A DNA stretch of 50,366 nucleotides from Candidatus Aquidulcis sp. GTDB taxonomy: Bacteria; Chloroflexota; Limnocylindria; Limnocylindrales; Limnocylindraceae. The number at the start of each line of letters is the position of its first letter. Position 1 is the stretch's first letter. Under the pieces are notes generated by a model. That model made no database searches and was not told the DNA's origin. It saw only the letters and a program-made list of their open reading frames with translations. Of this stretch, positions 1 to 50,366 are shown one piece after another. The stretch is taken from contig QWRK01000002.1 in NCBI GenBank assembly GCA_003670455.1, positions 1-50,366 on the forward strand, in the 5' to 3' direction. A program made the translations under genes and the position numbers.

Positions 1-341
1 TTGTGTTGAACGGCTGGGAGCTTGGCGGTGGCTCGATTCGTATTCACGATCGCGCGCTCCTTGAGCGCTCCTTTGCACTGATGGGTCATTCGCTCGAAGA
101 TGCGCGAGCCAAGTTTGGTGCGTTGCTCGATGCGTTCGAATACGGTGCTCCGCCACACGGCGGCATCGCCATCGGCGTCGAGCGCTGGGCGGCACTGCTC
201 GCCGGTCAGATCAACATTCGCGAAGTGATGGCTTTCCCGAAGACGCAGTCGGGGAGCGATCTGATGCTCGAAGCACCATCAGAGCCAGATGCGAAGCAGT
301 GGGCCGAACTCGGCCTCTCGGTGCGCCCAGTAAAGAGCTAG
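1..341 (+). CDS. aspS: aspartyl-tRNA synthetase, C-terminal fragment (5' end outside window)
   Basis: ORF open to the window edge (codon phase from nt 3). GGGSIRIHD...FEYGAPPHGGIAIGVERW...VMAFPKT matches the conserved C-terminal/motif-3 block of bacterial AspRS. Confidence 0.9.
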   Translation, partial: VLNGWELGGGSIRIHDRALLERSFALMGHSLEDARAKFGALLDAFEYGAPPHGGIAIGVERWAALLAGQINIREVMAFPKTQSGSDLMLEAPSEPDAKQWAELGLSVRPVKS

Positions 342-868
342 CGCTCCTCAGCCTGGGAGCCGCGCTGCTCCCACGGGTCAACGGCGTTCGTATCTGCGGG
401 CGGCGCTTCGTAGGCGAGTGATGCACGGCCATCAGAGGGGCTAACCGCGCCTTCATCGCCGCACTCCAACTGGATTTCTGGTGCATCGGCGTGATCGATC
501 GGTGTCAGACGAATCGGGCCAGCCTCGCCATTTCGCGCTGCGACGAGTACCTGCTCGCTCTGTCGGCCATGCCCCGCAATGAGCGCTGTAATCGTCTCTG
601 GGTCAACGCCCGCATGGCTCAGCGGCAGGGTGATGACGGCCGTCGTCCCTGCAACCTCACCGAACGCGTCAGCAGCCACAGCGGCGTGCTCGCTCGAGAG
701 GGTGGCGCGGCTCAGGGTCGGGGCAACTTCGCCCGCCGTAAGGCCCGAAATCAGGATCGGATGTGCACCGCCAGACCAGGCGGCCTCAACCAGTCGCGAG
801 AGCTCTGGGCGGGCGACCCCAGGGGCTGACGGGGGACCCGAAATGATGATGTGCGCAGCGACGGTCAT
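338..868 (-). CDS. hypothetical protein (faint MobA-like nucleotidyltransferase resemblance, glycine loop not conserved)
   Basis: 176-aa ORF from ATG (cat at 866-868), MTVAAHIIISGPP... The longer 276-aa track ORF would run through the typA start. I can name no firm family motif. Confidence 0.4.
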   Translation of the reverse strand: MTVAAHIIISGPPSAPGVARPELSRLVEAAWSGGAHPILISGLTAGEVAPTLSRATLSSEHAAVAADAFGEVAGTTAVITLPLSHAGVDPETITALIAGHGRQSEQVLVAARNGEAGPIRLTPIDHADAPEIQLECGDEGAVSPSDGRASLAYEAPPADTNAVDPWEQRGSQAEER

Positions 869-911
869 GCCCAGAAGTATACGGGTCGGCGAAGCGTGCG
901 AGAATCTCCCG

Positions 912-2774
912 ATGACCACAGTTAATCCACCCGCAGGTCTCGTCGCGCAAACCGGCATCCGCACGGTCGGAATCGTCGCGCACGTTGACCATGGCAAGAC
1001 CACCCTGGTCGATAGCCTCCTCCGCCAGAACGGCGCCTTCCGGGCCAATGCAGAGCTCGTTGAGCGCGTCATGGATAGCGGCGACCTTGAGCGCGAGAAG
1101 GGGATCACGATCCTCGCCAAGGAGACCGCCATCGACTTCAAGGGGGTTCGCGTCGTCATCGTCGACACCCCAGGGCACGCCGACTTCGGTGGTGAGGTGG
1201 AGCGAAGCCTCCTCGCCGTAGATGCCGTCCTCCTCTTGGTGGATGCCTCCGAGGGGCCACTCCCACAGACGCGCTACGTCCTCTCGAAGGCACTGGCGCG
1301 ATCGCTCCCCGTCATCCTCGTGATCAACAAGATCGATCGCCCCGATGCGCGCATCAAGGAGGTCATTGACGAGGTCTACGAACTCTTCCTTGACCTCGGC
1401 GCGAATGAGCAGCAGATCGACTTCCCAATCGTCTATACGAATGCCCGTGCCGGTACCGCTACGCGTGACATGGAGCAGCCTGGCACCGACCTGATCCCAC
1501 TGCTCGATTGCGTTCTCGTTACCGCCCCCGCACCGATGCACGAGCCAGGCCACCCACTGCAGGTGCTGATCACCAACCTTGCCGCCAACGACTTCGTCGG
1601 CCGCATCGCCGTTGGTCGCATTCGTAACGGCGTTGTTCGTAAGGGCGCCAAGATCACCATCATTCGCGATGGGAGCGCCGTCACCGGCACCGTCACCAGC
1701 CTCACGCTGCCGCAAGGCATTGAGCGCGTCGAAGTACCTGAAGCAGGTCCTGGAGAAATCGTCGGCATTGCCGGACTCGCCGACGTTGAGATCGGTGAGA
1801 CGATCACCGATCCAGCCGATCCGCGCCCACTTGAGCGACTCCATGTTGATCCGCCAACGCTGCAGATGACCTTCGGCGTGAACACGAGCCCGATCGGTGG
1901 CAAGGACGGAAAGTTCCTCACCTCACGACAGTTGAAGGCCCGACTCGAAAAAGAGGTGCTCGGCAACCCTGCGATTGAGGTCAGCCCTACCGACTCAGGC
2001 GAAGCATTCCAGGTTCGCGGCCGCGGTGAACTTCAGCTCGCGATCCTCGTGGAGCAGATGCGTCGCGAAGGATTTGAGATCGAGGTCTCACGGCCAGAGG
2101 TGCTGCTTCATCGAACCGAGAACGGCATCGAGGAGCCATTTGAGCAGCTGACGATCGACGTGCCAGTTGACTTCGTCGGCGTGATCACCGGCATCATGGC
2201 CGAGCGTCGTGCACGCATGGAGAACATTCAGCACGGCGCAGACGGTCGTGCCCGCGTCGACTTCTTGATTCCAACGCGCGGCCTGATCGGTGTGCGCGGA
2301 CGCATCCTTACCGAGACGCGCGGCACCGCGCTGATCCATCAGCTCTCCGCCGGCTACAAGCCGTGGGTTGGCGAGATCCCACACCGCACGAACGGCTGCC
2401 TCATCTCCGACCGTACGGGTATGACCACCGGCTATGCGCTCTACGGCATTCAGGAGCGCGGCGAGCTCTTCGTCAACGAGGGCGAGCAGACTTACGAGGG
2501 TCAGATCATCGGTGAGAGCGCAAAGCCTGGCGACATGGATGTGAACGCGGTCCGCGAGAAGAAGCTCACCAACATGCGCACCCACTCACACGACGAGGCG
2601 ATTCGCTTGACCCCACCGCGCCGAATGGCGCTGGAGAATGCCCTCGAGTTCATCGGCCCTGACGAGCTCATTGAGGTGACCCCTTCAGCGCTACGCCTGC
2701 GCAAGCGACTGCTGAACGAGAACGACCGACGCCGTGATGCGGGCCGCCGCGCCGAAATGCGGGAGTCCCAGTAG
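912..2774 (+). CDS. typA: translational GTPase TypA/BipA
   Basis: GIVAHVDHGKTTLVDSLL (G1), DTPGHADFGGEVER, NKIDR, and full-length BipA-like C-terminus. ATG 912 was chosen because the track ORF upstream of it (from 579) has no protein-like content. Confidence 0.95.
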   Translation: MTTVNPPAGLVAQTGIRTVGIVAHVDHGKTTLVDSLLRQNGAFRANAELVERVMDSGDLEREKGITILAKETAIDFKGVRVVIVDTPGHADFGGEVERSLLAVDAVLLLVDASEGPLPQTRYVLSKALARSLPVILVINKIDRPDARIKEVIDEVYELFLDLGANEQQIDFPIVYTNARAGTATRDMEQPGTDLIPLLDCVLVTAPAPMHEPGHPLQVLITNLAANDFVGRIAVGRIRNGVVRKGAKITIIRDGSAVTGTVTSLTLPQGIERVEVPEAGPGEIVGIAGLADVEIGETITDPADPRPLERLHVDPPTLQMTFGVNTSPIGGKDGKFLTSRQLKARLEKEVLGNPAIEVSPTDSGEAFQVRGRGELQLAILVEQMRREGFEIEVSRPEVLLHRTENGIEEPFEQLTIDVPVDFVGVITGIMAERRARMENIQHGADGRARVDFLIPTRGLIGVRGRILTETRGTALIHQLSAGYKPWVGEIPHRTNGCLISDRTGMTTGYALYGIQERGELFVNEGEQTYEGQIIGESAKPGDMDVNAVREKKLTNMRTHSHDEAIRLTPPRRMALENALEFIGPDELIEVTPSALRLRKRLLNENDRRRDAGRRAEMRESQ

Positions 2775-2784
2775 CCTTCGTCCG

Positions 2785-3939
2785 ATGACGCCAACCCGAC
2801 TCTTCCTGGATCACGCGGCGGGATCGCCGACGCTCCCAGAGGTCGTGGACTTGATGGCCGAACTCCAGCGCGCCGGCATCGGCAATCCGAACGGCGGCCA
2901 CACCGAGGCCCGACGGGCACGAGCGATCCTTGATGGCGCACGGGCGAGCCTCGCCGAGGATTTCAGCGTAGAGCCACGGCAGATCACCTTCACAGCGACC
3001 GCCTCTGAGGCGCTCGCCCTCGGCCTGCACTCCGCCTTGACGCCGACCCTCGCCCTCGTCACGACGGCGGGGGAGCACCGCGGCTCTCGTGCCCTGGCGA
3101 CGCAGCATGCTGCCGCAGGCGGCGCTGTGGAGCTGCTCGCCCTGGACGCCCACGGTGTGATGCAGGCTGCAGCGCTTCGCACTGATCACCCTGGAGCCGT
3201 GGGGCTCTTCGCGCTTGCCTCAGGCGAGGTCGGCACGATTCAGCCCTGGGCGACGTTCGCCACCGCGTGGCGTGCATCAGGCGGCGGAGCACTCGTGGTC
3301 GATGCGGTACAGGCTGCCTATGACCACGCCCTTGATGCCCAAGCGACTGGAGCAGCACACCTTGTTGTTGGTTCCGCCAAGGTTGGCGGGCCGTTCGGCA
3401 TCGCCGCGCTGATTAGCGCACCAGAGACCAAGGTGCGACCACTCATCGCTGGTGGTGGCCAGGAGCGCGGACGTCGGGGCGGTACAGAGGCGGTTGTCCT
3501 TGCCGCCGGATTCGCCGCCGCGTATCGCGCGCACCGTCTCCACGCTGAACAAACACGTCAGCACCTAAACGTGATCACCACGGCCTTTGATGACGCGCTT
3601 GGCTCACTTGCTTCACTCGGGCTGGCGCCAACCGGCGCACCATTCACCAGCGAGACACGCCTCGCTGGACATCGTTCATTTGCGGCGGACTGGGCGCTCG
3701 GCGATGACCTTGTCGCAGCGCTCGACCATGCAGGGATCGCCGCCTCAACCGGCTCGGCGTGCATTAGTGGATCACGAGAGCCATCTGAAGCACTCCGCGC
3801 CATGGGGCATAGCGAAGGCGAATCCCGTGGCGGCCTCCGTCTCACCTTTGGGCGCGCATCAACAGTGGAGGAGGCGCGCTACGCGGCAACGGTCGTGCGC
3901 TCGGTGCTCGAGCGTGTGCGCACGGCGGTGCCAGCATGA
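2785..3939 (+). CDS. cysteine desulfurase family protein (class V aminotransferase, NifS/IscS-like)
   Basis: FLDHAAGSP N-terminus, PLP-lysine context SAKVGGPFGIAAL, and active-site Cys loop STGSACISG. Sits directly upstream of mnmA with a 4-nt overlap. Confidence 0.85.
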   Translation: MTPTRLFLDHAAGSPTLPEVVDLMAELQRAGIGNPNGGHTEARRARAILDGARASLAEDFSVEPRQITFTATASEALALGLHSALTPTLALVTTAGEHRGSRALATQHAAAGGAVELLALDAHGVMQAAALRTDHPGAVGLFALASGEVGTIQPWATFATAWRASGGGALVVDAVQAAYDHALDAQATGAAHLVVGSAKVGGPFGIAALISAPETKVRPLIAGGGQERGRRGGTEAVVLAAGFAAAYRAHRLHAEQTRQHLNVITTAFDDALGSLASLGLAPTGAPFTSETRLAGHRSFAADWALGDDLVAALDHAGIAASTGSACISGSREPSEALRAMGHSEGESRGGLRLTFGRASTVEEARYAATVVRSVLERVRTAVPA

Positions 3940-5096
3940 CGCTGACCACAACACCGCTCGGCGGTCTCCCGATCGGTTGGCAGGCGGCACCGGAGGCAAC
4001 GGCACCAGAACGCGTGCTGGTTGCACTCTCAGGTGGCGTTGACTCATCGGTCGCTGCCGCACTCCTGGTCGAGGCCGGCCACGAGGTTGTCGGCGTATGG
4101 ATGCGACTCCATAGCGCCGCCGACCAGCGTGACGGACATCGCAAGAGCTGCTGCACCCTTGATGCCGCCGATGATGCGCGTCGCGTTGCCGACCATCTAG
4201 GCATCCCATTTCATATCCAGAACCTCGAGCAAGAGTTTGCCGATGCCGTCTTGGAGCCTTTTGTGGCCGCGTATCAGAGCGGTGAGACGCCAAGCCCATG
4301 CGTTGGCTGCAACACGGCGGTCAAGTTCGGCGCACTCGTTGGTAAGGGGAGTGCCCTCTTCGGCTGCGATGCCGTTGCAACTGGGCACTACGCACGTCGC
4401 GCCGTCTCTGATGACGGGCTCTCGTGGCGACTGCGCGCCGCCGTCGACAGCGAGAAAGACCAGACCTACTTCCTGCACGGACTCGACAGCGCCGCAATCG
4501 CACGGGCGCGATTTCCGTTGGGCGGCATGACGAAGCCAGAAGTCCGCGAAGTCGCACGTTCTCGTGGCCTCGTGACCGCAGAGAAGCCAGAGAGCCAAGA
4601 GATTTGCTTTGTGCCAGATGGCGATTACCGCAGCCTGCTGCGCGAACGTGGTGCCGCACGCGGCGAGGGCGAGGTCGTTGACGAATCTGGCGCCGTTGTC
4701 GGAACGCATGCGGGAAGCGAAGGGTTCACGGTTGGGCAGCGCAGGGGTCTCCCAGGGAGCGGGGTCTCAGCGCGCTATGTCAGCTCGGTTGATCCTGTGA
4801 CAAATCGGATCACCATTGCGCCACGCGCAGCGCTCGATGTGCGCAACATTGCACTGGCTGATGCGACGACACCCGAGGGAGCGATCGCCAAGGGTGCGCA
4901 GGTGCAGGGCCTGGCGCGTATTCGACATCGTGGCGCGCTTGCACAGGGAACCGTAACGGGCCTCGGTAGTGGTGCTGCAACGCTCGCGCTCGACGATCCA
5001 CTCTGGGCACCATCGCCAGGGCAGACGGTGGTGCTCTACGACGGGGAGACGCTCGTCGCTGGTGCGCGTATTGCCCGACCGCGCCACACCGCATGA
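3936..5096 (+). CDS. mnmA: tRNA 2-thiouridine(34) synthase MnmA
   Basis: PP-loop VLVALSGGVDSSVAA, catalytic Cys context PCVGCN, DQTYFL and full-length MnmA layout. Confidence 0.93.
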   Translation: MTLTTTPLGGLPIGWQAAPEATAPERVLVALSGGVDSSVAAALLVEAGHEVVGVWMRLHSAADQRDGHRKSCCTLDAADDARRVADHLGIPFHIQNLEQEFADAVLEPFVAAYQSGETPSPCVGCNTAVKFGALVGKGSALFGCDAVATGHYARRAVSDDGLSWRLRAAVDSEKDQTYFLHGLDSAAIARARFPLGGMTKPEVREVARSRGLVTAEKPESQEICFVPDGDYRSLLRERGAARGEGEVVDESGAVVGTHAGSEGFTVGQRRGLPGSGVSARYVSSVDPVTNRITIAPRAALDVRNIALADATTPEGAIAKGAQVQGLARIRHRGALAQGTVTGLGSGAATLALDDPLWAPSPGQTVVLYDGETLVAGARIARPRHTA

Positions 5097-5362
5097 TTGA
5101 ACCGGCACCGCTCCTGATCGCCCTCTCCGTGGGCGTCGCGCTACTCACCGGGAGGCTCCTCTCCGCGCGCGCATCTCTCCCGATCGCTCTACTGGGCGCG
5201 GTGGTTGGTGCCCTGCTGTTGCAGGTGGTGGCAGAGCGCCTGCTGGGCGGGCTCTACCCCGTAGGCGGCACGGCCTGGCCGGCCCCGCTGGTCGGCGCGA
5301 TCCTCGGCGAGCGGCTGACCGCACGGATTGCAACCGATTGGGAGCGAGGGCAGCGACCCTAA
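5093..5362 (+). CDS. small membrane protein, GlsB/YeaQ/YmgE-like (tentative)
   Basis: 89 aa, hydrophobic with Gly-rich helices (LLGAVVGALL, LVGAILGE). ATGA overlap with the mnmA stop. Confidence 0.45.
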   Translation: MIEPAPLLIALSVGVALLTGRLLSARASLPIALLGAVVGALLLQVVAERLLGGLYPVGGTAWPAPLVGAILGERLTARIATDWERGQRP

Positions 5363-5392
5363 GGCGGCGATCCCCTCGGGTACACTCCGAGC

Positions 5393-8122
5393 GTGGAACG
5401 CGATCCTCGAATCCCAACGCAGAGCGCCGCCGACCTTCGGTCTCGGTTTGTGGCGTTCTTCGAGGCGCGCGGGCACACCCAGGTTCCGAGCGCATCGCTC
5501 GTCCCCGCTGGCGATGCCACCCTCCTCTTCACCAACTCAGGGATGGTGCAGTTCAAAGAGCTCTTCAGCGGCGCTGAGACCCGTTCGTATCGCCGCGCCG
5601 TCGACTATCAACGCTGCCTTCGTGTCGCCGGAAAGCACAACGACTTTGAAGAGGTCGGCCGAACGCCACGACACCACACCCTCTTTGAGATGCTCGGCTC
5701 CTGGTCGTTCGGCGACTACTTCAAGCGCGACGCGATCCTCTGGGCCTGGGAGTTCCTCACCGTCGAAGCTGGGATCCCTGCCGATCGCCTCGCCGTCACG
5801 GTCTACAAAGATGACGACGAGTCGGCCGACATCTGGCTGAAGGAGGTCGGCGTTCCCGCCGATCGACTCGCGCGTTGGGGTGATGTCGACAAGGGGAACG
5901 ATGCGAACTTCTGGCGCATGGCGGAGACGGGCCCGTGCGGCCCCTGCTCCGAGATTCACTTCGATCGTGGCGCAGACCTCTCCTGCGGGCCTGACTGCCT
6001 CCCAGATCATTCGGAGCACTGCCCGCGTTGGCTCGAAGTGTGGAATCTCGTCTTCATGCAGTACGAACAGCACCCTGATGGCCGCCGCACCGAACTCCCA
6101 TTCAAGAGCGTCGATACCGGCATGGGCCTCGAGCGTCTCGCCAGTGTCTCGCAGCAGGTGCTCTCCAACTACGACACTGATCTCTTCCTGCCGATCCATG
6201 CTGCAATGCGCAAGATCACGAAGCACTCCATGGCCGAGTTTGATGCGCAGCGCTTCAGCTATCAGGTGATTGCCGACCACTCGCGCGCCGTCACCTTCTT
6301 GCTCGCCGACGGCGTTCGTCCGGGGAACGAAGGTCGTGGCTACGTCTTGCGCCGCATCATCCGTCGCGCGGTGCGTCACGCGCGACTCCTCGGCATCACC
6401 AAGCCGTTCCTTGGCGCAATCGCCCGGGAAGTCGTGGCGATCATGGGGCCTTCGTATCCGTACCTGCGCGATGGAGAGACGGCGATCCTTGAAGGGATCG
6501 AGCGCGAAGAGGCGCAGTTTGCGCGCACGCTCGATGCCGGCTCAAGTCTGCTCGGCGATGCACTCGGCGAACTCGGGGCGGGGGAGAGTGTCGTGGGGCG
6601 TCGCGCCGATGATCTTCCAGCCGCTAGCCCAACCCTCGGTGGCGAGATTGCCTTCAAGTTGCACGACACCTACGGCTTCCCAATTGATTTGACCGTTGAG
6701 CTCGCCGCTGAGCGCGGTGTCGCCGTTGACCGTGCTGGTTTTGAGAGCGCCCTTGCCGAACAGCGCGAACGCAGTCGCGGCGGCAAGAAGGCCGCGCTTG
6801 CCGAGATCGCCGTGACTACCGCCCTCTATGAAGAGATCCTGCGTCGTGTGAACGAAACGGAGTTCGTCGGTTACGAACAGCTCGACGCTGAGAGCACAAT
6901 CGTGGGGCTCCTTCGTGACGGCGCCGAGGTCACTTCGTTGGCGGCAGGCGACGAGGGGCAACTGATCGTTGGTCGCACCCCGTTCTATTCGGAGCGCGGC
7001 GGACAGGTGGGCGATGCGGGGCAGATCCTCGATGCCCGCGGGAAAATCCTCGCCGAGGTGAGTGATACGCAACGCCCAGTTGGCGCGCTCACCGTTCATA
7101 CCGTTCGCGCCGCGGCACCCCTCAAGGTGGGAGATGCGGTCGCCATGCGCGTCGAGCCGGTGCGTCGTGCGGCCACGATGCGCAACCACACGGCGACACA
7201 CGTCCTTCACCGAGCAATCCGAATCGTTGCTGGGGCAGATGCGAAGCAGCGCGGCTCGCTCGTGCACCCCGACTACCTGCGCTTTGACTACCCCCTGGAG
7301 CGCTCACTCACGCGTGATGAGCGCGATCAGACGGAGGCCGAGGTGCGTCGTGCGATTCGCGAGGATATGGCGGTCGTCGTGGCACAGATGAGCATGGGCG
7401 ATGCGGTCAAGGCTGGTGCCGACGCCTTCTTCGATGAGAAGTACGGCGAAACTGTGCGCACCGTGCGCATGGAGGAGTACTCGCACGAACTCTGTGGCGG
7501 CACTCACTGTCGCGCCACCGGTCAGATCGGGAGCTTCGTGATCACGAGCGAACGCAGCATCGGCTCTGGCCTGCGCCGTATTGAGGCGCTCACTGGGGCT
7601 GCCGCCGACGAATACCTCCGACAGCAGTCGCGCACCCTGGAGGCGAGCGCTGAGGCGGCAGGCGCCCAAGATGCCCACACGGTGCCGCAGCGCATTGCCG
7701 CACTGCAGGCGGAACTGAAAGAGGCGAAGCGTCGCGCCAAGGCTGGCGGCTCAGCCCGGATCGACCTTGCCGCTCTCGCCGCACAGGCGACCAGGCAGGG
7801 TGAGATCTCGATCCTCGTTGCAATGCTTGACGTTGAAGACGACGAGGCTTTGAAAGAGGCCGCCAAGCAGCTCCGCAAGAAGATGGGCGCTGGTGTCCTT
7901 GCACTCGTGCGCCCTGCGGAAACTCCGGAGATCTTCGTCTCTGTTGAGGGGAGTGCCGAGCACGACGCTGGCGCACTCGCCGCCGCAGCAGCGACCGCAC
8001 TCGGCGGGCGCGGAGGTGGACGACCGGCGATGGGGCAGGGTCGCGGCGCTGTCGGCAGCAGCGCGGATGAGGCGGCCAACGCACTTGCGAAGGAACTTGG
8101 CGTTGCGGTGACTCGTTCGTGA
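5393..8122 (+). CDS. alaS: alanyl-tRNA synthetase
   Basis: 909 aa. FFEARGHTQVPSASLVP, FTNSGMVQFK, HHTLFEMLGSWSFGDYFK, editing HTATH...CGGTHC and a C-terminal DHHA1-like tail. GTG start at 5393. Confidence 0.97.
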   Translation: MERDPRIPTQSAADLRSRFVAFFEARGHTQVPSASLVPAGDATLLFTNSGMVQFKELFSGAETRSYRRAVDYQRCLRVAGKHNDFEEVGRTPRHHTLFEMLGSWSFGDYFKRDAILWAWEFLTVEAGIPADRLAVTVYKDDDESADIWLKEVGVPADRLARWGDVDKGNDANFWRMAETGPCGPCSEIHFDRGADLSCGPDCLPDHSEHCPRWLEVWNLVFMQYEQHPDGRRTELPFKSVDTGMGLERLASVSQQVLSNYDTDLFLPIHAAMRKITKHSMAEFDAQRFSYQVIADHSRAVTFLLADGVRPGNEGRGYVLRRIIRRAVRHARLLGITKPFLGAIAREVVAIMGPSYPYLRDGETAILEGIEREEAQFARTLDAGSSLLGDALGELGAGESVVGRRADDLPAASPTLGGEIAFKLHDTYGFPIDLTVELAAERGVAVDRAGFESALAEQRERSRGGKKAALAEIAVTTALYEEILRRVNETEFVGYEQLDAESTIVGLLRDGAEVTSLAAGDEGQLIVGRTPFYSERGGQVGDAGQILDARGKILAEVSDTQRPVGALTVHTVRAAAPLKVGDAVAMRVEPVRRAATMRNHTATHVLHRAIRIVAGADAKQRGSLVHPDYLRFDYPLERSLTRDERDQTEAEVRRAIREDMAVVVAQMSMGDAVKAGADAFFDEKYGETVRTVRMEEYSHELCGGTHCRATGQIGSFVITSERSIGSGLRRIEALTGAAADEYLRQQSRTLEASAEAAGAQDAHTVPQRIAALQAELKEAKRRAKAGGSARIDLAALAAQATRQGEISILVAMLDVEDDEALKEAAKQLRKKMGAGVLALVRPAETPEIFVSVEGSAEHDAGALAAAAATALGGRGGGRPAMGQGRGAVGSSADEAANALAKELGVAVTRS

Positions 8123-8622
8123 GCGGTACGCCGCGCCGCTCACTCGGCATCGATCTCGGCGAACGACGCATCGGCCTCGCCATTCGAGAAGACGCCTCCG
8201 CGCCGCGTGGACTACCAACCATGATGCGTCGCGCGACTGCGGCCGCAGATAGCGACCGACTACGCACCATTGCCGCTGAAGGCCGCGTGACGGAACTCGT
8301 CGTGGGCCTACCACTCAACAGCGATGGGAGCGTCGGTCCCCAGGCGACCGCGACCCTGCGCTGGGCGACCGAGGTTGCCGAGGCCCTGCAACTGCCGATC
8401 ACCTTCGTTGATGAGCGCTACTCGTCGCAGCGCGCGGAAGCGTCACTCGGCCGAGCCGCACGGGGGAGCAACGGAGGCGCACCAGGCCCAGCCCGACGTG
8501 AGGCCCGTCGCGCTGCCATCGATCAAGAAGCGGCACGCCTGATCCTTGAAGATGCCCTGAATCCAGAACTGCTCATTGACCCGGCGGTGCTGGCTGTTGG
8601 CATGCGCGAGTCGGCCACATGA
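8119..8622 (+). CDS. ruvX: Holliday junction resolvase-like RuvX (YqgF)
   Basis: SLGIDLGERRIGLAI N-terminal motif and FVDERYSS. GTGA overlap with the alaS stop. Confidence 0.88.
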   Translation: MSGTPRRSLGIDLGERRIGLAIREDASAPRGLPTMMRRATAAADSDRLRTIAAEGRVTELVVGLPLNSDGSVGPQATATLRWATEVAEALQLPITFVDERYSSQRAEASLGRAARGSNGGAPGPARREARRAAIDQEAARLILEDALNPELLIDPAVLAVGMRESAT

Positions 8623-9812
8623 GCCGAACCACGCTCGTCCGCGCCGTTGCCGGCCTACTGGTTGCTGTCGTGTTGTTCCGCGTTGCTGCCCCGCCACTCA
8701 TTGGTGACACGCTGGTTTCTGCGGGTGTGCGCTCGCCAGGAATCGCCACGCTACCGATCATCAGCGACATCATTCAGGAGCGCCTCGGTACCCGCACAAC
8801 CGAGCCCGCCGGAAGTGACACCACGCTGGTAACGGTGGAGATCCTCGCAGGCACGGGGACCTCCGCCATCGCCAACCAACTGCGTGAAGCTGGGCTGATC
8901 GCCGACGAGATCGGCTTTATCTATGCGGTGCGCGCTGCTGGCCTCGACGGAAAGCTCCAGGCGGGCACGTTCAAGGTTGCAGCCTCGATGACACCTACCG
9001 AAGTTGCAACGGCACTGACCGAACCGTATCGCGAGCCAACGGTCGCTGTCGCCCTGCGTGCAGGAATCCGCCTTGAACAGGTGATCGCGAAGCTCAGCAC
9101 ACTTGATCTTCCTTTTACACCAGCAAGTGTTGAGTTGATTCTCCGTGACCCGCCCGAGGATATTCGCGCTGACTACTCGTGGCTTGACCTGAAACCAAAA
9201 GATTCACTTGAAGGCCGTATTGGCACTGGCGTGTTCAGCGTCCCGCTCTCCACGACCGCTAATGGCTTCGTGCGGATGCTGATTGATCGATTTGCCGAGA
9301 GTGTGCCCGAAGAGTTGCGTGGCGCGACAGCTGATGGTCGAAGCTTTGCTGAGGTGCTCACACTTGCCTCAATCGTTGAGCGCGAGGCAGCGATTGATTC
9401 TGAACGTGCACGGATTGCCGGTGTGTTTGCCTATCGCCAGGAGGTCGGGATGGGGCTCGGCTCAGATGTCACGCTGATCTACATGATTGATAGCGCAGCA
9501 CTACGGCAGCTCAAGATCGCAAGCTGGAAGAACTATCTCTTCTGGGCTATCCCACCCGGCATCTACAATGTCGCCTCCTCACCCTCAATCCCCAGCGATT
9601 TGCAGCGTTGGAACACCTTTTCGCGCCGCGGCCTGCCTCCCGCACCGATCTGCACGCCAAGTGCAGCGTCGATCACAGCCGCACGAAACCCAGACAGCAG
9701 CCGCAAGGAGCTCTTTTTCATTGCGATCCCTGGCGGTAATGGGGCAACGGTTTATAGCAAGACGTACGCGGAGCATCTGGATTGGGCTGCGTATTACGGG
9801 TTCCGTCCGTGA
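8619..9812 (+). CDS. mltG: endolytic murein transglycosylase MltG (YceG-like)
   Basis: N-terminal TM anchor and YceG-type domain (LASIVEREA, NTFSRRGLPPAPICTPS). Conserved position after ruvX. Confidence 0.88.
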   Translation: MSRTTLVRAVAGLLVAVVLFRVAAPPLIGDTLVSAGVRSPGIATLPIISDIIQERLGTRTTEPAGSDTTLVTVEILAGTGTSAIANQLREAGLIADEIGFIYAVRAAGLDGKLQAGTFKVAASMTPTEVATALTEPYREPTVAVALRAGIRLEQVIAKLSTLDLPFTPASVELILRDPPEDIRADYSWLDLKPKDSLEGRIGTGVFSVPLSTTANGFVRMLIDRFAESVPEELRGATADGRSFAEVLTLASIVEREAAIDSERARIAGVFAYRQEVGMGLGSDVTLIYMIDSAALRQLKIASWKNYLFWAIPPGIYNVASSPSIPSDLQRWNTFSRRGLPPAPICTPSAASITAARNPDSSRKELFFIAIPGGNGATVYSKTYAEHLDWAAYYGFRP

Positions 9813-11023
9813 AGCACGCCTCACTCCCAACCCCATCGGACTTTGCCGCTCCTCCCAGCCCCGCGGTACTCGCGGGCTGGCTCGATGCGGATCGTCAGGC
9901 CCGCCCAACCCGCCTAGCAGCACTACGTGAGCGCATGGCTCGCGAAGGGATCGACGCCCTCATGCTCACGAGTCACGCGGATGCTCGATATTTTGCGGGG
10001 ATCTGCTTTGGACCGAACGAGGAGCCGACCTCAGGGTCGAGTGGCTGGCTTCTCATGACTGCTGATGCACTCGGCCTTCTTGTCGACTCGCGCTACATCA
10101 TCCAGGCACAGCGGGAGGCGCCAGATGCGGAACATATTGACTACGGCAGCGACGTGGGTACGGCAATTGCGACATGGCTGCACAACCACGGCGCACGTCA
10201 GCTCGGACTCGACGCTCAAGAGGTGCGCCACGCCGTCTGGGAGCGCATTACAGAGGCGGTGCCCGAAGTAGAACTCCGCAGCGTCCGCGGGTGGGGGAGA
10301 GCACTTCGAGCGGTGAAAGAGGCGTCAGAGATTGAGCGCATCGCGGCAGCGTGTGCTGTTGCCGATCGGGCACTCGCGGGGATCCTTGAACAGATTCGCC
10401 CTGGCGTGACAGAGTCCGCGCTTGCCTGGTCATTGGAGCGTGCCATGCGCGAAGGGGGTGCTGAGGCGCTCGCCTTTGATGTTGCTGCGCTTGCCGGCGG
10501 CAATGCTGCACTGCCGCACGGAAATCCAGGCACACGTGAACTCCGTGCTGGAGAGGTCATCCTCTTCGACTTCGGCGCACAGGTAGCGGGCTATCGCTCG
10601 GATATGACGCGCACGCTCTTTGTGGGCGAGCCCTCATTGGAGCACGCTGCGCTCTATACGGCGGTGCACCGCGGACAGGCGGCCACGATAGATCTATTGC
10701 GATCGGCAGTTGAACAGGGCGGCCCACTCCCTTCTGGTCGGGCCTGCGATGTTGCCACGCGCGCTGCCATGGCCGGATCTCCGCACGTTTACGATCACGG
10801 CCTTGGTCATGGGATTGGCCTCCAGACGCACGAGTCACCCTCACTTTCGCGAGGTGCGACGGATGACGCACTGCCAAGCCCGACCGTCTTTAGCGTTGAG
10901 CCCGGCATCTACGTTCAAGACGAGATCGGTATCCGTATCGAGGATCTCGTGGCAGTCAATACCGCAGCAAAGAGCCTCACGATCCTTACGCGATTCCCCG
11001 CTGAACCCCTAATCGTCGGCTGA
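9809..11023 (+). CDS. M24 family Xaa-Pro aminopeptidase/dipeptidase
   Basis: Creatinase-like N-domain plus pita-bread metal ligands (DFGAQVAGYRSDMTRT, HGLGHGIGLQTHESP, VFSVEPGIY, IRIEDLV). GTG 9809 overlaps the mltG stop as GTGA; the track start at 9782 is an alternative. Confidence 0.88.
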   Translation: MKHASLPTPSDFAAPPSPAVLAGWLDADRQARPTRLAALRERMAREGIDALMLTSHADARYFAGICFGPNEEPTSGSSGWLLMTADALGLLVDSRYIIQAQREAPDAEHIDYGSDVGTAIATWLHNHGARQLGLDAQEVRHAVWERITEAVPEVELRSVRGWGRALRAVKEASEIERIAAACAVADRALAGILEQIRPGVTESALAWSLERAMREGGAEALAFDVAALAGGNAALPHGNPGTRELRAGEVILFDFGAQVAGYRSDMTRTLFVGEPSLEHAALYTAVHRGQAATIDLLRSAVEQGGPLPSGRACDVATRAAMAGSPHVYDHGLGHGIGLQTHESPSLSRGATDDALPSPTVFSVEPGIYVQDEIGIRIEDLVAVNTAAKSLTILTRFPAEPLIVG

Positions 11024-11071
11024 ACGCTAAACTAGTGACAACTGCAGAGACTCTCTGCCAAAGGAGGGCTA

Positions 11072-11629
11072 ATGATCTCGACCGGTGAACTGAAGAAGGG
11101 TGTTGTCATTGAGCTTGAGGGCGACCTCTGGCAGATCCTTGACTATCACCACATCAAGATGGGGCGTGGCTCTGCGCAGGTGCGCATCAAGTTCCGCAAC
11201 GTTCGCAAGCAGTCCATCGTTGAGAAGACCTTCCAGGCAGGCGAGAAGTTCCCTCGCGCCACGATGGAGCGGCGCACGGCACAGTTCCTCTTCTCCGAGG
11301 GCGACGACTACACCTTCATGGATACCGAAACCTACGATCAGTTCGTGATCACTTCTGAGCAGCTCGGTGCCGCGAAGGACTACATCAAGGACGGTCTGCA
11401 GCTTGACCGCGTCAGCTACGAGGGCGAGACACTCGGCGTTGAGCTGCCGATCAACCTTGATCTCACCGTCACCGAGACCGACCCTGGCTTCGCTGGCGAT
11501 ACGGCGACCGGCACGCGCAAGCCGGCGACCCTCGAGACTGGCCTGGTCGTCCAGGTACCGCTCTTCGTTAGCGTGGGTGACGTCATTCGCGTTGATACAC
11601 GAACGGGCGAGTACCAGACGCGCGTCTGA
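11072..11629 (+). CDS. efp: elongation factor P
   Basis: 185 aa with KKGVVIELEGDLWQILDYHHIKMGRGSAQVRIKFRN. AAGGAGGG Shine-Dalgarno upstream of the ATG. Confidence 0.97.
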   Translation: MISTGELKKGVVIELEGDLWQILDYHHIKMGRGSAQVRIKFRNVRKQSIVEKTFQAGEKFPRATMERRTAQFLFSEGDDYTFMDTETYDQFVITSEQLGAAKDYIKDGLQLDRVSYEGETLGVELPINLDLTVTETDPGFAGDTATGTRKPATLETGLVVQVPLFVSVGDVIRVDTRTGEYQTRV

Positions 11630-12897
11630 ACCCGTTTGACGCCCCCGTCGAGGCGCTTAGCGTCTCCGACGTCGCCGCTCGTATCAAGGAGCGCATCAGC
11701 GCCGATCCATCGTTAGCTGATTGTGTCGTTGCTGGCGAGGTGCAGAGTGCCATGCGCAGCTCTGCTGGCCATGAGTACCTCACCCTGCGAGATGAAGAGT
11801 CCACACTTGATGTAGTTCGCTTCCGTGGCGCGATTCGCCCAGGCGAGGAGACGCCAGCGGTCGGCGAGATCGTTGTTGTCCGTGGCCGCATTGATCTCTA
11901 TAGCCCGCGGAGCCGCTATCAACTCGTCGCTACAGCGGTGGAGCGAGCTGGCGGGATGGGCCTGCTCTCTCGCGAACTCGAAGCGCTGAAGCGCACGCTC
12001 CAGGCAGAGGGCCTCTTTGATGCGGCCCGTAAGCGACCGATCCCACACGCACCTCGTGGTATCGGCCTGATCACCTCCACCTCTGGTGCCGTGCTTCACG
12101 ACGTGTTGCGGGTGCTGCGCCGTGAGGCGCCACTTGCACGCCTCGTTGTTGTGCATACCGCGGTGCAGGGCGCTGGTGCCCCCGAAGAGATCGCCAAGGC
12201 GATCGCACGAATTGACGCCTGCGCTGTAAAGGAGCGACGCAGTGGTCGCCCCGACGCGATCAGCGTGCTCCTGCTGGCGCGTGGCGGTGGCTCGAGTGAC
12301 GACCTTGGTGCGTTCAATGTTGAGGGGGTGCTGCGTGCCATCGCCGCCTCTGCAACCCCAATCATCTCCGCGGTCGGTCATGAATCTGATGTGACCCTTG
12401 CCGATCTCGTGGCGGATCTGCGCGCCGGCACACCGAGCATCGGTGCCGCCGCACTCTCGAGCGATCTACTGCAGTCTCGGCATGATGTCGCGCGCCTGCG
12501 AGATCGCGGCGGTCGCGCGCTGTCGTTTGCCATTGACCGAGCCGAACGCCGCCTGCAAGCAGTGGCGCGTGCCCTTGACGATGTCGGCCCGCTCGACCGC
12601 ATTGAACGGGCCGGAGAGCGCGTTGCGCAGCTCTCCGATGACCTGGCGCGTGCCGCCCTCGCACGCGTGCAGGGGGCAACGAGTGCGCTCGGAGAGCTGA
12701 ACCTGCTGCTCGGCGCCCTCTCGCCCCAGCGGGTTCTCGCACGTGGCTACGCGATTGTGGCGGGGGATGGGGGAAGGGCGGTACGCTCTTGGCGAGATGC
12801 CCCTGTTGGGACGTCACTACACATCCGCCTGGCGCAGGGTGCCGTGCGGGCGACCGTGACAGAGCGAGCGAAGGAGGCGACCGATGGCGAAGCGTAA
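11626..12897 (+). CDS. xseA: exodeoxyribonuclease VII large subunit (start codon uncertain; CTG 11626 proposed)
   Basis: OB-fold N-terminus LSVSDVAARIKERI...VVAGEVQS...SGHEYLTLRDE, GLITSTSGAVLHDV, RGGGSSDDL, SAVGHESDVTLADLVADLRAGTPS. Conserved N-terminal residues lie upstream of the first GTG (11740). That stretch has no ATG/GTG/TTG. Confidence 0.85.
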   Translation: MNPFDAPVEALSVSDVAARIKERISADPSLADCVVAGEVQSAMRSSAGHEYLTLRDEESTLDVVRFRGAIRPGEETPAVGEIVVVRGRIDLYSPRSRYQLVATAVERAGGMGLLSRELEALKRTLQAEGLFDAARKRPIPHAPRGIGLITSTSGAVLHDVLRVLRREAPLARLVVVHTAVQGAGAPEEIAKAIARIDACAVKERRSGRPDAISVLLLARGGGSSDDLGAFNVEGVLRAIAASATPIISAVGHESDVTLADLVADLRAGTPSIGAAALSSDLLQSRHDVARLRDRGGRALSFAIDRAERRLQAVARALDDVGPLDRIERAGERVAQLSDDLARAALARVQGATSALGELNLLLGALSPQRVLARGYAIVAGDGGRAVRSWRDAPVGTSLHIRLAQGAVRATVTERAKEATDGEA

Positions 12898-13171
12898 GGT
12901 CACCCCAGCGCGCGCCACACGTCATGCGGGATCAAACGACGCGCTTCCGGCAACCTTCGAGGCGACCGTTGCGGAACTCCGTTCCATCGTGGATGATCTC
13001 GAGACTCAGGATGCGGATCTCGAGGCTGCAGTCGGGCAGTACGAACGGGGCGTGACGCTCCAAAAGCACGCTGAGTCGCAGCTGCAGGCGGCACGTCTGC
13101 GAGTTGAAGAGTTGCTCCCTGATGGATCAACGGCACTAACTGATGACGAAGAGGAGGACGAGGATGCCTGA
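12884..13171 (+). CDS. xseB: exodeoxyribonuclease VII small subunit
   Basis: 95 aa. FEATVAELRSIVDDLE...LEAAVGQYERGVTLQKHAESQL is the typical XseB helix pair. Overlaps the xseA 3' end. Confidence 0.9.
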   Translation: MAKRKVTPARATRHAGSNDALPATFEATVAELRSIVDDLETQDADLEAAVGQYERGVTLQKHAESQLQAARLRVEELLPDGSTALTDDEEEDEDA

Positions 13172-15134
13172 CGAAGGAGTCGCACTGCGCGCTGTTGGCG
13201 CCGACTCGTTGCTTGCTCGCCTCGACGGCCCCGCCGGCCTCAAGGCGCTCTCCAGTGCAGAGCTCGACCAGATCGCAGAGCAGCTCCGGACCGCGATCAT
13301 CGCGACAACCGCCGTTACAGGTGGACACCTTGGACCGAGCCTCGGCGTTGTCGAGCTAACGGTTGCGCTTCATCGCGTAATGAACTCGCCGGTAGACCGC
13401 ATCGTCTTTGACACTGGACACCAGGCGTACCCACATAAGCTGCTGACGGGCCGCCTTGCGCGATTCGGTACGCTCCGCCAGCTCGGTGGCATCGGTGGCT
13501 TCCCGCGACGCACTGAATCACCGCACGACGTTTTTGACGGTGGGCATGCGGGCACCGGAATTTCAATCGGCCAAGGGCTGGCGCTGGCCCGCGATGTCCG
13601 CGGGAGCGACGAGAAGGTTGCTGTCGTCGTTGGCGACGCGGCGCTGATGAGCGGCCTCAGCCTTGAGGCACTCAACGATATTGGCGATCGCGGCACACCG
13701 CTGCTGATCGTGCTTAACGACAACGAGATGTCGATCTCGCCAACGGTCGGGGCGATCTCCACCTATCTCTCAAAGGTGAAGCTCTCGGGGCGTTGGCGCG
13801 AGAGCAAGAGCTGGTACGACCGCACCATCTCGCGCGTGCCGCTCGTTGGCACCCAACTTGCTGCATGGTCGAAGAGCTTGCGTCGCTCCGTCGTCTCCCT
13901 GGTGCAGGAGCCAGGGCGCCTCTTTGAAGACCTCGGCATCACCTATGTCGGCGTGCTTGATGGGCACAACCGAGCGCAACTTGAAGCGGCGTTCGCGAAG
14001 GCCTTCACCATGAACGGGCCCGTGATCGTGCATGTGCGCACGCAGAAGGGTCGCGGCTATCGCCCGGCTGAAGTCGATCCGATCACCTTCCACGGCGCAG
14101 CACTCCCCAAGGTTCCGGTTGGCGCTACCGATAGCTACGGCAAGGCGGGTGCTGATCCGATCGCGACGCCGGCCAAGGTGCCGAACTACACCTCCTTCTT
14201 CGCGGCCGAGGTGGTTGCCGCGGCTGCGACTGATCGACGCATTGTGGCCATTACGGCTGGAATGCCGACGGGAACTGGGCTCGACAAGTTCGCCACGGCC
14301 TATCCAGATCGCTTCTACGACGTTGGCATCGCCGAGCAGCACGCCGTTGCTGCCGCGACCGGTATCGCTATGGGTGGCGGTCGACCAGTCGTTGCGATCT
14401 ATTCAACATTCCTGCAGCGCGCGTGGGACCAGATCGTGCATGATGTCTGCCAGAACGATCAGCCAGTGCTCATTGGTGTTGACCGTGCCGGCCTGGTTGG
14501 CGAAGACGGGACCAGCCATCAGGGGATGTTCATGCTCACCGCCCAACGACAGATCCCACGACTCCTGATCGCTTCGCCGAAGGATGAGCAGCAGCTTCGC
14601 TCGTTGGTTCGCACCGCGCTGGCCCAGGATCATCCATTCGCCCTGCACTACCCACGCGACAGCGTGGTGGGCGTGCCAGAGGTAGCACCAACGATCCTCC
14701 CTGTTGGCGTTTCAGAGGTGTTGGAGGAGGGGAACCAGATCGCCATCTTCGCCTTTGGCCCAATCATTCAGCGAGTTGCCCCAATCGCCGCGCGTCTGCG
14801 CGCCGAGGGCATCTCTGTTGCACTGGTAAACGCCATCTGGGCGAGCCCTCTCGATCACACCACGGTGCGTCGCTACGGTGAGAGCGCTGACTTGATCGTG
14901 ACGGTTGAAGAGAGCGTTGAGGCTGGTGGCTTTGGTGGTGCGGTCGTGGAGTCGTTGGCGGCGCACGAGGCGGCCACTGGGCGACGTGTGAAGGCCTCCA
15001 TCGCCACGATCGGCATCCCCGCCGGCAGCTTTGTTGACCACGGCAGCGTCTCAGATCTCCGCACGCTGATCGGCCTCGACGAAGCTGGGATTGAGCGCCG
15101 CATCCGAGCCGCCTGGAGCGCACGCAACCAGTAA
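13164..15134 (+). CDS. dxs: 1-deoxy-D-xylulose-5-phosphate synthase
   Basis: GGHLGPSLGVVELTVALH, DTGHQAYPHKLLTGR, GHAGTGISIGQG, VVGDAALMSG, IAEQHAV. ATG 13164 overlaps the xseB end; the track start 13143 is an alternative. Confidence 0.95.
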   Translation: MPDEGVALRAVGADSLLARLDGPAGLKALSSAELDQIAEQLRTAIIATTAVTGGHLGPSLGVVELTVALHRVMNSPVDRIVFDTGHQAYPHKLLTGRLARFGTLRQLGGIGGFPRRTESPHDVFDGGHAGTGISIGQGLALARDVRGSDEKVAVVVGDAALMSGLSLEALNDIGDRGTPLLIVLNDNEMSISPTVGAISTYLSKVKLSGRWRESKSWYDRTISRVPLVGTQLAAWSKSLRRSVVSLVQEPGRLFEDLGITYVGVLDGHNRAQLEAAFAKAFTMNGPVIVHVRTQKGRGYRPAEVDPITFHGAALPKVPVGATDSYGKAGADPIATPAKVPNYTSFFAAEVVAAAATDRRIVAITAGMPTGTGLDKFATAYPDRFYDVGIAEQHAVAAATGIAMGGGRPVVAIYSTFLQRAWDQIVHDVCQNDQPVLIGVDRAGLVGEDGTSHQGMFMLTAQRQIPRLLIASPKDEQQLRSLVRTALAQDHPFALHYPRDSVVGVPEVAPTILPVGVSEVLEEGNQIAIFAFGPIIQRVAPIAARLRAEGISVALVNAIWASPLDHTTVRRYGESADLIVTVEESVEAGGFGGAVVESLAAHEAATGRRVKASIATIGIPAGSFVDHGSVSDLRTLIGLDEAGIERRIRAAWSARNQ

Positions 15135-15209
15135 TACCCACCACTCGCCGTGCCCCGCAGCCCCCTGCAGGGAACGCGAACGCTGATTCCCATGTGCGAT
15201 GATGTGGGC

Positions 15210-16043
15210 ATGCGCCGCTTCGGTTTTGTCTATAACCCGACGAATGACCTCGCCCAAGAGGCGTGGGACGAGGCTGCCGGTTGGTGCGCCGCGAATGGTG
15301 TTGAGTGCTGGGGCCATGCCGCCGAAGAGGTTGCCGCCGTACGGTCAGCACTCCCTGGTACCGAAGTCCTCATCTCATTCGGAGGCGATGGCACCTTCCT
15401 GCGCGCCGCCTCTGCCGTCGCTGGTACTGCCACCCCGCTACTCGGCGTGAACCTTGGCAAGATCGGGTTTCTTGCCCGTGCTGAAGCGTTCCAGGTTGAG
15501 GCGACCCTTGATGCACTCCACGCTCATCGTTGGACGACGCAGCCACGTATGGCACTCCGCGCGACGATCCACCATGGTGACGGTCGCACCGAGCAGCTCG
15601 ACGCGCTGAACGACGTAGTGGTTGCTCGCGGGCGCCTGCCACGCGTCCTGCGACTCGACGTCGCCGTAGGAGAGAGCCACCTGGCCACCTATATCGCTGA
15701 CGGCGTGATCGTCTCTTCGCCCACTGGCTCAACCGGCTACTCGTTCTCGGCCGGCGGCCCGATCCTTGAGCCGACGAGTCGGAATCTCATCGTGACGCCA
15801 ATTGCCGCCTACCTTGCGACGCTGCGCTCCGTCACCGTCTCTGCAACACAAACCGTGACCTGCACGATCGTGCAGGGCGAGGATGCGGTGGTCTCCATTG
15901 ATGGTTGGATCGATCAGCCACTCAAGATTGGCGATCGTGTCTCCGTGACCGAAGCAGAGCAGCCAATCAACTTCGTCGAGCTGCAGGGCGCCGCCCCATT
16001 CTGGGATCTGGTCCGCCAGAAGGTCGACCTCCTCCCACGGTGA
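15210..16043 (+). CDS. nadK: NAD+ kinase
   Basis: MRRFGFVYNP start, GGDGTFLRA motif and STGYSFSAGGPI. Earlier in-frame ATGs at 15150 and 15192 are possible. Confidence 0.9.
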   Translation: MRRFGFVYNPTNDLAQEAWDEAAGWCAANGVECWGHAAEEVAAVRSALPGTEVLISFGGDGTFLRAASAVAGTATPLLGVNLGKIGFLARAEAFQVEATLDALHAHRWTTQPRMALRATIHHGDGRTEQLDALNDVVVARGRLPRVLRLDVAVGESHLATYIADGVIVSSPTGSTGYSFSAGGPILEPTSRNLIVTPIAAYLATLRSVTVSATQTVTCTIVQGEDAVVSIDGWIDQPLKIGDRVSVTEAEQPINFVELQGAAPFWDLVRQKVDLLPR

Positions 16044-17716
16044 GTGCGCCGAAGGGTTCGCACATCCGCGAGCTTGGCGTGGCGGGCCTCGCGATCATCG
16101 ATGCGGTTCGCGTTGAGTTTGGTCTCGGCCTCACGGTGCTCACTGGCGAGACAGGCGCCGGAAAGTCACTTCTCGTTGATGCGCTTGCACTCGCGCGCGG
16201 TGGTCGCGGGGATTCAGGAGCGGTGCGGGCCGGATCTGATCGTCTCCGTGTAGATCTGCAGATTTCATCGCAGGGCCGCGACCAGATTGCGGTGCGTGAG
16301 GTGTACGCCGAGGGTCGCTCCGTTGCCCGCATCGACGACGAACTCGTGACGATCGGTCGCCTCGCCGGCGAGATCGGCCCGCTCATTGATATTCACGGTC
16401 AACATGACCAGCAGCGCCTCGGTGATCCAGCACGACAGCGCGAACTACTCGACCGCTGGTCAAAAGCCGAAGGGCACCGTGCTGAGGTTGCCAGCCTGAT
16501 TCAGCAACGCGGCGCCCTGCATGAAGAGCTGCAAGGGCTTGGGGGCGATGACGCGCGTCGTCTTGCCCTTTTAGAGGTTGCGCGCACAGAGCGAGACGAC
16601 CTCGAAGCCGCCGACGTGCGCGAGGGCGAAGAAGCCGAGCTCAAGGAGGAGTTGCGCCGTGCTTCAAACAGCGAGCGAATCTCTGCCCTGCAAGACGAAC
16701 TTCGAGAGGCGTTGAACGAGGATCGCAGCGGTCTGCGCGCGCGTGCGGCGAGTGCCGAGCGAATCGCGCGGGAACTAGCGCGCCTCGATGGCGATGCCAC
16801 AACGCTGCAAGAGCGGGTGAGCGCACTCTCTATTGAGATTGATGACCTTGGCCGTGAGGCTGCTGGACTCACACCCTTCGCCGGAGGATCGCGCAGCCTC
16901 GGTGAGCTTGAAGACCGGCTGGCGCTCCTGCTGGCGCTGCAGCGACGCTTCCGTACGGACGAGGCGGGCCTCCTTGTGGCGCTGACACGTGCGCGCGAAG
17001 AGGTAGAGCGTCTTGATGGAGCAGAGGAGCGCCGGACTGCGATTACCCAGCAGCTCACTGCGCTCAACGCACGCATCGGCGAGGCCGCCACTGCGCTCCG
17101 AACCGTGCGACGTGCCGGCGCCGCCACGCTGACATCAGCGGTAAACGCGGCACTGACGGCGCTTGATCTCCCTCCAACGTTTGCGATTCCACTGGCCCCG
17201 CGCGGCGGCACAGATGGTGACCCACTCGTTGAGGGGGTGCCCTGCGCCGTTGATCAGGGCGGCGGAGACGACGTCTCGTTCATGTTCGCCCCGAATGCGG
17301 GCGAGCCAGCCGGACCGCTCGCCAAGATTGCCTCAGGCGGCGAGTTGAGTCGCGTCTCTCTCGCCATTGAGGAGGCGCTCAGCGACGCAAGCGAGGCGCG
17401 CACCTTGGTCTTTGATGAGATTGATGCTGGGCTCGGTGGGCGAGCGGGGGAGACTCTCGGTCGAAGCCTGCGCCGCATCTCCGCGCAGCACCAGGTCCTC
17501 TGCGTCACGCACCTGCCGCAGGTGGCGGCGCAGGCCGATATTCACTTGCGCGTCTCTAAGCGAGAGGTGGACGGTCGGACCCTGACACAGGTGCAGCGCC
17601 TCACCGACGAGGAGCGGGTGGTAGAACTCGCCGCAATGTTAGCCGGCGAAGGGGCTGGCAGCGGCGCGACTGCCGCCGCCAACGAACTCTTGGCCAACGC
17701 ACGTCGCGGCCGCTAA
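16040..17716 (+). CDS. recN: DNA repair protein RecN
   Basis: LTVLTGETGAGKSLLVDAL Walker A, long coiled-coil middle, ASGGELSRVSLAI signature and LVFDEIDAGLGG Walker B. GTG 16040 overlaps the nadK stop as GTGA. Confidence 0.93.
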   Translation: MSAPKGSHIRELGVAGLAIIDAVRVEFGLGLTVLTGETGAGKSLLVDALALARGGRGDSGAVRAGSDRLRVDLQISSQGRDQIAVREVYAEGRSVARIDDELVTIGRLAGEIGPLIDIHGQHDQQRLGDPARQRELLDRWSKAEGHRAEVASLIQQRGALHEELQGLGGDDARRLALLEVARTERDDLEAADVREGEEAELKEELRRASNSERISALQDELREALNEDRSGLRARAASAERIARELARLDGDATTLQERVSALSIEIDDLGREAAGLTPFAGGSRSLGELEDRLALLLALQRRFRTDEAGLLVALTRAREEVERLDGAEERRTAITQQLTALNARIGEAATALRTVRRAGAATLTSAVNAALTALDLPPTFAIPLAPRGGTDGDPLVEGVPCAVDQGGGDDVSFMFAPNAGEPAGPLAKIASGGELSRVSLAIEEALSDASEARTLVFDEIDAGLGGRAGETLGRSLRRISAQHQVLCVTHLPQVAAQADIHLRVSKREVDGRTLTQVQRLTDEERVVELAAMLAGEGAGSGATAAANELLANARRGR

Positions 17717-18654
17717 TGCCCACGGCGTCACGGGGCGAGATTGATCGCCTGATTGACTCCTGCATTCTCTATCTCGGAGTAGAACGAAACCTCGCGCCTC
17801 GCACCCTTGCCGCCTACCGTGGGGACTATCAATCGTTTGCGGAGTCGCTCGGTGCAAGCGGTGCCTGGAAGACCTCAGCCAAGGCGGCTCAGGAGTGGAT
17901 CGCCCAGCCCGGCAACGCTCTCTCCACCATGCGGCGACGCGCTGCAGCACTGCGCGTTCTCTACCGATTCGCTGAGGGCGAAGGGATCATCGCGCGCTCG
18001 ATCAGTGATGAGATCGATCTCCCACGGTCGCGGCGCACACTCCCAACGGTGTTGGGCGTAGAAGAGGTTGAACGACTACTGACCGCGCTCGGCACTCCCA
18101 CCGATGAGAGCGACTTCTCACGCGCAAACGCGGCGCGCAACCGCGCACTCGGTGAGCTTCTCTATGGTTCGGGTGGCCGCGTGAGCGAGATCGTTGACCT
18201 TGACCTCGACTCCGTGGATCTAGACGACGGGTCAGTCCGGCTCTTCGGTAAAGGTCGACGGGAGCGCATCGTCCCCATCGGTGAGCCGGCGCTGGATGCG
18301 ATTCAGGGCTACCTCGGTCACTGGCGCGAGATTCATCAAGGGGCACCGAGCCGTGCGAGCGGGTCCGCCCCAGAGCCGAAGGCGCTCCTCTTGGCGCGTG
18401 GTGGCGTGCGGCTCCGGAGGGAGTCGGCCTGGTCGGCGATTCGTGGGGCTGCTGTCACGGCAAGCCTCGGACGCGAGATCCACCCCCATACGTTGCGCCA
18501 CTCATTTGCCACGCACCTCCTTGATGGCGGGGCAGACCTCCGTGTGGTGCAGGAACTCCTCGGGCACGCCGACATCGCAACAACCCAGCTCTACACCCAC
18601 CTTCTTGGGAGCCACGTGCGGGATTCGTATCGGAAGGCCCACCCGAGGGCCTAG
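17716..18654 (+). CDS. xerD: site-specific tyrosine recombinase XerD (XerC/D family)
   Basis: N-terminal SAM-like domain (ERNLAPRTLAAYRGDYQSF). Catalytic RLFGKGRRERIVP, HTLRHSFATHLL, LLGHADIATTQLYTHL. Confidence 0.85.
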   Translation: MPTASRGEIDRLIDSCILYLGVERNLAPRTLAAYRGDYQSFAESLGASGAWKTSAKAAQEWIAQPGNALSTMRRRAAALRVLYRFAEGEGIIARSISDEIDLPRSRRTLPTVLGVEEVERLLTALGTPTDESDFSRANAARNRALGELLYGSGGRVSEIVDLDLDSVDLDDGSVRLFGKGRRERIVPIGEPALDAIQGYLGHWREIHQGAPSRASGSAPEPKALLLARGGVRLRRESAWSAIRGAAVTASLGREIHPHTLRHSFATHLLDGGADLRVVQELLGHADIATTQLYTHLLGSHVRDSYRKAHPRA

Positions 18655-18682
18655 GCAGCCCGCGAGGCGGTAGGATTCGGGT

Positions 18683-19240
18683 GTGAATTTTGCGACCCGT
18701 GCCCATCGACTCCTGCAGGTGCTGTCGCACGTTCAGGCGGTCAGCCGTCAGCAGGTAGCCCGCCTCGGCGCTGCTACCCCTGTCAGTGCAGAAGGCGACG
18801 CGCACCTTCGGGCGCTGCGGGCGACACCGCGAGCGCGACGTGCCTTTGCCGCTGCGCACCCCGCCGACCAAGCCTCTGCCACGCGCATCGCAGCCAGCCT
18901 TCGCCGTTTTGGCGCCAAGCCTGATGACCAACTTGCAGCGCTTCTTCACGATCTTCCCAAGGGGCAGGTGGGCCTGATTCCGCGTGTGCTCCATGTGCTT
19001 GAGGGCTCACCGGTCACGGGACGGGCACGCGGCCTCTTCGCAGGTGCGCGACAAACGCTGCGCCTCCACGCTGCGGCTGCGCCAACACTTGCTGCGAAGC
19101 TCGGCGCCCCGCGGGGCACCATCGCGATCTTGCGAGAGTTGGCACGCCAGGAGTCGCGGTCCTCGTCTCGACAGAAGCCCACTGGAATTGACGCGCGCGT
19201 CCGTCTCCTTCTTGACCTCGATAGCGGAGTGACGCGATGA
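18683..19240 (+). CDS. hypothetical protein, possible degenerate HD-domain
   Basis: 185-aa Arg/Ala-rich ORF with GC3-biased codons like its neighbours. AAH-x28-LLHDLPKG resembles an H...HD phosphohydrolase motif. ATGA-coupled to scpA downstream. Confidence 0.35.
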   Translation: MNFATRAHRLLQVLSHVQAVSRQQVARLGAATPVSAEGDAHLRALRATPRARRAFAAAHPADQASATRIAASLRRFGAKPDDQLAALLHDLPKGQVGLIPRVLHVLEGSPVTGRARGLFAGARQTLRLHAAAAPTLAAKLGAPRGTIAILRELARQESRSSSRQKPTGIDARVRLLLDLDSGVTR

Positions 19241-20094
19241 GCGTCCGCGGTATCGCAGAGGGCTTTGAGCTCCCTGATCCATCGGTCCCCGATATTGAGG
19301 GCGTCATCTTTCGCAGAGAGCAGGGCGGACTCTTCGGTCGAACGCGCTCCTACGTGGCGCTTGGGGAGTTCAGCGGACCATACGGCCTACTGCTCGCGCT
19401 GATTGAGCGCGATGAGTTGGATGTGCGCCGAGTTCCACTTGCAGGGTTTGCTGATGAGTTCCTGCGCTACTTTGCTGAGATTCCTGATGATCGACTCGAG
19501 ACGCTCTCGTCGTTTGTTTCGGTGGCGGCGCAGCTCATTGTGCTGAAGAGTCGCGCGCTACTTCCACGTCCAATCGCCGCCGCACCAGATCTCGTCAATG
19601 ATCTTGACGTCGAGGATGAGGCCGACACGCTGCGCATTCGACTGCTGCGCTACCGGGTCTTCCGTGACGCGGCGCGGGTCCTGGGTGATCGCCTGATGCA
19701 GCCGCTCTGGTATCGCGAGCCGCCTACGCGCCAGCTCCCTGGTCCGAAGGCGGCGCCAGTAGAGCCAGCCGTACCAATCAAGTCAGACCCAAAGCGCCTC
19801 CTTCGCGCCATGGTGCGCATCGCGTTGCGACGCAAGCCGCTCGCCGCCCTCTCCGCCGCCCCGGTTGGAATGAAGATCTCTATTGGCGAACGTCTGTCGG
19901 CCATTCGTGAGGCGGTCCGCCTGAACGGCGTGGCGGGGGTAGACCTAGAAACCCTCCTCGGAGACCGCCAAGACCGATCGTTCATCGCCGTGACATTCTT
20001 AGCGCTCCTGGAGCTCTCCAAGCGCCGAGGGGGTGTGGTGCGGCAAGATGCGCTGTGGGGACCAATCACAATTCTGCAGGGGGTGAGCGAATGA
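19237..20094 (+). CDS. scpA: segregation and condensation protein A
   Basis: GPYGLLLALIERDELDVRRVPLAGFADEFLRYF is a kleisin N-terminal motif. Followed by scpB. Confidence 0.9.
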   Translation: MSVRGIAEGFELPDPSVPDIEGVIFRREQGGLFGRTRSYVALGEFSGPYGLLLALIERDELDVRRVPLAGFADEFLRYFAEIPDDRLETLSSFVSVAAQLIVLKSRALLPRPIAAAPDLVNDLDVEDEADTLRIRLLRYRVFRDAARVLGDRLMQPLWYREPPTRQLPGPKAAPVEPAVPIKSDPKRLLRAMVRIALRRKPLAALSAAPVGMKISIGERLSAIREAVRLNGVAGVDLETLLGDRQDRSFIAVTFLALLELSKRRGGVVRQDALWGPITILQGVSE

Positions 20095-20750
20095 GCGACG
20101 AGGGACAGAGCGTAGCCGCAGCACCGTGGGTGGCCACGGTCGAAGATCTCGAGGCACTCCTCTTCGTCGTTGATCGTCCGATCACCCGGCGAGAGGCTGC
20201 GAAGCTCCTTGAGGCATCAAAGAGCGATGTAGACCGACTCGTAACGGCACTCACTGCCGATCTTGCAGAGCGTGGCATCACCCTGATCACGCACGGCGAC
20301 GAGCTGCAGCTGGCTAGTGGCGCAGAGCAGGCCCGAGCGGTGCTCGCCTGGGTTGGGACCGGCGGCTCTGACCTCACGGCCGCTCCACTAGAGACACTCG
20401 CCGTCATCGCGTATCGCCAGCCAGTCACCAAGGGCGGCATTGAAGAGATTCGCGGAGTCGATGCAGACTACGCCCTTCGCGTGCTCATTGAGCGGGGACT
20501 CATTGAAGAGGCTGGACGTTTGGAGACGGCTGGGCGGCCAATTCGCTACGCAACAACGCTCGAGTTCCTTCGCCGATTCGGTCTCGGCTCGCTGGCTGAC
20601 CTTCCTGCGCTTGAGGGTGATGCAGAGGCGCTTCGTCAGCTTGATCTGCGCAGTGAGGCGACTGACTCGTCATCTGCGAGTGGCGACGAGGCAGATGCAG
20701 ACACCGATGCGCCGAGCAGCCCCGCACAAGAGGACGCCGCAACTGACTGA
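20091..20750 (+). CDS. scpB: segregation and condensation protein B
   Basis: LEALLFVVDRPITRREAAKLL, LAVIAYRQPVTKGGIEEIRGV, TTLEFLRRFGL. Acidic C-terminal tail. ATGA overlap with scpA. Confidence 0.9.
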   Translation: MSDEGQSVAAAPWVATVEDLEALLFVVDRPITRREAAKLLEASKSDVDRLVTALTADLAERGITLITHGDELQLASGAEQARAVLAWVGTGGSDLTAAPLETLAVIAYRQPVTKGGIEEIRGVDADYALRVLIERGLIEEAGRLETAGRPIRYATTLEFLRRFGLGSLADLPALEGDAEALRQLDLRSEATDSSSASGDEADADTDAPSSPAQEDAATD

Positions 20751-21591
20751 TCTGATTCGCGTCAACGTTCTCGTTGCCGAACGCTCTGGTCTCTCTCGTC
20801 GGGGTGCTGACACGGCCATTGCGGGCCATCGTGTCACTACGGCGGGGCGCGCCGTTGCCCTTGGGGAGCGCCTTGATGCGCTGGCACCCCTTGAGTTAGA
20901 TGGGAACGTGCTCGTAGCGAAGCCGCGACCGTCTGCGGAGAGTGGGGATGAACTGGGCGGCGCAGAGGTGTTCGCTTGGTATAAGCCGGTGGGCGTCACC
21001 ACCACGCACGCTGACCCATACGCCACCGTGACCCTGCCACAGGCGCTAACGCCAGCACTCGGCGCCGAGCGTGCAGCGCGCATGCTCTCGATCGGGCGAC
21101 TCGATCGCGAGAGCGAGGGGCTGCTGCTGCTTACCGAAGAGCGGCGCGTTGTTTCGCCCCTCGCGCACCCTCGTGCCGGTCTGCGTCGCGCTTATGCCGC
21201 GGCAACGAAGGCCATGGTCGCGGAGGCCGAGTTCCAGCGGCTGCGTGCCGGTATTCGGCTGACCGATGGTTGGGCACACGCGATTGAGGCACGCGGGGTG
21301 CACCGCGATGACGATCTTCCAGAAGATGTGCGCGGTGGCGACATGGATCCTGGTCAGTGGAGCTTCATCTCGATCGGAGAGGGTCGACACCACGAGGTGC
21401 GCCGCCTCTACGGCGCAATCAGCCATCCCGTTCTGCGACTGATTCGCGTCGGTTATGGACCGGTCCGACTCGGTGGGCTGACTCCAGGGGAGCTTCGGCT
21501 CATCACCGAATCTGAACGACAGGAGCTCACACGCGCACTTGTTGCGGCGCCGAAAAGTAAGGCGCGACCGGTCGCACCCACGAGCAGATAA
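20707..21591 (+). CDS. rluB: pseudouridine synthase, RsuA/RluB family
   Basis: S4-like N-terminus (LSRRGADTAIAGHRVT), catalytic GRLDRESEGLLLLT and HEVRRLY. The start is ambiguous (ATG 20695 or 20707, both overlap the scpB tail). The 383-aa track ORF is too long. Confidence 0.85.
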   Translation: MRRAAPHKRTPQLTDLIRVNVLVAERSGLSRRGADTAIAGHRVTTAGRAVALGERLDALAPLELDGNVLVAKPRPSAESGDELGGAEVFAWYKPVGVTTTHADPYATVTLPQALTPALGAERAARMLSIGRLDRESEGLLLLTEERRVVSPLAHPRAGLRRAYAAATKAMVAEAEFQRLRAGIRLTDGWAHAIEARGVHRDDDLPEDVRGGDMDPGQWSFISIGEGRHHEVRRLYGAISHPVLRLIRVGYGPVRLGGLTPGELRLITESERQELTRALVAAPKSKARPVAPTSR

Positions 21592-22292
21592 TGCGCATTG
21601 CCATTGATGGCCCAGCCTCAAGTGGGAAGAGCAGCGTTGGCCGGCTCGTAGCGGAAGAGCTCGGTATCGGCTTCCTTGACACTGGCCTGCTCTATCGCGC
21701 AATTACCCGACGTGCCATTGACCTTGGCTGGTTCACGGCCCCCATCACGGCGGCGGAGGTGGCTGACACGAATCACGAACAGGTGCGGCACAACCTTACA
21801 GAGTTAGCCCGCTCGACCGACGCGCAGGGGAGTGGATCAGCTTTCACGATGGTCATTGGCGGCATCCCTCTTGCAGATTCGCAGCTTGAGGCGGCAGACG
21901 TTGAACTCTACGTTCCGGCGGTTGCATCCATTGCGAGCGTGCGAGATGCCCTCCGTGCGGTGCAGCGAAACGTGGCAGCGCGTGGTGGAGCGGTCCTCGT
22001 TGGTCGCGATATCGGCACGGTGGTACTCCCAGATGCAGAGTGCAAGATTTTCCTTGACGCGACAGCGGAGAAACGAGCAGTACGACGCGCCACGCAGCGC
22101 GGTTATGCGGTTGGCTCTGCAGAGCACCAAGCGATCCTCGCGAGCCTCATTACGCGCGATGCAGAGGATCGGGCTCGCCCTGTCGCGCCACTCGTTGCGG
22201 CGGCTGATGCCATCACCATTCATACCGATCAGATGGAGCTCGCTGATGTGGTGCAGCGGGTCGTGGCTGAGGCACGTAAGGTCGCGCGATGA
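21591..22292 (+). CDS. cmk: cytidylate kinase
   Basis: MRIAIDGPASSGKSSVGRLVAEELGIGFLDTGLLYRA P-loop and CMP-binding start. Confidence 0.95.
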   Translation: MRIAIDGPASSGKSSVGRLVAEELGIGFLDTGLLYRAITRRAIDLGWFTAPITAAEVADTNHEQVRHNLTELARSTDAQGSGSAFTMVIGGIPLADSQLEAADVELYVPAVASIASVRDALRAVQRNVAARGGAVLVGRDIGTVVLPDAECKIFLDATAEKRAVRRATQRGYAVGSAEHQAILASLITRDAEDRARPVAPLVAAADAITIHTDQMELADVVQRVVAEARKVAR

Positions 22293-22939
22293 CGGTGGAG
22301 CGCATCCCGCTCGGCATGCGCCTCTCGGAGCGATTCGGCCGCTGGGCGATGCAGCGTTTGGCGGGCGAGATCGTGGTGAGCGGTCTTGAGCGCATTCCAG
22401 CAAGTGGCCCGGTGCTACTCGCCTCAAATCACATCTCGTGGGTTGATCCGGTCCTCCTCGCCTGCTGGCTCACCCCGGCGACCGGCCGCCCAATGACGTG
22501 GATGGGGAAGGCGGAGGCGATGCGCTGGCCGCTGGTCGGTTGGTTCCTACGGGTGAATGGTGTCTTTGGGGTGCGGCGCGGCGCCGCCGACCTCGAGGCG
22601 TTCCGTCTCGCCGAGCGGATCCTCAGCGAGGGGCGCATTCTGGGGATCTACCCAGAGGGGACACGCTCACCAGACGGCATCCTGCGCCCATTTCGCGATG
22701 GGGCCGCCCTCCTGGCGCTGCGAAGCGGTGTCCCAGTCCTGCCAGTCGCGGTTACGGGCACGGACGGCCTCTGGCGGAAGGGCTCTCTCATCCCACGTCG
22801 CGTACCGCGCGTCACGCTGACGATTGGGGAACCGGTGGTGATGCCACGCGCCGAGGGGTCTCGACCCGAGCTCTCGGCCGTGAGCGGCGCCATTCACGAC
22901 GCTGTCGCAGCCCTCCTTCCTGAGGCGAATCGGCCCTAG
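22289..22939 (+). CDS. plsC: 1-acyl-sn-glycerol-3-phosphate acyltransferase
   Basis: NHISWVDP (HX4D) and IYPEGTRS motifs. Confidence 0.88.
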   Translation: MTVERIPLGMRLSERFGRWAMQRLAGEIVVSGLERIPASGPVLLASNHISWVDPVLLACWLTPATGRPMTWMGKAEAMRWPLVGWFLRVNGVFGVRRGAADLEAFRLAERILSEGRILGIYPEGTRSPDGILRPFRDGAALLALRSGVPVLPVAVTGTDGLWRKGSLIPRRVPRVTLTIGEPVVMPRAEGSRPELSAVSGAIHDAVAALLPEANRP

Positions 22940-22964
22940 GGTCGGGGTGGGCGATAATACCCAC

Positions 22965-23921
22965 ATGGGAAGTGTTGAGAACATCGTCATCGCGAAGCGC
23001 ACGGGCGTCTGCTATGGCGTCCGTGAGGCCATTGATAAGGCCAAGATCGCCCGCGCCTCTGGGAAAGAGACCCACACCCTGGGCCATGTCGTACACAACG
23101 AGGGGCTGATCGCCGACCTCCGCGCCCGTGGAATCAAGAATGTGGACCAACTTGATGAGGTCGCGTCGGGGACCGCCGTCGTTATTCGTGCGCATGGTGT
23201 GACCCCCGAGGTGCTCGGCCGCGCAGCAGAGCGTGGCCTCGAGGTGATTGATGGCACCTGCACCTGGGTGACGCAAGAGCATCGCGAGCTCGCTCGACTC
23301 GTGGAAGAGGGATACGAGATCGTTCTCCTCGGCACACCAAATCACCCGGAGGTCGTCGGCCTGCTTGGCTTTGCCCCAAATGCCATCTTGGTCGACGAAG
23401 AGGAGGATTGGGCAACCATTCCACGTCGTAAGCGCATGGCGCTGATCACGCAATCCACCCAACCGCCATGGAAGTTTGAGCGCCTGGCAGCCTTTCTTGT
23501 TTCCCGCTGTCATGAACTCAAGGTGATCAACACGGTCTGCCCAGTCACGATCCGACGCCAAGAGGACACGATTGCAATTGCCCGCGAGGTGCAGCTGATG
23601 ATCGTAGTGGGCGGCACCCGGAGCGCCAACACGAAGGAGCTCACCCGTCTCTGTGAGATTAGTGGCACGCGCGCCGTGCAGATTGAGTCTGCGCAGGCGC
23701 TAACCGATCCAGCCCTCTTTGCAAACATCCACACCGTTGGCATCACGGGTGGAACGAGCACTCCGATTGAGGACCTTGAGCGCGTTGCGCTGCAGATCGC
23801 TGAACTTGGCGGAACCGACCAGGTACGTGCCAATGCGGCATCCATTGCACGAGCCGCCCTGGAGGCTGCCGCTACGCCGCAATACCGCACCACCTCAATC
23901 ACCAGCGGTGCACCAGCATGA
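22965..23921 (+). CDS. ispH: 4-hydroxy-3-methylbut-2-enyl diphosphate reductase
   Basis: GVCYGVREAI, VVHNEGLI, TCTWVT, NTVCPVT (three Fe-S Cys contexts), SANTKEL. The track start 22947 is an alternative. Confidence 0.93.
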   Translation: MGSVENIVIAKRTGVCYGVREAIDKAKIARASGKETHTLGHVVHNEGLIADLRARGIKNVDQLDEVASGTAVVIRAHGVTPEVLGRAAERGLEVIDGTCTWVTQEHRELARLVEEGYEIVLLGTPNHPEVVGLLGFAPNAILVDEEEDWATIPRRKRMALITQSTQPPWKFERLAAFLVSRCHELKVINTVCPVTIRRQEDTIAIAREVQLMIVVGGTRSANTKELTRLCEISGTRAVQIESAQALTDPALFANIHTVGITGGTSTPIEDLERVALQIAELGGTDQVRANAASIARAALEAAATPQYRTTSITSGAPA

Positions 23922-25375
23922 GTGAGGAAGAGCTCGAGGCAGAGGCCGAAGCTGAGTCGTTACCCCGTCGCCTGCCACTCGTGGCGCTGGTTGGGCGACC
24001 AAACGTTGGGAAGAGCACCCTCTTCAATCGCTTCGTTGGCGAGCGCCGTGCCGTCGTTGAAGATCGCGCCGGTACGACCCGCGATCGACTCATCGGTATC
24101 GTCGAATGGAATGGGATGCGTTTCCGTGTGGTTGACACAGGAGGCATGCAGCCCGCCGTTGGTGATCCGATTGAGATTGGGGTGCAAGATCAGGCGCGCA
24201 TCGCGGTAGGTGCCGCCGACCTGATCCTGCTCCTTGTTGACGCAGCGACTGGCCCGAACCCTGGTGACGCCGAGGTGGCACAGCTGCTGCGCCGCAGTGG
24301 CAAGCCGATCATCCTTGTGGCGAACAAGGCCGACAACATTGAACGCGATCGCGCCGCACAGGAGTTCTCGATCCTCGGGTTTGATCGGCTTCATACGGTC
24401 AGCGCACAGCATGGCATCGGTTCTGGCGACCTTCTTGACGTCATCGTTGAGCGCCTTGAGGCACTCCCAGCAGATGCGGGCAGCGCCTATGTCGAGGGCG
24501 AGGTGACCGTCGCGATCGTCGGGCGGCCAAACGTCGGCAAGTCGAGCCTCCTCAATAAGTTGATTGGGAGTGAGCGTACGGTGGTGAGCGCCGTTGCCGG
24601 CACGACGCGCGACGCGATTGATGAGACGCTGCTGCACGCAGGGCGTCAGATCACCCTCGTTGACACCGCAGGCATTCGCAAGCGTGGCAAGGTTGCTTCG
24701 GGCCCGTCCGCAGACAAGTGGGCGACGGTCCGCTCCGTGCGCGCGCTTGATCGCGCCGACGTTGCACTTCTCCTGATTGACGCATCGACTGGCCTGCAGG
24801 CCCAGGATCTGCACATTGCAGGCTCAGTCATCGACGCAGGCAAGGGACTCGTGCTGGTGCTGAACAAGTGGGACCTCATTGAGAAGGATGGCTTTACCTT
24901 TGACGAGATTGAGGGGAAGCTCCGCCGCCAGGCGCCATTCCTTGATTTCGCTCCACTCGTCTCCATCTCAGCCGTCACGGGGCTCCGAGCGACGAAGGTG
25001 CTCGACGCTGCGGTCGCCGCCGCTGACGCGCGCAATCTGCGCATCCCAACGGGCGTGCTGAACCGCCTGATCGCCGAAGCGGTAGCCCGCCAGGAGCCGG
25101 CCCACAGCGGCAGCAAGCGCCCAAAGATCCTCTACGCCGCTCAGGCCTCAACGCCACCTCCAACCTTCGTGGTCTTCGCACGAAATGCCGCCCAGGTGCA
25201 CTTCACCTGGCAGCGCTTCCTCGAGAATCAGATCCGCGAGAAGTACCCCCTCATGGGAACGCCGATCCGCATCGTCGTACGAGAGCGGGAGGCCGAAGAG
25301 GGGCGAGAGCGCGGGCGCACCTCAAAGTCAACGAAGCGGGCACCCGCAAAGGCGAAGCCAGCCTCACGCCCATGA
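23918..25375 (+). CDS. der: ribosome biogenesis GTPase Der (EngA)
   Basis: Tandem GTPase domains (GRPNVGKSTLFNR and GRPNVGKSSLLNK, NKAD/NKWD) and a KH-like C-terminus with a basic tail. Confidence 0.95.
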   Translation: MSEEELEAEAEAESLPRRLPLVALVGRPNVGKSTLFNRFVGERRAVVEDRAGTTRDRLIGIVEWNGMRFRVVDTGGMQPAVGDPIEIGVQDQARIAVGAADLILLLVDAATGPNPGDAEVAQLLRRSGKPIILVANKADNIERDRAAQEFSILGFDRLHTVSAQHGIGSGDLLDVIVERLEALPADAGSAYVEGEVTVAIVGRPNVGKSSLLNKLIGSERTVVSAVAGTTRDAIDETLLHAGRQITLVDTAGIRKRGKVASGPSADKWATVRSVRALDRADVALLLIDASTGLQAQDLHIAGSVIDAGKGLVLVLNKWDLIEKDGFTFDEIEGKLRRQAPFLDFAPLVSISAVTGLRATKVLDAAVAAADARNLRIPTGVLNRLIAEAVARQEPAHSGSKRPKILYAAQASTPPPTFVVFARNAAQVHFTWQRFLENQIREKYPLMGTPIRIVVREREAEEGRERGRTSKSTKRAPAKAKPASRP

Positions 25376-26388
25376 GCACGATCCGCATTCTCGGCGCAGG
25401 TGCATGGGGAACCGCTTTGGCGCTCCTCTGGAGCCAGGAGCAGGGTGAGGGGCGCCCTGCTCCCGTCATCGAGCTGCTCGCTCGAACAACCGACGAGGCG
25501 GCGCTCCTGCGCAGCGCCCGCATCAACACGAGACGCCTCCCTGGCATCGCCCTGCCAGTGGCAATCAACATCTTCAGCGCCACCGATAAGCTCACTGCGC
25601 TGAGCGCCGATGACACCTTCGTGGTCACTATTCCCTCCACGGAGCTCGACCCAGACACAGCCAAGCAGATCGTGCAGTCCGCTGGAGGTGCGCCTATGGT
25701 CATCGCCTCCAAAGGGTTGTCGCTGAGCGGTGCACGGCCCTCGGAACTGCTGATCGCTGCAGGGGCAGATTCGGAGCGTCTCGCCGTCTTGTCTGGACCA
25801 AACCTCGCCAGCGAGATCGCCATGGGGAAGCCCGCAGCGGCCGTACTCGCCGGACCAGCCCATCTTGTTGAGTCCCTGCGTACACGGCTGGTACGCCCAA
25901 CCCTTCGGCTCTACCTGACCGACGACGTTGTCGGCGTTGAGATTAGCGGGGCGCTCAAGAACGTTATCGCCATCGCCGTCAGTGGTGTCCGTGCGCTCGG
26001 CTATGGCGAGAACGCTGCAGCGGCGCTCCTGTCGCGTGGCGTTGCCGAGATGGCGCGCCTCGCCGAGGCATGCGGTGGCCGCACAGAAACCGCTTGTGGG
26101 CTCGCTGGCGTTGGCGATCTTGTTGTCACCTCGTCAAACACCGGTTCACGCAATGCGAAACTTGGTGCACTCCTCGCGAGCGGCATGACTGTGCAGGCCG
26201 CTGTCGACAAGATTGGAGCAACGGTGGAGGGGATTGGCACCGCACAGGGCGCCCTGCAGCTTGCAGCTGCGCACAAACTAGAGATGCCGATTACCGCCGC
26301 GGTTGTAGCAGCGATCAGCGGAGGGGCGACCATTGAAGTGCTCGCGCGCGCGCTGCTCGGTCGCTCACCAGCGGGGGAGTGGCGCTAG
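25372..26388 (+). CDS. gpsA: NAD(P)H-dependent glycerol-3-phosphate dehydrogenase
   Basis: [16 protein letters not shown] Rossmann start, [10 protein letters not shown] and [10 protein letters not shown]. Confidence 0.93.
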
Positions 26389-26423
26389 GCTTCCTGATAC
26401 ACTGCCGAAACTTTGGACCCACT

Positions 26424-26500
26424 CGGGGCGTAGCGCAGCTTGGTAGCGCGCTTGCATGGGGTGCAAGAGGTCGCTGGTTCGAATCCAGTCGCCCCGACCA
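26424..26500 (+). tRNA. tRNA-Pro (anticodon GGG), CCA encoded
   Basis: Hand-folded cloverleaf. Acceptor CGGGGCG/CGCCCCG, D stem GCGC/GCGC, anticodon stem CTTGC/GCAAG with loop ATGGGGT, T arm GCTGG-TTCGAAT-CCAGT, then ACCA. Confidence 0.9.
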
Positions 26501-26516
26501 CATTTGTGAGCAATAG

Positions 26517-26546
26517 AAAAGGCCCGGGGTTTCCCCCGGGCCTTTT
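26517..26546. terminator. bidirectional intrinsic terminator (gpsA/tRNA-Pro from the left, rhodopsin from the right)
   Basis: AAAA-GGCCCGGGG-TTTC-CCCCGGGCC-TTTT. Perfect 9-bp GC stem with T-tracts on both strands, between convergent units. Confidence 0.85.
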
Positions 26547-26559
26547 CCTGTATCCGAGC

Positions 26560-26577
26560 CCGACGGTTTCCCGTCGG
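26560..26577 (-). terminator. second GC hairpin immediately after the rhodopsin stop
   Basis: CCGACGG-TTTC-CCGTCGG, 7-bp stem and the same TTTC loop as the main terminator. No T-tract of its own. Confidence 0.4.
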
Positions 26578-26584
26578 AAGGGGA

Positions 26585-27325
26585 TTACTTCGAAGAACCG
26601 TTCTTCAGGGTTGCGATCTTCCAGATGAGGAGACCGTAGCCCGGCTTGGCCAGGATGTCGGCAATCGTGTATCCGACCTGCTTCAGCACGAGGCCGTCCT
26701 GGGCCGTAAGGCCAAGGTTGCCTGCGATTGCTGGAAGAAGGTAGGCGATTGGGTAGACGCCCCACGTCGCAATAAGCACGACGCGAAGGATCTTGAAGAT
26801 CCCCTGGATGTCCTTGCTCTGCTTCTTGATCGAGGCATCGATGCCGCCGAACAGGTCGCGGAGGATCAGGACGAAGAAGACTGAGCTGATTGCGCCCCAG
26901 ATGGTGCGCGGTGAAGCCAAGTCAACCGACGTGATGTTCGTCATCTCGCCGACGTAGCCGGTTGCGATCATCAAGAACGCATAGACCACGTTTCGCTTGA
27001 TCAGCGTGCTCTCAAGCTTCTTGTCGAGCTTGAGTACGAGCACGAGCTCAGCAACGAGGAGCGGCACCGTCAGGAGCCAGTCCACGTATCGGTACGCCTC
27101 GTTGAACGGGGCGCCCGTGGTGCCGAAGGCGACCCACGAGTCGAAGATTCGGACGTAGTGGTAGAACGCGATCAGCACAACTACGGCTGAGAGCGTTACC
27201 GCCATCCGGTTCCCCTCCTTCAGAGCTCCGCGTGCGGAGACGAAGAAGAAGAAGCTTGCGCCCATCGCCGCAATGGCGAGGGACATGAAGTTGTAGACCA
27301 ACTGATAGGCATCTGCTGCGCTCAT
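26585..27325 (-). CDS. type-1 microbial rhodopsin, proteorhodopsin/xanthorhodopsin-like, predicted outward proton pump (DTE motif)
   Basis: 246 aa, 7 hydrophobic helices. AFYHY (PR His75 equivalent). RYVDWLLTVPLLVAE gives D82/T86/E93. GYVGE and YPIAY are present. YTIADILAKPGYG gives D223 and Schiff-base K227 (codon 26645-26647). ATG 27323-27325 is preceded by AAGGGAGAG. The 33 extra residues of the track ORF are Arg-rich and not protein-like. Confidence 0.92.
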   Translation of the reverse strand: MSAADAYQLVYNFMSLAIAAMGASFFFFVSARGALKEGNRMAVTLSAVVVLIAFYHYVRIFDSWVAFGTTGAPFNEAYRYVDWLLTVPLLVAELVLVLKLDKKLESTLIKRNVVYAFLMIATGYVGEMTNITSVDLASPRTIWGAISSVFFVLILRDLFGGIDASIKKQSKDIQGIFKILRVVLIATWGVYPIAYLLPAIAGNLGLTAQDGLVLKQVGYTIADILAKPGYGLLIWKIATLKNGSSK

Positions 27326-27376
27326 CAATGGCTCTCCCTTACTGCTTCTGCGACCTCTTCGGATCGCTGTGGATAA

Positions 27377-27445
27377 GTATCGCAAATTTCGGGGGCTATG
27401 TTGCGATACCGCAATATTTCGCAACTGTTACATCTTTCTGTAACA
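27377..27445. promoter_or_regulatory. AT-rich divergent promoter/operator region with multiple dyad repeats
   Basis: Between divergent starts 27325 (-) and 27507 (+). TATCGCAA (27378-27385) and TTGCGATA (27401-27408) form a perfect 8-bp inverted repeat. GTTGCGA (27400-27406) pairs with TCGCAAC (27419-27425). TGTTACA (27426-27432) pairs with TGTAACA (27439-27445). Direct repeats GTATCGCAAATTTC and GATACCGCAATATTTC lie about 30 bp apart. Confidence 0.6.
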
Positions 27446-27506
27446 AATGAGATTTTCCACGGGCCCGCGGGAGGCGCTAGTCTGCGAGGGAGGGAAAGGG
27501 GGAGCC

Positions 27507-27896
27507 ATGCCAGCCATCACAGAGCTCACGCGCATCGAGCCGGTCCACCTGGCACGCCTGGAGGCGCAGGGGATCTTCACCACAGGACTGCTGTTGGAGC
27601 GCACCGAAACCCCAACCCGCCGCCAGACCTTGGCGGACCAGACCGACGCCTCTACCGCCGACGTCGCCGAATGGCGCGACGAGGCCCTCCTGCTCAATCT
27701 CGCATTCTTGGGGCCCGCTGAACACGAGCTCCTGGCCCAGGCGGGATACGGCGGCGTTGAGACCCTCGCGGCAGCCCCATGGGAGCACTTCCAGTCCGGA
27801 GTGATCTCAACCGCACAGACACTTGGCCTCCCACTCCCTGACCCGCTCTCCCTCCGTTCGTGGTGGGAGCAGGGGCAGGTCCTCGCCGACGCGTGA
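27507..27896 (+). CDS. DUF4332-like protein (tandem helix-hairpin-helix-type repeats)
   Basis: 129 aa. ITELTRIEPVHLARLEAQGIFTTGLLLE...TLADQTDASTADVAEWRDEALLLNL...GPAEHELLAQAGYGGVETLAA follows the DUF4332 pattern as I remember it. GGGAAAGGGGGAG Shine-Dalgarno before ATG 27507. Confidence 0.6.
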   Translation: MPAITELTRIEPVHLARLEAQGIFTTGLLLERTETPTRRQTLADQTDASTADVAEWRDEALLLNLAFLGPAEHELLAQAGYGGVETLAAAPWEHFQSGVISTAQTLGLPLPDPLSLRSWWEQGQVLADA

Positions 27897-28522
27897 AGTC
27901 GCTCCGCCGCCTCTTGCGGCGGTCGCTCCTCGCCCTCGCCGCTGCGGCTCTGGCCATTGGCGCAACGACAGCCATCTTCCTTACGCCCCCAGTTGTGCAC
28001 TCCCTCTTGTCGGTGAGCGACGCCCATACGGTGCTCGGGGTGGAGCCGGGGGTAGCGGAGGGCCTCTCAGACGCCCTGGTGGGGGATCTCCTCACGGACG
28101 GGGCCTTTGATGCCCCGCTTGGTGACGAGCCACTCCTTTCGGCGGGAGAGCGCTCCCACCTTGCCGATGTTGGCGCGCTCCTCCGGGCCGTCCTGGTTGC
28201 TGGGCTTGGCGGGTTGATCGTCTTGGCCCTCGCCCGGGTGCGCCGCCGCGCCTGGTTGCGCGTGGCCATTCGCGACGGGGCAGCGCTCATCGTTGGTGGG
28301 GCACTGCTGGCCGCTGCCGCCTTCGCGCTGGCCTTCGATGCCACGTTCGCCTTCTTCCACGGGCTCTTCTTTGCTGCTGGCACGTGGACCTTCAATCCCG
28401 CCACAGATCGGCTCGTGCAGTTGTATCCGCAGGACTTCTGGGTTCTGGCGGCACTGCTCTTCTGCCTTGTACTCGCGTTGGGTTCATTCGTTTCGTATCG
28501 CATGACGGCACGCGCACGGTGA
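27893..28522 (+). CDS. TIGR01906/DUF1461 integral membrane protein (Lit, lipoprotein intramolecular transacylase-like)
   Basis: 209 aa, 4 predicted TM helices. ERSHLADVGALL matches the family E..H..DV..L block. FAFFHGLFFAAGTWTFNPATDRLVQLYPQDFW matches the FH..FF...W.F.P..D.L...P..F block. GTG 27893 overlaps the upstream stop as GTGA. Confidence 0.65.
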   Translation: MKSLRRLLRRSLLALAAAALAIGATTAIFLTPPVVHSLLSVSDAHTVLGVEPGVAEGLSDALVGDLLTDGAFDAPLGDEPLLSAGERSHLADVGALLRAVLVAGLGGLIVLALARVRRRAWLRVAIRDGAALIVGGALLAAAAFALAFDATFAFFHGLFFAAGTWTFNPATDRLVQLYPQDFWVLAALLFCLVLALGSFVSYRMTARAR

Positions 28523-30072
28523 TGGGCGCGATCTATCTCGCGGTCATCGGGCTTTCGGCGATCGGGGTGCACGGCCTGGTCAAACGTTTCTCTCTGCCAG
28601 TGTCGCGACAGGTGCTGTTACCCGTAACGGTCGTCACTACCGTGGCCTTCCTCCTTGTCGATGCGGTTGGCATCTGGCGCGGCTGGTTTGCAACGCCGCT
28701 CTCGTCAACGCTGCTGATGCTTCCTGGGCGGGGTGCCCTGGATGCAGGGCTACCCATTGAAGAGGTCGCGCTCCTTGCGGCGCTTGCAGCACTTGTTGTC
28801 GTGCTGATGAGCGCTGGGAAATCGCGCGAAGGGAGACGAGAGGGGGAACTCTCAGCGCGAAGAGCTGGAGCGGCAATCCTAATTGGGATCACTGTCGGTG
28901 CCGGGGCACTGGCTGCAAATGTTGGCGGCGAATACACTGCGGCAACGGCAGGGCTTGCGGCTGGGGCACTACTCCTCGCAGCGCCGCTCCTTGCTCGCAG
29001 CCAGGCAAGCCGTTGGAGCGTGGCAATCTTTCTCGGGCTGACGCTGGTGTTTGACAACATCATGTGTGCGGCGGAGCTCTTCTACTATTCCAGCGCGCCA
29101 CGTTCGGGGGTGATGCTGGGCTACGCGCCGGTCGAGGACATCCTCTGGGCAGCGGCCTTTGTGCTCTTTACGGTGCAGCTCACAGCATCAGCACGTGTAG
29201 CGAAGGGTCGCTGGTGGCGGTTGCTGCTGGCCTCTCGCCCAGTTTCGTGGATCAACACCGCGCTCCCATTTGCGGGAGGTGCGCTCGCAGCCGGAGCGGG
29301 GGAGGCGGTTGGCGCATGGTTCTTGCCGCTCGTGATCTGGTGGGGCGTCGCCTACAACTTGTACCTCTATGGAATCAACGATCTCTATGACCTTGCAACT
29401 GATCGAAAGAATCCGCGGAAGGGTGGTGCTGAGGGTGCGCTACTCCAGAACAGTGATCTACCAACGCTGCGACTGCTTCTTCTTTTCGCTGCGTTCACGG
29501 GTGCGCTCTTCCTACTGACGGGCACCGCTACGGTTCCAATGTGGTGCCTACTCGGTATCGCCTTTGCCACGGCATACAGCGCACCCTGGTTCGTCCGCGC
29601 TCGCGCTGTGCCGATCTTGGATGCGGTCATCTCCGCGACGCACTTTGTGATCCCTGCAGTTGCCGGCCTTGCGCTCGGCGGCGAGCTGCAACAGGCCTGG
29701 ATTGCGCCGCTGGCGGCGTTCTTCTTCTGGAACATGGGAAGCCATGTGGTGGGAGCGCTGCAAGATGTTGATGCAGATCGGCGGAGCCGGATCGCTACGG
29801 TTGGCACACTTCTTGGCGTTCGCGGCGGGGGGTTGTTCGCCATCGCACTCTACGCCGTGGCGGGGCTCTTGCTGCTCGTGCAAGGCGAACCACTCCAGCG
29901 CATTGGGGCGCTCTTGCCGCTCGCGAGCATCCTCTCGCTGCTCCCGCTAATCGCAGGTCGACCAACGCATCAGGCGGCACGCGCCGCATGGCGCCGATTC
30001 ATGCTGCTGAACCTCTTCCTTGGCGCTGGGGCCGCGATGCTGATCATTCGCAGCCTCGTTGGCGCCGCGTAG
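28522..30072 (+). CDS. fusion protein: two lycopene-cyclase half-domains (CrtYe/CrtYf- or CrtYc/Yd-like) plus a CrtEb-type lycopene elongase (UbiA superfamily)
   Basis: 516 aa from ATG 28522 (TGATG overlap). Half-domain 1 has VDAVGIWRGW...LPIEE (28753-28764). Half-domain 2 has LVFDNIMCAAELFYY...APVED (29128-29139). From about 29233 the sequence is SRPVSWINTALPF, YGINDLYDLATDRKNPRKGGAEGALL (from 29377), YSAP...PILDAVISATHFVIPA and GALQDVDADRRSRIATVG (from 29761). These track the C. glutamicum CrtEb sequence blocks from memory. Confidence 0.8.
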   Translation: MGAIYLAVIGLSAIGVHGLVKRFSLPVSRQVLLPVTVVTTVAFLLVDAVGIWRGWFATPLSSTLLMLPGRGALDAGLPIEEVALLAALAALVVVLMSAGKSREGRREGELSARRAGAAILIGITVGAGALAANVGGEYTAATAGLAAGALLLAAPLLARSQASRWSVAIFLGLTLVFDNIMCAAELFYYSSAPRSGVMLGYAPVEDILWAAAFVLFTVQLTASARVAKGRWWRLLLASRPVSWINTALPFAGGALAAGAGEAVGAWFLPLVIWWGVAYNLYLYGINDLYDLATDRKNPRKGGAEGALLQNSDLPTLRLLLLFAAFTGALFLLTGTATVPMWCLLGIAFATAYSAPWFVRARAVPILDAVISATHFVIPAVAGLALGGELQQAWIAPLAAFFFWNMGSHVVGALQDVDADRRSRIATVGTLLGVRGGGLFAIALYAVAGLLLLVQGEPLQRIGALLPLASILSLLPLIAGRPTHQAARAAWRRFMLLNLFLGAGAAMLIIRSLVGAA

Positions 30073-30087
30073 CAGTAGTATGCGCAG

Positions 30088-30570
30088 ATGAGTGATACGC
30101 CGCGATCGATTCTGGTGCTGACGGTCAGCGATTCGATCCATGCTGGCGAGCGAGAAGATAAGGCGGGCACCCTTGCCGCAGCGGCCCTTGTCGCGCACGG
30201 TTGGGAGGTGCAGCGAGCGCAGGCCCCCGACGAGCTCGATGCCATTCGTGCAGCCCTCGAGCAGCACATCGGCACCGTCGATGTCATCTTGACCGCTGGC
30301 GGAACGGGGCTCAGCTCACGCGATGTCACCCCGGACGCAACCGCCCCGCTCTTGGAGCGGCTGATTCCAGGGATCCCTGACGCCATTCGTATGCTGGGAC
30401 GCTCCCAGACCCCTGCGGCGATCCTTTCGCGCGGCGTCGCGGGTGTGGCGAAGGGGACCCTCATCGTCAACCTCCCCGGCGGCAGTGGTGCAGTGCGTGA
30501 CGGGCTGGCCATCCTGCTCCCCGTGCTTGAGCACGCCAGCGACGCGATCGGAGAGCGCGACCGCTCGTAG
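30088..30570 (+). CDS. MogA/MoaB family molybdopterin-biosynthesis protein
   Basis: 160 aa. LTVSDS...EDKAG, ILTAGGTGLSSRDVTPDAT, LSRGVAGV...LIVNLPGG. Confidence 0.85.
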   Translation: MSDTPRSILVLTVSDSIHAGEREDKAGTLAAAALVAHGWEVQRAQAPDELDAIRAALEQHIGTVDVILTAGGTGLSSRDVTPDATAPLLERLIPGIPDAIRMLGRSQTPAAILSRGVAGVAKGTLIVNLPGGSGAVRDGLAILLPVLEHASDAIGERDRS

Positions 30571-30676
30571 CCCTCGTAGTCGTGCCTTCGCACACAAGAT
30601 CGTGTGTAGACTCTCCCCGAGACCGCAACCTGCGGTGGCCCCGCGCGCCGCGGTGCAAAGGTGAGGAGGAGCGAGG

Positions 30677-31180
30677 GTGCGTTGCCCATCGTGCAAGGAG
30701 CCAGATACGCGCGTCGTCGATTCGCGCGACCTTGATGACGGCTCCGTCATTCGTCGCCGTCGCGCCTGCCGCATTTGCGGCACACGCGTGACCACCTACG
30801 AGCGCGCCGAACTCGCCAAGCTTTACGTCATTAAGCGCTCCGGCGAACGGCAGGAGTACGACTCCCAGAAACTCCTTGAGGGGTTACGCCGCGCGCTGAC
30901 CCGTCGCCCCGTGCCCGTTGATGCCCCGGAGCGCGCCGTTGAGGCGATCGAGGCACAGATTCGGGCCAGTGGCGCAACAGAGCTCTCCTCTGCGCGCATC
31001 GGCGCGTTAACGATGGCGGCGCTTCGCGAGATTGATCAGATCGCCTATATCCGCTTCGCGAGCGTTTACCAGTCGTTTGAAGACCTCGAGACGCTCAAGC
31101 GGGAAGTAGATGAGCTGCTTACCGAGAAGAGCGCGGGGAAGGGGAAGCGTCGCATTCGTGCCGTGGAGGCCGAGGCATGA
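30677..31180 (+). CDS. nrdR: transcriptional repressor NrdR
   Basis: MRCPSCKEPDTRVVDSR...RRRRACRICGTRVTTYE zinc ribbon plus an ATP-cone. GTG start after GGTGAGGAGGAG. Confidence 0.95.
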   Translation: MRCPSCKEPDTRVVDSRDLDDGSVIRRRRACRICGTRVTTYERAELAKLYVIKRSGERQEYDSQKLLEGLRRALTRRPVPVDAPERAVEAIEAQIRASGATELSSARIGALTMAALREIDQIAYIRFASVYQSFEDLETLKREVDELLTEKSAGKGKRRIRAVEAEA

Positions 31181-31791
31181 GCGTTCTCTCTGATCGCGAC
31201 ATTCTGACCGCGATCGCCGCAGGCGAGATCGCGATTGCACCATTTGATGCGGTGGATGTGCAGCCGGCTTCGGTTGACCTGCACCTCGACGGAACCTTCC
31301 GAGTCTTTCGCAATAACCGCTACGGCTTCATTGATCCACGCGTAGAGCAGCCGGACCTCACTGAGATTGAGCGCGTTGCCGATGGCGAGCAGTTCATGCT
31401 GCACCCAGGTGAGTTTGTGCTCGGCCAAACGCGCGAGAAGATTTCGCTAGGAAACTCGCTGCTCGGACGTCTGGATGGGAAGTCATCACTCGGACGACTC
31501 GGCCTACTGATTCACTCCACCGCTGGATATGTTGATCCAGGCTGGGAAGGGAACTTGACCCTGGAGCTCGGCAACGTTGCCCGACTACCAATTGCGCTCT
31601 ATCCGGGAATGCGCATTGGGCAGATCTCGTTCCACCGCATGTCCTCAGAGGTTGAGCGTCCGTACGGCAGCAGCGAACTGCGCAGCCGTTATCAGGGCCA
31701 AACAGAACCAACGGCATCTGCAGCGCACGTTGGCTTTGATGACGAGCAGCAGGCGCATGACGGAGCGAGGGTCGCCAAGCCTCGTGACTGA
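31177..31791 (+). CDS. dcd: dCTP deaminase
   Basis: ILSDRDIL...SVDLHL, GKSSLGRLGLLIHSTAGYVDPGWEGNLTLEL, GMRIGQISF. About 30-aa C-terminal extension. Confidence 0.92.
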   Translation: MSVLSDRDILTAIAAGEIAIAPFDAVDVQPASVDLHLDGTFRVFRNNRYGFIDPRVEQPDLTEIERVADGEQFMLHPGEFVLGQTREKISLGNSLLGRLDGKSSLGRLGLLIHSTAGYVDPGWEGNLTLELGNVARLPIALYPGMRIGQISFHRMSSEVERPYGSSELRSRYQGQTEPTASAAHVGFDDEQQAHDGARVAKPRD

Positions 31792-32620
31792 ACGTCGCAG
31801 CATTGATCTCGGGGGGATCACGGTCGACCTGCTTCGAATCGGAACCTTCTGGAGCGATGCAGGAGCGATCTTCGGCCCAGTCCCCCAAGAGACCTGGGCG
31901 CCGATGGTAGCGAGCGAACTTGATGCGCGATCCCGCCTCTTGCAGGCGCTCAACATCTTGCACGTGAGCGACGCGAGTGGCGCGGTGCTCCTAGAGACCG
32001 GTGCAGTGCCAGCAGGCACTCAGGTTAGTGACGCGGATACCGATTCGCGCTCGGCCCGCGAAGCGTTGGTCAGCGCTGGGATCGATATTGAGCGGATCGC
32101 CAGCATTGTGCCGAGCCACCTACACCGAGACCATGCCGGTGGGCTGGTAGACCAGCATGGCGCTGCTGCCTTTGCGAACGCCCAGATCGTTGCTCCCGAT
32201 CGTGAGATCGCAGCCGTAGCGAGCGGATCCCTTCGCGCGCGTGCCGCATACGACGTCCCCGGTCTGACGCGCCTCTTTAGCGCAACGACACCGCGCTCGT
32301 TTGACGGCACGCTGGAGCTCACCCCAACGATCACGCTGCGTCGACTCGGCGGGCACACACCAGGCTCCCAGGCCACGATCGTGCGCGGTCGTGAGCGAAC
32401 ACTCCTCTTCCTTGGTGATCTCTTCATGCGCCCATGGCAGGCGAACCCACGCTGGGTGACAGCGTACGACGACGAGGCGTGGGTCTCTGTCGATGCGAAG
32501 GCCTCCATCTTCGCCGAGGCGGCGGCGGGTGAGTGGCTGGTGGTCATGAGCCATGAGGTACAGACTCCCGTCGGCCGGATCGTGGCTGACCGCGATCGCT
32601 TCCGATTCGTCAGCGAGTAG
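31757..32620 (+). CDS. MBL-fold metallo-hydrolase
   Basis: SHLHRDHAGG (HxHxDH) plus downstream GGHTPGS and His/Asp ligands. Start uncertain (ATG 31757 or GTG 31784, both overlap the dcd tail). The track start 31577 lies inside dcd. Confidence 0.8.
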   Translation: MTERGSPSLVTERRSIDLGGITVDLLRIGTFWSDAGAIFGPVPQETWAPMVASELDARSRLLQALNILHVSDASGAVLLETGAVPAGTQVSDADTDSRSAREALVSAGIDIERIASIVPSHLHRDHAGGLVDQHGAAAFANAQIVAPDREIAAVASGSLRARAAYDVPGLTRLFSATTPRSFDGTLELTPTITLRRLGGHTPGSQATIVRGRERTLLFLGDLFMRPWQANPRWVTAYDDEAWVSVDAKASIFAEAAAGEWLVVMSHEVQTPVGRIVADRDRFRFVSE

Positions 32621-33197
32621 GGAGCAGCTCCTCCACCAGCGTGGTTGCCGCTTCGCGCGTCAGCGGCCCCGTTACGACGCGAAGGACGCGGCCATCGGCA
32701 TCAAGGATGAGCTTCGTTGGAATTCCACCAGCGCCAGCGGCGCGAAAGAGCTCGCTGTTGACGTCGACCAAGAGTAGATAGCCGAGCTGATAGCGCTCCG
32801 CGTATGCCGCAACGGTCGATGGGAGTTCACCAACCGAGATACCAATCACCTGAAGGCCACGATCGCCGTACGTTGCTGCGAGCGAGCGCAGCACCGGAGT
32901 CTCCTGCTGGCAGGGCGGACACCAGGTGGCAAAGAGGTCGATGATCACAAGGCGTGGGGCTGGGAGTGCCGCCTGCGCATCTGCAAAGACACCTCCACCA
33001 GCCACAGGTTGGGCGGGAGGGATCACAAAGGTTGCGCCAACCTCGATTCCGGTTGCGTTTGGGTCAACGACGTAGAGGCCGCTCGGCGTTGCAGCGCCCG
33101 TTGGGATGTTTGTTCGAGAGAGCAGAAGGAGAAGTGCGAGCATGGCCGCCGCCGCTCCGATTGCTCCGATGCTGCGGCGCGAAAATGGTCCGATCAC
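32610..33197 (-). CDS. TlpA/ResA-like thiol-disulfide oxidoreductase (membrane-anchored thioredoxin fold)
   Basis: N-terminal TM anchor and FATWCPPCQQETP CxxC motif. GTGA overlap with the ccdA stop. Confidence 0.85.
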   Translation of the reverse strand: MIGPFSRRSIGAIGAAAAMLALLLLLSRTNIPTGAATPSGLYVVDPNATGIEVGATFVIPPAQPVAGGGVFADAQAALPAPRLVIIDLFATWCPPCQQETPVLRSLAATYGDRGLQVIGISVGELPSTVAAYAERYQLGYLLLVDVNSELFRAAGAGGIPTKLILDADGRVLRVVTGPLTREAATTLVEELLPTR

Positions 33198-33889
33198 AGG
33201 CCTGGGAGTCCAGGCATGATGCGCGACAGCAACGTGAGGCCGCCAGTGGCAATGAGGATTCCAATCGCTGCAACGAGAAGACCGCCGACGATGCCAGCGA
33301 TGCGCGTTCCACCGCGGAGCCGACTCAGGATTCGCTGCAGCGCAGCGGGACTGCGGTCAGCTACTGCTGCCAAGGCCAAGAAGGGGAGTGCGAGACCGAC
33401 GCTGTAGAGCGCCAGCAGGAGCGCAGCGCCAGCAGGGTTGCTTCCAGCGGCCGCGATTCCGAGGATCGCCCCAAGGACGACACCGATGCAGGGTGTCCAG
33501 GCGATGGCGAAGGCGGCGCCGAGCAGTAGGCTGCCGAGGTAGCCGCCGCGCAGGATCGGTGTCGGTGCGCGCATGCGGTTGAGCTGCGGAATGCGCAGAA
33601 GGCCAGCAAGGTGCAGACCGCCAACCGTCACTGCAACACCCACTGGGATCTGCAAGATCGGCAGGAGTCGCCCGGCGGCGCCACCGACGTAGCCGGCGCT
33701 AACGCCGAGGGCGATAAAGATCACGCTAAAGCCAGTGGTGAAGAGGAGGGCGTGACGCATGCGTGATGTTCCGGCACTGAGCGCGGCGAGACGACCGAGA
33801 TAGGCGGGGACGATCGGGAGCACGCAGGGCGAGAGGAAGCTCAGCGCACCCGCGAGAAGTGCCGTAAGGGCGTTAACGCTTTCCATCAA
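33194..33889 (-). CDS. ccdA: cytochrome c biogenesis protein CcdA (DsbD-family thiol transporter)
   Basis: FLSPCVLPIVPAYL and WTPCIGVVLGAIL, the two conserved Cys helices. 6 TM helices. Confidence 0.9.
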   Translation of the reverse strand: MMESVNALTALLAGALSFLSPCVLPIVPAYLGRLAALSAGTSRMRHALLFTTGFSVIFIALGVSAGYVGGAAGRLLPILQIPVGVAVTVGGLHLAGLLRIPQLNRMRAPTPILRGGYLGSLLLGAAFAIAWTPCIGVVLGAILGIAAAGSNPAGAALLLALYSVGLALPFLALAAVADRSPAALQRILSRLRGGTRIAGIVGGLLVAAIGILIATGGLTLLSRIMPGLPGL

Positions 33890-34145
33890 CCGCTCCTACG
33901 GCGCTGCGCACATGTGCGGCAATCTGCATCCGGCTGAGAGCGAGTGGCAAGAGTTGACCCGCTACTTCGAGTGCGGGGATCTGCTCAAGAAGCCGCGCAT
34001 GCATCGTTGGGTCCTCCTCAATGTTCACCACGCTGAGGGTGAGGCGAGAGCCCCCTTCGGCGATGAGTGTGCGCACGATCGCCTCTGTGCTCTCACAGAG
34101 TTCGCACCCTGGGCGACCGTAGAGCGTGATGAGGGTCTGCTCCAT
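33873..34145 (-). CDS. glutaredoxin-like small thioredoxin-fold protein
   Basis: 90 aa, ITLYGRPGCELCE CxxC near the N-terminus. Heads the ccdA/tlpA operon. Confidence 0.7.
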   Translation of the reverse strand: MEQTLITLYGRPGCELCESTEAIVRTLIAEGGSRLTLSVVNIEEDPTMHARLLEQIPALEVAGQLLPLALSRMQIAAHVRSAVGAVDGKR

Positions 34146-34186
34146 GCGGGTATTCTCCCACGCCGCGTTCAGATACCCTACGGGGG

Positions 34187-34262
34187 GCCCCTGTAGCTCA
34201 GTGGATAGAGCGCCGCCGTCCTAAGGCGGGCGTCGTCGGTTCGATTCCGGCCGGGGGCACCA
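34187..34262 (+). tRNA. tRNA-Arg (anticodon CCT), CCA encoded
   Basis: Hand-folded. Acceptor GCCCCTG/CGGGGGC (one G-T pair), D stem GCTC/GAGC, anticodon stem CCGCC/GGCGG with loop GTCCTAA, T arm GTCGG-TTCGATT-CCGGC, then ACCA. Confidence 0.85.
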
Positions 34263-34296
34263 CGAGGCGAGCAGGGGAACAGGAGAGGAGGTCACG

Positions 34297-35637
34297 ATGA
34301 GCGAAGCATCACGGATGCAGAAAGAGATCCCGGACTTCCAGCAGCCACCTGATGTTGGGGTGCTGCGGAACGGGGCGTTCCTGCGTCTCTGGATTGCCCA
34401 GCTCTTTACCCAGATCGGTGGCAACGTCGTGCTCTATGGGCTCACGGTGCTCGTCGCCGAGCGAAGCGGCTCAACCTCAACGCTCAGCGCCCTCTTCTTG
34501 AGCTTCCTGGTCCCAGCCGTTCTCCTTTCGCCAATTGCGGGCGTATGGGTGGATCGACTCGACAAGCGACTGGTCCTCATCGTGGCCAACCTGACCCGAG
34601 CTGGTGCCTTCTTCCTCATGCTGGGGAGCGTTGACGCCCTGGGCATCGTGCTCTTGCTCAATATCTTGGCCAGCATCATGACGACCCTCTTCGCACCCGC
34701 CGAACTCGCGATGATCCCGCTGTTGGTTCGTCGCGAACAGCTGACCTCTGCAAACGGGCTCTTCACCTTCACGCTGAATGCCGCGTTCGCGTTAGGGTTC
34801 GCCCTGCTTGGACCAGCGGTGGTGCGCATCGCCGGTCCAGAAGCCTCCATCATTCTCGTGGCCGTCCTCTTCCTGCTCGCCGGGCTGCTCTGCTTCGGGC
34901 TCCCCGCAGCGCCGCCTCCAAAGCTGGCCGGCAACATGCGATCCAATACAACGCAAGCCACTCGAACCACCACGAGTGAACTAGTCGAAGGTCTGCGATT
35001 CATGTGGCGTCACAGCTCCGTCCTCTGGTCGCTGGCGTACCTCGCGATCGCTGCCAGCGTTGTGGGCGTCATGGGGGTTCTTGGACCCGACTACGTGCGT
35101 GACTCCCTCGGCCTTGATGCGCGTGATTTCTGGTTGGTGGTGTTGCCGATCGGCCTCGGTGTCGTGACCGGCATCCTGGCGCTCAACAGCTGGGGTGCGA
35201 GCCTGCCGCGCCGCCGCCTCATCGAAGGGGGGCTCTTTGGCGTCGGTGCAGGCCTTGCGCTGCTCGCCCTCGCTGTACCGATCAGCCGCGCTATCTCCGA
35301 CGGTGCACAACTGTTGGGCGAGCTTCCACTCGATGCGGGCGCCTCGACGCTCGCAACGGTGATCTTTGTCGCCTACTTTGCGGGCGTGGCGTACGGGCTT
35401 GTGGCGATCCCTGCTCAAACCGCGCTACAAGAGGAGCTGCCAGAAGAGGTGCGCGGGCGCGTCTTCGGCGTCTTGAACATGCTCGTCAGCCTCGGCAGCT
35501 TCGTGCCGATCATTGCTGTTGGCCCAATTGCTGATGCGGTTGGGGCAACCAATACGCTTCTCGGCGTCGGTGTTGTCATTGTGCTCGTGGCACTGGCCTC
35601 AATCGTGCGCGGGCCTCGGCGACCAGCGCGCGCATAA
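34297..35637 (+). CDS. MFS transporter
   Basis: 446 aa, about 12 TM helices. GVWVDRLDKR loop motif typical of MFS between TM2 and TM3. GGAGAGGAGG Shine-Dalgarno. Confidence 0.85.
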   Translation: MSEASRMQKEIPDFQQPPDVGVLRNGAFLRLWIAQLFTQIGGNVVLYGLTVLVAERSGSTSTLSALFLSFLVPAVLLSPIAGVWVDRLDKRLVLIVANLTRAGAFFLMLGSVDALGIVLLLNILASIMTTLFAPAELAMIPLLVRREQLTSANGLFTFTLNAAFALGFALLGPAVVRIAGPEASIILVAVLFLLAGLLCFGLPAAPPPKLAGNMRSNTTQATRTTTSELVEGLRFMWRHSSVLWSLAYLAIAASVVGVMGVLGPDYVRDSLGLDARDFWLVVLPIGLGVVTGILALNSWGASLPRRRLIEGGLFGVGAGLALLALAVPISRAISDGAQLLGELPLDAGASTLATVIFVAYFAGVAYGLVAIPAQTALQEELPEEVRGRVFGVLNMLVSLGSFVPIIAVGPIADAVGATNTLLGVGVVIVLVALASIVRGPRRPARA

Positions 35638-35650
35638 CGGTTCGCGCGGG

Positions 35651-36757
35651 CTAGCCGCGCAGCAGGGCGACGGCGATCTCCCCAGCGAGGCGAGCGTTCG
35701 ACTCCGCAAGCGCCAGGTTGGCGGGAATTGAGCGCGAATCTGTAGCGGCGGCGATTGCCGCCAAAATCTTTGGGGTGGCCTTCGGACCAATGGCACCAGC
35801 CCGCTCAGCCTCAGCAAGCCCCGTTGCAATGGCATCGGCGATCTCTGCTGCAGGAATTTCGGCAGCAGCCGGGATCGGGTTGGCGACGAGCATCCCACCG
35901 CGCCAACCGAGTGCGCTGTTCGCCTTGGCAATCGCGGCAATCTCTGTTGCGCTCTCAACGCGATGGCTCAGTGCGAGGCCACTGCTGCGACTCCAGAAGG
36001 CGGGGAAGTAGTTGGTTTGGTAGCCGATCACGGGAACACTCAGCGTCTCAAGCACCTCAAGGGTTTTCGGCAGATCGAGGAATGCCTTGGCGCCCGCACT
36101 CACCACGATCACCGGATGGCGCGACATCGCACCAAGATCGGATGACACATCGAAGTTCAGTTCAGCGCCGCGGTGGACGCCGCCGATTCCGCCTGTCGCA
36201 AAGACGCCGATTCCCGCGAGTCCAGCAATGGTGACGGTGGCAGACACCGTGGTCACTCCCGTTCGCTTCGCTGCCATTGCAACAGGGAGATCGCGCTCGG
36301 CGAGCTTCTCATCAGCGGCGAGAACGAGCGCCTCATGGTGCGGCTCAATGCCCGCCCAGAGTTCGCCATCGATGACGGCGGTCACAGCAGGTATAGCACC
36401 AGCAGCGCGAATCGCCGCGTTCACGCGATCAAAGCACTCACGGTTGTAGGGGGCGGGGAGGCCCATCTTTGAAGTGATGGTTGATTCCAAAGCGACGACG
36501 GGTTTACCAGAGGCGAGCGCGGCCGCAACCTCGGCTGACTGACGTACGTTCATTTTGGTGTACGTGACTGCCGACATATCTGGGAAGTCTGACGGAATGT
36601 CCATCATTGCGCCGCCAGCATCCCGCTCAGCGGCTAGTGTGTCCCACAAAGCTTCGCCTTCTGGCGTTAATGCCTGGGGGACTTGTTCCTTGGTGAAGCC
36701 GTACAGCACGCCCTTGAGAATCTGGATTGTGTCGTCGCTTGTGAGTTCCTCTGCCAT
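35651..36757 (-). CDS. psuG: pseudouridine-5'-phosphate glycosidase with a 68-aa N-terminal extension
   Basis: From about residue 69: SAEVAAALASGKPVVALESTI..., GAIPAVTAVIDGE, VSATVTIAGLAGI.VFATGGIGGVHRG, SSDL. ATG 36757 has a strong AAGGGGGA Shine-Dalgarno. Sits downstream of a PfkB kinase as in psuK-psuG operons. Confidence 0.88.
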   Translation of the reverse strand: MAEELTSDDTIQILKGVLYGFTKEQVPQALTPEGEALWDTLAAERDAGGAMMDIPSDFPDMSAVTYTKMNVRQSAEVAAALASGKPVVALESTITSKMGLPAPYNRECFDRVNAAIRAAGAIPAVTAVIDGELWAGIEPHHEALVLAADEKLAERDLPVAMAAKRTGVTTVSATVTIAGLAGIGVFATGGIGGVHRGAELNFDVSSDLGAMSRHPVIVVSAGAKAFLDLPKTLEVLETLSVPVIGYQTNYFPAFWSRSSGLALSHRVESATEIAAIAKANSALGWRGGMLVANPIPAAAEIPAAEIADAIATGLAEAERAGAIGPKATPKILAAIAAATDSRSIPANLALAESNARLAGEIAVALLRG

Positions 36758-36802
36758 GTCCTAGTTCCCCCTTACGGCTTCGGTTTCTCGGTTGATAGCC
36801 TC

Positions 36803-37720
36803 TCAAAGCCTTTTGCCACTCGCCTCCCGCTCTTCGCTCTGCGCCGCCTGTCGCTGCAGATGTCCCGCAGCAGCATCGTGGCCTGCGGCTAGTGCATCCT
36901 CCCACGATTTGCCGCGCGCTCGCGCAACCAAGAGACCGCCGGCAAACGCGTCGCCAGCGCCCGTGCTGTCGATGCCCGCTGGGAGTGGATGTGCGGGGAG
37001 CGACGCAATCTGCTCGCCACTCGCCGAGCGCACCTCAGCAATCCCTGCGCCGTGTTTCGCGATGAGGATGGAGCCAGGGAGTGGGCGATCGATAAGGTCG
37101 AGATAGTCACACTCCTCTTCGTTGGCGAACACGAGCGTTGGGGCGAGTTCAGCAAACTGGCGGCGACTCTCTTCAGGTCCCCAGGAACTCAGCGCACCAA
37201 CCGACGAGGCATCAAGCGATGTCGGGATCCCCGCATCGCGGGCGTGGGCGAAGAGGCGACGTGTGGTCTCTCCAAGTGGCTCGCCGAGGAGCGAGTAGGC
37301 GGGTGCATGGAGCCACGATCCGCCAGCCAGGGCAGCTGGGCCCGGGTCACGCAGCGAGAGGGCGGCTGCGCGGTCAGGGAGCATGGTGCGTTCGCCATCG
37401 GGCTCGACCACCACCACGATGCTGGCGCTGCGACCGCCGCGCTGCAGGAGCGGTTCCACCCCAGCACGCAGAAGGGCGGCCTCAAGGGCTTCGGCGGTGG
37501 CGTCTTCACCAACAGCGCCGATGAAGCGCGCGGAGCCCCCAGCGGCTACGGCTGCCACCGCGACGTTGGCAGCGCTCCCGCCGCGCCGTCGCGTGATCTG
37601 GGCGGCGGCGTCGGAGCCTCGCCGCCACGGTGCGTCCAGCCGCACGGCAATCTCGTCGATCAGGTCACCCACACAGACGATCAGTGGGGTCGAGGCGGCT
37701 GGGTTCGCTCGGTCAATCAT
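36803..37720 (-). CDS. PfkB family sugar/nucleoside kinase (probable pseudouridine kinase)
   Basis: GGSAANVAVA and DSTGAGDAFAGGLL motifs. Function inferred from the operon with psuG. Confidence 0.8.
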   Translation of the reverse strand: MIDRANPAASTPLIVCVGDLIDEIAVRLDAPWRRGSDAAAQITRRRGGSAANVAVAAVAAGGSARFIGAVGEDATAEALEAALLRAGVEPLLQRGGRSASIVVVVEPDGERTMLPDRAAALSLRDPGPAALAGGSWLHAPAYSLLGEPLGETTRRLFAHARDAGIPTSLDASSVGALSSWGPEESRRQFAELAPTLVFANEEECDYLDLIDRPLPGSILIAKHGAGIAEVRSASGEQIASLPAHPLPAGIDSTGAGDAFAGGLLVARARGKSWEDALAAGHDAAAGHLQRQAAQSEEREASGKRL

Positions 37721-37754
37721 GCGGGGGAGTGTATCGGCTATTCTCTGGCTCCTT

Positions 37755-37831
37755 GGGCGGTTAGCTCAGTTGGTTAGAGCGCAGCCTTGACATGGCTGAG
37801 GTCACAGGTTCGAGTCCTGTACCGCCCACCA
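37755..37831 (+). tRNA. tRNA-Val (anticodon GAC), CCA encoded
   Basis: Hand-folded. Acceptor GGGCGGT/ACCGCCC, D stem GCTC/GAGC, anticodon stem CAGCC/GGCTG with loop TTGACAT, T arm ACAGG-TTCGAGT-CCTGT, then ACCA. Confidence 0.9.
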
Positions 37832-37862
37832 GAACGTAATGGCGCGGAGAGGGGTCCAAGGG

Positions 37863-39704
37863 ATGGCAGACGAAGCAGCGGCAGCAGAGGTCGTCGAGAT
37901 CGACGAGATCCTCGAAGCGCCCGCGCGCGGCTCCGCCGAAGAGCTCCTTGATGCCGGCGCGAGCGACAACCTCAGCCGAATGCGGCACTCCGCGGCGCAC
38001 GTCATGGCCGAAGCGGTCATGCGCCTCTTCCCTGGCGCAAAGCTCGGCATTGGTCCGGCGATCACCGACGGCTTCTACTACGACTTCTTGCTAGAGCGAG
38101 CCCTCACCCCAGACGATCTGGCCGCGATTGAGGCCGAGATGGCCAAGAGCATTGCCGCGAACCACACGTTCGCGCTCGCCGAGCACACGTTCGACGATGA
38201 GCGTGCAGCACTGGTGCGCGCAGACCAACTCTTCAAGATTGAAATCATGGACGACCTCGCCAAGGCTGCCGCCGCGGAGGGGAAGCCTGCCCCAAACGTT
38301 ACGACGTATCAACACGGCGAATTCCAAGATCTCTGTCGCGGGCCGCATGTGGAGAGCACGGGCAAGATCGGTCCGTTCAAGTTGCTCTCCATTGCGGGGG
38401 CCTACTGGCGCGGCAAGAACGATCGACCGATGCTGCAGCGCATCTATGGCACCGCATGGGAGACGCAGGAGCAGATTGACCAGTACCTCTGGCGTCGCGA
38501 TGAGGCGCGCAAGCGCGACCATCGCAAGCTCGGCGTCGCGCTGGACCTCTTCTCGTTCCACGACGTCTCGCCCGGGAGCGCCTTCTGGCACCCGAAGGGG
38601 CAACGACTCTGGCGCACGCTCGAAGGTGCGATGCGCGAGATGCAAGAGCGACGCGGCTATCAGGAGATCTCGACGCCGATCGTCGTGAGCAAGCACCTCT
38701 GGGAGCAGTCGGGCCATTGGGATCTCTATCGCGACAACATGTTCATCATCGAGTCTGAGGGTGAAGAGTTCAGCCTGAAGCCGATGAACTGCCCAGAGAG
38801 CACCGTGATCTACCGAACGCGTACTCGCAGCTATCGTGATCTGCCACTGCGACTCTCTGAATACGGTCGCCTCCATCGCAACGAACTTTCGGGAACGCTG
38901 AGCGGCCTCACGCGCGTTCGCCACTTCATCCAAGACGATGGCCACATCTATGTTCGCCCTGATCAGATTGAGTCCGAGGTTGCCGCACTCCTAGAAGAGG
39001 TGCGTGAGGTCTATGCCTGGTTCGACCTTCCGGTGGAGTTTGTTTTCTCAACGAAGCCAGCAAAGGCGCTTGGTGACCCTGCGCTTTGGGAGAAGGCCGA
39101 ATCAATGATCGAGAAGGCGCTGCGCGACTCTGGCGCGAAGTGGCGCCTGAATGCCGGCGACGGCGCGTTCTATGCGCCGAAGATCGACATCATCGTTCGC
39201 GATGCGCTCGGACGCGAATGGCAGACCGCCACCGTGCAGGTTGACCTTGTGATGCTTCCGGAGCGATTCGACCTCACCTACACCGACGAGGCAGGGGAGC
39301 GCGTTCGGCCAATTGCCATCCACCGCGCAATCTACGGCTCGCTGGAGCGCTTCATCGGCATCCTGGTGGAACACTACGCTGGCGCCTTCCCGTTCTGGCT
39401 GGCGCCTGAGCAGGTGGTGATCATCCCAATTGCCGACCGCCATCTTGAATTCGTCACGGCGGGAGCCGCCGTACTGCGCGCCGCCGGTATTCGCGTCAGC
39501 ATTGATGACTCCTCAAACCGCATGCAGAACAAGATTCGCTTGGCCCAGGAGCAGAAGGTCCCGCTCATGCTGGTCGTGGGCGATAAGGAGATCGAGGCTG
39601 GCGGTGCCGCGCCCCGTTGGCGCGATGGCACCCAGGAGCCCGCAACCAGCTGGGAGGCCCTCGCCGCCGCCCTCGCGGCACGTGCCGCCGCTCGTACCGC
39701 CTGA
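37863..39704 (+). CDS. thrS: threonyl-tRNA synthetase (short N-terminus, TGS domain largely missing)
   Basis: RHSAAHVMAEA editing HxxxH, RDHRKLG, class-II motifs (FRNE-type HRNELSG, GTLSGLTRVR, QDDGHIY) and an anticodon-binding C-terminus. ATG 37863 follows GGAGAGGGG; ATG 37839 is an alternative. Confidence 0.93.
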   Translation: MADEAAAAEVVEIDEILEAPARGSAEELLDAGASDNLSRMRHSAAHVMAEAVMRLFPGAKLGIGPAITDGFYYDFLLERALTPDDLAAIEAEMAKSIAANHTFALAEHTFDDERAALVRADQLFKIEIMDDLAKAAAAEGKPAPNVTTYQHGEFQDLCRGPHVESTGKIGPFKLLSIAGAYWRGKNDRPMLQRIYGTAWETQEQIDQYLWRRDEARKRDHRKLGVALDLFSFHDVSPGSAFWHPKGQRLWRTLEGAMREMQERRGYQEISTPIVVSKHLWEQSGHWDLYRDNMFIIESEGEEFSLKPMNCPESTVIYRTRTRSYRDLPLRLSEYGRLHRNELSGTLSGLTRVRHFIQDDGHIYVRPDQIESEVAALLEEVREVYAWFDLPVEFVFSTKPAKALGDPALWEKAESMIEKALRDSGAKWRLNAGDGAFYAPKIDIIVRDALGREWQTATVQVDLVMLPERFDLTYTDEAGERVRPIAIHRAIYGSLERFIGILVEHYAGAFPFWLAPEQVVIIPIADRHLEFVTAGAAVLRAAGIRVSIDDSSNRMQNKIRLAQEQKVPLMLVVGDKEIEAGGAAPRWRDGTQEPATSWEALAAALAARAAARTA

Positions 39705-39777
39705 GGGTGCTACGCTCGCTATCCCCGCAAGGACGCAGTCCTCGGGTCCAAGGCTGATGATCGTGAGGGTCTGACCG

Positions 39778-40353
39778 ATTAAGGATCTACGCATCAATAC
39801 CCAGATCCGCGTCCCGCAGGTGCGCGTTCTGGATGAAGAGGGGAACCAGCTCGGTGTCCTCGCTACCCCCGAAGCCCTGCGCCAGGCACAGGAGCGCGGC
39901 CTAGACCTCGTAGAGATCGCCCCAACCTCGGCCCCCCCTGTCTGCAAGTACCTCGACTACGGCAAATTCAAGTACGAGGCCCAGAAGAAGGAGCAGGACG
40001 CTCGAAAGCGCCAGAAGACTGCCGACCTCAAGGAGCTGCGTTGCACCCCCAAGATCGGGGATGCCGACCTACAGACCAAGATCCGCCAGGCCCATAAGTT
40101 CCTCTCCGGGGGCGACCGGGTGAAATTCTCGGTCAAGTTCCGCGGCCGCGAGATGACCCACCCCGAGATTGGCCGGGCCATTTTGGACCGAGTTGTGCAG
40201 GGATTGGCCGATGTGGCCCAGCTCGAGCGACCCTCGCTCCTCGAAGGACGCTTCCTCTCGATCCAACTGGTAGCATTACCCCGACAGAAGGGCCAGACGG
40301 CCCCGGCACCCGGCACCGATGAGCCGGCCGTACCAGCCCTCGAAGGGGAGTAA
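39778..40353 (+). CDS. infC: translation initiation factor IF-3, ATT start codon
   Basis: IKDLRINTQIRVPQVRVLDEEGNQLGV is the conserved IF3 N-terminus and lies upstream of the first GTG (39820). In-frame TGA at 39772-39774, so ATT 39778 is the only plausible start. GAGGG lies 8 nt upstream. Confidence 0.9.
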   Translation: MKDLRINTQIRVPQVRVLDEEGNQLGVLATPEALRQAQERGLDLVEIAPTSAPPVCKYLDYGKFKYEAQKKEQDARKRQKTADLKELRCTPKIGDADLQTKIRQAHKFLSGGDRVKFSVKFRGREMTHPEIGRAILDRVVQGLADVAQLERPSLLEGRFLSIQLVALPRQKGQTAPAPGTDEPAVPALEGE

Positions 40354-40355
40354 CC

Positions 40356-40556
40356 ATGCCAAAGATGAAGACACACAAGGGCGCGCAGAAGCGCATCGGA
40401 TTCACCGGCTCAGGGAAGCCGATCCGCGTGAAGTCGTGGCGTGGCCACCACCTTGAAATCAAGTCGTCCCGACGCATCCGCCGCTACGCGGGGAAGGCCG
40501 TCCTCGGCACCACCCACAAGAATCAGATTTCCCGCCTGCTGCCGTACGGCGGCTGA
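40356..40556 (+). CDS. rpmI: 50S ribosomal protein L35
   Basis: MPKMKTHKGAQKRI..., 66 aa and basic. Confidence 0.95.
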   Translation: MPKMKTHKGAQKRIGFTGSGKPIRVKSWRGHHLEIKSSRRIRRYAGKAVLGTTHKNQISRLLPYGG

Positions 40557-40578
40557 GCGACAGCGAGAGGAGTAGAAG

Positions 40579-40929
40579 ATGGCACGAGTTAAGCGCGGAG
40601 TTGCCGGTCACAAGCGCCATAAGCGCCTGCTTCAGGCTGCTGAGGGGCGACGTGGCTCACGACACAAGCTCATTCGTCCAGCGCGCGAGGCCCTGCTTCA
40701 CGCCCTTGCCTACGCAACGCGAGACCGACAGCAGCGCAAGCGCCAGATGCGTGAGTTGTGGATCCACCGCGTCAATGCGGCGGCGCGACTTAACGGCATC
40801 TCCTATTCGCAGTTCATCGCTGGGCTCAAGCGCAATAACATTGCGATTGACCGCAAGATGTTGGCCGACCTCGCTGTTCGCGATGCCGCGGCATTCACGG
40901 CGGTCGCGGTCGCAGCGAAGCGCGCCTAG
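40579..40929 (+). CDS. rplT: 50S ribosomal protein L20
   Basis: [18 protein letters not shown]...[11 protein letters not shown]-type sequence. Confidence 0.97.
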
Positions 40930-40947
40930 CCCCTTCGGTCCGCGGTA

Positions 40948-41961
40948 GTGGACCTCGCAGCGCTCGAGAAGCAACTCCGCACACTGCAGGCTGACGCCGC
41001 AACGCGCATCTCTGCCGCCGCATCTACCGCAGAGCTCGATGAGCTTGGCTCGTCGCTCCTCGGGAAGCGGGGCGCAATCACCGAAATCCTCCGTGGGATT
41101 GGCGCCCTTCCGGCCGACGATCGCCCAAAGATCGGCGTCGTTGCCAATGAGGTGCGCGCCGCGATTGATGCATCTGTCACGGCCCGACGCGTCGCGCTCT
41201 CGGCTGGTGAGCTTCTAGAGCGCATTGAGCGGGAGCGCGTCGATGCAACGACACCTGGCCCAGCCCCGCGCATCGGCTCACTGCATCCAATCCCTGAGAC
41301 GATCGCGGCGATCGCCGAGATCATGGCCTCGTTCGGTTTTGTCGTTTCCGAAGGGCAAGAGATTGAGGACGATGTCACGAACTTCCAGTTGCTGAACATT
41401 CCAGAGGATCACCCGTCGCGTGATCTTTGGGACACCCTCTACCTGCAGGAGCCAGGACGACTGCTGCGCACGCACACCTCGCCAGGGCAGATCCGCACGA
41501 TGCAGGCTGGTGGCCCGCCGATTCGCGTCATTCTTCCGGGGCGCTGCTTCCGCTACGAGGCGGTCGATGCGAGCCACGGCTTTGAGTTCCATCAGGTTGA
41601 AGGGTTGCTTGTTGACCGCGGCGCAACGCTCGCTGACCTGAAGGGAATCCTCGACGAGTTGGCGAAGGGTCTCTTCGGTTCTGCTGCGCGCACAAGGTTC
41701 CGCCCAGGGTATTACCCATTTACCGAGCCATCTGTCGCCGTTGACGTCTCGTGGCCAGGCAGCAAAGACGGTTGGATGACCATTCTTGGGGCAGGCATGG
41801 TGCACCCCGTTGTCTTGGAGAATGGCGGCATCGATCCAGAGACCCACCAAGGATTCGCCTTCGGCCTCGGCGTTGAGCGCATTGCGATGTTGCGACACGG
41901 CATCCCTGACCTTCGCGCCTTCCTTGAGAACGACCTGCGCTTCTTGGCGGGATTCCGATGA
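40948..41961 (+). CDS. pheS: phenylalanyl-tRNA synthetase alpha subunit
   Basis: Coiled-coil N-terminus, HPSRDLWDT, LLRTHTSPGQIR, GRCFRYE, FHQVEG, YYPFTEPS, GFAFGLGVERIAM. GTG start. Confidence 0.95.
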   Translation: MDLAALEKQLRTLQADAATRISAAASTAELDELGSSLLGKRGAITEILRGIGALPADDRPKIGVVANEVRAAIDASVTARRVALSAGELLERIERERVDATTPGPAPRIGSLHPIPETIAAIAEIMASFGFVVSEGQEIEDDVTNFQLLNIPEDHPSRDLWDTLYLQEPGRLLRTHTSPGQIRTMQAGGPPIRVILPGRCFRYEAVDASHGFEFHQVEGLLVDRGATLADLKGILDELAKGLFGSAARTRFRPGYYPFTEPSVAVDVSWPGSKDGWMTILGAGMVHPVVLENGGIDPETHQGFAFGLGVERIAMLRHGIPDLRAFLENDLRFLAGFR

Positions 41962-44435
41962 AGATTCCACTCTCCTGGCTTCGCGAGTTCACCGATGTGC
42001 AGCTCACCGCTGAGCAGTTGGCCGACGCGCTCACGTTGCGTGGCCTTGAGGTTCGCGGGGTCGAGCGCTGGGGCGCGAACTGGAACAAGATGGTCGTTGG
42101 CGAGCTACTTGAAGTCGCGCCGCATCCAAAAGCTGATCGCCTTCAGCTGACGAAGGTCCGCATTGGCGATGGCCCAATCCTCAACATTGTCTGCGGCGCT
42201 CGCAATATTGCCGCCGGACAGCGCATCCCTGTGGCGCTTGTTGGCGCCGAGATGCCTGACGGCCGACGCATTGAGCGCGCCGAGAAGATGGGGATCGCCT
42301 CAGAGGGGATGCTCTGCTCTGGCCAAGAGCTTGACGCGACCGACGACGGTGACGGCATCCTCATCCTTGATTCATCAGCACCCCTTGGAACCCCGCTTGT
42401 TGATTACCTGGGCGAGGATGTCATTGATGTCGACGTCAAGCCGAACCGCGGCGATCTCCTCTCAATCTTGGGGCTGGCTCGCGAGGTAGGGGCGATCACC
42501 GGCGCACCGGTGGCCTATGCAGCGCGACCACTCAAAGAGGGGGCTGATGCTGTGGGCGCAGGGCTGGCCCTGCGCGTTGCAGATGAGGCGCTAGCGCCGC
42601 ACGTGGTCCTGCGTGTCGTGGACGGCGTCAAGGTCGCCGCATCGCCAGATCGCGTGCAGATGCGCCTGAAGGCGGCAGGGTTGCGCTCCATCTCAAACGT
42701 TGTTGATGCCACCAACTACATCATGTTGGAGCTCGGCAAGCCAACGCACGCGTTTGACCGCGCGAAGGTTGGCGAAACCGTACAGATTCGCCTCGCCAAG
42801 AAGGGGGAGAGCCTCGAGACGCTCGATCATGAGGTGCGGAGCCTCGATGCGACTGACCTCGTCGTAGCCGACGAACGCGCCGCCCTCGCCCTTGCCGGTG
42901 TGATGGGGGGTGCGAGCAGCGAGGTTTCAACGTCCACCTCGAGCGTCATCATCGAGAGCGCCATCTTTGCCCCAACCTCAGTACGTCGTTCCGCGCAGCG
43001 ACACAGCCTGCGCTCTGAAGCGTCACATCGCTTTGAGCGCGGCCAAGAGCGCCGCCTCGCAACGCTCGGTGCTGACCAGGTTGCTGCACTTCTCACAGAG
43101 TGGGCTGGTGGTGTGGCCCGAGCGGGTCGCCTGGTCGCCGGCGCTGAGGAGGTCCCTGTGACTACGTTGAACTTCCGGCCGTCCCGTGTTCGTGCCCTGC
43201 TTGGCGTCGCACTCAGTGACGACGAACAGGTTGCGCTACTCAGCTCAATCGGCATCAGCGCAGACCCTGCGGCAGTTGCAACGAAGATCGCCGTTACACC
43301 GAAGCGTTCCGTTTCGGCTGAGAAGGGGAGTGCGCGGGCCGTGCGCGTGCCAAGTTGGCGTAGCGATCTCGAGATTGAGGCAGACCTTGCTGAAGAGGTT
43401 GCCCGCCTGTACGGCTACGAGCGCATCCCAACCTCAGTTCCGAGCGCCGATCTTCCACAACATCGGCCAAGCCCAACGTTGCTCCGTGACCGCGTGCGCC
43501 GTCTCCTTGCGGATGCTGGGCTGCACGAGGTTGTCACCCACGCGCTGGTGTCGGCTGCACAGGCTGAGCTCTGGAGTGAACCCGCCTCAATCGTTACCGG
43601 ACCACTGGCTGCATCGGAAGGTTCCGCGGGCGGTGCGTCAATCGTGTTGCAGAATCCGCTTTCCGCGGATCACGATCGGCTTCGTCAGTCCCTCCTGCCG
43701 AGCTTGCTCGATCGTGTGGATGCCAATCTTCGCTACGGCGCAACCTCGGGTGCGATCTTTGAAGTCGGTCGTGGGTACGGCAGCACGAAGGGCGCGCCAT
43801 CAGAGTGGACTCGTCTTGCCGTCGCGGTATGGGGAGATCGCGAGCAGGGTGCGCCGAGCGTGGGTGCGACAGCGTGGAACCTCGACGAACTGAAGCGACT
43901 CGTTGCTCAGGTTGCCCACCTTGTCGGAGAGCGACCAGCATACGGATCGTCGGTTGAATCAGCCGTGCTTCACCCTGGCATCAACGCTGTGATCACGGGG
44001 GATCGAATCGCCGGCCTACTCGGGGAGCTTCATCCAGCGTCGCCGATCTGGCGTGATGAGCCACGCATTCTGCTCGCCGAAGTTGCAATCGCTGGACTTC
44101 GCGCAGGGCGCGTGGAGACCGCTCAGATTTCGCTGCCGCCCGCCACACCTCCGGTAACGCGCGATGTGGCCCTTCTCATCCCCGCAGCAGCAACGGTGGG
44201 CCAGGTGGTTGCGGTCGCACGAAGCGCCGTATCACGGGCGACCAACGTGGAACTGTTTGACCTCTTCGCTGGGACACCGCTCGCTCCAGGGGAGCGTTCA
44301 GCTGGCCTCCGCTTCACCTTCCAACCGAGCGCAACCGGCGCCGATGATGAGGCGATTGCTGCTGAGCTCACCGCCCTTGAGGGCGCGGTGCTCCGTGCCT
44401 GTGGGGCACGCATTCGCGGCGTCGAGGGGCAATGA
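41958..44435 (+). CDS. pheT: phenylalanyl-tRNA synthetase beta subunit
   Basis: MKIPLSWLREF, tRNA-binding OB (HPKADRL..VCGA.N), B3/4, B5 and FDX-ACB domains; 825 aa. Confidence 0.95.
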   Translation: MKIPLSWLREFTDVQLTAEQLADALTLRGLEVRGVERWGANWNKMVVGELLEVAPHPKADRLQLTKVRIGDGPILNIVCGARNIAAGQRIPVALVGAEMPDGRRIERAEKMGIASEGMLCSGQELDATDDGDGILILDSSAPLGTPLVDYLGEDVIDVDVKPNRGDLLSILGLAREVGAITGAPVAYAARPLKEGADAVGAGLALRVADEALAPHVVLRVVDGVKVAASPDRVQMRLKAAGLRSISNVVDATNYIMLELGKPTHAFDRAKVGETVQIRLAKKGESLETLDHEVRSLDATDLVVADERAALALAGVMGGASSEVSTSTSSVIIESAIFAPTSVRRSAQRHSLRSEASHRFERGQERRLATLGADQVAALLTEWAGGVARAGRLVAGAEEVPVTTLNFRPSRVRALLGVALSDDEQVALLSSIGISADPAAVATKIAVTPKRSVSAEKGSARAVRVPSWRSDLEIEADLAEEVARLYGYERIPTSVPSADLPQHRPSPTLLRDRVRRLLADAGLHEVVTHALVSAAQAELWSEPASIVTGPLAASEGSAGGASIVLQNPLSADHDRLRQSLLPSLLDRVDANLRYGATSGAIFEVGRGYGSTKGAPSEWTRLAVAVWGDREQGAPSVGATAWNLDELKRLVAQVAHLVGERPAYGSSVESAVLHPGINAVITGDRIAGLLGELHPASPIWRDEPRILLAEVAIAGLRAGRVETAQISLPPATPPVTRDVALLIPAAATVGQVVAVARSAVSRATNVELFDLFAGTPLAPGERSAGLRFTFQPSATGADDEAIAAELTALEGAVLRACGARIRGVEGQ

Positions 44436-44983
44436 GCGCGACCATCTTGGTCGATCTGGTCGTCGTAGTGCTCCTCGTCCTTGCAGCGTGGAGTGGGGGA
44501 CGTACCGGAGCGGCACGGAGCGCGGTGTCTCTCGTCGCGCTCGCCCTCGGGCTGATCATCAGCGCACAGGGGCAGAGTGCCATCACCGCGTTCATTGCTC
44601 AGATCTTCCCCGACGTGGATACGCGCCTCATCGGGCTCGGCATCTTCATCGGTGGGATTTGGATCCTATTGGCCATCGCCTCCTATCTGATCGGTCGCCT
44701 GCTGCAAGCCTCGTTGCGCGCGATACACCTAGGACCAGTCGACACGGCGCTTGGGGCGCTATTCGGCCTGCTGCAGTGGAGTGTGGCGATTGCCGCCCTC
44801 ATCTTTGTGTTGGATGCCGCGGCCTCGGTGAACTTCCCGTTGCCGTCGCCACTCAGCGAGGTCGCAACCGCGATCACAGCCGCGCAATCGTCCGAAGTGA
44901 TTCGTAGCCTGATCTATCCAATTGCCGGCCAGCTGTTCGGCGGGCTCCTTCCAGAAGGCCTGCGCGCACTCCTCGTTCCGTGA
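44432..44983 (+). CDS. cvpA: CvpA family membrane protein
   Basis: 183 aa, 4 TM helices with DLVVVVLLVLAAWSGGRTG start. Conserved position upstream of mutS2. Confidence 0.75.
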   Translation: MSATILVDLVVVVLLVLAAWSGGRTGAARSAVSLVALALGLIISAQGQSAITAFIAQIFPDVDTRLIGLGIFIGGIWILLAIASYLIGRLLQASLRAIHLGPVDTALGALFGLLQWSVAIAALIFVLDAAASVNFPLPSPLSEVATAITAAQSSEVIRSLIYPIAGQLFGGLLPEGLRALLVP

Positions 44984-47319
44984 AGCGGGCAGGAGGACGG
45001 CCGTACGACGAGCGCTCCCTGGTGCGCCTCGAGTGGGCTGCACTCCTTGAGATCCTCTCCGAAGCATGTGCCTTTGCCCCGTCTCGTACGCTTGCTACGG
45101 AGCTCCGTCCCACAGACCGCGGCGGGAGCCTTCCAACCCTGCGGGCCCTTGGTCGTGAGATTGCGGAGCTACGGCGAGATGGGGGAGATCCACACATCGG
45201 CGGAGCGAGTGACTTGGAGCCAGCCGCAGAGCGCGGTGCGAAAGGGGGCACTCTGGATGGCTCTGCGCTCTTTGCGATCAGCGAGACGCTCCGCGTCGTT
45301 GAGCGCATCTCCAGCGATGTGGCTGGGTCAGGCCCAACGCTCAGCGCGCTTGGTGCCGCACTAGCCCCGCTCCGACCGCTGCGTAGTTCAATCGAACGTG
45401 CGATCGCTCCCGACGGCTCGATTCTTGATGCCGCATCACCGCTCCTTGGTGGGTTGCGCGCACTCCACCGAACCAGCCTAGAGCGACTCCGAACCCGGCT
45501 CGAGACGCTGGCCCATGCGAAGAACTACAGCCCCTACCTGCAAGAGCCGATCGTCACGGTGCGCAACGGTCGCTATGTGCTGCCAGTTCGCTCGGAGTGG
45601 AAGTCACGTGTTCCAGGGATCGTGCACGACGCCAGTGCGACCGGGCAAACAGTCTGGATCGAGCCCCTCGAGGTGGTTGATCTCGGGAATGCCGTGCGAG
45701 AGTCTGAGGCGGCTGTTGCGACGGAAGAGGCTCGAATTCTTGGAGCGCTCTCAGCGCTCGTTGGCGCCGACGCGGTAGCTCTCCGATCCAATGGTGAACT
45801 CCTCGCACTCTTCGATCTCGCACGCGCAGTTGCCGATACAGCTCGTGATCGGAACTGGCTCTATGCCGACGATGCCCCAGATGGGGACCTACGACTAACG
45901 GAGGCGAGCCACCCACTCCTCACACCCCCAGTAGTGCCGATGAGCTTGCACCTTGACGTTGAGCGCCGCGTGCTTGTGATCACGGGACCTAACACGGGCG
46001 GCAAGACGGTGGCACTGAAGGCGGTCGGCCTGCTTACGGCGATGCATCACGCCGGCCTACCGATTCCGAGCGGGTTCGGGTCAGCGGTGCCCCAAACGGG
46101 GAACGTCTGGGCCGACATTGGTGATGATCAATCCATTGCACAGAGCCTCAGCACCTTCTCTGGTCACCTCACCTCAATTCAGCGCATCCTGCTTGGAGCG
46201 GTCTCCGGCGACGTCGTGCTCCTCGACGAGGCTGGGGCGGGGACCGATCCAGCGGAGGGGGCTGCGCTCGCGGCCGCCATCATTGACGAGCTCCGACTCC
46301 GAGGTTGTCGCGTGTTGGCCACGAGCCACTATGCAGAACTCAAGCAGTACGCGCATGTCACACCAGGTGTGGTCAACGGCTCTGTGGCATTTGATCTCGC
46401 AACCCTTGCGCCAACCTATCGCCTCGAAGTTGGTGCGCCAGGAGGATCCCAGGCGTTTGCGATCGCGGCACGTCTCGGTTTGCCGCAGGCGCTCCTAGAT
46501 GCCGCGCAGGCGCGCCGGAGCGACCAAGGGGCCACACTCGATGCCGCGCTCGCTGCCGCGGCGGAGGCCGAGCGAGCGGCGCGCGACGCACGCCAGGTGG
46601 CGGAGGGGCTGCAGGAGCGTGCAGCGGACTCACTGGCGCAAGCTGTTGAACTTCGCCGGGCGACGGAGCGAGGGGCGCTTGAAGCACGACAAACCGCAAC
46701 AGCAGAGGCACGGGAGGCCGCAGCATCAATTCTGCTGCGCGTTGAGCAGCTGCGAGCAGCACTTGAGTCGGGCAGCCTCACACCAGAGGCTCTCGCGGTC
46801 GCAACTGATCTACAGCAGGCAGTAGCTGCTGGCGCAGCCGCGTCACTGACCGATGAGCAAGACGCGAGCGGAGGACCATCCTCTTCGGCGCTGCTGGCGT
46901 CCATTGGGAGTGATGTGGTGCTTCGTTCGGGTGCGCGCGGCACGCTTCTTGCCGTCGATGGAGCCAGTGCAACAGTTGCGCTCGGCCGCATGCGCAGCTC
47001 AATGCCGGTCGCAGAGATCAGCAAGATCCTTGCGCCAGCCAAGTCAACCCCGCACTCTGCAGTCCGCTCGGCTGGATCCTTGGCCGCGGCCAAGCTCGAT
47101 CTCCGTGGCGCTCGCGTTGAGGATGCCCTGGCAGCGCTTGAGGCACGAATTAGCGCCGTGCTACTTGCAGGCGGCGATCAGCTGGAAATCATTCACGGCG
47201 TTGGGACTGGCGCATTACGCGACGCGGTTCGTCGCAAGCTGCGAGAACTACCTGAGGTCCGCGAGGTGCGTACGGCTGATGAGCCTGGCCGTGAAGGGGT
47301 AACTCTCGCGCTCTTGTAG
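44980..47319 (+). CDS. mutS2: endonuclease MutS2 (MutS domain V ATPase plus C-terminal Smr)
   Basis: VITGPNTGGKTVALK Walker A, STFSGHL, LLDEAGAGTDP, long coiled coil, and Smr tail LDLRGARVEDAL...IIHGVGTGALR. Confidence 0.93.
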   Translation: MKRAGGRPYDERSLVRLEWAALLEILSEACAFAPSRTLATELRPTDRGGSLPTLRALGREIAELRRDGGDPHIGGASDLEPAAERGAKGGTLDGSALFAISETLRVVERISSDVAGSGPTLSALGAALAPLRPLRSSIERAIAPDGSILDAASPLLGGLRALHRTSLERLRTRLETLAHAKNYSPYLQEPIVTVRNGRYVLPVRSEWKSRVPGIVHDASATGQTVWIEPLEVVDLGNAVRESEAAVATEEARILGALSALVGADAVALRSNGELLALFDLARAVADTARDRNWLYADDAPDGDLRLTEASHPLLTPPVVPMSLHLDVERRVLVITGPNTGGKTVALKAVGLLTAMHHAGLPIPSGFGSAVPQTGNVWADIGDDQSIAQSLSTFSGHLTSIQRILLGAVSGDVVLLDEAGAGTDPAEGAALAAAIIDELRLRGCRVLATSHYAELKQYAHVTPGVVNGSVAFDLATLAPTYRLEVGAPGGSQAFAIAARLGLPQALLDAAQARRSDQGATLDAALAAAAEAERAARDARQVAEGLQERAADSLAQAVELRRATERGALEARQTATAEAREAAASILLRVEQLRAALESGSLTPEALAVATDLQQAVAAGAAASLTDEQDASGGPSSSALLASIGSDVVLRSGARGTLLAVDGASATVALGRMRSSMPVAEISKILAPAKSTPHSAVRSAGSLAAAKLDLRGARVEDALAALEARISAVLLAGGDQLEIIHGVGTGALRDAVRRKLRELPEVREVRTADEPGREGVTLALL

Positions 47320-47327
47320 AGCGAATG

Positions 47328-49907
47328 CTACGGAGAGGTACTCGGTGTTGGTGATGGCGTTGGCGAAGGACTGGCTGTCGCTGAGAGGCAGGAGAGGGTA
47401 GGGGCGATCGTTCCACCCCATGTGGCGCCATTCGGCTGCCAGAACGGTGCGTAGAAGTAGGCTGTCTTGCCCCCTCGAACTCCACCGACAATGCCCGCAC
47501 CGAGCCGTGCCCGCTCAATCCACTCAAGGTTCGCAGCCTGCCACTTCGGCCACTGCGCCTCCAGCGAACTCAAGTCGAGATAGTTCGCTTCGATGCGAGT
47601 GCCTAAGCAACCATCAGCCCAGAGGAGCCCGGTAGCGCTATCGATGGCAAGAAGGCGCGTAGTGCTGCAGGAGGTCGTTGGAGCGGTCCCAGGCAAGAAG
47701 TATTCGCTGGTGGTGAGCGTGGTGCAGGCGCCGGGAAGCTCCCCTGTATGCGCATCAATCGTGACCTGCTCAAGGCCAGTCGGGGTGGCGAAGTTTGCGA
47801 CTGGGAGCTTGGATGAGATTTCGGTGAAATACGACTGCCAGAGGCCACCTGCCGAATCGAGGGAGTAGACCGTAGCGGGGGTGGAGTCGGAGTTACCCAT
47901 CCATGCTCCGGTGACGAGGTGCTGCGCTGTCGGATCCGTGGGTGCAGCGAGGTACCCGAACGCAGCGAGGTCCTTAGTGCCATCAGTGGTGCCTGTCTTG
48001 AACGCTGCTGGGCGGCGCTTCCCTCCGCTAGCAATAATCTTTCGCTTCGACCATGGGCGGTTGACGGCCGGATCCGTATTGCCAGCGATGATGTTGGTCA
48101 TTAGCTCAGCAGTGTCTTTGGCAAACGCCTGGTAGGCGCTTTCTACTGGGGCAGGGGCCTCCCAGATCACTTCACCATCACGATTCTCAATGCGCAGGAT
48201 GTAGCGGCGGTCAACCTTTGTGCCATCGTTCGCGAGGGCGCCGTAGGCGGAGAGTAGGTCAACATAGCGAACCTCGAGGGTGCCAATTGCGAGTGAGGCA
48301 CCCGCAACATTCTCACTATTGTTCTGGAACTTGAATCCACTGTCGCGCATCTGGCGCCAGACGCGATCCTGACCCGCGCGAATGACGGCTTTGATCGCTG
48401 GAACGTTCAGCGAACCTTGCAGGGCCTGTCGCATGCGCACTGGACCATGCTCACTCCCCTCAGAGCTCGCGGGGGTCCACCCTTGACCGAAGTCAACAGG
48501 TACATCCATGAGAATCGTTGCAGGGGTAACGGCGCGGTTCTCCAGGGCGTAGGCGTAGGTGATCGGTTTAATGGAGCTTCCTGGCTGTCGGTATCCGCTC
48601 AGCACGTCATATTCAGGCTGGAACACGGTGCCGTCTGCCTCTCCGTAGTAGTCCGCCGAACCGGCATAGGCGAGGATCTCGCCTGTTCGCGCATCTAGCG
48701 TTGCGACGGCAGCGTTGTTGATTTCAAGTCCGTGGATCGTCTTCAACCAGTTGGTCGTCTTGACGCCGATGCTCTTCAGATACGCCTGGTACTCCTTGAT
48801 CTGTGTAGAACGAACAGCAAGCACCCACTTCTCGGCGGCCTGCTGCATCTCCCAGTCGAGCGAGGAGATGACCTTGTAGCCGCCGGTATCCAACTGCTGC
48901 TGACACCCTTCGGTGTCTGTGCAGAGAATTCCCACGAGGAAGTCGCGTACTCGGTTCACAAAGTGCGGTGCGCTCATTTTCTCCAGCGGGGAGGTGATCA
49001 GGATGATCTCTTCAGTTCGCGCCGCTTCAATCTCCGCGTCGGTGATCGTGGCGGTCTCCTGCGGAATGCCGCTCGCTCGGGCGGACTTCAAGAGGTCGAG
49101 CACGACACTGCGTCGCTTTGCCACTGCAGAGTCGAGAGGGACTCGGATAACTCCGTCCTCGCCGACAACCGCGTTTTCACGCAGGTCGTAGGTGCTTGGC
49201 GCTTGGGGGATGGCCGCGAGGAGCGCAGCCTCGCCGAGGGTGAGTTGGTCGAGCGTCTTGCCAAAGTACTGCTGTGAGGCCGTCAGAATGCCGTACGAGC
49301 GCGAGCCGTAGTAGTTGTTATTGAGGTATTTGGCGATGACCTTCTCTTTACCAACTCGCCCCGGGAACTCCTTCGTGAGGCGGATCGCCTGGATGATCTC
49401 TTTCACCTTGCGCTCGTAGACGCTCCCTGCGAAGGCTGAGTCGGGGAGGAGCACGCTGCGGACGAGCTGCTGGGTAATGGTCGAGCCACCTCGACCTGAG
49501 CCGCCCAAGGTGTCGAGTGCGGCCGCTACGAATCCGAGCGGGTCAAAGCCGGAATTCTCCCAATAGGTCTTGTCCTCGATGGCGGTGGTGGTGTCGAGAA
49601 CAATGCTGGGGATATTGGCGAAGTCCACCTCGGTGCGCCGATCGGAGCCGAATGCGGCCAGCTGCACGGTGCCCGTCCGGTCATAGACCGTGGTGTTCTG
49701 GTTCAAAACGATGGTGTCGAGGTCCTTCGGGTCGGGGAGATCAGAGACCACGGCGCTATAGATCGCGATGGTGCCGCCATAGGCGATCGCGGCGATCAGT
49801 AAGCACGCACCGAGGAGGGCAACTGGCAGGAGGGCGAAGAGCCCCCCAAGTAGGCGTTTTCGGGGGCGGCCGTTCCGCTGGGTTGAGTTTCCCGAGGCCA
49901 TGTTCAT
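47328..49907 (-). CDS. class A penicillin-binding protein (PBP1A-type transglycosylase/transpeptidase) with a Cys-containing C-terminal domain and PSTP tail
   Basis: TM anchor. GT51 motifs EDKTYWENSGFD, GGSTITQQL, RKVKE, YLNNNYYG. Transpeptidase motifs SSIKP (SxxK), SLN and KTGTT. C-terminus ...SPSPTPSPTPSTSP. Confidence 0.92.
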   Translation of the reverse strand: MNMASGNSTQRNGRPRKRLLGGLFALLPVALLGACLLIAAIAYGGTIAIYSAVVSDLPDPKDLDTIVLNQNTTVYDRTGTVQLAAFGSDRRTEVDFANIPSIVLDTTTAIEDKTYWENSGFDPLGFVAAALDTLGGSGRGGSTITQQLVRSVLLPDSAFAGSVYERKVKEIIQAIRLTKEFPGRVGKEKVIAKYLNNNYYGSRSYGILTASQQYFGKTLDQLTLGEAALLAAIPQAPSTYDLRENAVVGEDGVIRVPLDSAVAKRRSVVLDLLKSARASGIPQETATITDAEIEAARTEEIILITSPLEKMSAPHFVNRVRDFLVGILCTDTEGCQQQLDTGGYKVISSLDWEMQQAAEKWVLAVRSTQIKEYQAYLKSIGVKTTNWLKTIHGLEINNAAVATLDARTGEILAYAGSADYYGEADGTVFQPEYDVLSGYRQPGSSIKPITYAYALENRAVTPATILMDVPVDFGQGWTPASSEGSEHGPVRMRQALQGSLNVPAIKAVIRAGQDRVWRQMRDSGFKFQNNSENVAGASLAIGTLEVRYVDLLSAYGALANDGTKVDRRYILRIENRDGEVIWEAPAPVESAYQAFAKDTAELMTNIIAGNTDPAVNRPWSKRKIIASGGKRRPAAFKTGTTDGTKDLAAFGYLAAPTDPTAQHLVTGAWMGNSDSTPATVYSLDSAGGLWQSYFTEISSKLPVANFATPTGLEQVTIDAHTGELPGACTTLTTSEYFLPGTAPTTSCSTTRLLAIDSATGLLWADGCLGTRIEANYLDLSSLEAQWPKWQAANLEWIERARLGAGIVGGVRGGKTAYFYAPFWQPNGATWGGTIAPTLSCLSATASPSPTPSPTPSTSP

Positions 49908-49931
49908 CGCTATGAAGGTAGCATAGGGCGC

Positions 49932-50366
49932 ATGGCGAACCCTGTGACCTCAGAGCTCCTCCGCGACTTCACTGAGCGCGGTCTCGTCCACGACGTCACC
50001 GCAGGGCTCGATCAGCGCCTTGTTGCTGACCCTGCAATCAGCGCCTATATCGGCTTCGATCCGAGCGCCGATTCCCTCCATGTTGGCCACCTGATGGGTG
50101 TCCTTGCGCTACGCCGACTCCAACTGCACGGCGGCCGCCCAGTCGCCCTCGTTGGGGGCGGGACCGGCATGATCGGCGACCCTTCAGGGCGATCGGCTGA
50201 ACGCAACCTTCTCGATCGGGCGACGCTTGACCACAATCGTGCTGCGATTGGCGCTCAGCTCGCGAATCTCGTCGACTTCTCGGGGAAGAGCGGCGCGTTG
50301 CTGCTCGACAACCTCAGTTGGCTTGGCGATCTCGGGTTGATTGATTTCCTGCGCGACACGGGGAAG
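49932..50366 (+). CDS. tyrS: tyrosyl-tRNA synthetase, N-terminal fragment (3' end outside window)
   Basis: Not in the ORF track because there is no stop in the window. ATG 49932 gives MANPVTSELLRDFTERGLVHDVT...YIGFDPSADSLHVGHL (HIGH motif)...GGGTGMIGDPSGRSAER. Confidence 0.9.
   Translation, partial: MANPVTSELLRDFTERGLVHDVTAGLDQRLVADPAISAYIGFDPSADSLHVGHLMGVLALRRLQLHGGRPVALVGGGTGMIGDPSGRSAERNLLDRATLDHNRAAIGAQLANLVDFSGKSGALLLDNLSWLGDLGLIDFLRDTGK

Follow-up and report, generated by a model that had tools for sequence, protein, structure and literature searches.

A single gene in a 50,366-nucleotide stretch of Candidatus Aquidulcis sp. DNA (contig QWRK01000002.1; the whole stretch is called the window below) joins, in one polypeptide, a CrtYe-like lycopene-cyclase half, a linker helix, a CrtYf-like cyclase half and a CrtEb-like lycopene elongase, in this order. 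By analogy with characterized enzymes, the protein is probably a covalent form of CrtYe, CrtYf and CrtEb that converts lycopene into a cyclic C50 carotenoid, a reading to which we assign a probability of about 0.7. To our knowledge, reports of C50 carotenoid synthesis come almost exclusively from Actinomycetota and haloarchaea, where several genes encode the pathway; Candidatus Limnocylindria is an abundant, uncultured freshwater lineage of Chloroflexota.

The gene occupies positions 28522–30072 of the + strand (516 residues plus stop), where the uninterrupted reading frame described in a first-pass annotation is indeed found; every in silico check proposed there supported its reading. GTG 28384 opens the longest ORF of this frame; the starts of about 50 homologues (512–520 residues) all match ATG 28522, which overlaps the TGA of the gene upstream. 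These full-length homologues, 45–98% identical, come from independent assemblies, the 512–520-residue ORF recurring in about 50 protein clusters (ENA, JGI, NCBI and Logan assemblies), 15 GTDB species genomes and 48 metagenome contigs. Because the same architecture is kept across independent assemblies, an origin by misassembly, which the first-pass annotation had considered, is now excluded. Only the fact that the window is a single sequence would speak for an assembly or frameshift artefact, or for a decaying fusion with one non-functional module. Besides its recurrence, however, the gene has dN/dS values of about 0.07 per module (0.06–0.09 in close pairs; 0.09–0.10 for the whole gene), and all three modules are under purifying selection. 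In the cyclase halves Asp47, Arg53-Gly-Trp-Phe56, Pro78, Glu80, Glu81, Phe177, Asp178, Pro203, Glu205 and Asp206 are invariant across the 45–98% identical homologues, and in the elongase part so are Asn286, Asp287, Asp290, Asp294, Asn297 to Gly302, Gln414, Asp415 and Asp419. The artefact or decay reading is thus effectively refuted already. The full-length AlphaFold2 model has a mean pLDDT of 85 and a pTM of 0.87, and a promoter and terminator scan of 26400–30800 gave no signal over shuffled background.

The first cyclase half (residues 1–98; 28522–28815, + strand) contains three transmembrane helices (2–20, 31–49 and 78–96) and is assigned to the CrtYe/LbtA type by hhalign. Its motifs are Asp47, RGWF (residues 53–56) and Pro78-Ile-Glu-Glu81 (nucleotides 28753–28764). 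Against the first subunits of C50 cyclases, half 1 aligns over 93 columns with a probability of 97% and E = 1.2e-10; the set comprised 57 actinobacterial genes chosen solely for lying upstream of the second-subunit gene, since a set picked with the half-1 HMM made the test circular. That HMM matches the first-subunit gene in most crtEb loci. Pfam and other curated models give no match to half 1, and six genuine first subunits (L001, L085, L090, P0129, P0136 and P0205) are likewise without a Pfam match, which implies that the curated models miss the first-subunit type. Pairwise BLASTP against the Glutamicibacter first subunit, yielding a 29-residue match around PxEE with E = 0.008, is too weak for this half, so that profiles are needed. 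The two halves are weakly similar to each other, in register (hhalign E = 0.017); with a likeness of this order, the internal repeat alone would be no proof of the fold.

The linker (residues 99–135; 28816–28926, + strand) begins with the basic stretch KSREGRREGELSARR, followed by a hydrophobic helix that spans residues 116–134 by hydropathy and 112–131 in the AlphaFold2 model. It is the least conserved segment, with 27–59% identity compared with 58–92% in the cyclase halves, yet it is hydrophobic in all fusion members, and it can be aligned to the segment that links the halves of stand-alone two-domain cyclases. The cyclase module therefore has a 3+1+3 layout of seven helices; if the linker helix spans the membrane, as its hydropathy suggests, the two halves would be oriented alike.

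The second half (residues 136–228; 28927–29205, + strand), of CrtYf/LbtB type by hhalign and BLASTP, has helices at 140–158, 167–185 and 204–224 and carries Glu137-Tyr138, Phe177-Asp-Asn179 and Pro203-Val-Glu-Asp206 (nucleotides 29128–29139). Thus there are two distinct halves of about 100 residues, each with three helices and an invariant Pro-x-Glu-Glu/Asp motif. The first-pass annotation had given five-residue motifs at 28753–28764 and 29128–29139; PIEE and PVED are present, but these intervals span four residues, not five. Its FDN block in the second half was recovered as FDN..C/AA..LF.Y at residues 177–189. Half 2 aligns with second subunits with a probability of 99.4% and E = 2.3e-21, whereas comparison of each half with the opposite subunit type gives E = 0.07 and 0.005–0.011; half 1 is thus the homologue of the first subunit and half 2 that of the second, not the reverse. 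A Glutamicibacter CrtYf-like protein matches half 2 in BLASTP (45% over 55 residues, E = 7e-12). As a lycopene-cyclase domain, half 2 falls just under the curated cut-offs (Pfam Lycopene_cyc, PF18916, 24.4 bits against a GA of 27; TIGR03462, 31.7 against 39.4), while half 1, which Pfam does not detect, aligns with the first C50-cyclase subunit along its full length, and the N-terminal assignment of the first-pass annotation stands. About one third of the fusion homologues are listed with PF18916, and L018 scores 29.2.

The order of first half, second half and CrtEb is colinear in 66 non-Limnocylindria genome loci and in 29 of 29 metagenome loci of cyclase relatives, which were fetched by the cyclase profile alone and carry CrtEb downstream; the cyclase part is therefore most closely related to cyclases linked to an elongase (C50 cyclases). 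A two-domain cyclase linked to crtI and crtB (L089) has no adjoining elongase and matches half 2 only.

The remainder of the protein (residues 229–516; 29206–30069, + strand) is a UbiA-fold domain of the CrtEb type, matched by Pfam UbiA (E = 9e-17, 61.7 bits, GA 34.2) and by NCBIfam NF009608 (= PRK13105) with 218.1 bits against a cutoff of 217. The latter is the best NCBIfam model by 100 bits, followed by PRK13595 (114 bits) and PRK12875 (108 bits), and models for quinone, haem and chlorophyll prenyltransferases (ubiA, chlG, mqnP) give at most 33 bits; the domain thus falls with the CrtEb/LbtC/CrtE2 elongases and not with quinone or haem UbiA enzymes, as the first-pass annotation had proposed. 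The first Asp-rich motif, Asn286-Asp287-x2-Asp290-x3-Asp294, is followed by NPRKGG (297–302) in YGINDLYDLATDRKNPRKGG (Asn286 to Gly302, nucleotides 29377–29427), and the second, Asp415-x-Asp417-x-Asp419, lies in GALQDVDAD (Gln414 to Asp419, nucleotides 29761–29778); both are invariant among the fusions. These two blocks, together with SRPVSWINTALPF and THFVIPA, are all the elongase blocks named earlier, and each was found. The family blocks SRPxSWxNTxxPF, NDxxDxxSDxxNPRKGG, YSAPxxRxxxxPxxDSxxSxxHF and GAxQDxxxD are present, and 42 invariant columns are common to the fusions, seven stand-alone actinobacterial CrtEb proteins and two other fusions. The elongase, 41–42% identical to stand-alone actinobacterial CrtEb, is the most conserved of the modules. 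Orthologues from Corynebacterium, Dietzia, Kocuria and Glutamicibacter score 415–436 bits on NF009608, and a homologue of 47% identity (P0053) scores 200.9, under the cutoff of 217; the fusion elongase probably represents a diverged sister group outside the core of that family. In a midpoint-rooted neighbour-joining distance tree of the domain without support values, read only for monophyly, the fusions form one clade of their own. Foldseek places UbiA homologues (4tq4 and 4od4, E = 1e-5) at the top, and the PDB search returned no cyclase or CrtEb structure, only chlorophyll synthase by sequence and UbiA homologues by fold.

The functions of CrtEb, CrtYe/CrtYf, CrtYg/CrtYh and LbtA/LbtBC (PMC6393565, PMC6669644, PMC2889829) suggest how the protein may work. 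The UbiA-type domain would use dimethylallyl diphosphate, bound via Mg2+ and the two Asp-rich motifs, and would add a C5 unit with hydroxylation at C-2 and C-2' of lycopene, passing through a C45 intermediate to acyclic C50 flavuxanthin. Protonation and cyclization of the elongated ends by the pseudo-heterodimeric cyclase module would follow, yielding a cyclic C50 carotenoid similar to decaprenoxanthin, sarcinaxanthin or C.p.450, which share the formula C50H72O2 (about 704.6 Da). Whether the rings would be of the epsilon, gamma or beta type is not readable from sequence (PMC6669644). Fusion would set a 1:1:1 stoichiometry and keep the sites of elongation and cyclization together within a single membrane unit.

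[quoted passage not shown] CQ4, in which LbtBC is a C50 beta-cyclase subunit fused to a lycopene elongase and the product is C.p.450. In Dietzia, however, the first cyclase subunit is separate, whereas the Limnocylindria fusion joins it by the extra linker helix; the gene of Dietzia belongs to a crtE-B-I cluster and has no rhodopsin gene beside it, and its elongase part is about 35–40% identical to that of the fusion. The earlier statement that Dietzia fuses one cyclase subunit to the elongase is correct (PMC6393565; locus L051 holds the orthologue from Dietzia aurantiaca), but such two-part fusions are common in Actinomycetota and no peculiarity of Dietzia. In 26 of 26 two-part fusions the first subunit has its own gene in a different reading frame, and the spacing between second subunit and elongase, about 18 residues in the three-part fusion, is 21–60 residues in these 26. 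The Limnocylindria protein is an extension of the LbtBC type and not itself an LbtBC-type protein, since the first subunit is fused as well.

Homologues of all three modules make decaprenoxanthin in Corynebacterium glutamicum (CrtYe/CrtYf/CrtEb) and sarcinaxanthin in Micrococcus luteus (CrtYg/CrtYh/CrtE2). In Corynebacterium, as in the loci examined, the genes follow one another as first subunit, second subunit and elongase, just as the domains do in the fusion. In these bacteria, as noted earlier and confirmed by PMC6393565 and locus L060, the pathway uses three genes, which are separate but overlapping within a MarR-regulated crtE-B-I operon, whereas here one polypeptide is encoded with no crtEBI nearby. 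Two Lycopene_cyc halves with a linker helix also occur in CrtYcd (Sulfolobus, haloarchaea and Bacteroidetes) and in the R domain of fungal CrtYB/CarRP; these are C40 cyclases that either carry no elongase or have phytoene synthase joined to them in its place, and Pfam recognizes their first half, unlike the CrtYe/LbtA-type first half here. With its fused elongase and without crt context, the protein is not a stand-alone CrtYcd C40 cyclase. Other members of the same pathway family show a fused Ye+Yf cyclase beside a separate CrtEb (P0083, L087) or join CrtEb to a GT2 glycosyltransferase (P0071; 712–717 residues in L090–L094). No protein among them unites all three modules or has a rhodopsin gene as neighbour; these further fusion states show that genes of the C50 pathway fuse repeatedly. 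A CrtB homologue search for lycopene genes of Limnocylindrus gave Dormibacterota-like and other Chloroflexota proteins, and led to a separate lineage with a CrtEb-glycosyltransferase fusion. Across 1.84 billion protein representatives and the genomes of 185,579 species, cyclase-cyclase-UbiA proteins are restricted to Candidatus Limnocylindria. The searchable literature contains no description of the three-part fusion, consistent with the earlier claim that none had been characterized.

The most conserved feature of the locus is the divergence from a rhodopsin gene, which the first-pass annotation had touched on only briefly. The xanthorhodopsin-family proton-pump gene (26585–27325, − strand; 246 residues from ATG 27325; Pfam Bac_rhodopsin E = 1e-40) lies divergently upstream of the fusion, with two small genes in between. 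Its best PDB matches are psXR, Salinibacter XR (3ddl), Gloeobacter rhodopsin GR (6nwd) and Kin4B8 (E = 1e-48 to 1e-56); the DTE proton-pump motif, Asp-x3-Thr-x6-Glu, is found in RYVDWLLTVPLLVAE and the Schiff-base lysine in ADILAKPG. Gly144 aligns with Gly156 of XR (the site of Trp138 in BR), a predicted carotenoid window, and a glycine at this XR site opens such a window (PMC8113403). The divergent partner is present in 15 of 15 genomic and 37 of 37 metagenomic informative loci (52 of 52), across lineages whose remaining neighbours differ completely, and the pairing is absent from all actinobacterial crtEb loci. Because the pairing is invariant, expression and product of the fusion are probably tied to the rhodopsin, which suggests that the pigment may work together with it. 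The + strand unit ending with the fusion begins with a DUF4332 gene (27447–27896; Pfam DUF4332 E = 1e-11), found in most fusion lineages, and continues with a Lit/TIGR01906-like membrane protein gene (27860–28522; Pfam Lit E = 3e-17, TIGR01906 E = 3e-18, both below or near the cut-offs), whose stop overlaps the fusion start. Both genes are missing in L016–L018 and were rejected as core partners. Searches by tblastn with crtE, crtB and crtI queries from four loci gave no match across the window and 18 fusion loci, and no blh was seen near any fusion locus, though without a blh query sequence. Carotenoid genes are linked to rhodopsin genes also in the proteorhodopsin/xanthorhodopsin-crtEIBY-blh clusters, but those carry crtY and blh, whereas here the linked gene is an elongase-cyclase fusion with no retinal-forming dioxygenase nearby.

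Several observations weigh against the C50 reading: the elongase is divergent, at about half the NF009608 score of its actinobacterial orthologues; half 2 lies just below the cut-offs and half 1 has no curated-model match; crtE, crtB and crtI are absent from all loci searched; and preference for a C50 over a C40 substrate is uncertain from sequence. The N-terminal 232 residues align end to end with stand-alone two-domain cyclases (212 columns, probability 99.5%), and the fusion is the sole carotenoid gene beside the rhodopsin. The cyclase module might then be mainly a CrtYcd-like C40 lycopene beta-cyclase making beta-carotene for the retinal of the rhodopsin, with the elongase diverting or modifying part of the flux. 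Rhodopsin genes classically cluster with a lycopene cyclase for retinal supply, and the flux branch point between CrtY and LyeJ in haloarchaea offers a model. C50 cyclases with diverse and multiple catalytic functions are the subject of a title cited in PMC7734400. We nevertheless consider this arrangement unlikely, since each half is orthologous to a subunit encoded beside crtEb, CrtEb adjoins every one of the independently fetched cyclase relatives, the elongase keeps all its catalytic motifs in the most conserved module, and blh was not among the genes seen nearby.

The position of the UbiA domain at the edge of NF009608, with relatives below the cutoff, its separate clade and the lack of nearby crt genes would also suit a pathway descended from CrtEb in which a non-lycopene substrate (a quinone, a lipid or a different end group of a carotenoid) is prenylated. 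This seems very improbable given the 42 columns invariant with actinobacterial CrtEb (including the NPRKGG, YSAP and HF..P blocks), the weak scores of the next-best models (PRK13595 and PRK12875, then ubiA, chlG and mqnP), and the physical joining of the domain to carotenoid cyclase halves.

With lycopene elongation and cyclization as the preferred function, the fusion and the xanthorhodopsin might form a dedicated two-gene photosystem module, in which the cyclic C50 carotenoid would serve as a rhodopsin cofactor, either as an antenna or as a retinal precursor. This is conceivable because the pairing is without exception, is absent from actinobacterial crtEb loci and has no crtEIB or blh seen alongside, but we put it forward tentatively. 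As an antenna, the carotenoid would bind at the glycine-opened window, a new kind of light-harvesting antenna; as a retinal precursor, it would be the entry to a blh-independent route. Such a route has been postulated for freshwater bacteria with crtYe/Yf/Eb and without blh (Aurantimicrobium; PMC7734400).

The joining of all three C50 enzymes in one gene appears to be new, two-part LbtBC-type fusions being already known. If the assignment is true, elongation and cyclization in one protein would be the most compact natural version of the C50 pathway and would offer engineers a component ready for use in making cyclic C50 pigments. The fusion also informs the arrangement of the cyclase subunits, whose halves would share one orientation should the linker helix cross the membrane. 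Its pairing with xanthorhodopsin bears on the role of C50 genes in rhodopsin-bearing freshwater bacteria without a known retinal gene, where the C50 product may act as an antenna, as a precursor of the retinal chromophore, or in photoprotection alone.

The fused gene (28522..30072, + strand) is one uninterrupted ORF of 516 aa plus a stop codon, as the first-pass annotation had read it. The longest ORF in this frame starts at GTG 28384, whereas all full-length homologues, 512–520 aa in length, start at the position of ATG 28522. This ATG overlaps the TGA of the gene upstream, an arrangement resembling that of a translationally coupled unit. All motifs listed in that annotation are found in the ORF: PIEE (residues 78–81, nt 28753–28764) in half 1 (residues 1–98), FDN..C..LF.Y (177–189) and PVED (203–206, nt 29128–29139) in half 2 (136–228), and SRPVSWINTALPF (238–250), NDLYDLATDRKNPRKGG (286–302), THFVIPA and GALQDVDAD in the C-terminal domain (229–516). 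Its reading of the protein as a three-part cyclase–cyclase–elongase fusion is supported at the level of homology.

The Pfam UbiA model covers residues 248–497 (E 9e-17), and the best NCBIfam model, by about 100 bits, is NF009608 (PRK13105), at 218.1 bits against a cut-off of 217; models for quinone, chlorophyll and menaquinone prenyltransferases reach at most 33 bits. The CrtEb-type domains of Corynebacterium sp., Dietzia aurantiaca (an LbtBC orthologue), Kocuria sp. and Glutamicibacter (encoded in a MarR-crtE-crtB-crtI-Ye-Yf-Eb cluster) reach 415–436 bits on NF009608, and the C-terminal domain is therefore assigned, by sequence, to the CrtEb kind, but as a divergent member. A 47%-identical homologue scores 200.9, under the same cut-off. 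Alignment with seven stand-alone actinobacterial CrtEb proteins (41–42% identity) gives 42 invariant columns, among them those of the two Asp-rich motifs and of the NPRKGG, YSAP and HF..P blocks, which are specific to the family. The earlier preference for CrtEb over a quinone-type enzyme agrees with both the best model and the invariant NPRKGG block. The AlphaFold2 model of the fusion is confident (pLDDT 85, pTM 0.87), and its C-terminal part matches the UbiA-homologue structures 4tq4 and 4od4.

Half 2 falls just under the cut-offs of Lycopene_cyc (24.4 against 27) and TIGR03462 (31.7 against 39.4), and is 45% identical to the Glutamicibacter second subunit over 55 aa (E 7e-12). Half 1 matches no curated model, and neither do genuine first subunits from crtEb clusters. 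Three HMMs, one for each cyclase half and one for the C-terminal domain, were run against 84 fetched loci on the + strand; in the majority of the actinobacterial ones, the half-2 match lies directly 5' of CrtEb, and half 1 matches the small gene immediately 5' of the half-2 match. Circularity was avoided by picking upstream genes by position alone, in 57 loci. Half 1 aligns with these position-chosen genes over 93 columns (hhalign Prob 97%, E 1.2e-10) and half 2 with second subunits (Prob 99.4%, E 2.3e-21), whereas cross-comparisons with the opposite subunits are weak (E 0.07 and 0.005–0.011), which bears out the two cyclase half-domains first proposed from motifs. In addition, stand-alone two-domain cyclases, some of them with two strong Lycopene_cyc matches in Pfam, can be aligned from end to end with the N-terminal 232 aa (Prob 99.5%). 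The domain order is therefore first subunit, second subunit, elongase, the gene order of crtYe-crtYf-crtEb.

Hydropathy and the AlphaFold2 model agree on three helices in each cyclase half, an extra hydrophobic helix (116–134) after a basic stretch (99–113), and a multi-helix UbiA domain C-terminal to the halves, giving a cyclase module of 3+1+3 helices. Hydropathy suggests that the linker helix spans the membrane, in which case the two halves would be oriented alike; this, if true, bears on how separate cyclase subunits pair. Conservation is lowest in the linker, with 27–59% identity where the two halves show 58–92%. Among close relatives, with dS near saturation, dN/dS is alike in the three modules (0.06–0.09), and the acidic and Asp-rich motifs are invariant among homologues down to 45% identity. 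No module looks degenerate.

Among 5.8 billion proteins, we found about 50 full-length fusions, which come from ENA, JGI, NCBI and Logan assemblies and one of which carries the name Candidatus Limnocylindrus. In a set of 185,579 species, each represented by a single genome, full-length matches are limited to 15 MAGs of Candidatus Limnocylindria (Limnocylindrus, Aquidulcis, other Chloroflexota and one apparently mislabelled Thermoflexus). The last, deposited as 'Thermoflexus hugenholtzii JAD2 isolate MH-08apr19-222' (CAMAXG010000001.1), is 98% identical over the fusion with identical synteny; its organism name looks wrong, since its content matches the Limnocylindria MAGs. The cyclase profile, run exhaustively with HMMER against 1.84 billion representatives, gave three full-length fusion clusters plus fragments only, the remaining matches being single subunits (about 100 aa), two-domain cyclases (216–268 aa), one 422-aa two-part fusion and one 737-aa cyclase–oxidase fusion. 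Within these searches, the three-part form is confined to one Chloroflexota class. Full-text literature searches found no description of it; Mehrshad et al. reported xanthorhodopsin-like and carotenoid genes for these Chloroflexota, but not the fusion (PMC6169038). It is a new domain architecture of known enzymes, in an unexpected phylum.

Outside Limnocylindria, the genes are separate in 40 of 66 genome loci; in the remaining 26, CrtEb shares one stop-free frame with the second cyclase subunit (L021–L024, L026–L028, L030, L031, L034, L035, L040–L043, L045, L046, L048–L051, L054, L065, L069, L076 and L082), the same joining as in Dietzia LbtBC. Their hosts include Paenarthrobacter, Kocuria, Leucobacter, Dietzia and a Sphaerobacteraceae MAG. 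The fusion of one cyclase subunit to the elongase, which the first-pass annotation named for Dietzia and a 2019 paper called unique to that genus (PMC6393565), is therefore widespread. Protein P0083 (268 aa, L087:4909–5715) joins both cyclase subunits, and its neighbour in an idi-crtE-crtB-crtI cluster is a stand-alone CrtEb of 300 aa; P0219 (737 aa) is a fusion of a two-domain cyclase with a CrtI/CrtD-like amine-oxidase domain. Other Chloroflexota or Dormibacterota-like lineages have CrtEb–GT2 glycosyltransferase fusions of 712–717 aa (L090–L094, with the gene at L090:4248–6401, and P0071) and a 566-aa CrtEb with a C-terminal extension (P0072, L085:8001–9701). These genes sit within Ye-Yf-Eb-crtI(-crtB) clusters, which suggests glycosylated C50 carotenoids in those lineages. 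Given the Ye+Yf, LbtBC-type and CrtEb–glycosyltransferase fusions, the three-part form is the most complete of several states in a repeatedly fusing pathway.

The window order is gpsA, tRNA-Pro, rhodopsin (–), DUF4332 (27447–27896, +), a Lit/TIGR01906-like membrane protein gene (27860–28522, +) whose stop overlaps the fusion start, the fusion, and moaB. The rhodopsin (26585–27325, –) is of the xanthorhodopsin family: it has the Schiff-base lysine and a DTE motif, and its G144 is aligned to the residue that opens the carotenoid window in Salinibacter xanthorhodopsin, G156 (PMC8113403). The mechanical ORF (26585–27424, –) starts at TTG 27424 and encodes 279 aa, against 246 aa in homologues; the likely start is ATG 27325 (MSAADAYQ...), so that some 120 bp of intergenic DNA separate the rhodopsin from the divergent DUF4332 gene. 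A 126-aa ORF (26385..26765, –) overlapping the tRNA-Pro(GGG) gene (26424–26500, +) is spurious. The rest of the window holds housekeeping genes, with tRNA-Arg(CCT) at 34187–34262 and tRNA-Val(GAC) at 37755–37831; crtE, crtB, crtI and blh were not seen in its 50,366 nt. The MEP-pathway genes dxs (13143–15134, +) and ispH/lytB (22947–23921, +) provide isoprenoid precursors, including the DMAPP that the elongase needs, and belong to a conserved housekeeping stretch, not a pigment cluster. moaB follows the fusion by 15 nt (30072–30088), and the two are separated by inserted moeA and moaC genes in the Candidatus Limnocylindrus lineage with 47% identity (L002:11548–13392); molybdenum-cofactor genes thus share the + strand unit, without obvious functional link.

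The divergent rhodopsin neighbour proposed earlier is present in the window and lies 5' of the fusion in all 15 genomic loci having upstream sequence and in 37 of 37 metagenome contigs with enough of it (14 others, too short upstream, are outside this count). The DUF4332 and Lit-like genes are kept in most lineages and missing from three divergent ones (L016–L018), where rhodopsin and fusion still stand back to back; in L018, scanned in full, all other neighbours differ. The rhodopsin–fusion pair is therefore the conserved unit of the locus. Between lineages, the rhodopsin is 78–100% conserved, far above the fusion protein (45–98%). In none of the actinobacterial loci examined, Rhodoluna included, is there a rhodopsin gene within 6 kb of crtEb.

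By homology with characterised enzymes (PMC6393565, PMC6669644, PMC2889829), the UbiA domain would use dimethylallyl diphosphate to extend both ends of lycopene by a hydroxylated C5 unit, giving flavuxanthin, and the pseudo-heterodimeric cyclase would then close the elongated ends into rings; we infer the product, the ring type and any benefit of fusion (fixed stoichiometry, proximity of sites). In 29 of 29 cyclase-part relatives fetched with the cyclase profile alone, CrtEb follows immediately downstream; a crtI-crtB-linked two-domain cyclase has no such neighbour. This favours a cyclase of the C50 type over one of the C40 type. Among freshwater bacteria with a rhodopsin, many have no blh (PMC7734400; see also PMC12422013). 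Aurantimicrobium, with crtYe/Yf/Eb and no blh, still makes retinal, from which a route via cyclic C50 carotenoids has been hypothesised (PMC7734400). Since the fusion is invariably paired with a xanthorhodopsin gene, how C50 carotenoids relate to rhodopsins can be tested directly.
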